Shown here: one piece after another, positions 1-64,000 of the stretch | How the letters are laid out: the number at the start of each line of letters is the position of its first letter | How positions within the stretch are numbered: position 1 is the first letter of the stretch | Assembly: GCF_026571515.1 (NCBI RefSeq) | Contig: NW_026856866.1 | Coordinates: 124,001-188,000 of the forward strand | From: Ruditapes philippinarum | Taxonomy: Eukaryota | Direction: 5' to 3' | Length of the DNA: 64,000 bases | Translations under genes and position numbers: made by a program | Notes under the pieces: generated by a model | The model's input: the letters and a program-made list of their open reading frames with translations, nothing else | Databases searched by the model: none | Told to the model about the DNA's origin: nothing

Positions 1-3000
1 GTCAGGGTACGATTCACAGTACATACGATCAAAATTACATGTGTCGTGAACTGCTTGTCTAAGGAAGAAGCTATGAACATTCTACCTGCGGAAGATCAAC
101 GTATAAGAGACATTAATGGAACTTAGGTCTTTTGAGCGCATGATGTATATGCTTTATCGAATCATCAGCAACGTTTGTTGATGTTTGTAGATGGTATGAT
201 ATACTAGATACAATCTGACAGTTGCTGGTCGAGTAGAGCTTACAAAGCACACTGGCCACATGCGTCTGTCCGCAGGGCACGGCGCTTCTATGGAAAGTGT
301 GCCGTTCATTTGTACAATCAACTCGTATCATTTATGTCAATCTTCAGATTAACTCAACAGATGTATAAAATACTACCTATCTTATTTCGATAGACTAAAT
401 ATTGTGTGTTCAGGCTGTTGTATGTAAGGATAACTTGGTCTAAAATCTACATCTTGATAATCTAATCGGCTTATTTGACGTGCCAACATTACCTAACACT
501 TGATCAAAAACGTTAACAAGCCTGGCGAACTGGCACTTGTTTCTAATTTGTATAATCTACCCCACACAGGTCAGTCTGGCACGGCGACTTTATTGTGGTC
601 AAAGACAGAAAAGATCGCTATTATAATTGAATTAATACTTATATAAAGTGATGAAAACATGGCGCCTGTCCATCCTATTGATTAAAACCTCTAAAATAAC
701 GCTGAGACCATTCCAAACATCTAAAAACTGTTCGATGAAGCCATTAAACCCCGATTACTTTCCTATACCATTGAAATATGTCATTACATTTGTTTTAACT
801 ATGGAATGTTAATGACATAGTTAGAAAGAAACATTAAGTAAAAATATACTGACGGTTTACATTAAAACATAGGCTTTTAAAACAGGCCCTTGGGTAACTC
901 CTTAGCTAGTAAGTTAACCGAGAGAGAATATTCAAAAACCATTAAAGGTATAATGTAATACATAAACAAAGAAAGTTTTGTACAGCCTCGAGCTATCATT
1001 TTCTGATTTAATTTTAAAAAACGTACATTTTTTATGCAATGCTTACTGAACTCAAAACAACCACGTACTTTTGAAAACTGCACAATATGAGTACTTTGTA
1101 ACCGCTAGGTATTATTTAACAATGCACTACCTTTATAAAAAAAAAACGTGCATTTACAAAGCATTTACATTCGGAAATGGTCAATAAGTAAATAGTAATT
1201 CTCCACAACAGAAATGTCATGATTTATTGCATATTTGATTATGATTTATTGTATATTAAAATACATAAGACACCCGGGCTTTAAAAGCGCAATAACAATT
1301 AGTATAGAGGTGGCTCGTGTAATTAAACCGAAGTCAAATAAGACATAAAACAGAATATAGGCACGCCTCTTCTTTTCACCTCGTATTCAGCACAGAAAGC
1401 CCCCTGTATTAGTGAGGATTGAAGGTTTTATTTGCCAGAGCCATTAAATGAGGCTCTACAAAGATTCCTCTAAGCCTGCCAATTAAGGGTTAGGACGGAG
1501 AAAATTTTAGGGGAAGAACCGTAACCATCTGTTAATGTTAAACTTGATCGTGTACTACAGCTCTTGTTCACTGTTCTTAGACTTTTAAAATGTTGCCGTT
1601 TGAATGAATAGAAACTTTGTTATTTTTCTATTAAAAAAACATGCTAGTAATAATAAAGAGAGAGAAAATAACCGCTGTGTATTTATATCTTAAGGTGTTT
1701 TAATTTGACACGACTTTGATAGACTGTGATAAAAATATCTGTATCAAAGAATTTATTTATGACTTAGATCTAAATTTTTTATCAAAGAAACCGTTGTTGA
1801 TTAAGTTTTTAAATTAAGAATTGATAAAAAAACACCTATGTTTTATAACTGATGTATCAACATTATATTACTATAATAGATAGCGAAGATATCATCTCCT
1901 TATGTTTAAGCTAAGATATATAGGTTTCCTCCGTATGAATATCAAGGGTCATTGAAAACTATGTACAAATCAATTTTATCTACATCAAGTGTTAAATTTC
2001 AAGAAATTATATTGTCATTGTTTTGATCTTGAGATCAACTGAAGATGTTTTTGTCCTGTAAAAGGATATGTTGTCAGTCAGATGAGATGTAACATGTATA
2101 GAAGATTTGTTAAAATACTTAAATTCCTTGCAGTCAACTTATTTTATACCCCTTGATGATTCCGATAACAGTGAAATACTATATACCTCTAACTCATTTG
2201 TGAATAACTATTTAATGTGATTTAATTTTCAACAGAATATATATTTGTAGTTATCAAGTATTCGATCACTCTGCAAAAAGAAAAATAATACAGCCCTTCT
2301 CGCTAACTACGCCATCTTTATCGCCAAAAAAAACAACTCGTGAGATAATGTAATTATCTGTTTAACATCTTCGTAAACGATCTAATGTCTTAGTTTCCAA
2401 TCTCCCCCAGTGGCCAGCTCCATTCATTTGGTCTCAATAGGGTTGTCAAGCATTTAACGACGTTTTTGATGCGAAAGATACATTTGTGACAACTAGTAGA
2501 AACAATTGCCAAAAAACTTAGGCTATAGACACGTACACGTCTGTGGCTTCTGTCACGGTGTATGGTTACAGTCTTGTTTTGTTGTTCAGTGTTCGTGCTG
2601 GAGTTCCACGGGTTTACAGAATGGCTTATCTGATCATAAGGTGAAACAATATCACAGTAATTTATTGATATGGAATTTAAATTTTACAATATCTTTTATA
2701 ATTTGATTACTACGAGGAATAATGAAAATATATGGCGTAAAATATCACAATACCCTTATTATTTATTCTCATATTTCCTTTTTGGCACTGGAATATGTTT
2801 GTCATGGGGTATTTTTGTCATTAACAGAACAAAGTCATCCAATCCTCCCACCAACTACCATTTATACTTTAAGTTGTCGTTTGATTTTAGGGGGGTTTTT
2901 TATATGTAAAAAGGTAATTACGACTTCTGAAGATTTTCTTCTACTTTAAATTCGGCTTAACAAAAATGTCATTGGCTGATCTTATCAGCAACGACTAAAA

Positions 3001-6000
3001 TGCAAAACATTCCAAATTAGTATATATTTTGTAGTGAGAGTATTGCCACTAACCAAATTTACCATTTACGTATTTACTCGTCGTACGTTAAGATAGCCAG
3101 GGGACACTTTTTTGTAATGTTGAACAGCGATGGACTTTGGTGAGAAACAGATGTTATCATGGGTAGTCGTTACTGGGCTATTGTCACGGTCTATTACTGT
3201 GACATCATGACAGAATAGGCGGTGCCCTTTCAAATAGCCCGAACACAAAACGAGAGAAAAGAATTTTGTGATAAAAATCAGCAATGTAGTTAGGTAATAT
3301 TGCATTTGATGACATTTCAATTAAAATTAAATGTGTAAGCAATGTCTATGACATTTTCGTGTCTTCATTACACGAATCGGAAATGTTATAATTAGGTATT
3401 GTATAATATTGTAGTTTATTCTAATTGTAAACAATTCAATTGTAATTAACATGAAATTACCCGTCAAATTTTATAGTAAATTATTTATGTCCTTAATGGC
3501 GGTGGTGGTTTTTATTAATTTTTCTTTTTCTTTAAATATTCAAATTACTTTCTGCCAACAACACACGAAGGAAATTCACATAGATACATTTTAGTTTAAG
3601 AGACACTAATTACGCTTGTTAGATATGTTTATTAAGGTACAGAAATTTGAAATCGTAGCCTCATGTTTGTAAAGAGAATTTCAGATTTTCATCAGTGTTT
3701 TATTCACAGGTTTTGTAACAACAAATAGAATATGATAGGAAGAAGGAGCACGAGCCTTTCTTCCCGATTTTTTTCCTAGATTAACTGATAAGCTTCCCAA
3801 TCTCTGGTAAATGTGCAATCTGACGTCATCAGTGAAAAGATAAAACATTCAATAAATATTTCAAGATTCTAAATTAGTGGAATTTATGACAACTTTGTAT
3901 AAATCTTTTAGGCGGTGTTCTTTATGGCATGCAGCCTACATCAGCGTTTTACTACAAGAAAAAAATCTGAAAATCTTATCTTAAACGACGGGTGCTAGCT
4001 TTAATTCCGGCATTGTTCAATATCAACCATATCTGCCGAGATTCATGATATGTTATCTTTATGAAAATCACCTAAATTATTCATTGCTCGGTTCTCGAAA
4101 GGTTAAATATTTCATCCGTTATATACGCAAGGGTCCATGTATCAACTGTATTTGAATGCGTTGTAAAATGAGCTTTAACGACCGCTTGCGCTTACTTGTT
4201 TTAGGGTAATCGCGTCTCTCCACGCACCCGCGTCATTTAAAGTAGAATAAATTTAGAAGTCTCCTGAATTTGTGGTACTCTAAAACTATTCAATCGATTT
4301 TAAATGTTTGTTATTCTAAATGGGAAATTCATAATCTTGTATTCTAAGCTTGATATGTTCGGATGCTTGTATATTCCGGTTAGAAGCTCAATCAATTTAT
4401 ATTTATATTAGTTTTACCAAAATGCTAAGTAATTCAAGAAATTCAAAGAGTTTTAAAAAGGAAACAAAAGTAGTCGGAAAGTTCGACTTTTTTGTTCATT
4501 GTAAAACGATGGCGTGAAATTTTATTCAAGAACTTAAAGTGAATGAATATCTTCTTGAAGGACCTCTCTACACGAACGGACGGTCGTTAACCGCCCTCCT
4601 GTGATACAATGTAGAAGAATCATTGAGTTAATACATACAAGTGAAAGCAAGGGAAAAACATGGTGTAATGAGGTGAGAAACATTGCCTCAACATCTTATA
4701 ATTATTTACTCTAAAAACAATTGTAAAAGGTGTAGTTTTCAGCCTACCAGCTGTTCCGTTTAACGTTTTAGCACCTGTTGAAAAATCGGCTTCAATTCGC
4801 GGGAGGTTTTGGCGACAACAACAAATAAAAAATTGGCAAAAATACATTTTATCAGATGTAGCCTAGTCTAATTATATCCGTTCTGTAAAGGGCGAGTGAG
4901 TTAACTTGTTTCATGTACTACTTTTCAAGCATTGTTGAAACAAATTTTCTACTATTAATAACAGCGTTCTAAATAAATAAAAGAACAAAAACAATGTAAC
5001 ATTATTTCAAAAAATTATACATGCTCTATAAAAAAATCGCTCATGAATATTTCATAATCTAAAACGTTGAATAGTGATGTTTTTCTTTTGTATCGTTTTA
5101 CAACACGTATTGATCTTTTTTCAATTGAAATCTTTTATAGAATATCTGAATTAGCTGGATACACAGGAGGAAAAGTGTTATATAAATAATCAGATTAATG
5201 GGTGTCGGTGTAAGATAATTTCACGTTGTCAAATAATGAAGTCAGGTGTTTGTATGTATTACTCCCAATTGAAAACTAGGAAACAGACTACAGGTTTGAG
5301 TGGCTGATATCTGAGAAATAACATAAATAAATAAATTGTAAACGAGCAAACATTTAGAGTTGTAATAGAGGGTTTAAGTCAATATCAAATCTCGTAACAT
5401 CTCGCAAGCTATTAAAGTATTTTCTTACAAATCGTGATGTACAGCATTTCCCATATGCTTAAATCAGACCGCACAGTATTTTTTTTTCATATTTCGTAAC
5501 GTAGCGTCGTATGCGAATATTTGTCTGAAATGTTAAAAATAAAATCCCGACGCCCGTTTAAATATTCAAATTTTACACATAATTTCGCAATTGTACAAAA
5601 AGTATTTAGTCATAGCAAAAAAAAATTTACTCGCTCATAAAAGTGTCTGTTTATGAGAGAGAGCGGGAAATATGTGCACGGGTTCGTTCAGCATGTGTAA
5701 AGTGGGAAATTACTTCGGTGCGGGAAGTTAAATGTTTTAGTCTGTACCAGGGAAGTCGCTGTCGTCGCTTAGATCAATGTAATTATACAGATTAGGCGTG
5801 TTTTAATGCCTTAATGACTGAGTGCTAAATACACACGAGTTACGAGGTCTCTCCATCGCTTGCCTGGTAATATTGTTAACACCTTGTTAAACCCAGAGGT
5901 CTTTAGCTAATTAAAGATTGCACGATACTGCTTACTAGCGGACTTCTCCCTGCCGTTATTAGTAAGGGATCAAAAAAATAATTCCTAATAATATTTCAAA

Positions 6001-8286
6001 AAGATTCAACGATTTTGCAGATTGGAATTTTATAGATAAGTATCAGACATTCCCTTATACAAATGTTCAAAGAGAATTAATAATTCAACTTTAATGGGGA
6101 CAAATTCTCGAGTTCTATATATTAATGCAAGGATAGTTTCAAGTTTAAAATACAAAAGTATGCATAATCTCCTTTAATATAAATTTTCATTAATCGTCAT
6201 TTGCGAAACAAAAATGCATTACAGCATATGTTTTAATGATAATGTTTATGAACAAAATCTTTCCACGTGAACAAAAAATAGAATAAATGAAAAAAGAGCG
6301 GTATATATCATACTTTGTAACCAGCAGACGAAAACATTTTCACTTATAGAAACGCTCACATGTTTCGTTGTTTATAAACAATGAGTAATAAAGACTACAT
6401 TTGAACGGTCGGTATGTTGGAAAATAGCACGAATTCTGAGAAACTTAACAGCTCGTTGAAATACAAGAGTTCGTTTATTATACCGCCGAAACCCTGTTTG
6501 CACACTGTTGACGCATATTTGTAGTGAAAATAAACATTCATATGGGAATGTATATATAGTTCGCAAACCCATCACGTTTCTCCCACTGACTGTAGCACAG
6601 TCAAAAGCCTGCAAAATTATTTTAGAACTGTAAAAAAAATGACGACCCATGGATATTACATCAACATTTTGAGCGGAGTGAAAGCTAACTGTCGGATTCT
6701 TGATATAGCTTTATCTGGCACGATTAAACTTTAACGAGAAAGACATTTCAAGATCTCCGTGAAATTTAGCATAATTCTGTAAATTGGTTGAAATAAATTT
6801 ATATCTTGACGGCAATGCATGGTCGCACTAGAACGCCAATGACACGTCTGTCGAAATCCAGATGGTTTTGCATGCTTTGCAAACTAGCAAAGGTGCCGTA
6901 TAAATGAAGTGGCACCGCACAATAAACATAAAAATGGTGAATAAGTAGAAATTTGATACCAAACCCCGCGAATTGTTGGCAGTGAAAACTTATTGCTTTA
7001 CCGATGTTTTTGACAGTTCGGCCACCTTTAACGGTGATTATTACCAATTAGAAAATGTGACAGTGCCCCAGTCACGGCATTATAAAATTAAATGTGTAAC
7101 TAGTTTTATTATATATTTTTCATGTGGCTGATTCTAAAACGCTAATGTCAAATTTTTCATATTTCTGCAATACATTTACTATCAAGGCCTTAGCAATTTA
7201 ACCTCTATGTATGTTACAAAAATTCGTGTGAATTTGAAACCTGAATATTAATGGACTTTTTTTGCATCAATTTATCTTTCAAGAGCGCTCTACACCCTCT
7301 ATTCATTTTTTGTCAGAATTTGTAAACTTACGGCGATTTGAAAGTCTCCGAAAATATTTTAAGGTCATTAATATTAAAACGATTCATTTGTATTCCACAT
7401 CTGTGTATCATATTCATATAAGATAAAGTTTCATCTTCATTGCAGACTAACTCCTATATTATACAAACCATGCTTTAAGCTTCATCTAACTATTATTCAA
7501 AAAGTATTAAAATAATTATGAAAACGAGCAAATTTTATTTCTCAACATCATTATTCATGACGTCGAACAGACAGGCCTTTTACAAGTGTTTAAATCAAAA
7601 ACCCTAAAAAAGTGACAGCCGCTTTATAGTTTATGCGCATGCACTTAGGCAAGTGTTGAGAAACAAATTATGACTGAAGCGTTTTCATAAAACAAGTGAA
7701 TCTTTATTCCATAAACTGTTTTCGTGATCTACTACATAACGGCGCATTTGTACGAGAAGAATTCAGAAGCTTTCATATCTTGTAGAACAAAAACAGAGGC
7801 CGCCACTTTAGGCGACGTAGAAATTGCTTATAACTAGGTTCTAAAAACCAACCGCTCCCTCGGGGGCCGGCGTTTCATCAACGTCCTTTTATACGTTTAA
7901 GTTTGCTCTTTAAACGGTGAGAGAGTTTCTATCGTTTTATGTGTACATGATCTGCTTTGCTTTTCTATTTATTGATATTTTATTACACGCATTGTTTTTA
8001 AATGCGCAGTGCATATTAGACGGTCACTAATGGACCGTAGTGATTAAAACATGCTCAATCTCTTTCCACGTATCGTAATATCTTTTCACTTAGATATGAA
8101 CAATAGAAATTGAAACTAACAGTCTCTGCTCTGTGACTATAATTATGCTGTAGAAAACTATGTTATTTCCATGGGAAATAAGATCTCTATCATAAACTGG
8201 TGGTTTTAGGATTTAAATGTGAATTCAATGTCTGCGTTCCCATATACAGACAAAGCAGTTAAAATAAGTCTGCGAAAATTACATTA

Positions 8287-8469
<183 letters not shown>

Positions 8470-11400
8470 TTATTAAAAACACAGAGAGCTTTTTTATGAA
8501 TCAAAATGTTATATAGATGTGAAAACTCGACTGTCTTGATAATTGGAAAAATTTGCAAAGTATTTTCCTTTTTTCCTTTTGTTTATTAAAATCAAAAATG
8601 AATTACATTATCCGTTCACGCTATGACAATTTATGAAAAAGATATGGTAAGTCGATTGTAAAATTTGACTGGAATACAATAGATCTATAAATCATTTGTT
8701 CATTGTTAAGTTAATTATTTTCTTTTTTTTTATTTAGTAAAAACTCTCCCAAAAACCACCAACAATATTGACCTTTCCACAAGAAAATCCCTTTTTGAGA
8801 TGTCACACATAATGAAAATTAAAGGATCACGTGATTTAATTATTTGAATACCAAAATATAAAAACCTCAAGAACGTGCAGTGCTTTAATTTAAAGTATAT
8901 AATTGTTTCCTTCAGTTGAGGACCCTAAAATGACTTGCTACACAATGTCTTTTTTCCAGAGTTTTATTTTATTTTTGTTGTTGTTGTATGTGTTGTTTTT
9001 GTGTAGGGGATGTGTATTTTAATTAAATTATTCATTTTATTTATTGTATACAGAATAACTGCATTTTATTTACAACTGGCTACGTTGGGAGGGTTGAAAG
9101 CAATGCACACCTGTGCAGAAATGCAGAAAATATATCTTTAAAAATGATTAAAGAAGACCGAAAAGTCTGGAAAGAACGGAACTATTAATTAGAAAAATTC
9201 GAACATTAAATGTCTTTTTTTTACGTGTAAAACAGTTCTAAACGAAGATGAGGTTCTGTAAAGATCTATATCAATGTGTGAGTTTTTTTTCCAGGAGCTG
9301 TTTAATTATGTTGTCTTAAATATAAGTGCCCCGTATGTAAACATAGATAATATAGTAAACATAATGTAGACTTCGGGTAATGCATAAGTAAAGGGCTTAA
9401 TTGAGTTTTCAGATAACGTTACTATTACGTTTACCGATCTATCTTTCATATCGCATTTCTTTTAATGCTTTGTGTGTTATAATATGATAAAAATAAAGAT
9501 GGGAAAAAATACAAACATAAAACGTTTGAGAAATGGAGTCTGCACGTTGTCACAATGTGCAATTCTTACAACCCCGTAAAAAAATGGAGAGAAAAAAAAT
9601 CTGAAAGTCTGAAAATATCATAAGAATGGATCATTCTCTTTTATCAAATCTCTAATTTATTTGCTTAATATTTTCATCACGCATGCTTTTTTTGTAGACA
9701 TTATTTTAATGCAAGAATAAGGAGTGTATTGCATATGATGTTTTGCAAGAAATAAACGTTCAATTAAAGATGTTTCTGTGTTTTTCTTATTTTGATGAAT
9801 ATAATATTTACAGTGATTTGTTATGAAGACGATGATTAAATGAGGTGTAAGTCCGCCCAAAACCAAGTTTATTTTATATACTGAACACGTATTTTTATTC
9901 CATCACCGATATTGCATGAAAACACTTAGAAAAAATCCCGAATGCCAAAAATAAGTTCCCTGCTTCTACTAATTGTGCAAAATCACTACAAAAATATCAA
10001 CACGTAAAATATGACTGTGAGAATTGAAAAAATGTAATATTTAAAAGCACAAGATGAACGAAAAACAAAACAGTAGTGCTACGGGGGTTACATAATTCGG
10101 TCAAGGGAGTGCTGACCTGCAGATTGGTTCCCTACTTGTTCCCCCTCATAGCGTTGGAACATCACATCTGTAAAAGTTCGGGTCGAGAACCCTACAATAA
10201 CAAATTTGGAATCTAAGCAAAAGGCCGTTATGGAACTCAAAGAATAAAAGCTAGGAAAAAGAAAGGGCAGTATTACCCTTAAACAAAATGAGAATATTCT
10301 CTTCTCATCTGATTAATCAAACTCTGTTTAGAGTTAAGAGAAATATTCAACAAATATAACTATCAAATAAACAATTATGTGTCAAAACTACTCTTTTATT
10401 ATTTATTAAAATATGGAAATCAATTTGTGTAACGGTTTTAACCCGACATTTATACAATTTCGATCATGACAATTTTATCTTACTTTTTTATTATTCGAGA
10501 TTTTAGATTATCTTTCTTGATAAAATTCCGATAACATTTTCATTCAGAAAATCGAATTTGTTATTGACACCTTGAAGTTATGTATGACATCAGCCCCATT
10601 CTTTAGCCTTTTTGGATTTGTATGTGTACTTTTTAATATGCATTATAAATGCTTTAAGAATGTATGCACAGATTAAAATTTTCCTAAGATCAATGAATTA
10701 GTGTTGTAATAAATATCTTCAACAAAACAAAAATCGTGCAAGTAAACGAGATTCTTTTAGAAAGGAGAGCTTTAATCAGTAAAATGGCTTGACACGATTG
10801 ATAAAAAAATAGATTGTCTTAGGGCAGCAACAGTTGTAATAAAGAGTGATAGATCTGACATTTTTAATTTCTTTAAAAAGCTAAACATGACTGATGTAAC
10901 GTTATTGATATTGCATCTACTATCTAATCTAGCTAAAATCACTTAAATTAACAATATATTTTGCTTTTTAAACGCCATACTCTCCACATAATACTTTCAT
11001 TCGATCTTTCAACCGACTTTTATCAAAAACCTTTTGATATGATCAAATGATAAGGGATTGTAGCATATCTTTTAAATTGGTCATATATTTCTAAAATTCG
11101 AAACAAATACAGAAAAAAACACAGCATTGTCGTTTTATTTAATATAAAGTTGTGTAGGCATTTCTAATTTTTCAAGAAATTTTGAAATTATTCCTTGCAT
11201 GTTCCGTCGAACATGTCTATTCTGTGTAACGCATGAAAAGCCCTCTAATACAAGAAGAAAGTGAGGAATTGCCACTTACTCCCAATTTACTGCATTTCGC
11301 CTAATTAGAAACAGACAAAATGTCAAAATTTAATTGGTTTTGGAGTATATACAAAGTGGATATAACGATGAAATGGTGCAAATTCTCCGCTTTTCTCTTA

Positions 11401-11964
11401 ATTCTGAAATAGATTTATTTACACCGTCTACAGGTATTGACAACTGTTAGAGTGAGAGTATTTAAGTAGGCTGAGTAGACTATTAATAAAACAAGGATAA
11501 TAATTTACGGATTTCCCCCGGATTGAAAATTTGGAGTGTCAACTCTTAGAAAAATGGTTTTTATTTTCGCCCGAATTAAGTAAATTATTTAACTCGATCT
11601 AAGAAAGTAACAGAAGTTCTACAGACAGAGTGTCCGGAGACGGGTCCCCGGGTGTCCATATCTTAAAACGTGTTGTTTACAATAGGGGATTATCCGAGTT
11701 AAAACCCTTGGCGCGGGGAAATCGACACCCTGTGGTGTAAACATGTGGTCCGCCCAGTCCTCTTATAGATAATTGTAACTAATTGGGTATTAGCATCTTA
11801 ACTTCGTGTCAGCAGTATCTTGTAAATATGAAACACAAGTATGATGAGTGTGACACTTGTTTCAATTATGATAAATCATAAATATGAATGAAAGATTTTG
11901 ATTGGCTTACTATTAGTGCAATATAACATATATTGCATCTTTACGAAGCATTTTTGGCCCTTTA

Positions 11965-12100
11965 TAATCATCATTATTATCAAGATCATATCATCATCAT
12001 CATCAACAACATCATATCATAATCAATATAATCATGATCATAAAGCATCTTCATCACCGTATCATCATCATCAACATCATCATTATCATCATTATCATTT
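11965..12100. repeat. Degenerate (CAT/ATC)n microsatellite in GATA intron
   Basis: Visible runs of catcatcat/tatcat; explains the His/Ser-rich and Asp-rich spurious ORFs. Confidence 0.9.
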
Positions 12101-13818
12101 AGCAGGTACACAAAAACATGTGTTTCATTTAATGAGAGGAATTGCGAGCCCACACAAATTAAATATCTTATTGGCGAAATCAAATGAAAATAGTATTCAT
12201 TATTTATTTCTGCGTATCTAACATAGCATAATTAACAATTTACTATTAATTATATATTTACATCACCGGGAGACAGTTTGTGCGGAAAAAAAAACTAAGC
12301 AGGGAATATTTCACAATTTCTTCATATACTAATGTATTATTGACATATTGAACACTTTGCCGTCCCTTCTCTATACAACAACAATGTTAAACACAGGACA
12401 GGTTTCGTTTCAAATAAAGTGTACGCTGCGTTCATTAAAGGTCCGACCATTAACTTGCCTTCTTTTCATGGTATGAATGAAGACTCTGGGCATCTGTCGC
12501 TTCATTTTGAATGGATGAAAAACGAGCATTTATGAAATAAGATGCAAAAGTTTAACGATCATTTATTGAGGACTGAAACTGAATAAATCTAATGAAAATG
12601 GCGTTCAATTAACGTATTCTAATTAGACAACCGAATGTTTTTATCTTGTTTTTATCATGGTCCATCTGTGACAATAACTTAATTATAGCACAATTTGAAG
12701 TGCTATATTGCAATAATATATCTACAAAGCATATGATTAATAACCTCTATAAAGGGTTAAGTAAAACAAAGATGTAATAACAATATTGAAAACATTTTTT
12801 GAAACCTCGAGAGTAAAGATTAAATAAACGCTTGGAAATAATTTTAGCTATATCATAAAACGCTTTTATAAAACATTCCGTTTCTTTAATTGATTCGGTT
12901 AAAGAAGACATTTTCTTTCGTGCATTTCCTGATTCTGAAAGAGTGAAAAGAATGTTTCGAGCCAAGCAGTCGGTGTTATTTAGTCAAATATCCGGGATAA
13001 TTCCTTATGAAAATATTATTTAGCATTTAATACAATAATTACATAGGGTCGACGATATGTCTCTACACACAGAGCTTCCATTGACTTCTACCAGTAATCC
13101 GCTAATTTCTTATTAAACTCGCCATAGTGGCCTTGTAGAACTTTTTTTTCTATACAAAGATTCCCGTTTTACAAAAATGTTTAATCTGTACAGAATTTGC
13201 TGCTTAAGACGTTTTATGTATCATTTCATGAGAATGAAAAGTTTTTATAGCATAGCAAAATAAAGATCTAGGTTGTTTATGCAAATAAACCACATTTAAG
13301 GTCTATCCGGACACTCGGTCCGTCCGGATACTGGCTCAATTAGACACACATGTATAAATGGATGTTTGACTTGAAAGATTTGGCATTGACACTACAAGGA
13401 CCTTATATTTTTATTGTAAAGATGTCCCGGAAAACAGCCGGTACTTGGCCACTCAACATACGGAAAAGATTTTAAGTGTATTTTAAGTTATACATGTTGA
13501 AGGGTCCTTATTCTAAAGAGTCTTGGTAAATAATAAACCCGGACTACAGCTCATAAATACGTCTATCTGACAACTGAATTAGAATATAAGTAGTTTTCTT
13601 ATCTGTTTGCTTAAAACTATGAATTATGCCTGGAACCTTTCAAAATTGGACAAGAAAATGTCTAATTCTTGTACAGACGCGCCATTTTGATTATTTTACG
13701 TCACTGACCCCCTTATCTTGTTACAAGCACGTTGATTGGTCATAATTGGATTGTCAGAAATGAAATCTTGACGTGTTAATTAAAAAGTGTTGAAATGAAA
13801 ATGAGAAAAGTTAATTAC

Positions 13819-14319
13819 CTGCACTGGACCGGGATTTTTGTCTTGGTCTTGATGAAAGTGTGGGTGACGTTTTGAACATGCCCGGATGGTGAAATCCTAG
13901 CCCGCCTCCGTATTCCGCTCCTACGTATGACGGATACGTTGGCACGGGATGAGCTGTGTGGCCAGTGCTTGGTGGCATGAAAGGTGAGAGACCCGCAGCC
14001 TCTGGGTCTTCTTGTTTTGAAACAGATTTTTCTGAACTATAGTCTGAATTTGCGGCAGAATTAGACGTAGTGTTGTTATTATTATTGTTATTATTTACAT
14101 TGTCCGGTGTACCGTCCTTGGGCGGTGTTGGCGGGAAATTAAATGAGCTTGATGTAGCTATGCTGGTGGCAGGGTGCACTGACAGGGGTGTTGTACCACT
14201 GTGACTGAGAGATTTGTTGTTGTATAGGCCCCATCCGGCGTGTGCTGGCATTTTACTGTCAATGGCTGCCCAGGGATTGAGTGGGTGAGGGAAATTAGGC
14301 CTATATATGTTGCTGCTAC
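13819..14319 (-). CDS. GATA123: GATA1/2/3 transcription factor, second coding exon (501 nt)
   Basis: Lies inside ORF 13811..14356. Acceptor ttttgttttAG at 14321-14320, donor CAG|GTAATT at 13818. Contains GATA2/3-type motifs YRPNFPHPLNPW, FPPTPPKD, HPVPTYPSYV and ends RPRQKSRSSA before the finger. Phase 1-1 keeps frame with both neighbours. Confidence 0.96.
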
Positions 14320-17084
14320 CTAAAACAAAAAATAAAATATATCTGTAAGTTATCAATCAATATATTTCATGTTGTAAATGATAAATATAAAAAAACACAT
14401 TATTCAGGTTTTGACATAGAAATGAATTAATAAAAGTGCTAATTAGCTATTCAAATCCTAATAGTTATCTCGTGATGGTAGCCATGAAATATGCAAATAT
14501 TTGTTATATTTTTCTCTAAACATAAAATATTGATAACATAAAACACGAAAGAATGTCTGATATTGGCAGTTATTTTAATTTTACTTTTGTCTAATGTAAT
14601 TGTTTTGCATTTACATTCTACACATCAACTGTGAACGCTTAACAAATGTAATTGTATTTATTTATTTATTTGTCTTTAGGGTGTAATTTGTATTTGCACT
14701 TTTCAATTCGGAAAATTTTATTTTACGAATTTTCCCTTAGGTATTTTCGGTTAAATTGTGTTATTTATTTTCTAGTGTTTATAAAACCGACTCTCAATTT
14801 TGTGTTAGATGTGTGCAACAATTCAGTCATATTAATCATATGTATTTGCACTAAGAAACACGGTGTGAAAAACTTTTTGTGCTGTTATTTTTTGGTTTGT
14901 GTACTAGACATAAGAAAAAGAAATTTAATACACCGTTTCGTGTTACTGCAATTTTTCGTTAATATCTATCGGCGTTGGCGTACAATGACGTTTCTCTGGG
15001 GGTCTAAATAAAAATAGACTAGATAATATTTTAGTTAGAATGATACTTATTTAGCCATTTAGATATATATTAATATGGTAGGACTGGTCATTCATTTGTA
15101 TTTGATAAATGTTTTCTTTAAAAACCACTTTTATTTTGTCATTCTGGTTATTGTTAATTTTAAAAAGGTAGCAACAAGATTGGTGTAAATGTGTTTTTAT
15201 ATATGTACTTCACTATAATAATGCTTTTATCTAAAAATACAGAAATTTTTCACTTGCAGGAACTTTAAACTGTTAAAATGTTAAAATTTTATTATTACAA
15301 CTACAAGGTTTTATAACACGCAATAAAATTACATTACCCCTATGCATAAATAGAAATCTTCATATCTGTGTTTCAAATTTATTTTATCATGTTTAAAATT
15401 TGTGAACCTTTTCCTACACACAATATAACATTTTCACAAAATATATACGGGGTCTATCAAGTGAGTCTGTAAGGTTCTGTTAAGCTTAATATAACACATC
15501 CAGATAAATGTTCCAGAAAATTATTTCAAATTACCCGTGCAGTGTACTTTGCTCCAAATTGAGGCAAATTGCGGTTCTATTGGATTAATTGGGGTCTAAT
15601 TGGAACCAGGGGGTTTAGTATGTATCTGTTTTAAAAAGGCGGTATGTTTAGGAATAGAAAATTGTTGGAAAAGTTTCACTTTCTGTGTAAAAGACTAGAG
15701 AAAAAAATGTGTTTTAAGTGTATAATAGACATAAGAGCGCCTGTATACATAACTTTTAACTTCATAGTGCCTTCAAAATTCTCATGCGAATGTTAAACGG
15801 TCCAAGGTGCGGAAGATTGGTAATTTACACGGCGTGAAACCGTTGAGAAAAACCACTTGCTCATATGAATGTAAATATTTTCAAACATGAGATGTTTCTG
15901 CGCAATGATTTTAAATAAATAAAGTAAAATAGTTGTTCCTAAATAACCACCACAGTAAAACTGCTGTGACGTTTTCTAAACATTTTCATTTATTTAGAAA
16001 TCATATAAACTGTGCAATTATTGAAAAGAAAGTAATTTTAAAATCGTAATTTACAAATTAATGTTTTCACGGTGACACCGTACGGGAAAAAAAGAGAGGA
16101 AGAAAAAATAGGAATATTTATTCAAATAATAGGCGAGCTGTGCCGACCAATTTCTGCATTAAATCATGCGTAACGACAGAAAAATAATTTACAACGTTCT
16201 GACAGTGAGTGTAATTTTCTACGGCATGTGTTGTAAAAAAGAAGACATTACTTTAACAACTCTTCAGAAATAGAGAGAGTTTTACTGCATGGAAACAATG
16301 CAGATCCGTAGCTAATTCAACTGTAAAGTCATACAATAAGCACAACTGTGGTTTTCTTCAATTCGAAACACATTTCAGGCTAGTTTATTTAGAACGTACT
16401 CTTACTTATATTAATTCTTTTGAAAGTATTTGCTTCAAATTACCAACCAAAAAAAATCTTACACAAAATGATTCATAACAATGGAAGTAAAAAAAATGAC
16501 TAACAAATATAAATGAACCTCTGATTAAAGCTAAAAAAATATTGCTGACCTATATGGCAAAATTGTATAATAGCATAACTCTTATTTTCTTGCTCTTTAA
16601 GCCCTACTTTGTAACATTGTTCTCTATCGTTAGTTTAAACACACATATTATTTAAGATATTAAGTGGTTTCGAACAATTACGTGCTGCATTCAAGTCTAA
16701 ATGAGCGACATGCAGGCTCCCTAAAACCACTTAGTGTTCATGAGCTCTAAATATTGTCATCGGTTTACATAAGTGGCAAACTAGAAAAAAAATGTCATAG
16801 TATAATAATGAAATTTAATAAGCCTATCGTTTAAGTGGGTTAAAGCAGTCAACAATCTTGCCGAGGCTTCCGTTTTTAACTTCAAATACTTCTGTATAGA
16901 CAACAATGTCTTTGATTTAGATAAAGTGTATTGAGGTTTAAAAGAATCCCAAATTGAAGCTGTCATCATGAATTTAATATGATCAAGGCCGTAAAAAAAT
17001 TGTACATTATTATTATTTAATGGTTAAACTAATTTTAGAGATTCATTTCATATCATACTGGTTGACATGTAAGAAGGATTTGTT

Positions 17085-17175
17085 CATCATTATTTTGTAT
17101 TATTAGATTTATTATTATTATTGTTGTTAGCATTATCTTTATCATCGTCATCATTTTATTCATTATCATCATCAA
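17085..17175. repeat. Degenerate (ATT)n/(ATC)n microsatellite
   Basis: attattatt and atcatc runs. Confidence 0.7.
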
Positions 17176-17419
17176 TCAAGGAATCATCGGCCTCATCAAT
17201 GGATACAAGTTCATAAAATTTATACAAAATTTCAAATTATTTTTTCACTCTAAATGTATTAATAACGATACAATAACAATAAGGGAAAATAAAAAAACCA
17301 GTAACAGATTTCTAAATTAAGTTATTTTGAAAAATATTAGTTTTATGTGAACGTTAAAATCATCTTAGAATAAAACTGATATATAAAACTAAAATATAAA
17401 GTGAGCACGTGAAACTTAC

Positions 17420-17645
17420 TGTGGGTGGCTCCGTAGCCTGCCATAGCTCGTGCAGAGTGTTGTGAGTAATAATTTGCGGCACGGTTCATGTGTGAGCTGT
17501 TACCATCAAAACCATGTTGTAATGAGAACATTTCACTAATGTCTTCTGAGGGAAAGCCGACTGGAGGCTCGTACCCGTTACTCATCCTGTTTGCCTCTGG
17601 TCTCAACCAGGCTGCGTGCTGTTGTTCTGCTGTTGCTATATCCAT
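17420..17645 (-). CDS. GATA123: GATA1/2/3 transcription factor, first coding exon (226 coding nt)
   Basis: ATG at 17645 in good context (gctATGG). Encodes MDIATAEQQHAAWL...PSEDISEMFS...NYYSQHSARA, resembling the GATA2/3 N-terminus. Donor GTAAGT at 17419-17414, phase 1; A+GT forms a Ser codon with the next exon. Confidence 0.93.
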
Positions 17646-17909
17646 AGCGTTTATTTTTTTTTATTACACACTAAATCTCAAATAAATTATTTTTTGAGAT
17701 ATATAAGTAATATGTTTTAAATATTGATCGGCATGTATGTCAACATTGAAGATAAAACTAGTGTTTAATATAGATATATAAATATATTAACACCATTCGT
17801 TTTGCACAAATTATTTCTGTGTTTTGTAAAATCCAACAATTTTTTGTCCTTTTTGCGTTCAGTCTGTTTTGCTGTTTGTTTTGATAATCCAGGAGATTCG
17901 GGTATATTT
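17646..17909 (-). other. Probable 5' UTR portion of the ATG-containing GATA exon
   Basis: Strong acceptor ttttctattttacAG at 17911-17910, 264 nt upstream of the ATG. Inferred without transcript data. Confidence 0.6.
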
Positions 17910-18216
17910 CTGTAAAATAGAAAATTATAAAACATATTTAGAATAAATTATTGTATAATTATTATACAAATATTTAAATTGTTCAAAATCTGTGAATGAA
18001 ATAACACTTAAGTAAAAATATCTATTTTAAAATCTAAAGTCTAAGTTGATACAAATTTACAACAACAAAGTAATATAAGATCTGATGCTAGATTTACATG
18101 CGATATGTATCAAATCTTTTTTCGAAATCGGCACGGTTAAATTTTTATCATCGCTGTCGCTTGCTCGTGATTAAACGGTGAAGATAAACCCTGTCCTGAT
18201 CGGAACCTTAACTTAC

Positions 18217-18600
18217 ACCGTGGCTTATCAACTCCTTGCTATCAACATTTCGTCTGTCACGTGATACATATGTAGAGAAATACTGCGATGAATTTCACTG
18301 GATAATCGGAAATCAAGGCATCACATCAAAAAATGAAACAATTCACAGCGCACATGTGTAAAAAGTCCAAGTCCAAATTCGCAAACTTTATTCTTGTCCT
18401 TGAAGTAAGTAAACTTGTACAAATATATAAGAAATCCAAATCGCAAAATTAGTTTCAAATCTTGAAATTTACAAAAGAGCTTATTCAAGTGCAAGAGATA
18501 TAGTATTTATGATGCTAAACACAAATGTATATTTGTTTCATTCGTGTATTTTGTAAACGCGATTTCTCTGGCGCCAGTTACAGAGCTAAACGACGCGACG
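18217..18600 (-). other. Putative non-coding first exon of the GATA gene (5' limit uncertain)
   Basis: Consensus donor GTAAGT at 18216-18211, about 300 nt upstream of the 17910 acceptor and just downstream of a CCAAT/GC-box region. Confidence 0.45.
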
Positions 18601-18850
18601 TGAAAATTATGGACCAATCATTGACTGTAAAGCTTTTGTTGATTTTGACATTAGAAGAGATAAAGATCAAACACGCCCCTCATCGAAATACTATCCCTAC
18701 TAGAATACAACATAACCGCCACTCATACAGAACATTTTAAAGAAAATATCATATACTGGCGATCTTATTGCTTCGCCATTGATCGCCATGATAAAAATAT
18801 CTCGCACCTGATTGGTCGGGAGGCGTGGCCAATATCCCTCCGCTGTCGAT
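18600..18850 (-). promoter_or_regulatory. Candidate GATA proximal promoter
   Basis: CCAAT at about 18614; oppositely oriented ATTGG (18811-18815) and CCAAT (18829-18833) flanking an Sp/KLF-like GGGAGGCGTGGC (18818-18829); WGATAA sites near 18658 and 18789; locally CpG-richer. Confidence 0.5.
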
Positions 18851-20029
18851 TGTTTAGCGGGATGTACATTTATCACAGTCATTCATTTGAAAATCTAGCG
18901 ACGACTTTACAATTCTTTTCTATACTGTATTTGCAAATGAAATGCTATTGGAAATGGAAGATCGACTTTTATGTCATTCAATTATTGTTAACAAAATCAC
19001 TAGGGCTGCTCGCATACAGAAAATGACTGCGATTTACAAATTGTCAAAGGGTTTCCCGTCCCGTTTAACAATAGATTCACAATAGGTGCTCGTCTTAGTT
19101 AGCCATCTCCTGCGGAATTATTGCGAAAAGATTAAGGTGATATTAAGAGGGATAATGTCTAATCATTTCTATCATTATTTGGAGGTGAAATACTATTTTA
19201 TATGATTTTCAATCTTGTATTTCTTCGACACACGCTCCTCTTTTCGTTGAGCCACTTCAACCAAGTTCTGATAGTGTATCTAAATTTTCAGATTTTATCA
19301 TAATTCTAAATTTTAATATAAAATGCAGCAAGAAAGCGCACGTGTTAATTCCGCAGATAAGGGAAAGATTACTTGATTAGATCTCACAATCTACTTTATA
19401 GTGAAACTAAAATCAACTACTTATATCTAAGAGTGTTAAGATAATATCAAAATAAAATTTCTTTGAATTTCGTTGAGGAATTAATATTGAAGATAAGAAA
19501 CTACATTAAACTAACTTTGGAAAGTTGTTTATATTAATTGAATTAGCTAAAAAATAAATTTCAGCATAAAAGCACCGCCATAATGGCTGAAAGCTAAATT
19601 CAATTTATATACTAAAACATTGCAAACTGATAAAGCATTAAGATAATAAATATATAAAAACAATGTTAAAAATAATAAAATAGTAATAGTTTGAAGAAAA
19701 TGCGCATACTATGTAAGGCGTTTGCATGTTTTTTTGTGGCTTAACGTGTATTTCCTTTTGTTTTATATCAGACCCCTCTCCCCCCCTAACCCCGGCACAC
19801 ACATCGTTATAATATTACAAAAAGTAATAATACTAAATCAATAACAAAAGTAGCCATCATTGTGATGCTTAGTAACTCTTTTATTAAATGCTTTAATGCA
19901 ATCGGGCGTTTGATATTTATATGTTTCATATAAAAGAAATAATACCAACTTTTTTTATTTGAAAGTATGACCATGTATAAATGTGCAGCATCATTTGTTT
20001 TCCATTACAATGAAATTGTTCCCCGTTGA

Positions 20030-20215
20030 GCTTGTTTCTTTTTGTTGCTATTTTGCTGATTTTTTTATGGTTCTGTTGTTGTTGTTTTTGTAGTTATTTT
20101 TGTTTTGTTGTTTTTTATTGTTTTTTTTTATTTTGTTGTTGTTGTTTTTTGTTGTTGTTTTTTTGTTTATGTTGTTTTTTGTCTGTTTTTTTTTTCTTCT
20201 TCGTTGTTGCCTTTT
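20030..20215. repeat. T/G-rich low-complexity tract (GTT/GTTTT)n
   Basis: Directly visible; source of ORFs 20026..20235 and 20048..20239. Confidence 0.9.
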
Positions 20216-21396
20216 TAGATTTGCCAATGAAGTAGTCATAGAACTTATCTACTGAAACATGTCTGGTTTTAGGTTTCAGTTTCAATTGAAAACAGTTCTA
20301 ATAAATTTTACAAATTATATATAATGTTCCATCTAACGGTGTTTGAGACAGTGTAAGGTAGGAACATAGTAAGTAGCCAGTTTTGTTTTCACTTTATTCA
20401 TAACTAAGAAATAGATCAAAGTATATTTATCAGAAAAGGGTCTTTTTTCATCCCTACACAACGAATTATTAATAAAGCCCGTTCAAAAGGCGAGTTAGTT
20501 TAAATCCACTTAACCTATTGGTGCCACGGTGAGATAATTGGTGGCAAATAATTTTTCTCATGAAGTCAGGGTAAACGTCGTAAATCATCACTTTTTTCAT
20601 AACACTTTCTTGTTAAAGATGCTAGGTTGCGCTAATCATCTAAATTAATAATTTTATGGGAAAGTTTTACAATTTGGCGTTTTTAATGGCGGTCTGGAGA
20701 AAGGACCAATGTACTATAGCTGAGATGTGGGAAAAAATCTTACTTATTCTGTATAATTCCTCTACGAGAAGAAAGCTTCTCTAGCGAAACTACGCTACGG
20801 GGCCTATCAGCGAATACTTGTATGAATTATGACTTGTTATTAAAGCATTGGTGACATTTTTGTTAAATAGCAGACAATCGTTAAATTTATGCGGTGCTGT
20901 TGAAATTTGCCAAGTAAAGAAAAGGCGGGAATTTTATCAGAAGTCGCACAGGAAAACTATACAATATGCTAAATTGTAGAAATAGAGTAATTGCTGGATT
21001 ATTCGGTGATACATCACATATCAATAAATATGGATGCGCTACAAATTCTGGTGTTCATGTTCTTAAATTTATGTCAATAATCGATAATAGTTTTCGGGTT
21101 ATTCTTACAAAATAAAACAATGAAAATAAAAAAAATAAATATTGCTGATTGCAGATTGCTGTTTTACATCATTCGAGCTATGCATGATAAAATAAAACCC
21201 GGATCTTGATGAATATATCCCGGTATGCCCTGAGTCCTAATATATATGAGTAGATATTCAAGCGTGAAACGGGCATTAGTAAAAAACATCTATAAAAAGT
21301 AATTACAGACGGTAACAAATACTAGAGATATCATACAAATATTTTTGTTGTTGCTGCTGTTGTTTTTGCTGTTATTGAATTACTATTATTATAATT

Positions 21397-21540
21397 NNNN
21401 NNNNNNNNNNNNNNNNNNNNNNNNNNNNNNNNNNNNNNNNNNNNNNNNNNNNNNNNNNNNNNNNNNNNNNNNNNNNNNNNNNNNNNNNNNNNNNNNNNNN
21501 NNNNNNNNNNNNNNNNNNNNNNNNNNNNNNNNNNNNNNNN
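21397..21540. other. Assembly gap (144 N)
   Basis: N run, preceded by a (GTT/ATT) microsatellite. Confidence 1.
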
Positions 21541-24500
21541 CCATATCAAAAATTAATCTGATAAATGGTTATTTTACTTTCTTCTCTTCGCTCATTCTAG
21601 AAAAAGATACAACAAATTTGATTATAAGCTGTTGTTAAAGTGCTAGGATAATGTGTTTGTTTATTTACTAATTTTAGAGTTTATGCCACGCCCATTATCT
21701 AATATGACGGTGTTAACCATTATCATATTTTCACAGTAGGGAGAGACTTTCACCAGGGTTTAGCCACTCGCACTCCAACCAGCACCTCCTTGGTTTATCT
21801 GTCAAAATTTCACGATTTTTCACTCCTTGTTTAACTACTTATTGTCATAGCTCGGTGTGTTCCGTAATAAAGATCATTCATGAGATTCACACTTACGGTG
21901 TTTCGATGTCGCGTGCCATCAAAATTATATCAAAGATTGCATGGAAACCACTCAGATCACTGTAAAGATGTGGAGGGGTATATCGCATTTGACTATATCT
22001 GATTTTAACAAATCTGATGAAATGTTAATGATACCTCTCTATAGAGTTTCATAAAATCACCAAGATAATGTCGGAATAGGACGCTGTTATCACCGTACCT
22101 GCGTATAAAAATTCAAATGTTTCGGGACCATGAAATACGTGATTGTCTGCGATTACGTATACTTATACGTTATAATTATTTATTTCCCCCATATATTTTT
22201 ACTGATAAGAGCCTATACACTAAAAATAACGGGAGAAAAAATGAGAAAAGTATAGAAATCAACTGTTTTCACGCAATAAAGTACAATATTTAACCAAGCC
22301 TTTCGAATATTAGTACGAAAATTTTGTGGTTGATTCATTTGAAAATCTTCTTTTTTTTTAATTTACACAGGAAATAAATCATACTGCACTAACATTTTAT
22401 ACGATAAAAATAATATAGACTGTAAAGTAAGTCTCTTATAAGTTATATTTTCGTTTACAGATTTCACCCTCTTTACGATGTAGAATATTCCAGATCCGAA
22501 TATTTTTTCATATATTTTTTCTTATTTTTTTTATTAATTTTTTTTTTATTTTTTTTTAAATATACATTTATATGTTATATTTCAATATAGATGATTTGGA
22601 AATAAGCACGCATGTTTAAAAGAAAAGCTTTAATCGCACGGGTTATTATGTCCCATCAGGGTAGGTCTACGGCCTGACTGCATATATAACATTTTACATG
22701 CTATTTCATTCACATATTATTTCTATCCTATTCTTAAAGTCCAATTTTCGAATGCCTCTACCAAAAGGTTTTTGTATAGGCAGTTGGTGCTTATCTTGCT
22801 TGATTTCCGGATACTGCTGAGCTCTAATTTACAGCAGGTTTCATGATATTGTTATTTATCTTGATAAAATACAAAATCGTGATCAAATCTACAACTATCA
22901 GTTTTATTCACCAACAACAAGGTTAAACTACCAAAAGCCGAATATGTGTATATTGTTAAATTACCACAATCATATGTACACGACAAGCGATACCATCAAA
23001 TCAAGATTTTCTTTCTTATTTACATTTTGTGTAAGTAAACATTTATTTTATCTCCTTGATTCGAACCAGGATCTTTGTAATGCGGGGATAAAACAAAACA
23101 TGACGTAAATCTTTGTTATAATAACGGTTTTCGCTGAACTCCAGAATGATTTTTAGAGTGCAGATGCAAATATATATTTGCACTTTAAAAAATCAACAGG
23201 ACAATACTTCTAGATAAATGCGCGATTGGCATTATTAAATACTTTCTAGTAACTATAAGATTGTTTTGATATTTCAGATAACAACATTAACCTATTTCAA
23301 AGGTTGTTTTGCCTTATAAGAAAATGCACCCGTGAGGTTTGTGAACAATTTATTCAGTTTTTTTTTTCGCGCATCAAAAATAAGAGAGATATCAGATTAT
23401 AAGATAGTCAAAGGAACCGCGAATAGTTTCCATCGATCTAGTCGTGTTAATGCCCAGATAAGGGCGCCCCATTTATGAATATTCATGAGCTAGACTAGAG
23501 ATAAGGCCCGTCGTAAAAGCTTTTATATTTCTGTACTAGGAACTTTTCGCCGGAATCAATACTGTTTAGATGGACCTGTCACATTTAAACAAAACTGATA
23601 CAGCAGCGTTTCGCAGCTTAATTGAAATTTACACCGGAAATAGATGTTATATTAAGATAAATGTTTCTAGAATTTGAAGACCGTCCCGTGTTTAGTTTGA
23701 CTAAATATTTGTTCTAGTTATTTGATGTTTCTAAAGTAAAGTCATTACGACATTGTTTTATTTGTTACAGCAGCAGTACGGAAAACAATCGATACGAATT
23801 TAGTCATGAAAAACATGAACAAAATGTCTTATATTTTTTTGGTGAACGGTAAATCGATTGTAGCAAATTTTCCGGAGATTCTGTTTTATATCAATAGAAT
23901 GAGAAAACTAAATTATGCAAATTTTCCTAAACTGTAATTATCCTTAAACGAAATATCATGCGATGATCGCCGGGTTTGATTTGACGAAGTCTGTCAAAAT
24001 AATATCAAGTATTATTAATTACATTTCAATAACTCAATATTTTATATTTTAAAAAAGAATTAAAATCTAACAAATGCGGATATCAGATTGTATTTAATTA
24101 TTATAAAGTTACTTTTTTCTGAAAGTTACAAGCGGCCGTACGTGTTTGGACGGACGCTTCATGAGAATAACTTTATCGTGACAACCGAACGACTGCATGG
24201 CTGGAAGCCATGTTGGACAGATGGATATGTCATCAACGCCGTGTTAAAACATAAACCAGATTGCAACTCATGTTTGACAGGTACATACTGTACGGTATAG
24301 CTATTTGACAGCCAGAAATCTTATCTTAAACCAAATGTGTTAATTTCGATTTATACGAAAAATGACAGAATGTCATTATATAATGGCTACCCCCTTTAAT
24401 CAATTTGATTCCCTTAACTTTTCCACCAGAAACTGTCTCGTAAAAAACGGTGTATATTTTATTATGTAAATTCGTAATCCTGCGATTTCAATTAAATCCT

Positions 24501-27500
24501 GCACTGTGACACTGGCATTATATAAACAGATTCATATCAAAAAACTTGAAAACATATTAATGACTGTGTCCAGATATAGCGCTACTTTTTATTCGATTAC
24601 GCATTCTTGTTCCTATTTTTTTCGTACACGAAAATCAAGTTGCCACCACGAGACGTAACAAAAATAGAACTTCGGTTCATTTACTCTGGCAAACGGAACT
24701 ACATAGCTGAAATATTTAGAAAACATATTTCGAAGGGCAATAATTTAATTAAATACCAAAATAATTCCGAACATATGTCCGTCAATCAAACGGGTCTTGT
24801 AGTTGTCAACTTAAGATTTTTACGTGAAACGTTTTAATTGTGCATAGACGTGTCATTGTCACGTTGCAATTCTAACTTAAATATGTGCAGCAGTATAATC
24901 ATATTTTGATCTCTGATGGAATCTTTGATAACAATGCTTTCCCCTTTTTTTAAATATAAATGTTTTCATGTAATAATGACGTCAGATTCGTCACTTGGGG
25001 CTATGACATAGTTTCTAAGAAAAATATTTACATAATTTATTCTAATTGCATTCTTTCCCGCCTTTATATTATTTTATGTACACGTTTATTTATTACCTAT
25101 ATCAACAAAGCGGGGGGGGGGTAATATGACATGTTGTTTAATGTTTTTTATTATTAAAAAGAATTAATGAAATTACATCTCGGTGGGACATTTATATAAA
25201 TGTTGAAAAAAAATGTTAAATTCAGTAAACAAAATATAATCATTATTTTTTTCATTCATTTAATTAATAGCAACTTGAAATGGTTTATATGTAAACTCTT
25301 CCATTACAACAATTTCTTTTATGATTTTATGTTTACCGAAATTATTGAATAAGAAACTTTGATTTGATATTAAGTCCTATTTTTTGCAAATAAGAGAAAA
25401 TAATAAAATTATATATTTGGTATTTTGTTAGCTAACAATGAATTTTTTCATCTGATTTTTACTGGACAGAAAATATATAAACACATATATCTATTTTTCT
25501 GTATCAAAGAAATGTTAGGACGACATTGTGTTTTATGTTTATGAAAGCTTAGTTTGAACAGTCATGGTAAATCGTTTCCGTTTTCAGAATATATTCTACA
25601 GACAGGTCGTTGTTCTTAAAAGGAATGCCTTCGTTTTCTTGTTCAATCTCGTGAGAAAATCCCTTTCCTTTCTTTATACTGAAATAAAATCTTTATCTTT
25701 GCAACTCATTAACAGTGTAATCATAGCTTGTATCTCTTACATTTCCATGTAAATGTTCAGTTTTACTCAATTTTCCATGTAGATCATACCGCATTACATT
25801 TTGCTGCTGTTCCGAGTCATTCAGAAGCTTTGCATTCGGTTTCAGTTCATTTGGTACCCCTCGGTGTCAGCCGTTACACCTGCTTTTAATGCAAGAAACA
25901 GAGTCACTGCGGCGCTTGACCAAGATGGCGTCAAGGAGTCAACTATTTATTTTCATGTGAATATTACTTAAAAATGTTTGTCAGAAAACCTGCTGTTGTC
26001 AATCAACGTCTGTGAATGTTCCGTTTATTTTCGTCACGTGCAAAAAGCATTGGGACGTATCATAACGGTATGTGTCTGTCGGTGGTGGTGGTTTTAACAT
26101 GAGATTATGCATAACCGATTAACTGCATCAAATATTTGTTTAAGTTTTTTATGATTCTTGAAATAAGTATACATAAACGTTAATGAAACATCTTTCTGAA
26201 AACGATTTAGTTCAAATCATGTAGCTTTCAATTATTTCTTTTTTTACAAGAATTCTACATACGTGGTATTCAGACATTCCATTGAAAACAAATATAAAAA
26301 AAATAAGAAAAAAAGAAGAGAAATTACAAAATCCTTCATTCATATAATGGGCTATATACAAGTACCAAAGTTTTTACTTTTTTTACTTAGATAAAAATAT
26401 TAACTAATGATAATAGATTAAGTGGGTTGTCACGTTGTTTGTTTGTTTTGATTGATTGATTTTTATTTACTTGTTTCCAGCATTAACAACCACCACCACC
26501 CATGTCACCTTCCATGTTTGCATCACAGACTACCCCCCCCCACACCCCCCAAAACGGGGAGTAAAAAATGTTCGAGAATTCATTTCGAGAAAATATCAAG
26601 AATAATGGATAACAGTTTGATGTATCAACATTTTCCTCTTGCAAAATAGGATTGCTCGTTATTCATCGTTTTATTGAGAAACGAAGGCCGTAACATATTT
26701 GCTTCAGTTTTGATGGATAGGCACAATTAACATTTATATTGATGGTTATCAACCCAGTCCACAATATTATTTCTTTAACTTCTCAAAATCATATCTCACT
26801 CGACCCCGCTCTGCTCTGTTTACAATATAATTTGAACAATTCAACAAAGCTACTGTATGTCTGATAAAGATCTAATATCATTTTCAAAAATGGGAAACTG
26901 TCCTGAAACTGTTTACTTTGAAGAGAAATTGAATATTTATTACTGGTTTCCTAGGTGGAGTAGTATTACGGGCGCAGTAATATTTACATAAATTAAACAC
27001 GTATCACGTGATTTGATTAAAGAACCCGCCCCATTTTTATATTTCCAACAGTCGTTATTAAAGCGGTGTGAGGATGAAATTGATACCGGTCATTAGCACT
27101 CAGCTCCCATTATAAATTGCTATAAAATGTTATTAACATAATGGGTCCATATTTTTCGCGGCTCTTAATGATATAGTAACAGGGAGCCTGAAACCGCCCA
27201 GTGTTCTCGTGAGGACAGCACGCCGTAATTGTCACTCTTAATAACCCGTATGTCCGTCAGAATGCCAATAAAAAGAGACGCTTAAACACTGTTGCTTTTA
27301 GAATTGATGTGAAATTCAAATACTTTTAAAATCAGAAATAAAACTTTATGCTGTAAAAATGCTGAAGTGCAAACATTATATGAACTGTAATGCATATTGA
27401 ACCATTGGAGTATTTTCATGAAAACAGACACCCTTTTGCATGTTTTGTTTACCCTATGTATTACGGTTGAAGTGACCTTCGACCAAATCCATTTAAACAA

Positions 27501-27710
27501 ACAAACAAAAATCAAACAAACAACAACAAAAAACATTTCTATAGTTTAAACAATATGTTAATTTGGAGTATCCTTCAGGACCTCTATTGAGGTCCAAAAG
27601 CTTAAGAATATAAAATTTGAATTCGTGACAAAGATCATGTGGGAGACTTAATACGGGAAGAAATGCAAAAGAAAATAAAGAAATGTTCTATTACTCGGAC
27701 TTAAAACTCG

Positions 27711-27880
27711 TTTTTTGTGCGATTCTTAGCACAATTTGAGCAAAAAGCATTGAAATGATCTATATTTTTGGGGATTTCACATTTTAAATAACTGAGTGAG
27801 CGAATAGAAGATAATGTCAAAAACATATTTCCAGTCCCGTTAATTAAAAAAAAAGTGAATGGAGTTCTTCTTATGTAGAG
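27711..27880 (+). repeat. Dispersed repeat family B, internally deleted copy
   Basis: Shares ttttttgtgcgattcttagc, then tttgag..aaaagc.ttg and ttccagt.ccgt, in the same order as 44435-44740. Confidence 0.6.
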
Positions 27881-28349
27881 AAGCTGTTCCACTGACCTTT
27901 GTCTACTGGTTACTAATCTCATTTATAATTTTCATTAATGTAAGTACCCGTATATAAAGACAAAGAGTTTTGCTGGTTAATACCAAAATCATGGTCAAAT
28001 TCATCGAAAACCTTTTCCTTGTTAGCACCATCAAATATCGCAGGCACCAAGAACGTGTTCATGTACACTGCTTTCGTTAATTTACACTGCTTTTGGTTGT
28101 GTAACGAGGTAATATATAAGAATGTATTATCGACCTAGTCTAGCAGACGACAAATATAGCTTAGTAACATGTCTGCAAATTTGATTTGCGACTGTTCATC
28201 AAAGAATTAATCAAATCAGCCTATTCTCTTGTCTGGGATTACAGTCAACATTCGAGGAACTATTTTCAGAGAGTGTAGACACAATCTAAACCTTAGGTTA
28301 TAAAACTATAGATTATAGACCAGTCACAAAACTGCGGCATTTGATTCAC

Positions 28350-28369
28350 TGATTGATTGATTGATTGAT
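28350..28369. repeat. (GATT)n microsatellite
   Basis: tgattgattgattgattgat. Confidence 0.85.
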
Positions 28370-30542
28370 AGATTTAGAATTGACCACTGGCTTTGTACAA
28401 TATGGAAACTGGTACCGTATCTTTATTTCATAACCATAAAATAATTTAATGGATCTTTGAATGCCTTTGTTTATTTCTTCAAAGCAAATAGCTTACTATT
28501 ACATGTATATAAAATTGTTGATTGCAAATTTAAAAAAAAACAATCGCATTTTTCTATCTTTCAACCTTGTTTTTGTGTTTGTTTACCCTCGCCACCGGAA
28601 AGAGACCATATGGGCGAGCAAAAACCTTGTTAGACTGTGAATGTAATTTTAAACTCATCTACGAACGTTTTAAATTTTCATGTTTAAAGATCCTGTAACA
28701 CAATTTTTCTATGGTTTCAAATCATAATTTATATGATGCTCAAATTGAGATTTATCAATATTGTAGGTTTCAAAAAGCATTATTTATAAAGATATTACCG
28801 AATCATGTAAATAAAGGGAGGTAATAAAAAATCAATTTTTACAATAAGAAATGAATGCATATATTTCAAAATATGCACAAATATTTGCAGTACATATTTT
28901 ACATATTCTTTGATGATTGAAAATTGTTTTATTTGCATAATTATGTACATATATATAATTTCACTTAGTGTGGTTTACCACTTTGATCACAACATACAGG
29001 ATCTCTTTAAATGTTTGATATTTCTAAAGCCGGTGTATGGGGAAACACTTACGATTAACGTCAATAATTTGCCTCACCCAAACCGGTATTGCCGCGTTCG
29101 ACGGACTTTAAGGTTTCTATTTTAATTGTAAACTAATGCAAATACGTTTAGTCTACAACATTATATTCTTAAACCTGTATTTGGAAAATTTCTTTTTTCA
29201 AGACATGTTCTTCATATTATCTTAGATATAAAATTAATATTAGAACTATTTAATCTGCTTGTTATTGAAAGAATTATATTCCATTACATGTTGGTATTTT
29301 GTGAAATGATTACACTGCATTACGTACACTTATTTTTTGCATGGTGCGCATGCGCGATTTAAATGTTTGTTTAACTAGCCACCTGTACTCTCCAGGAGAA
29401 ATTTTATTCACATGTACCAATGTGAAAAAAAAGCTATAAAAAGAGAATGTAACAAAATAAATTTTGATGCAGGAGGGTCAGGTGGTAGAAGAATGCGGAC
29501 TAGAATGCACATTAGTGACGTCACGTGAGCTGTGAATTTTGATAACAGAACATTTTATCTCGTTTTTTGGCCTTAATGTGTCATTTTTCGAATTCTAGTG
29601 GCTGTTCTAAAACCGGAAATACAACAACGTTTATGGGAAGGCTTCCATGAGCTAGTAAAGATCCTATATAAAATTTCCGCCGCTTTTTTCTTAGAAGTAA
29701 ACTGCTTTTGTGAATATTTTGAAATATAAATATGTTTAATAAAATTAAAACAATACAAGTGAGACTAACACATGTGAAAGATACAGCGAAGTCATTGAAT
29801 TTTTTTTTCAAAATGTATTGATACATAATGCCAATTACCAACAACTAATTTCGTCTCAATGTATTCATTAATAAATCAAAGCACAGCCCAATGTTACAAA
29901 GCTTTTATACAACAGCTGATACAAAATATTACAAATAAAGCAAAAAGACGAATAAACTTTAAGCAAATTTAGCTCATTCAAAAAATAATCATTGTAGTTT
30001 ATTATATATAACAACATATGTTATCCAGCTAGCTTTTTTTATCTTGTTAGTTTTTTTTAAATAAATACGGCTTATTTGCCGTACAGATGCAATATCTTTT
30101 ACTTCTTTTTCTCAGTTGGCATATTGGTTGGTAAAGTGAATAAGTTTATTGTATGGAAGAGAAAGTGCTTCTTTGTTTACATTTTACACCTTTAGGACAC
30201 ATTACTGCACATTCAGCACTACTTTCCTCAGTTGTCAAATATCTAACATGCTCTAAATCCATCATTAAAACATTATTAAGCACATGTTTGACATTTTTAA
30301 AGAATTAAGAATAATATGGATTTCGGATTCATAATGTGCCTTTAATAAGAAACATTGGTAGATATACTGAGGTGCACGTTAGTGCCTAAAATACACGATC
30401 TTCCTCCATCAGTAATAATATTATGACTAGTACAGTGTTGTTACGACACATAAAACCCAATAAAAATGCATGTATGTGATAATTTTAAACAGTCCAGTCA
30501 TTGTGAATTTTAAACATAATTATTGTGTCCATATAAACATAG

Positions 30543-30675
30543 TACAGTCTAACTTGCCCATGCGACCACGTCTTTTAAGCGATTTTTGTCTTATACGACC
30601 ACTTTAAATCCCCCCGATCATTTTCTCTCTATATCTTTAATGTATTAAGCGACTTTAGCTCAACGAGACCAGCAT
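30543..30675 (+). mobile_element. Decayed Tc1/pogo-type MITE left end
   Basis: TA followed by CAGTC.AACTTG and repeated (aa)gcgacc/acgacc subterminal units, the architecture of TA-flanked pogo/Tigger-like MITEs. No right TIR found. Confidence 0.45.
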
Positions 30676-30980
30676 GTATGTTTTATTGTGTTCTCTATAA
30701 ACATTAAGGGGACTTATAAGCTACCATTATTATATTTTATACCCATTGTAATATCAAATTTCTACCATCTCAAAGAAGTTTAATTATTGAAATATTCAGT
30801 AAAAACAAAAACCAGGATAAAATTGGGACTCAGATTTTTTATGACGTCAGTCTTTTTCGAGCGCGAAAGGAGGCTTTGCAATGTTTCTACCAATCAAAAG
30901 TTAAGGATATTCGGATTAAATGATATACGAATACTCACACTTGCTACGCCCTTATTACACTCAATACATTAAATAAATCA

Positions 30981-31150
30981 ACGTTTCCATCTTTCAATCT
31001 GGACAATATCATTTATTTTAGGAGGAAAATAAATATTGACTGTATAGCAAACAGTGCAGTCCATGATAAGACAGGACATATGTGCCAGCTGATCTTGGTC
31101 TGCTTTGGTTGCATGGGTAGAAACCGTTGTCGCTAGCAGACTTAAGGTTA
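30981..31150 (+). mobile_element. Decayed non-autonomous DNA element carrying the 70-bp hairpin core, ending ...AAGGTTA
   Basis: 31044-31113 aligns ungapped (44/70 by hand) with the MITE arm at 49111-49180; the terminus resembles the AAGGGTTAA end at 62584-62592. Confidence 0.55.
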
Positions 31151-32147
31151 CGTAAGATAAAACAAACGATAACATTCTTTTAGTGAATTTTCTATGACAT
31201 TAAACCTCGGAAACGTATTTCCAGAGTGATATACAATATAATCATTTAAAGTACCTATGAGATAAATTAATTGAAATATCTGATTGGTAGTTTTGACCTC
31301 AAATTTGAGGGACTTATAGCGTCACGGATACACGTTGTCACAATTGTTTACAGAAGATTTATGTTTAAGTTATGAAAATAGTCAGAACGATTTGAATGAC
31401 GTCAATACTTCAAGTTAACCTTAAGTTTAAACCTAAAGATATCTTTAAAAAGACAAAGCCTTGTTTGCACAATATGAATCACTTTCACGAGTTTGCCTCT
31501 TTTTCCTTTGACCGAAACAATGCTTTTAATGCATGATTTGAAACTCAAATACAATGTATGTGTAAACTAAATACAACCAATTTTTCTTATAAAAGTAAAA
31601 GGAATGTAGCACAAAGTTAATTCCAGTATTCTTTAAAAAATGTACACAAGACGTGTCCGAGACCATCCACATTTTCCTTTTTTATGTCCAAGAGCAACAA
31701 GTCATGTCATAGCCGAAACAAAACTATAGATAGGACGAAACTAGGGTATGTAAGCTTAGAAAACTTTGATTTAAAAATAACTGGCAATATAGTATATAAC
31801 AGCGTGTAGTTTATGTAAGCTATGTATAATTTAAAACATGGTTTTCAATTTCTATTACATTAACTATGTTACATGTATATGATGACTACTAGTATATTCT
31901 AAAAACATTCTTATCAACATATGCACTGCTTAATAAGGCATTTTAATGTAATAATTATTTCGGCATCAAAACATTCTATGTTTGTGGCATGAAGTAAACA
32001 AAACTATACTAAGTTTTTCTGTGCAAAAATTAATAAAAAATTTTTTTGAAAAAATCATATGAAATAATGTCACAACAATAGATACCATAACATTTAGGCA
32101 ATAACTAATATAAACCAAGAGCAAGACTTCAAGAATAGCTTTGTAAT

Positions 32148-32242
32148 AGAAAGAGCATCGAAACACGAGGCTATCTGATTTGTACGAGGGGGCGTAGCCC
32201 CCGAGTATAAATTAGATTGCCGAGTGTTTTGATGTTCTTTCT
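32148..32242 (+). repeat. 95-nt imperfect inverted repeat (46-bp arms, GTA loop)
   Basis: Ungapped arms: 37/46 Watson-Crick, 4 G-T, two tandem GA/GA, 1 T-T; apex GGGGGC-GTA-GCCCCC. Confidence 0.92.
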
Positions 32243-34599
32243 CTTTTGTATCATAGTCAAACATAAAAACACGTTCCCTGATACCAAAATATGAAACCCC
32301 ACAAAAAAGTAACCAATGACCGAGCATGTTTCCATCGCGTATCCTTTCTCTGTCGTAATAATATGTAAACCCCGGACAAAATGAACCAATCAATGGGCAT
32401 GATCTGGAGTGCGGGTAACTGATACCTGCACTCCAGTTACCGCACTGTGCATGTATATGTATACGATTTAACTCTGACACATTTTCAACAGAAAGGTCCC
32501 CAAACTATGATACAATGATATATATATCATATTATATTTGACGCAGAACAAAATGGAATAGACCAAAAAAAATTCAACCAACAGTGTCTACTTATGTCGT
32601 TTTTCTTGCCTTCACTTTAGACTTAAAATTCTTAAATGTTTAAATGCACACATATTTTGATATTTTCTATGTATTAAATAAACGCTGCTGCATTTGTACA
32701 TAAACTATGAAAACAGAGATTAAAAAGTAAGAGCGGCTTTTAACGAATGTATACCCCAACATAACCAAGCAACACAGGACCACCGACAAGGAGCACAGTA
32801 GGACACTTAACAAAACAAACAACACAAGTACAAGGGCAAAGGACGGACGGACATTCACCACAAACAACTGAATAAGCTGTTGAAAACGATGTTAATATAC
32901 ACCAAACTTTCAAAGTAAAGTTTCAAGTAAAGCCCCTTAAACTTCAGTAAAAACTACCCTCCTCCCTTTAATTGATCTCAATTAGTTAAATGTGTTTCTG
33001 GAATTCCAGCAGCTGTTGCATGTGCCGCTTCGTACCACCCAGACCTCGCCCGCCACTATAAAAAGTCGCCTTATAGTCTATTATTTACTGACTACCAAAT
33101 CACATTCGTTAATCCATACATACATTAAGGACTGCAGGTAATTGGTAATTAATTAATAAATATTCCCAATTTATGTAACACTGCTTCAATTACTTTTAAG
33201 TGATCCGTATCATTAAATGAGTGAAAATAAACTTCAATGAAAAGACAGTTGGGACAAAATTAAGAATCATCAAACACAAGAATAGAACGCCTACGAAGTG
33301 AAAACACAACATTTATTTCGAAGATTAGAAATGAAAACAGCTTCGGACATATTTAAATCTGTCTTATCTGGGAAGACATGTATATGTACTAGAAGTATGC
33401 ACGGGTCAAGTTAATGACATGAATATATTTCTAACTGTATAATTGCAAAAGGAACAATAGATGGAATGGAAGTCTAATACAGTTCTAATGATTTATGGAT
33501 ATTTCCATGTGGAAATTGAAATATTTATAAAAACATGACAAAAGGCGATTCCTTTACCGTTATGCTGCTAAGAGAACTCAGAGTAGCCTCTGAGAACACA
33601 TTGGTAACAGGACAGACACCGAGTACCTTAGCGTCTTGCCAAGTACCAACATTGTTTAAAAGCCATTTTTTGCATCCTTTTATTTTCTTATTACCTTCCA
33701 TGGAGAAGAAGGGGAAAATCAGACGACAGGTTGGAGGCGCCAATTTTCACAGCATGCAAAGAACCAACTGAAACAATACACCAAACATGTGGAACAAGCT
33801 TCAGAACAGATAATTTACAAATGGCATAACAAAGTTACCGAATTTATAAAAGTTTTATACTTTCTGGCAGTAGAAACAATTATTGGAGCAGTTACAATAT
33901 GGGTGGTTTTGCATTAATTTAACGAGTATATTAATTTGTGTAAGTACATCATATATGTTTTACTGTCACAATGTTCAATGCACCAACATTTTAACATTTC
34001 AGAAAAAAACTGGAAAGAAGTTTTCAGTAATGTAAAAGTTATATGTACAAATGTGCATGGATTTAAGTTTTTACATGAAAAGGCTAAACTTTTGGATGAA
34101 CTTTTGATAATAGAGTTCACGAAATCAATTCCCTATCGAATATATATGTCTAGATAATATTTTTTTATTAAACATTGTTCTGTAACACAATCCAGATGTC
34201 GCCAAGGATATGGATTTGTTTACGAAGTTTATGGCCGTCTATTTTGTAACAAAATATGCCCGAAGAAAAGCAACATAATAAACGGGAAGGGTGCCTGTGA
34301 TGTCTATATACACTTTATGAAAAAACATATCTTCCATTGATTCTATTGACATAATTTTATACTACATGTATACAAACAAAAATATAGAACAAAAGTCATC
34401 ATACGAGTCTTTAAATTATCAGTTTTAAGCAGTCTTTGATAATAATGAAGGTATCGAAATTTGTCCAGTAATATACGATTAAAAGTAATTAATTTGATAT
34501 ATTTGAAGAATTCTTAAAACTAAAGAAAATATGGCCTGATTATGTAAAATATGATAAACAAGATCAACAAGGAAAGGCGGCGTTCATGTAAGTCATGGA

Positions 34600-34835
34600 A
34601 TGTCAGTAACGTGTCACATTGAATATACCATGATAACCGCCGTATGAACACATCTGCGGATGTTTTTTAATTCAGAATTTCAGCATTACCATGATTAAAT
34701 GTTGAATTCTGCTTAAGCCGATGCTAGTGGACATTTACCAGTACCGTCCATGAACAGGCTCAATCAAACCGAGCCTGCAACAGTTTCAATTTTTGTCGTT
34801 TTGGGCATTCTTTAGGGATTCCGTTTTTATCTATT
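34600..34835 (+). repeat. Dispersed repeat family A, copy 1
   Basis: Collinear with 39063-39320, sharing tgataaccgcc.tatgaacacatct and cagtaccgtccatgaacaggctcaatcaaac. Confidence 0.85.
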
Positions 34836-36961
34836 TTATTAGCGAGCTCGAAGAGCTGGCTTGAAGGGCCTGCTCGCAAAGCGAGCTTTACAGTAACGCG
34901 AATACCTGCTAGATAGTGATGGTTTTGAAAACTTTCGTCGGAAGTACTGAATTGACACATCGCAACTTTTCGAATTACAAGAAAACCGGTAACAGCCGAG
35001 GAATCTGATTCAAAACGGATGCGTTGACTGGTGTCCTGCGCACTTTTATAGGAATCATAATAAGACAGGGAACCAGAATAAACGGAATCAGTGAATAAAT
35101 AACCGAATGACAGTTTTAAAACGGAAAATGTAAAAGAAAATAAAAAAAAAAAAAAAAACGATTATTTTATACTATTTCAAGGTAAAAGTAAATCGAGCTC
35201 GTTTTGAGGCTTTGCCTTTTTCATATTAAGCATAACATGTATTTTTAAGTTTGCGGTCGGCGTTGATAGTCAAAACAAAACTTTGTTTATACTCTGATGA
35301 CAAATCAAATAACTTTAAAATATTTAAAGCAATCAAAGACTCCGATCAAATTGTTTGATTATTTCAGTTAATTGGACTCAGGTCCCAATGCAATAATTAA
35401 AGACGGAATTCACTGAGCTGCATGCTCTCGATGGGATATCACCTGGTTTGTTGAACCAAACCATAAATAAAACATTAATTTAAAACATCCGTACACATAA
35501 CATATAAATATGGTCTAATTAATTAACTGAATTGGATACAAACATTCATGGCGATTACCTATTGCAATGGACTTGGCTTTGAACACATATTGTTAAATAA
35601 ATGTGACATAGTAACATTTGAATGGTAAAGTGTCGTTGGCATTTCTACTTGTTATTTATATTTCCCGATCGTATTACCGAATAATGTTCTATGTACGAAG
35701 TTTAGTTTACGCATTCGTTTATTAATGCACTTTTAAAATGCTGACAAACTAGAGAAAGATGGTGTTCAATTAACATTTGTCATTTTTTCTGTATTATATC
35801 TAAACAAGAGAGTGCCCAAATTTGAGCAAACAAAAACAACACCTTTTCGACTAACCCTCGGTAGAATTTCATTGTACATTATGTTTTCCGAGGTCGGAAC
35901 AAAATGCAATGATTCGCCCTATATCTTTACCCTTTCTTCTGTCTTTAAATAAATGTTAAAATGCAAGTCTTTGAGCATGGTAGTTTATAACGGATTTTCG
36001 GGATCATTGCAAGCAACACATATTATTCTTAATGTTGGCTGTGACTGTTTTATTTACTCAGCCCAAACTTATCTACCATTTTCTACTGATTACTTTGCTA
36101 CATTCCTATAAACAAATCATATTTCTTTCTAGACTTTTTTCTAGAAAACACGGTTAATTAGATGACGTATCCTTACGTGTCTTGAAAAAAAATGGAGTAC
36201 AACTTGGCGTTTGCATTCGTGACATTGATAGTAATTTTGAAATATATTAGACAATAACATTTCTTTTTTCCTATCTGAAACGTGCTTTAACATAATCTCA
36301 CATCAGTCACAGCTCTCCTATTCAAATAACAGCCGTTAAAATCTTAAAATGATATTTGAAATATATTTTGCTTCTTCAGAGTTTTATTCTTTGCAATCAT
36401 TTAGTCACATATATTCATAAGAAAAATATAATGACATTTTAAATTTCATTAAGCCGCATAAAAGATTATACTAAGCAATCTTTTTTGTGTAAATGATTAT
36501 ATTCTTCATAATGAAATTAAATCGTAAAATGGCCGAATGTTTGTTTGTTAGTCTTTACTTTTGTTGAGCTTAATTTGCACCTAATACTACCTGAGGGCTT
36601 ATTTTCATTATTAACAAATATTTTCCAGTATATCACATTAAACAAAATGAAAGCAATTAAATTATAATATGCCACCATTCTTAATATTCCTGATTAAATA
36701 ATCCAATTGTCATATATTTGTTATGACACAAAGATAACAAGTTTAATTTCAGTAAGAAATATCAAAAAGAACATATTGAAATGGAATTATACATACTCAT
36801 TTTTTCTTCTTTACTTTGTAGAAACTAGCATTTACAAGTAATTGGATCTCGTGAAAGCAATTAATAAATTTGTAGAAATCTAGGTATCAAAGAAAGACAA
36901 TATAACAATGACATTGAAATAATAAATTGAAAATAATGAAAATAGAGCTTTGAAAAGAAAT

Positions 36962-37185
36962 GAGCCGTGTCATGACAAAACCAACATAATGGGTTTGCGA
37001 CCAGCATGGATCCAGACTCTACTTTACTTTATCAGGATCCATGCTGTTCGCTATCAGTTTCTCTACTTGTAATAGAGTTGGTAAGCGAACAGCATGGATC
37101 CTGATCAGACTGCGTGGATGCGCAGGCTGGTCTGGATCCATGCTGGTCGCAAACACACTATGATGGTTTTGTCGTGACACGGCTT
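36962..37185. mobile_element. Palindromic Sola-like MITE, copy 1 (224 bp, internal replacement in left arm)
   Basis: GAGCCGTGTCATGAC...GTCGTGACACGGCTT termini, flanked on both sides by AAAT (4-bp TSD). Confidence 0.9.
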
Positions 37186-38116
37186 AAATCATAGGTTGTG
37201 AGTTTAGAACCTGCGACAGAGATGACATGACGGAGGGAAGTCAAAAACGATTCGACAAAATGCACCTGACATCAGAATTGGCAATGTACAAGTATATTGA
37301 AATTAGGATAACAATTGTAACATACAGCAAAATAATAAATTCCAAAACAGAGTAAAATTAAAGGAGATTGTTCTTTCCGAACAATTGTTTCTAAGAATTT
37401 AAATTCATTCTGGAAAAAATTGAATTAACTTATATCTGAATCACCAAGTCTTTTATTGTACATTTCCCTGTCCCGATACAACAAAACTGAATTTCAAGTT
37501 CAGTTATTCAGACGGCTTTGATTTGAAGTAACACTAATATTTTTAAAGCAGTTTACATCTAGCTTTTTTTTAATATACATATTTGATACATGGCTTGTGA
37601 AGAATATGGTGCACTGAACAAAGTTCAAAGTATCTGGAGAATTCGGGCTTTACACAAAAGATGCGATGCCCAAAAGAAAAGCCAATTAGATGATCAAATA
37701 TTACAACATAATAAATACCCAAATGAAAAATGTATGCCCTGCAAATATTATAGCTGACCATGCAATTTTACTCCGTGAGTTTTGACGACGCATGTCTCGG
37801 AAATGCATGGACAAACAATGCATCGAAGTAATTGTTACAAATTATTTCTTACGTACTTATATGAAGATTTGTCAACGAAGAAGTTCCGTATGACAAACCA
37901 AGAACAAAACATTTACGAAACATATTGATAAGTTAATTCTACATTTTAATATATAAATTCAGGAATTTCAAACAGCCGAACAGTGAATGGACATTGACGC
38001 TTTGGTGGCTAAAGCCAAAGTCTTCAATAATAAAACTGACAGTGTTTTAAAAGACCTCTGAAACTGAAACATTGTAACATCACTCACGAATTGCAGAGAT
38101 TATTACATTTATAATT

Positions 38117-38351
38117 GAGCCGCGTCATGACAAAACCAACGTAATGGGTTTGCGACCAGCATGGATCCAGACCAGCCTGAGCATCCGCGCAGTCTGATCA
38201 GGATCCATGCTGTTCGCTTACCAACTCTATTACAAGTAGAGAAACTGATAGCGAACATCATAGATCCTGATCAGACTGCGCGGATGCGCAGACTGGGATG
38301 GATCCATGCTGGTCTCAAACCCATTATGTTGGTTTTGTTGTGACGCGGCTC
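38117..38351. mobile_element. Palindromic Sola-like MITE, copy 2 (235 bp)
   Basis: GAGCC...GGCTC termini, about 100-bp inverted arms, flanks AATT/ATTT. Confidence 0.92.
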
Positions 38352-39062
38352 ATTTATATTATACAGTCCTAAAAATGAGACAGGAATTATGACGATACTA
38401 ACTGACTTTAATCATATAATTTATGCGTAATTACTCGTACAATGCCATTTCAAAATATTATTTTCATATTACACAATGTATATTATAACAAAGGGGAGAA
38501 ATTAACATAAAATGACAAATTCTTAAAAATAAACCTTAGCTTACAGGGATGCTTTGAATTGATATTGAGACTGAAACATACAAAAAACAAAAACAAATTA
38601 TTTTATAGTCTAATCTTTACAAATAAAATTTATTTTCCTGTATAATATGAACACATTTCATTATACTAAATTATCAATTGATTACTTTCTTGATAAATTA
38701 TTCATCATGTACCGCTAAAGTAAATTCATGAATACATAATATATCATGCATATGAGTACTGTTCCAGAGCAGCCACAAGTAAGATAGGGGAAATTCAATT
38801 ATAAGTACAAATTAAATTATAGTTTTTCTTTCATTTGGATATTCTCATATAACAGATCGCTGTTTCTACGAACTTCGCAGATTTTTTTTCATAACAATTT
38901 CAAGGCATTGCTCTTATCCCATAGTATTTTCAAGAATTGCAGTAAGCTAAATGTCTAAACAAATTCAACAAATCTTTTTACAGGTTCACAAAAATATAAC
39001 ATAGTACAATGACGCGACTAATAAATAGCAACATTGAAATAATGTAAAACAGTAAACTTTGA

Positions 39063-39320
39063 CAATGCCAGTGCCTGTGAATTTGTGTCGGCTTTGTGTG
39101 ATAACCGCCATATGAACACATCTTCGATGTTTCTAAATTCAAAAATTCACCATTTTCATGTTTAAAAGTTGAATTTTGTTTAAGCCGGTGCTAGGAGGCG
39201 TGGACGGTAACTTGCACTTTTCAGTACCGTCCATGAACAGGCTCAATCAAACAGAGTATGCATCATTTTTAATTTTGTCGTTTTGGTTGTTCTTTAAGTA
39301 TTGTGGTTTTTTTTCTCTAT
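39063..39320 (+). repeat. Dispersed repeat family A, copy 2
   Basis: Homologous to 34600-34835; retains the TGGACGGTA...TACCGTCCA stem. Confidence 0.85.
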
Positions 39321-40008
39321 TATATGACATTTAAAGGGTAGTTACTGGAAAGCGGTGTCACCCTACACATGTTTTGATTTATATTACTGATTCGTTATTA
39401 TTGTAACTGAAATGAAATAATAATTGTAAAAGATTTAGTAATAGATGTAAGAATAATTGTGACATTTAGTTCTAGTTGCTTTTGAGCTTACTTTTTATTT
39501 TAAAAAGATTCATTTTTGTTATCACTTTTCGTGTCATATATTTAAATTATATTTTGATATTAAGTAATTATTTCATCCAATAGGACTTTCTATCTGGCGA
39601 TGACTTGAATATTTTTGTCACCTTGGTGGGCTTTATCATTAAAGTTTGCAATTATGATTATGTCAAACTCACCCTGGTATATTTAACTATGGTAGCAATT
39701 TTCAAACTATTTGCTTTACAAAAGTCGATTAAATTTGGATCATCAAAGGGTCTTACTCCAACTTGTGGACGTCTTAACTGAGCGATAAGATCTTAGTTTG
39801 ATGAAATATTTGACAAAATAAATAAATAATATTAATTTGATAGCGTTTCATATTTTTCTACTGAATTATTAGATCTATCATTCACTTATTATATATAATG
39901 TGATATAAATATACGAATTTTAAAAGTAATGTTATATATGTCAATGAACAAATTAGTTAGGCGTATAACACAAGACGTTGCTGAAGATTCTTAAAAGAAA
40001 ATATAATT

Positions 40009-40149
40009 GAGCCGCGTCATGACAAAACCAACATAATGGGTTTGCGACCAGCATGGATCCAGAACAGCCTGCGCATCCGCGCAGTCTGATCAGGATCCAT
40101 GCTGTTCGCTTACAAACCCTATAACAAGTGGAGAAACTTATAGCGAACA
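40009..40149. mobile_element. Palindromic Sola-like MITE, copy 3 (truncated: left arm plus spacer)
   Basis: AATT|GAGCCGCGTCATGAC start; similarity stops about 9 nt into the right arm. Confidence 0.9.
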
Positions 40150-40912
40150 CATCAATGAGTCAATTGAACTAAGACCATGCATTCAAAAACTGCAAGAAAC
40201 CATAAAAAAATATATTTTATAAACTTTCTACGAAAAGTGGGTAAAAACCTTGTTAATGTGTTAATGCATATCTAAACAGAAAGAAATCTTTGTTTAATCG
40301 TTAAAATATTTTTGTTTATAACAGAAGACTAAATTTTTCCCCCTTACGTCTTAAGATTTAAATTTTTATGTTAATTTAGGTCAATATAGATATGTACATT
40401 GTTTTGTACCATACACGACTATTTATACTGCAATATTGATGATGTTTATAGCATAATAATAATTTCATGTATACTATTATTAATGTATATATATTTCAGG
40501 CGACTTGTTCCATTGGGCTTGGTGTTATATTAAATTATTTATTTTCGTTATTTGTAAATTTCCATGGACATGTCACTTTAATAAAATATTTACTTACTTA
40601 TACTTAAAATAAAAGCAATAAAGGAATGAAATATAATATCGGTACAACTATCTTTTTTACTTAGATTTATTTTAAATGAAATATATAAATTCCTGGTTGC
40701 TTCAATTATTTTAGATTTCAGAGTGTTAAGAATTAAGAATTGAAGTTTTTTAAAATATCAAGGAGCGAAAGATTTATTTTATTATAAGTTAAATTGATTG
40801 TAAATTAAGATGTGCCCAGAAATGCCTGTTATAAAATCATGTAAATATATTTATTTTGCGAAATCATATCAGTTGTTGTTTTTTCTGAAGTATATAAAAT
40901 GATTGTACGTAC

Positions 40913-43361
40913 CTGATATATGTATATTTGCGGACAAAAAAAGTATCAATGTTGTTTGTGGTCCAAAAAGGTATTCCAAAGTATCTTGCTTTCTTAACAT
41001 TAACAAGAATTGATTGATAAACAATGTTAAATACAATTACATCTGAATCACTCACTTTAAATGATGATTTGTTTTTGCTTTAATATATAAATATCAAAAA
41101 CAAAAGCAACATTGTCCGTAATTGCTAAGATGTCACATGGCATTTTTAAAAATTTGCTACAACCATTGCAAATGGTGTTGATGGAAGAACAACTGTAGCA
41201 AATCCATCCATAAGGGATCCTGTTGTATTTTTTTTCAGTTTTATTGCATAGTACGGATAAAATAGCCATCCTTTGGAAATAGTTTACACTTAAAGGACAT
41301 AAAATGAAACAAATTAGTTCATAATAATCTTTTTTTTTTCGAATATTAAAATTTCTAAATATTTTGCCTAGTGTTTTTTCTTTGCAAATTTTGCAGCGGA
41401 TTGGAAAGGGATATAAATCTTATCTAAAATCAAAGCTATTAACATTAAATTAGACGAGCAAATTTATATATTTTTATGATTTCGGATTAAATGTTGTCAA
41501 TACAACAATTTTATATTTTGTTTTTCATGTGCTTGTTTTCAAGCCTTTAAACACATGGATTGTGCGACATAGTGCATTATTTTTGTTGCCGAAACCCATT
41601 AAGATTATGAAATGAAAACGTGAACACACTTCATTTTTTGTCTATAAATGTTTTTTATCTTTAAATGGTATCAAATACCATAATTTAGAAATCTTTTCGT
41701 AACCTTTACATATGAAATTAAGACGCTAACATCTTTGTAAAAAGCCATGGTTTCTACGCTATATTGAATAAAATGATAACAAAAATATTGAAGTAAAATA
41801 ATGGCCGAAACTTCTTATATATATCATTGTTTTAAAGTACAGTAATGACTTTTAATTTATAGCAATAGTCTAAAATGCATGAAATACAGCTTATTTCAAA
41901 ATAATTTTCAACTGAAAGATTGTTACTTATTGTTAATGACATGTTTTCTTCTGCCAAGTCAATACAGTAGACAAAAAATTTGAAAATCCATGTCCATCAA
42001 CAATTACAACTGTTAATGTCATAAAATGGACTTGACCAAAATATTGATCAGAAGTAAAAAATGCAGTAAAGTTTTCCAATGTTGTTTTATTAATTTGTGT
42101 GCATGAATACATAAAAGTAAAAGTAAGGAAGTGGTTAAGCATGGAAAACCATTTTCAAAACAAAAGAAGGAAAAAGGGCCAAAAGAAGTTTTGAAACAAA
42201 TACTACACATTTAAAAACGCGTTCATCCTTACTTTCAGTAGAGTCTTTCAAACAGAATTTTGAAGGACCCTGCCTTCAGTGTTTGAATTGTCGGATGGAC
42301 CATCATTAAACCCGAGACACATACATATTTAACAATATCACCGGGGATTAAAACACAAAAATGCTTATCTAAAAAGAAGAAGTTTGGTATTAGAAATATG
42401 AGAAAGAATATTTGAAATCTTGTCATCATAAGGCTGACAGGGTGGTATTATTAATCTGACAATTCCTTCAATTCATTTACACATATTGTTTCCGTATATT
42501 TAGATAATCTAGATGATGATGATAGTTTAGTTTAAGATTATGTTACCATATAAATCAAGGAAATGGTTCTTGGCTTAAATGAGAATGAAATGCAGGTTTC
42601 AATTTTTCGGTGCAAACGGCCAATTTTTTAACTTCAAACATTAAAATATTGCCTAGGTAATATTCAGGATATCCTGGAATCATGCAAACAAATCGTCAGA
42701 GTATATATATTATTCTAAAGAATATATTTTAAGGCATAAACAATGCTTAAACAAACAGATTTTTTTAAAAATACTTGTTTAATATGTCTTACCGTTTGAT
42801 GGACGGTGCCCTCGATGTCGCCTGCTACTAGTATCATGTGATATAAATTTAAAGTTACACTGCTTCTTTAAGAATTTTATGCATATCTTCCACTTACAAT
42901 GACAACAATATGTTATGTAATAAATCAAACAGTGGTTACAGCATTTAAAACTGCGAATCACTTATAAATATTTTACCGTACGCACATGACCGGATAATTT
43001 TTGCAATCTTCTAATGTAAAATTGAAATTAAAAGTATATTTATTATGTGAAATAACTGAATTCATCCAACCAAATCAAATTTGATGACAACAGACATGTT
43101 GTTACTGGAGCATATCAAATATTGACTCAAAACACCACCCGTTACATTGAACGAGAGGATAAAAAATGGCCATTTTGAAATTATTAGTATCACACAAAGA
43201 GAAATTTTAAAATGTTATAGATATAAACGTACCTTGTATAGATCAGGATGCTGTTGGAACAAAATGGCCAACTCGTGGAAAAAGGTGCGGTTTCCTTGAA
43301 TCCTCTAGATGCTGTCGGCTCTAATGATTTGATTGGATGATTTATACTCATAAATTAAAAC
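40913..43361 (-). pseudogene. Possible decayed multi-exon gene of unknown family
   Basis: Series of exon-sized blocks ending at minus-strand donors (43232, 42792, 42232, 40912) with protein-like but stop-interrupted translations; no family recognised. Confidence 0.3.
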
Positions 43362-44434
43362 CTGAAGCATATGTTAAACATTGATTGATCACATGACAAC
43401 ATGACAATATTGACATAATGTACTGAATGCAAATTGCTAAAGTATAATCCTTTCATTGAAGATATTTTTTCTGTACAATCATGTGCAGATAATATTTCCA
43501 CACGATTTTGGACTTGTAAAAATCTGAACTATGCAATGTGGCCTGCAAGTAACTCTACAAAATATGCATGTCCAGTAAATGACGTATCCAAAGACCATTT
43601 TTAACAACGACAAAGCTAGTGAACAGAATGTTCTTAAACTTTAAATCGTATTTGAAACTTTTTTTGAAAGAAGAAAAAAAAACAAATTGAGGGGCCCTGG
43701 TTCTACTTTTTGAGTTTTCTGCCACCTTTTATGAGCGGCAAACTCAAAAACTTAAACAAACAAAACCTAATTCAGTTTCAAATTTGTATTTACTACTGAA
43801 TTCCTTGACACTGTGCAATCATTGTGCAACATTTGCTTAGGTTCTATGCAATAGGTTTTATTCTTTTGCTGTTTATGTGAAGTGTAATAGACCATTGTTC
43901 CATTTATACCCCTTTTAGAAGAAAATTCCTGCAGGACTGACTACTCATTGAAACATAGCAAAATGTGTGTAGGATGGAATTATTATAAACTTTGCATAGT
44001 AATTGAAAATGAAATAACAAAGAATTGTTTGAAATAAATAAGATGTCGATATGATTTGTGTTGAGTTGTCTGCTTTTGATAATGACCTAAAAATGTAAAA
44101 AAAAAACCTAATTTTCAGAGCCCCAATATTTTCATTAATCTATTTCAATTAAAATTCTCTTTCATCAAGCAAATTTTATTAATTAAATATAATATTTTAC
44201 TTTTTTCAATGTAAAATATGAAGGAACTATAGGAATCATCTTTAAATAAATAAAATAAAGTTCACATTAGTCACGTGACAACTTTCAGACACACGTGATG
44301 GAAATCATAAACGAGCTTCACTGAGGCAAATATAATATGAAAACAAGATATGTAGATAAATTGATACCTTTAAAATGGAAAAAAATCTGCAAAGGCTAAT
44401 AAAATGATATACTCAGAATAAAAAATTGAATATT

Positions 44435-44740
44435 GTTTTTTTTGTGCGATTCTTAGCCCGATTGGTCGTGTGGGGGTTGCGTTCATTGAACGCCGCTTCC
44501 TTGTTGATCTTGTTTATCATATTTTGAGTGAAAAGCGTTGCAACACTTCTTATCTTTTATGTAATTTTGGACAATGAAATATGATTACATTTGTATTCTT
44601 GAAAAGCAGGATGTGGGAATGATCTGAAAATTTGCGCACAAGTTGTTTATTGGTCCAGACCTACAACAAATGGTGCACAAATATCGGGGGAAAACATTCC
44701 AGTTCCGTCATGTCAAAAAAAACCTCAGTAGAGTACGTTT
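44435..44740 (+). repeat. Dispersed repeat family B, longer copy
   Basis: Shares three ordered blocks with 27711-27880. Confidence 0.6.
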
Positions 44741-46719
44741 TAGCAAACTAAATGATGCCTCCACAAATATTTTTTTATTCTTTCAAGAGGAGAATTTAAT
44801 GTAGAAGCATGGTGTCGATTGCAAATGTCTATAAAATTCTATTTATTTAGAAACCTGTGTGAGTTGCAGAATGTGCAAAACTGTTAACGGCATATAAATA
44901 AAATTGTGAAATGAGAATTCTAATCTTATCCGAGCACGACAAAGACCATAGGTACTTCGCTCTCGGATTGACTGGACATAGATTGACAAGGAATATTGTA
45001 TGCTATATAGCATGCCCCTTGGCACCGCCTCAAGCAGAATTCAACAGAAACAAACTTTAACTCTCCAGTCAGTGATATGAAAGATTTTCGTGATTATTGT
45101 AACATTATTTGTATTTTAAAACTTTAAAATTAGCTTTTTCATTTATTGATTTTAATCACTTATACATCGACATTTGTTAACTTTCGTGGTTCCAGCTGTA
45201 GGTGTGTTTTCATCACACGCGTTTAGCATTTGTAGAAATCAATAAAAGCTTGTGATCAAACCTTTGTTATCCCGTTACCTATTGTTTTAGAAGTTTGTGT
45301 CTCCGCACTCTACAACACGAACATCGTTACCTAAAAGTAAGAACTGTTTCACGTGCATGATGCGTGTTGGACAATTTTGCTTGGTCACGTGTTCTGTAAA
45401 TGACAATCAATAGAACAATATGTTCGGATTAAAATTAAACGTGTCCTGGCAAGTGTCTTCTGGTTCTTATCCGCACGGAAAAGTATATCTATAAAACAGC
45501 TTGTCGTGTGGAGAAAAAACTAAATTACGAAAATAAATTACGATATCGTTTCTGTTTGGATTTGTTGTCAATTTTTTAAAATAAAATAACAGTTTTTATT
45601 ATTACCTCTTTGTCTATTTTTATAATGTTAATTTCCCATAGAAGCTGGGAGGTTCTTCTTACTGTTAATGCCAGTGTACCATATGACTAATATATTTGTA
45701 CAGTTACAAAGGTAACAGTACTTTTTCACAATAAAAAAAAATGAAAACTGTAAAATTATAGAGACAAAATGACGTTTTGTTTTGGATAATAAAGTAAATA
45801 GCACATAGGTTTATGAGTAACAGCAAAAATATCATCCCTCGTAAAATACTGTAACTCTCGGCTGACTTCTCGGGTGACAGTACTTTCCTCGGAATGCTTT
45901 TTGTTATTGAAACTCAAAAAACTATGTGTTATTAATCTATGGATGTTCACTGATAAACCTATGTGTTATATATGCACTGATTTGCAAATATTTCTTCTTC
46001 CCTTAACCATTCAAATTTCTTAAGAACACACAAGCAAGCACTTTAGCAATAAGTACAAAACATGAACATTGAATCTTGTTAGAGCTGGTTTAGATAAAAA
46101 CATTGAAATAATAGAAACAGTATTTTAATGGATATATATTTGTTTTGTTACTAAATCATCTTGGTTTCGATGGTTTTGCCTCAATTTATAAACAAAACTT
46201 TATATGTGCATGTGTGTGCATCTTTATCAATAAACCCTATTTTTTTTAACAAAAAACCTGATCAATATGTAAGATTCCGACATACATGTATAATGCATTC
46301 CCTCACACGTAGGTAGATCAAACACATAAAAAACAGATTTCAATTGATGTCAGTCTCATTTTCTCTCTCTCCTTTAAAGACATATGAATACTAAATAAAA
46401 CAAACAAACCTTTAAGCCAGTGATTTTATCTGAGTTGTAAGAGTCCGTACCTCATTACTTTCAATATTCTCTTGCCAATCCTCTTTGCCTTTTACTCACA
46501 GGCGGTCCCTAAAACATTTGTCATGAACATCTTTAGACGAGAAATATTCATGTCAAAACCGATTCTTGCAATGGTAAAATGAAATAAAAGGGGGGATCAC
46601 TTTTAGATGATATTTTAATAGAAAACTGTCAATTTATCATGTCAAATTTTATTATCAGTATTTTACTCATTACTATATATCGTGTTTAAGGCCCTGTCTG
46701 TACAGGCAATCAGAAGGAT

Positions 46720-46800
46720 CATGTCGTTAAGCGGGAGATCAGAGGTTCAAATCTCGAGCTATACATCATCTTCTGTACATGATTGGCAGATTATTAACAT
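46720..46800 (+). mobile_element. Possible tRNA-derived SINE head fragment
   Basis: B-box-like GGTTCAAATCTC preceded by aagcgggagatc; too decayed for a cloverleaf. Confidence 0.3.
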
Positions 46801-48979
46801 AAATAGATTTACTAGACATCAAATATACTTTTATCGTTAATTACACCGTTTTCAAATGATGTAAAAACGACAGATTGTCAATTTACAATGTCTAATTCTT
46901 TTGATAGTAAGGTCTCTAGATGATGTCGTTGGTAAATTATGAAAAAGAAGCTTCGGTAAAGCTGGGCTTATCAAGATGGGGATGTAGGAGATATTGTGAT
47001 AGATTTCTCCCGAAAGCTCCAGAGAGGTTTTAATGCCATTAAAAGAAAAAATATTGATAACAAGTTAAATTGAACGCATGCGCTGTAAGAGGAAATTGCT
47101 TTTTAATGTTGGAAAAGTTTTAATCTGTCATTAAGATGAGGTTAGTAATAAAATGAACGAATGAAAACAAATCAATAGACATAACAAATATACGAGCCGG
47201 GCAAATGTAGTTTAAATGGCCTAAAACGAAAAAAAAATCGGTGATGAGATTTTGAAAAATAATCATAAACTGCTGAAATGAAACAAAAAAAAAATCTATC
47301 AAAAGTGATATCACTCGTGCAGTGATTCAAATTTATATTGAAAATGTAAATATAAATGATAAAATTATAAGATCTTGATATTTGATGAAAATCTTAAAAT
47401 CGTTTTCGTAAAATATTTTCTTATTAGATCTATTTTTCTTTTTCTTTTTTTTTACATTTTCGCGGATTTTTTAAAGTTTCAAGTGTATATTTTCTCTTTA
47501 GATGTTGCAACTTTTTACCATCGTCATATCAGTAATGTAAATCTTTACTCACTCTAATATAACATTAAGTAAAAAAAATAAGTAATGAATTTATTTGAAG
47601 TTGATTTCTTTTTTCATATATGCATTCTTAATATTTCACTAATTAAACCACATAGCTTTCTGCATATCTTAAAAACAACAACAACACATACACAAAAATC
47701 AGTTTTATATCCGGTCATGAATATTACAAATCCATTAAAATAAGAAGTTCATTCATGTTTAAAACACTTAACGGTACATTATGCCTCAGAATCAGCATTT
47801 GTATTCTTCTTTAGAAAAGCCAATTATGAGTTAAATATAGTTAAAATAATTGTTTTAAACATGTTAGATACTTATCACCTGAAAAAAGTAACGCTGAACC
47901 TGAAACAAGTTGCCATTGCAGCAAATATTGAAAGTAGTATTATGACTTCTATACAAAATACTAAACCACTATAACTGTGTTAATTGTTAAAAGGCGAAGC
48001 ATAAGGTGGTTCATGAAAATGGCAATTGAGTTACATTTTGGAAATTCTAACGTGGCATTCAAAATAAAAAGCTTTTGAGAAATAAAAATAAAAATTATTT
48101 CTGATGCATAATGGGCCTTTAAATATATTTACTGCACTGAGATTCCGGCAATGTTAAGGAATGTAAATCATTCTATTAATGCAATCTTTAATAGTATTTT
48201 AAATCAAAATGTTTAAATCTTCTCAAAGAAATATATGACAACTTTTATTTTCCAATATGTGTGACGAAACTTCACTTTTTATATTCCATTAAATTTTTCT
48301 CTTTTTCTCTCATGAGGTTATTAGGTAGCGCTGTACGTTTCGAACAAATTCACACAGGAAAATATGGCATAAGTTTACCCCCATTCGGAGAAATATCCCA
48401 GGAATCTTCTAACCAATATAAAAAGCATTCTGTATAAACCAAATGTATGCTAATCTATAATGCATCAAAATAATATCATAAGGACCTATGACACTGAAAT
48501 ATGCCACAAATGTAATAATGTGCGCGGTTCCTTACGTATACAATTAGGAACTTATGATTATTATGTTTTATGCCAGCAGATACGTTTTGTCTTCCATCAT
48601 AAAGCCATGCCGCATTTATTCATTGGCAATAACGTGAATAGAACAACCTGTTGGAGTGGGGTTATTCTCACAAGAGCGGTTCTTGTTTCTGTTTTCATTC
48701 ATTATAGGATTTTAAAAAAGAAATAGTTTGGGACAATGGCGCCAAATCTTGCGAGAATTCATCTGAAGCGCGAGAAAACCTCAATATAGGCTCTAATTAA
48801 ATACTGCAATCTTTTGTGACTGTAATTACACGTTAAAAGAAAAGAAAGAACAAGAAAAAGATTAAAAAATGTGTAAAAAGAATCATTGTTGTTAATTAAT
48901 TACTTTTTGCCAATAAAGATAGAGGTATTGTGCAGTGAAGTCCGAGATCTAAGAAGTCTTTACCGCACCTTGTTAAAAT

Positions 48980-49214
48980 GAGCCGTGTCATGACAAAACC
49001 AACATAATGGGTTTGCGACCAGCATGGATCCAGACCAGCCTGCGCATCCGCGCAGTCTGATCAGGATCCATGCTGTTCGCTTACAGACCCTATAACAAGT
49101 AGAGAAACTGATAGCGAACAGCATGGATCCTGATCAGACTGCGCGGATGCGCAGGCTGGTCTGGATCCATGCTGGTCGCAAACCCATTATGTTGGTTTTG
49201 TCGTGACACGGCTC
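48980..49214. mobile_element. Palindromic Sola-like MITE, copy 4 (235 bp, best preserved)
   Basis: Near-perfect arms of about 100 bp, 5'-GAG...CTC-3' termini, perfect AAAT TSD (48976-48979, 49215-49218). GAG/CTC ends with 4-bp AT-rich TSDs are properties of Sola DNA transposons. Confidence 0.95.
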
Positions 49215-49571
49215 AAATGTATTTTTGATAAGAATTTTATCCAGACAAGTTATTCCGTTTGATTTTTAATCTTACTAGAGGATTGTTCTACAAATACTTC
49301 AAAGAGAGGATTTTTTATATCTTTAATTTATTTCTTTAATTTGACTCGTTCAGTGCTTCTTTTTCTGATAAGTTTAAGTTAATATTGCATTATATTTCCA
49401 AGTTATTATTATTACTGTTAATATGTGAATGTATTATAATTACGTACATTAAATTAGTTTTATTGTTTGAAAGAATAGAATAGAACGGGGAAATAAAAAA
49501 AACTACAAAAATATATTTATAAAATTGAAATTATATGAATATTTGTGGGTGATTAACTGTACATTTTTACC

Positions 49572-49690
49572 AATGCGACCAGTGCAGTCCAAGATTAACC
49601 GGCTGACTATGGTCTGAACTCTTCGTTATAAAGTCATTTTATGTTTTGATATATACCCTAAAATGATTCATGACTTTTCCCAGGCTCTTT
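49572..49690 (-). mobile_element. Decayed, reverse-oriented relative of the 30981-31150 element
   Basis: tgcgaccagtgcagtccaagatta...ctgactatggtctgaact resembles the reverse complement of the hairpin core with an internal deletion. Confidence 0.5.
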
Positions 49691-49972
49691 GAGATATTAA
49701 GCGTGGTCAGGGGCTGTATCTATTCGTATAAAAATAATAAGAAACGTTCAGCTGGCTATTCTTCTCACACCTTACTTCCATATCTCGTTTCGGTTGTTTT
49801 TTACCAATTCAATTCAATATTTTTATTCGGCAAAAACATATACACGTCCATCGCCAATACAACATATACACAATGGCGGTATAATAGAAAGAGAAAAACA
49901 TGAAATATTATTGATTAATGCAATCATATTTCATCAACAGTAACAAAACAATAAGATAATATAGCTGATTAA

Positions 49973-50005
49973 TGACAGACAGACAGACAGACAAACATAC
50001 AGACA
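49973..50005. repeat. (GACA)n microsatellite
   Basis: gacagacagacagacagacaaacatacagac. Confidence 0.85.
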
Positions 50006-50324
50006 ATTTATTTCAATCAAATAAGGCTTTTAAGCCCATGATAACATAATAAAATCATATTTACAAGATAATGAACAGTGCATATGTTAATGTACAAAAC
50101 ATTATCACAATATAATTATGACTTCACAGGAGAAAGTCATAATAACAACTTATTAGTAAGAACGTAGAATAGTTCAAATATTAATTTGTGTTTGTCTTAC
50201 ACCCACGTACTACATATATGTTAAAATGATTGTATGAATCATTCCAATGCCCATGGACTTTATTATTATTAGAGACCTTATATATAGATGACCAGTCTTG
50301 CATTGTTACTTCAAACACCAACGG

Positions 50325-50365
50325 ACACGAGAGTCGAACCACAAACCTTCTAACTGAGCCGCTTG
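50325..50365 (-). mobile_element. Possible tRNA-derived SINE head fragment
   Basis: Minus strand reads GGCTCAGTT...GGTTCGACTC (A-box-like and B-box-like) with collapsed spacing. Confidence 0.3.
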
Positions 50366-53270
50366 ATCATAAATGACTGTTCCAATTGTTGTTTTAAAAG
50401 CATAACAAATCGTTTTATCTTAAATGTTAATTTTCAACCATATAGTAGACTATAATAGCTTTATTTTATTTATTAGACTGTAACTTTAATGGAGACCAAC
50501 AGTTATAACTGAAATAACATTTGGCTATGATATTTATTCATTATATAATGATGTTTCTTATAAATTCATTATATGCATTCAAATTTCATGTCTTTAAAAA
50601 ACAGCATCGCTAATGTTAAAATGTTATGTTTCGATTGATACACTATTTGGTTATGTATTGTCAAATTCATGAGATTTATTATCGCCATTTTATTGCATGT
50701 TGCGATTCAGAGATTAAACTGAGTCTAGAATCTGGTAGCAATTTTCTTCGAGACTCACTCACTATTGAAATAATCATTAAATAGTCGTCGTAGAAGTAGA
50801 AAAATTACATACATTACTACATTACGAAGGTAATCTTTAGAAACAATCTCTTTATAACAACGCAATGTAAAAAACAAAATTCCGTTATAATTGAATTACA
50901 ATACATGGAAAGAATGTTCCGTCGTCAAGGGTATATTACATAACAGATTATCTAGCTGATCAATCAACTATCGTTGAGCTGTGTCAAAACAGGTTTAAAT
51001 ACCGTTAACGCCGTTCTCCTGAGATCAGACCATCTCATCAGTCTAACTTAGATAGAATTTGATAATATTTAATTTCATTTAATATTAATGTTACACCGCC
51101 AATTAAAGATTTGACGAGAAAACCAGTACGGACATAAAACGTTACGACAAGTTCGGCCCCTGCCTCGACTCTGCTTTATGAATTATGTAACGGTATTTTC
51201 CCTGTGAATTGATTACTATCTACCTTACAAAGTCTGTGAAAACTGGTTACAGCACAGTCCCCTGTGAATATACAATGTTTTCGAAATCACGCTACTACAA
51301 TTTATTTTTCAGGAAGGCCTAGACTCGAACAAAACTGGCTCCTTTAGTATACATTCCCTTTTATTAAAATTGTCATATAACAACTGCTTTATAGCATATC
51401 AGAAGTTTTGTAAAACAAACTATTTCTTTGATGGCGTAAGAATTTTCTGACAGATTTTTTTTATATTTCTTATGGACATTACTAATGTGTTCCATTTATT
51501 TTACAAACGCAGACGTAAATAATGTCTAATTGACAAGCAGTTAACGTCTTCCTTTCTTAAAGTCGTTAACATTTAGCAGACGACAATTTGCATTCGTAGA
51601 ATTTCCGGTGCAGACCCTGTAATGGCAGCTTCTCTGGAACCAATGGCGAAGGAAGACACGTGGATTCATTTTCATTTCCGGTTTTAGCCAATGTCAACTT
51701 CCTCTCAAAATGGCTACCACTTGTAATCCAAAATGGCGACTGATTATCACGCGATCGTCTTGGTTAGCGTGCTGATCTTCTTATCTTTCAATGCCAGCTT
51801 CTCTGAATGGTTAGAGATCATAATTCACTGTGAGAACACTTGATTAGATGCCATCGATCCTGGTATCTTCATCTGATTGGATTTAGATTGGAAAACCCTA
51901 AGAATGTCTTGTGGAAAAGATATATTGAATTATGGCGTTCATAATATGTTTTAGCTTTAATCATAGATTATTAATTCCTCTGACTTTATCTGTTCCTAGG
52001 GATTCTTTGCAAGCAAAGAAATGATTGGGATGAAAATGAAATCGGAAAGCAAGCGCCTGAATAATTTGATATAATACACCGTATATGGCTCAAAGTTGAC
52101 GTATGGTATAAAAAATTCAAAACAAAAGTTGCGTTAAAAAGTAAACAATTCTAATAAGTTTAGACGTTGGATCATTTTCAAAGTTTTTTATCACTGAAGT
52201 ACTAAGTGATATTTGTGATGATTTTAAGAATATTTTATAAGGGAATCATTCATTGAAATAATGACTTACAATTGTGACTGACTATGCTTGTCTTTGAAAT
52301 GGTCAACGAACTGTTGCATTGACATAATAATTATTTGACAGAAATGTTTAACAAAATTTTCTAAGGAAGACGGTTGGAATAAATCTCTAGTCATTTAAAT
52401 GCAAAATTCCTTAAGGAAAACATTCTGCGAACTGTCACATCTAATCTTAAGATACTAGGATGTGTGTCAAATTAATGCAAAATAAATTGAACAGCGTCTG
52501 AGAAACAAATCTCAAAACAAAACAACAAAATAAAGACTGCATCGCCAATGCTTAGTGATCGTTTAACAATAAATCTCAACGCAACTCATTTCTGTCATAT
52601 TATATTTAAAATCTGTTATAATGCCGTTCTTCATTACTGTACGGACACTCCCATGTCTTGTAAATTTGTCATCTCGTCTCGTTTTTATTTGTACATTTCT
52701 GTTTTCTTTAAGACCGATACTTTGTTTTAAAATTCCAATTAGATGCACTTAATCAACACATTGAGATGGGAATTGCTAATTTGAAAAGGCACGTGAAAAT
52801 ATACTCTTCAGATTAATACATGCACTTGTGTCATGTGACATGCACGTGACAGTAATCTCATTTCCGCATCGCATCAAGATTGCGTTCCGTAAAGGAGTTT
52901 AATTTTTTGTTAAAGAAACAAAACTCAAGTGTTATTTCTTTTGTGCACATTAACTGCTAAATCGACCATGAACCGGGACGAACTGTTTAGAACGTATAAG
53001 AAACATTGACTGCTAATAAATGACCAAACGTCGCAGGGGTTACACTATTGCACGTGACAGGTCATATTGTATCACGTGTCATTCTATAAACGATAGCGCT
53101 CATATAATCATCAAGGAAAAGAAACAGAATGGCTAACGAAGTTGTTAGCGGTGAAAAAGCGGCCTAATTAATTAATATTATTTATTGTTGTTGTTTTTAT
53201 ATTTCAGAAGGCCACATTGGAAATAAGATATATGTGATAGCTGTTGTATATTTTTGATGTGTTACCTTCT

Positions 53271-53412
53271 NNNNNNNNNNNNNNNNNNNNNNNNNNNNNN
53301 NNNNNNNNNNNNNNNNNNNNNNNNNNNNNNNNNNNNNNNNNNNNNNNNNNNNNNNNNNNNNNNNNNNNNNNNNNNNNNNNNNNNNNNNNNNNNNNNNNNN
53401 NNNNNNNNNNNN
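53271..53412. other. Assembly gap (142 N)
   Basis: N run. Confidence 1.
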
Positions 53413-54849
53413 TGTAGTAAGTTACTAGATGTAAGTTTTCTTGCAAATGAAAACATGACAAATTCTTGAAACTGCATGTGATCAATTAACAAAGTTTCAT
53501 ATACATTTAAAAAATAAAACTCGAACGCTTTTTTTTTTGTTTTTGTTTTTTTTAAAGAGCAATAAATGTTTCAATTATGATTTAGTATGGTCAAGCATTT
53601 TTTTTCACTAGTTTACTCTTTCCTTCTTTGCCTACGTAAAAATGAAGACATTTTAAATGAAAATATTAAAAATTAGGTTCTACTAAAGACACCAAATATC
53701 CTTCATGCCAATGTAAGCTATGACTCGTTTATCAATCTAAAGTCGAAATTCATATACATGTACATGTATGATATGGCATGTATTTGTTTATATCCGTTTG
53801 ATACAATTTTGATAATTAATCAATGAATTAAGCTCAATTGTATCAATTCGTTATTTATCAAATAATTTAAAATAACAATTGTCTGTTGTACACTGTGTTC
53901 ATACAGTTACAGTTCTCAAACAAAGATATAATATATCACATGATCATAATGTAAATGAATCTCTTAAGTTTTCATTGATTTTTCAATTATTTATCCCTTA
54001 CGGCGCCCCGATAGACTCCGTTGAGTATTTATTCATCACCATTTTTAGCAAAAAAAATGGAGAAAGAAAAAAAGAAATCAAAAAGTGTTGCTGTTGCTTT
54101 TTTTACAGATAATATTCTATGATTTTGTAAATAAAGAAAATGCAAACAATGAAAGCCAGTGTTAAAATTTTAGATTTATTTTTTTTACAGTAACAGGAAT
54201 GGAACAGTCATTAACTTCAAATCTGAATTCTGAAGATACAGGCCTTGGTCTGAGTTTCACAAACAAAAGATTTTATTCACTCTAAATTAATTAAAACATT
54301 TGAAAATCAGAAAGCATAAGCGGTGCGGCAAAACTTTGTTTCTGTGATTCCGTTAAATTTATTTACAAGTAATCTTTTAAGGAGGAAAATATTTGCTCTG
54401 ATTAATGCAAAGATGAAACATTGTCCATTTTTTTTCAAAGTGGAATTACAATATCGCTGTAATTTAGATTCACACATAAAAGGGAATGTTAGAAAACAAT
54501 TCTATCACGTATGTGGGTTGAACATTATTTTTCCATCACCGTAAAATGACAATATAAATTCTCCAGGGAAAATCCGTTGCTCGTCAGAATTCGCTAAAAT
54601 ACATCAAATGAGGGTTTTGGCAAATGCGCAAGTTATCTGGCTAAATTGAACACTCCTTTATCTTGATGTAATCTCCATCCCAGGCCGTTTTGGATTTGTT
54701 TTCAATATTCGCAGTACGGTCGATTTAGGCAATATTTCCTCCATTTTTCCCTGTTAGATTGAGAAAATAAGAATTGATGCCGTTTATCGCACTGGACCAT
54801 CTTTGGAAATGTGACAAATGGTTGAAGATGGATAATTCCTGGAACGGAG

Positions 54850-54967
54850 CGACTCCGTGAACCGTGTTAACTTACGACTCCGTGTTTCAATAACTCATCT
54901 ATCTCACACTGTATTCGTAACGACCTCTATATCTCTAGTTATATTTGTAGCGACCTCTATATCTCTA
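54850..54967. repeat. Short minisatellite (about 30-bp unit)
   Basis: tatt.gta.cgacctctatatctcta at 54912-54937 and 54942-54967, preceded by two cgactccgtg copies. Confidence 0.8.
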
Positions 54968-56624
54968 CGCGGTAATATAGGAGAACTCTGATTATAATTA
55001 ATATATGAAAAGTCACGAGAATTCTAGAGATGTGACCCCTACATTTCTATCTGTTCACGTGATACACAAAAACATACACAATCACACCATCATATCATTT
55101 ATTCTTCGCAATTTTACGCAAGTCATCAAATCCGATATTGCCATGATATATTCAAGAAACTGATCTTAAATAAACAGCTATATCTACACACTTCAAAATA
55201 ATACAAAACAATATTTACAAATTAAATGAGGCTTTTGTAATTATACAAAAAAATATATGAGATATGAACATAAAATATAAAGAAGAGATAAAAACAAATA
55301 TAAAACTGGATAGACCAAAGTATATTGAAAGATAAAAATGAAAGGAAACTCGATCTTCAATGGATTTTAAGACTTAAAACTCAAACTGAAGATCATAGTG
55401 TTACAGAGTAAATGAGTGACAGATACATATGTAAAGATGCATTGTTCTTGGAAAGCTTACTTTTGCCTGGAATTACAATATTATTATGTTTTTGCCCTGT
55501 GAGTCACATAAACCTTTGTTTAACATTCAAATATCCATTATCATTTTTATTGACTTAGTTAATGAACTTGGTGAAACACAACAATTAGAAAAGCAAGTAT
55601 TGTAAATGAAATGGAACTATCACACTTATGAAACAACAGCAAAGCTTTTGGATATGAAACAACCATTATATCAACAACTTGTATTTTATATTATCTTCGA
55701 AATTATTCCAAACCATATTTCCTTGACAAGACTTTTTATAACTATTTGTTACAAAATTCAAGACTTGTTTCGGTATGTCAATCACGCGTCAAGAACTAAT
55801 ATCTCACTCAATGTTAAGGTTCAATTTGTACTTCATCTGTATATTTCTTTCAGAAGAGACTATCTTCAATATGTGGAACTTTCAGTAATATAATATAGGA
55901 ATTGCTAGAACATTAGCAATATTTGCGTTCTTTTAAACAAATATTAATGACACGCATTTACAAAATATAGTTAACATAATAAAGTGTTTGTTTGCTTAAG
56001 AATATAAACGTTTCTTCTCACTGTTGGTCAGAAAAAGGAAAATTATCACAGAACAATAAACATGTCACCATACATCGTAAATATAGTTCTCAAATTTCCC
56101 TAGATTGATAAAGCATCTAAATCAAACAAAATACCACTAAATCTTTCAAATGTTATGTCATTCGCCATGTAATATATGTTTTATATTTGAAACATATCTG
56201 GTTGGCTCGCCAACTTTGTTTTCTATTGCCCTTCTTATCAGTTGTCGGCGAGACGCAATGACGGCAAAAGTGTGGGCATGTTTACGTTATTTCTACAGGT
56301 TTGAAGGCTTTTACTTTAAAGAAGTGTGTGTTATATAATTGCCATTCTTTCTTAGAACAAAGCCGTAGTTTAAAACACTTCTATTGGAGCATTTCGATAA
56401 GGTTTGGTCATGTACTCGTATTATACGAACAAAACATGTACAAAAAAAAACCCAATGTATATATCGCGGACTTCTGGTCCCGTTTTGCCTTTTTAACGTC
56501 CATAGATTCATGAAATGCGTTTCCTGTAGAAGAGGGGATAATAATTCATACTATTTTTGAATGAAATATTTCATTAACATTAACAAAATTGTATAGTATC
56601 CTTTTATTGCATAAACTATGTATG

Positions 56625-56750
56625 CAAGACTGTACAGTGCAAAACAGTATAGTTCTTTGCAATGCAGTTCAGTATAGAGTAATACAGTAAAGTACTGAAC
56701 AATGCAGTACAGGACGAAGCAATACAATATAATAAAATTCAGTACAATGG
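56625..56750. repeat. Degenerate pentamer satellite (CAGTA/CAATG)n
   Basis: 5-nt periodicity of cagta, caatg, caata units. Confidence 0.7.
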
Positions 56751-59361
56751 ATCACTGTTTAAATGATATTCGTTCTCTATGGCAAACTGTGTGGTGCATA
56801 TAATATGAGCCAAGGTAGCATTACGCTATGATTCTCAAACCTGATTTGTTCAGGGCATGTTCTAGAAATATTATATGCAAAAGTATTTCCTTTAGAGTAC
56901 CAGGTCTTTGCACAATTAAAATATTATCTGATCAGCATACGACGGATATACTGTTTCCTGAAAAATTCCTCCGACTAGTCGTCGTGCAAAATTACACAAA
57001 AAGAACATTACGTTACGAGAAAATCTCTTTAATTTTCTGCTAATGTTCCCGTTTCAAAGTGTTCCCTGGTCATGCTGCCTTCCCAGTCTTATGACTTTAG
57101 ATAAGATTTGTTTTACTGATTTAGAATTTTATATCCCAATTAGAACTACTGATAGACATCGCGATTATCTTTATAGATTAAACCACATTTCAACTTGTAC
57201 ATAAGATTTTAATATTTGTCCGCCCGATAATACACTGAAAACAGATTAGAGCTTTTCGTCTTGTATATTTTTTCAAATCATTACCGCTTCTATGAAAGAA
57301 AATCGGTTAAAATACAAGCGTTGGGTTTATAAAGTACTCTTCATTTTTTGAGGTAAGTAAAGTCTTCTTTGAAAAGCCATGCGTACTATTCTTTGAAAGG
57401 AAAAAAGTCGTTCTGCATTTAATTGATATTTCAAATATGTTTCTATCTGTATGTAATCTTTTGAATGTTTGCCTTTGAAAATTATTCCGTGTTTTTCTTT
57501 TTACAAATGTTTCTTTTTAGTTTCGGTACATGAAACATATATTTTTATATGTCTTTAAATAAAATATAAAAACGCGAATAACAGGTTCTGAAAGGCAGAG
57601 TGCGGGCGTCGGCAATGCACTTTGAATTTGTTTTAGCACATCAATTTAGAGCGGGCGAGCTATTAATCAAAGTTAGAGATCGGAGCGTGTTTTCTACTGA
57701 TAAGGAACCATTTTCATATCAAATCTTATCAAAATTCCATCCTAGATGAGAGATTGACAACATCCATTTACAGCTTTAGCATGTTAATAAAAAACTTCGG
57801 CACAACTGTTCACTATGTTTTTTGAGGCAGAATTAAATGTACAAAACGCATTCTTTGAGGTAATTTTTCATGTTCCTTGAGTTGCCTCGCAGTTGGACAA
57901 GCCCGGCTTATCAGCTTGGAGATATCGCGGTATGATAAGTTTTGATATAAATCCATATCTTATCTTAGTTAATGTTTAAGTTTTAATGGGTGACGGGCTG
58001 ATTACGAAAGTTAAATTACGTACTCCAACGGTGTTCGGAACTGCTTTGTATCCGCGCATGACAAGGTCGGACGGAATCGTGCGAAAAATGATAAATAGTT
58101 GAAAATTCTATAAATCACGGCACTGGATAGTAAGATAAGTGTGCACAAAAACAAATAGGTGATCGAACCCAGATCGCGAAAAGTTTTCAAAATATAATTG
58201 ATGAGACATGTTACAATTTTTTTTCTCACTTAGTCTATCTCATTATAAATCAATTTCAATCACACAGACCTGATCATTATCCCCTGTAGGTCGACCTTAA
58301 GTTTATTAAAAATCGTAAAACATTTTGGCATAAGAAATAAAAACAAAGTGATATATAGTATAGTAAATTTTATATAGATACAAATGCATTCTTCGTTTGA
58401 TAGAGCACAATGCAGAACATTAATGTTAACGTACGATGAAAAAAAAAGAAACACGGCGGAAGCTTATTTTCTGTTTTTCTGGTACCGTTGAATGGGAAAG
58501 CTTGCTAGACGGTGCAGAACAATGTTTTGTCCAATTAATGTCAGTCAAGACGGGAGCCAGTGACTGGAACTCGTGATTTTGATCAAAATCAAATCGAGGC
58601 TGATGATGGACGCATCACACACCGTAAAGTATAAAAACATATTGTTAAACAATGCTAAAAACGTATGTGTTGACTTCCGTATCAATGCATTTACTATGTA
58701 TAGCCTTGTTTATTCAACAAAATGCAAACAGCTGGCATGGACTTCATTTTTCTTTAAAATGATATTATATACAAATATTAAATTAACGATGAGCGCGTAA
58801 AACCTATGTTAGAGAGGTTCCACTTGTTTTCTTGTAGATCCTGTAAGCACATTACATAAAATTGTGTCCTGAAATACATCGTGATATCTTAATTTATAAA
58901 TAAAGATATGTGCGCACATATACCATGTGATTAAACTACTTGGGCGGGAGACAAGAAAATGTATAAAATGATGTAATTGTTATCTAGAAGGTGTGTTTGA
59001 CAACAGCTTGCACATTTTATATAACCAGCGTATCTCAAATGAAGCCCGCCCACTGAATAATATCAGAGAGAATAAATTTCGTTTAATACCGTACCCTTTT
59101 TAAAATGATGTTTGAAAGTTATAATTGTCAAATTAAAAAAAAATAAGCTTTTGAACATTTACAAAAACTGGCCATTTCAGTTGAATTTTTTATTATAGAA
59201 TCTCCCCTTAAACATTACTTTTTAATCATATATCGAAAAAAAAATCTTATGTTAAACAATAAGCTCCATAAGTTAAAAACAAATAAAGAAATGTGTAATT
59301 AAAAGTGTGACCATAACTACATGTATATCTTGTTGAAACAATGACAACTATACCACAATAA

Positions 59362-59519
59362 NNNNNNNNNNNNNNNNNNNNNNNNNNNNNNNNNNNNNNN
59401 NNNNNNNNNNNNNNNNNNNNNNNNNNNNNNNNNNNNNNNNNNNNNNNNNNNNNNNNNNNNNNNNNNNNNNNNNNNNNNNNNNNNNNNNNNNNNNNNNNNN
59501 NNNNNNNNNNNNNNNNNNN
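59362..59519. other. Assembly gap (158 N)
   Basis: N run. Confidence 1.
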
Positions 59520-60289
59520 CATATGTTTTGCCATCGTTAATTATATGATATAATTATAACGAAAAATGAAGTCCATACCAGCTGTTTGCAATCGGTTGAA
59601 TAATAAATGCTTAACACAGTAAATACATAGAAACTGAAGTCAACACAAGTATTTACATAGTAAATATATCAAATATTCGTCAAATCAAACACAGGTACCA
59701 TAATATTTGTAATATTATGATGACTAAAATATGTATGTGATATGAATCAAATTGCTGTCGGCCTGTTTGAAAACAAAGCTTTCTTTATCAACGCCTTTAA
59801 TCTGCCCGCTGGAACAACATTTGCATACCATACCGTGACTGTCATTTTATTTCATTCTGAATCGTTCAACATTAACTTGTATATAATTTCCCGAGGAGTG
59901 TGCACTTAACTATGTACGCCCGAAGCCTCATGTACCGGTCCTACATCAACGGAATAGCTACCCGGTGTCTTGTTCCGAATCACCCGAAATAACTTTATAA
60001 TAAAAGGAGCATAAAATATTAATAATAATAATAACAACAAAGATACAAGTACAAATATCGGTTTGATAAAATCTTCAAACCATCACCCGCTAGACCAAAA
60101 AAGAGTATTAGTCTAAAAGGCCCAGCATATGCTGTAATTCCTTTACAACGGTACTCTGTTTTAGTATAAATATCTGAATTCAACTACCTCTAAAAACCTA
60201 AATACATACAGGCTTAAAACATGTAACATAGACATTATTTTTATATTCATTTCTGAAGCATTTTCATATTAAGGATGGTTAAAAGATAA

Positions 60290-61110
60290 AAGCAACCTAG
60301 AGAATTGAAAAGAATTGAAGAATGGTACAATAGAGAGCTAGTGACATTTGTAAAATCATTGCTTTGAAAACCTGTGTTCCAAGAATTATTCCTTCGATTC
60401 TATTTTAAATTTATTTGACATGAAAATGTTTAAGACGTACTGCGACAAATGACAGTTAAAGTAATGCTTGAATAACAAATAATAAACAAATACAATGTCA
60501 TAGATTAACATCAGATGTAACCGAATGTGAAGGATGTAGAGACCATACTGTTACAAAAGATTTTATGTCCACATTTTATGAAATGGACCACCCTGATTTA
60601 CAAGATATACTGTATCTGGTTCTTGGACACCTTTCTAATCCGCCTTACAAATCACTCATTCATCGCCTTCGTGATAATCCTGACAAGATCTCGACAAAAC
60701 TTAAAACTTTTTTTAATGAAAAGCATACTCTACACGCTGGAGTTTTATTAGAATCTGAGACTGAACATTTTGACGTGGCTTCAGGTTTTGAAGCTATCAC
60801 TGTCTTGTTATTTAGGAAATGGTATTTTCATCAGGTGATTGTTATCAAACTTTCTCTCGAGGAAATCTATAAATCCTCGTCTTGATTGAGAGGCTTATCT
60901 TTGGCCCTACTTATCTTGACAATTTCTGCTTGATGATTATGCTTCCCTTGTCAAGCTAAGCTAGAAATATGACGCAAAATCTGATGAAATTGATGACAAT
61001 CTGCATCCAAGCCGTGGAGCGCTTACCTATCTTCAGTCTACTTAGCAACAGGATGAATTATTATTATGACCTTCAACATGAGATAAAGAGTCCTATTTTG
61101 ATAAATGAAA
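60290..61110 (+). pseudogene. Possible decayed intronless coding relic, family unknown
   Basis: 106-aa ORF 60565..60885 of ordinary globular composition, plus an upstream fragment PRELKRIEEWYNRELVTFVKSLL*KPVFQELFLRFY. Confidence 0.3.
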
Positions 61111-61447
61111 AAAGTTCTTTCTCATATAATACTGGTATATAATAGACTCATTGGTATCCTCTTGTTGTCAGATTAGAAATCAACTTTTATTGGCCTTAGA
61201 AAACTGTATGACCTGTCTGTTACACGATGTATGTTTTGACCTTGTAGAAATATTCGGCGATATATTCACCAATATTAAAATGGAATTCACGTTGTTTAAT
61301 ATAACAAATATAGCAAAAGATTCATATGTAAGATCATCCGTGGATATTAGCATATTCGTAATGCTAATGTATGAAGCTGTCCGACTACTAATTCAACCTT
61401 GTTTATCACTGTTACTTTATAGATATTTGCATTGCTAATCGTACTTC

Positions 61448-61911
61448 GTGAAAGCGAAACTTTTATCATTTGATATCCAACCTTACATACAAAAGCTGTT
61501 AAAAAAAAGCATTTATGTTTGTATATACTCGAACAGATATTTTTTCAACTTCACTGGGATATATGTATTAGTTGACATATAACCTTGGGAAAATTACATA
61601 TATTCCTTCATTTCTAGTACGTGGATTCGTTAATGTATATGATATAAGATTTGCAGCATAATTTTATACATATATTCCTTCTTTCTTGGTAAGTAGGTTC
61701 GAATATTCGTAAGCCTGTCTTCAGTTGCAAGGCACTTGCATAATGTTTATATAAGGTCTTTTTAACATTATTTTTTCATGAGCAAGGCCCGATTATGCAC
61801 ACGCAATGGTGTAATAAAAGGACCAAGCTTAATTGGTGAAAGCGAAACTATTGTCATATGATATTCAACCATACGTACAAAAGCTGTTAAAAAAGGCATT
61901 TATGTTTGTAT
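61448..61911 (+). repeat. Local nested direct duplication (A-B-B-A)
   Basis: A: gtgaaagcgaaact...gcatttatgtttgtat at 61448-61524 and 61836-61911. B: tacatatattccttc...ttcg at 61595-61629 and 61667-61701. Confidence 0.85.
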
Positions 61912-62304
61912 GAAATATTGATATTGAATAATGAAGTCAGTTAAAATGCAAACTGAAAACACAAAGAAAAATGCTATTGAATCTAAAGTAAAAACATTTA
62001 CTAAAATTATTTGTTCACTTTATTTTCTGAACTATCTCAGATATATTAATCATATTAGTACGGTTAGCAATTCAGATATCTGTAAAGTTAGAGTGATAAA
62101 CTAGTTTGAATGAGTAATTGGGCAGTTCATGCCTGAGAATGTCGTCATTTTGCAGATAACACACTTTCTGTTGGAAGTCTTTTGAAAGGTATGGATTCAT
62201 TATATGTGGTATATTACAAGTGACTGCCGAACTACAGACGAAGATGTCGCTTACATTTATGAACAAAATATTTGTTACAATACTCCTCATTTAGCTGATA
62301 AATA

Positions 62305-62592
62305 CCTTCAGCTTGCTAGAATCGAAAGTTACTAGCCTTAGCCATCAGTAAGGGGTTGGTTCAACCTATCTGGCCAGGCTCTATATTGTGTATTCTATAT
62401 TGAAATCCCTTTAGTTTTTTGTATCATGTGTAGTATATCTATATATGTTAATTGTATCATGTAACAAGAAACATTACTTGTTTACGTAACTTAATAAAGA
62501 ATCTTGAAATCTTAAAAATCTTTAAATGGACGGTCTGCTTCATATTAAAACTTGGCCAATCCATTACAAAAATTCAGCAGGTCAAGGGTTAA
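62305..62592 (+). mobile_element. Decayed non-autonomous DNA element with CAGCAGG..AAGGGTTAA terminus
   Basis: 3' end ttcagcaggtcaagggttaa and a degenerate internal hairpin-core-like segment (62335-62395). Confidence 0.45.
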
Positions 62593-64000
62593 TAAAATGT
62601 TTTCTAATGAGGCTAGTAGTATATAATTATATATTATTTTATAAAACTTTGATGCATATGGGTCACTTACTCTGTCTATGAGTTATTTCTCCACCAGTTT
62701 AATCGCTAAATGAATTTTAAAGACTCTTTGCAATTTTTAACCCGGACAAGAACTATCTTTTTACCTTTATTCATTATTTTATCGGTCTGACTTTATTTAC
62801 GTGTACATTTTATTTTTATAAATGAAAATGTAAATAGCTAAGATCGAATTCTGTTGTACTCTTCAGTTAACATAAATGTTTTATTAGTCTGACACCTTCA
62901 TGGTACTGTTACATATTAATCATAGTTTTGCGGTATTCATTCTATTGTGGCTATAGTATAGCTGTTGCAACTTGAAGATCAGTTAACGAACTTTGTTTGC
63001 GTTGTAAGATTATAAATTGTTAATAACATTTAATTCACCGGTTTCACTAGTGGTTACCTTTTTTACTTTCGCATTTACCTTTCTTACATTATTCATGAGT
63101 AAAGACAGAGTTGGGTATCAAAATAATATGTGGGGTCGCAATTCAATAGACTACACGTACACCGTAACCAATTAACTAACGTTATTAAATACTCCCGCCG
63201 GACCAACGATACGCGCAACACAAATTGAGGTCGTTTTAACTTCGACCTTTTAATGGTTTCTAATTATATTTTAATGGAATATTGATACTTTTGTCCTATT
63301 GCTTATTAAGTAAACTTATCTTTGGTATTTATCGGAGGCATGCTGCCAATTATGTTTCCTCAAGCTGTGCTTTGTAATGAGTATTTCTTAATGACATAAA
63401 AGGTCCAACAACACGTAACTTTGTAACTTTAAAACATTTATTCTCGGGTTTCGTTATCTTTAACTTTGTCGGGAATAATATCATACATGTATTATAACAT
63501 ATGAATAGAGGATATTTGTTTGTTTTGCATGTAAGATCGAAATATATTTTTGATTTTATAAATTTAAAAAGATATAAAAAAAAATCAGAGAAAACTTTAT
63601 AATTGTTTCAATTCTTTACTAAGAAAATGTTATGTATGCTTTTATTAAAAAATATCTAGGTGTTCTTTAATAAAATAAACTTCTTGCATTTTTCTTCTGC
63701 ATTACTGCTCGAATGGCAAGAATAGGAACAGTTTTATCCTTCTCAATTTACCGCCAAAAATGTAAATAAATAGCATAAACTGCTAAATTTTTTCTTGCTT
63801 TAATAGTGTTCAAAAATTGTAATACATTAATTTCATGTATAAGAATTGTATTGTATTAAAAACGATGTCAAAGCAACATAACGAGCATCATGGCAAAGTG
63901 TCATTATCTAGGCTACAAATGGATCGGTGAGCAATGCTAAAACATAATGACAAAATTATTTGAAAAATTGTAAGAACTATGACTTAAAATTAACATTCTT

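Follow-up and report, generated by a model that had tools for sequence, protein, structure and literature searches.

A strand-asymmetric terminal hairpin as the probable recombination site of a putative CryptonA-type element in Ruditapes philippinarum

What function could be served by a long hairpin that folds better from one DNA strand than from the other is the question raised by a 95-nt structure at 32148-32242 (plus strand) in the window, that is, the whole stretch of 64,000 nucleotides of Ruditapes philippinarum DNA that was analysed. A sequence-only reading had described ungapped 46-bp arms around a GTA loop, with nine non-Watson-Crick positions confined to a few classes, and all of these details were confirmed: the arms correspond to 32148-32193 and 32197-32242, the loop to 32194-32196, and the nine positions to four G-T pairs (32155/32235, 32160/32230, 32177/32213 and 32182/32208), two tandem GA/AG mismatches (32167-8/32222-3 and 32186-7/32203-4), both in a CGAG/CGAG context, and a single T-T mismatch (32172/32218). 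The strand asymmetry proposed in the same reading was also recovered, the DNA fold reaching -31.3 kcal/mol (z -11.5) on the plus strand and -23.6 kcal/mol (z -8.4) on the minus strand, and none of 200 shuffles matched the DNA stability of the hairpin. Its apex is a GCGNAGC-type mini-hairpin (32192-32198, plus strand) with a GTA triloop and a C-G closing pair, a pattern that occurs once in the window and in none of 100 shuffles. The stability attributed to these motifs is in accordance with published results, which report that GCGNAGC hairpins are strongly stabilised as DNA (PMC13037366) and that tandem GA stacking is strongly stabilising in DNA (PMC8163305, PMC13037366).

The hairpin had been suggested to be the cis-signal of a non-autonomous element, and such an element was found. 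In the thirty best-matching loci the alignment extends over 32143-32515 and the flanks are unrelated, which delimits an element of 373 bp whose hairpin-first strand is the plus strand; both end motifs were seen in 26 of these loci. Both ends are likewise present in 38 of 40 further copies, a set taken from the first 44 matches listed by omitting one earlier locus, an inverted pair and one tandem junction, and in which the median length is 384 bp. When the 33-nt left end was searched in the 1.41-Gb genome, 1,805 exact matches were obtained (control, 0), which sets the copy number at 1,805 at least. The right terminus (32504-32515, plus strand) ends in AA, its last four bases are ACAA in 35 of 38 copies, and its position is placed exactly by head-to-tail junctions between copies. 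The inverted repeat formed by the ends is asymmetric, and true terminal inverted repeats are absent. On the left, the element is preceded here by the host bases TTT (32140-32142, plus strand), and the family prefers (T/C)-A-(A/T), as judged from the plus strand of the 40 copies (T in 31 and C in nine at -3, A in 36 at -2, and A in 24, T in 15 and C in one at -1); on the right, no clear preference is displayed at +1 and +2. Direct repeats of at least 4 nt flank only two of 38 copies, no more than AA is common to both ends, the left flank ends in a base other than A in 16 of 40 copies, and two empty sites, a paralogue in L019 and tandem units in L025, have the length of the joined flanks (L030 was uninformative). 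The element inserts without target duplication.

Between its ends, the element contains an internal duplication of about 42 nt (32288-32401, plus strand; 32 of 42 columns match), in which both AACCAAT boxes reported earlier at 32311 and 32384 are found. Their CCAAT cores (32313 and 32386) are probably promoter remnants, since the coding partner described below carries one CCAAT ahead of its gene. A second, smaller hairpin lies near the right end (32404-32436, plus strand) and is represented by a perfect 23-24-bp stem in the partners L143, L144 and L146. Close pairs of copies in inverted orientation were observed at G000 C75:128958-129036 and in L026. As for the surroundings, exons of a GATA-type transcription factor gene, which we take to belong to the GATA1/2/3 subfamily, lie on the minus strand at 8433 (a C-x2-C-x17-C-x2-C zinc finger), 13814-14356 and about 17350-17660; the element is found 5' of them, at a distance of about 14.5 kb from the most upstream frame observed. 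The window also holds four copies of a palindromic element of about 240 bp with inverted arms of about 108 bp (36953-37187, 38100-38360, 39998-40252 and 48971-49231), probably a MITE, which is inserted in several other loci as well and whose mismatches display no tandem GA bias, together with a pair of 106-bp inverted repeats (58666-58771 and 59542-59647; 83% complementary, 770 bp apart) that are possible DNA transposon ends.

Comparison among copies allowed the features of the family to be separated from those of the window's copy. The CGTAG apex is present in 37 of 46 copies of a set biased to the window's copy and in 30 of the 40 copies chosen independently. The four plus-strand G-T pairs reported for the hairpin exist in this copy, but only three of them hold family-wide: the fourth, 32177/32213, is G-T in 29 of the 46 copies of the biased set, and G-C in 33 and G-T in none of the 40 chosen without regard to this position, and is a subfamily variant. 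Compensated double changes were observed in the 46 copies at 32158/32232 (C-G in 23, T-A in 21) and at 32171/32219 (C-G in 37, T-A in five), although they could stem from arm-to-arm copying. In many copies the apex has been lost by internal deletion (L083:1138-1231, L101:2770-2881, L140, L144, L191 and L202), as expected of a fold-prone sequence.

The identity of the system became clear from longer copies, a search for which had been recommended in the sequence-only reading, with a tyrosine recombinase or HUH protein in mind. The genome contains 149 DUF3504 matches, and long hairpins of the same signature were found at 12 of the 30 loci examined. A search with the recombinase of one hairpin-bearing locus retrieved L143, L144, L146 and L155 (four of 30 loci), tyrosine recombinase elements of 2,619-2,754 bp that share the hairpin start and the right terminus; the identity of the window's element with L143 is 85% in the first 178 columns and reaches 96% in the last 57 nt. 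The 2,754-bp L143 has two open exons, one of 344 aa with DUF3504 (E 6.8e-12) and a QRICH1 domain, also found in a profile search with the partner, and one of 189 aa matching Phage_integrase (E 5.3e-9); it keeps its intron, and no other long frame, including any for reverse transcriptase or RNase H, is present in it. Among the catalytic residues of this group R, H, H and Y are present and K occupies the position of the second R (H-S-G-K vs the canonical H-x-x-R), a substitution invariant in 20 homologues, while the hairpin-bearing families L083 and L086 have the canonical motif. A PDB sequence search with the second exon of L143 gave weak hits only, and in the alignment with XerA (E 0.056) H, H and Y are in place and K stands for the second R; for the related protein of L128, a structural model (pLDDT 68) matches Cre recombinase (E 4.7e-6). 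Homologues are labelled as many molluscs and one sponge, and one recombinase of this genome is 99% identical to a protein bearing the label Ruditapes philippinarum. In read contigs of four runs on L143, none of the 15 joints listed out of 27 spans the intron, two runs cover the intron in a DNA-like manner, cover in the other two is patchy and low, and loose ends with mixed flanks are consistent with both termini. No hairpin-type end was found in the DNA examined of five DUF3504 groups (L081/L082, L090/L091, L109/L110, L125/L126 and L141/L156). Conversely, hairpins with GA tandems but no adjacent recombinase gene were observed at L114:7199-7308, L117:7962-8059, L078, L122:1538-1697 and L178:3739-3886, and are probably other non-autonomous Crypton families.

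We conclude that the element is almost certainly a Crypton-type derivative. The DUF3504 domain of its partner, on which the subgroup rests, would assign it to CryptonA (PMC3212892, PMC13465315) and, because that partner shares both ends, argues against a Helentron. This distinction is needed because the descriptions of Helentron/Helitron2 non-autonomous elements (HINE, moved by a Rep-helicase) fit an asymmetric terminal inverted repeat, a terminal hairpin and the lack of target duplication (PMC4067079, PMC5148889), and the genome carries 94 Helitron_like_N matches. Nevertheless, we consider a HINE extremely improbable, since the longer copies that share these ends have a tyrosine recombinase as their sole protein, and the base beside the hairpin end is variable (the A, T and C counted above at -1), which departs from insertion at TT. 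In HINE and DINE-1 elements, which also share an internal duplication with the clam element, the stem is 5-10 bp and the partner RepHel (PMC4067079, PMC5148889, PMC11417382), whereas here the stem has at least 46 bp and the partner is a tyrosine recombinase. A Helentron partner was sought in the 10 kb downstream of 20 of the 94 Rep matches and rejected, the only hit being of 19 nt (E 0.69). Hairpins of the element's type lie in two of these 20 stretches, at distances of 1.6 kb and 7.9 kb beyond the longest frame, and are read as separate insertions because one resembles the L086 family. Many Helitron-like Rep/helicase frames were observed in L061-L080, and their open stretches of 1,400-2,600 aa suggest recent Helitron-like activity.

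In order to understand whether the mismatches mark one strand in general, they were summed over nine families, one copy each and leaving out L143, with the strand oriented by the layout of the ends (in L112, in which the far end is not reached, by the start motif). On the hairpin-first strand, 16 tandem GA and no TC, and 20 G-T and two A-C mismatches were counted (binomial p-values 3e-5 and 1e-4, both of which overstate independence, as the families share ancestry and are represented by one copy each). As had been argued from the window's copy alone, random decay does not account for this pattern: variant cells at Watson-Crick pairs in the 46 copies are symmetric (18 G-T vs 22 A-C), so genomic decay is not the source of the bias. 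Thus the mismatch classes are kept across copies and families, but the GNA loop, expected to be conserved with them, is common rather than universal (GNA in five of nine families, TCT in two, ATA in one and a degenerate 4-nt loop in one). The G-T excess could, however, reflect deamination of single strands instead of selection.

G-U pairs and tandem GA mismatches also suit RNA. Accordingly, with an RNA fold that is strong and strand-biased (-64.8 vs -43.9), the hairpin might be a pre-miRNA or an mRNA element selected at the RNA level, a reading to which we give very little credence. The favoured strand follows the layout of the ends and is the sense strand of the gene in five families and the antisense strand in four, which argues against an mRNA structure; the partner retains its intron and has no reverse transcriptase frame; an Rfam search of the hairpin with E up to 1 returned no match; and these mini-hairpins are far less stable in RNA form (PMC13037366).

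The most informative part of the element is one that the sequence-only reading did not describe, namely a 12-nt segment directly behind the hairpin (32246-32257, plus strand) that is the exact complement of the right terminus, 32504-32515, and is predicted to act as a splint. A corresponding arrangement recurs in seven recombinase families (eight elements): immediately after the hairpin comes a complement of the terminal 10-19 nt, which end in AA in every case, even though the sequences of the pairing ends differ among the families. When the ends are joined they fold as one stem in seven of seven families, with the junction at the stem edge just after AA, and a bulge is made by the first two bases in L143 and L129. 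The segment behind the hairpin is complementary to the 5' start as well as to the 3' end, and in a joined circle the two complementary segments are separated by about 100-190 nt. Upstream hairpins were seen at three of 16 recombinase loci in metagenome contigs, many of which are short. One contig, L185, has a terminal overlap of 127 nt and assembles as a 1,220-bp cycle. The ends are joined in it and start with the same eight bases, and a 12-nt complement, a GTA loop and three GA tandems are present; the contig could represent either a circle or a tandem array.

Two further explanations retain the same element and recombinase and differ in what the hairpin does. According to the first, which we regard as rather unlikely, a double-stranded circle is excised, as in the published Crypton model (PMC13565253, PMC3212892), and the palindrome either forms an extruded cruciform or serves only to bind protein, its mismatch bias easing the extrusion of one arm. 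A cruciform agrees with the nearest-neighbour energies, which are near-equal on both strands in four families (-107.3/-107.9, -54.5/-53.1, -72.6/-71.4 and -102.9/-102.6), but it requires both strands to fold, and yet in nine of nine families a single strand carries the GA of the tandem mismatches. Standard double-stranded sites have a spacing of 6-8 bp (PMC3212892), and no inverted pair so spaced exists across the junction in the joined ends of the seven families. According to the second, less probable still, the main role of the hairpin is to prime second-strand synthesis or to mark its origin on a single-stranded copy, the complement only splints the joining of the ends, and the recombinase acts later on double-stranded DNA. 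GNA mini-hairpins do occur at the single-strand priming sites of phage G4 and ssiA (PMC13037366), and the pairing of the segment behind the hairpin with both termini is compatible with such a role. The constant position of the junction, after AA at the edge of the paired arms in all seven families, is instead what is expected of a cleavage site, and the target preference resembles the element's own end.

The 38 exact head-to-tail junctions that were found provided additional information on insertion. Adjacent units in nine tandem pairs have identities of 0.84, 0.89, 0.89, 0.91, 0.92, 0.96, 0.98, 0.98 and 0.98, the median for dispersed pairs being 0.92. The interpretation of the arrays as pure rolling-circle concatemers was rejected, because five of the nine adjacent pairs look like separate insertions; the arrays do not, therefore, prove rolling-circle copying. 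That these five pairs are no more alike than dispersed copies suggests insertion at the end of an existing copy. In the arrays of L163, L165 and L170, two subfamilies occur in the same order within different flanks, which may mean that dimers move as units; heterodimers made up of different subfamilies are compatible with the insertion of a circle of either kind, double-stranded ones included.

Taking these results together, we hypothesize that the hairpin, folded on one DNA strand, is probably the site cut and joined by the DUF3504 tyrosine recombinase of the longer members, and we lean, somewhat less firmly, towards the more general proposal that animal CryptonA are single-strand recombination elements, in which a terminal hairpin and an internal splint allow one strand to be joined and inserted and replication completes the copy. 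The hairpin-first strand would become single-stranded, probably at the replication fork, and the 12-nt segment behind the hairpin would pair with the right end and keep both ends together. The recombinase would then join the ends into a single-stranded circle, in which one long stem would have the junction at its edge, and exchange that one strand, its partner being either a short YAW target or the terminus of a copy already in place, GA tandems and the GNA loop stabilising or marking the correct strand. The junction would be resolved by host replication, which would make movement replicative and would explain the thousands of copies. A folded single strand and replicative resolution have a precedent in integron attC sites (PMC2727003, PMC3458562), and bacteria offer another one-strand case (PMC9345347).

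Several known systems share part of this design. Published CryptonA elements have a single DUF3504-type tyrosine recombinase gene, autonomous copies of 2-4 kb, abundant short non-autonomous derivatives and no target duplication (PMC3212892), but no terminal repeats were found in animal Cryptons according to the sections available of Kojima and Jurka 2011 (PMC3212892), and terminal repeats are given as n.d. for all eight CryptonA entries (PMC3212892, supplement 1); the clam element, in contrast, has defined ends, with a terminal hairpin, an asymmetric inverted repeat of 10-19 nt and a YAW target. It lacks the direct repeats of 4-6 bp found at both ends of fungal and oomycete Cryptons. In DIRS elements, an internal complementary region has been proposed to splint the joining of the ends. 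Those elements resemble the clam element in having a tyrosine recombinase and an internal segment complementary to both ends (PMC13465315), whereas the latter has no reverse transcriptase or long terminal repeats and keeps an intron. The integron attC/IntI system combines a tyrosine recombinase, an imperfect palindrome with strand-specific unpaired features and a site completed by the joining of ends (PMC2727003, PMC3458562), and the CTX phage at dif a tyrosine recombinase, an imperfect palindrome that differs between strands and a site formed in the same way (PMC9345347). Folding from one strand with strand-specific unpaired features was also found, computationally, for the clam hairpin, in which, unlike in attC, GA tandems, G-T pairs and a bulge of 2 nt mark the strand; moreover, the clam system is eukaryotic, encodes its own recombinase and uses many short targets instead of attI or dif. 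In a bacterial system with four core genes and a specific attB, a tyrosine recombinase makes a circle from one strand while the donor stays filled, but no long terminal hairpin appears in the available part of its description. Likewise, the terms hairpin, palindrom and single-stranded are absent from the available text of the Glomhopper paper. In the literature searched, as far as its texts were available and with Repbase, Dfam and subscription journals outside the scope, no description of Crypton terminal hairpins, of this end design or of single-strand transposition was found. Database entries for Crypton-related Eulor repeats reportedly note palindromes. The human Eulor5/6 repeats have been linked to Crypton termini, with hairpins unmentioned in the part of that paper available (PMC5753468).

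A 2026 review describes Crypton transposition, in the sections available, as experimentally undemonstrated and assumes a double-stranded circle (PMC13565253). The locus described here has precisely placed ends and a target preference, and it offers a predicted active strand, a short substrate that can be synthesised and an open two-exon partner gene, with which the question of mechanism becomes a direct bench test. The end design can also serve as a rule by which non-autonomous Cryptons that resemble Helentrons, as which such elements could be misfiled on structure alone, are found and classified. If the proposed mechanism is true, a mechanism similar to that of integrons would operate in animal genomes, the ancestral activity of the ZMYM, QRICH1 and KCTD1 domains would be revealed, and a short-target recombinase system from animals would be added to those known.
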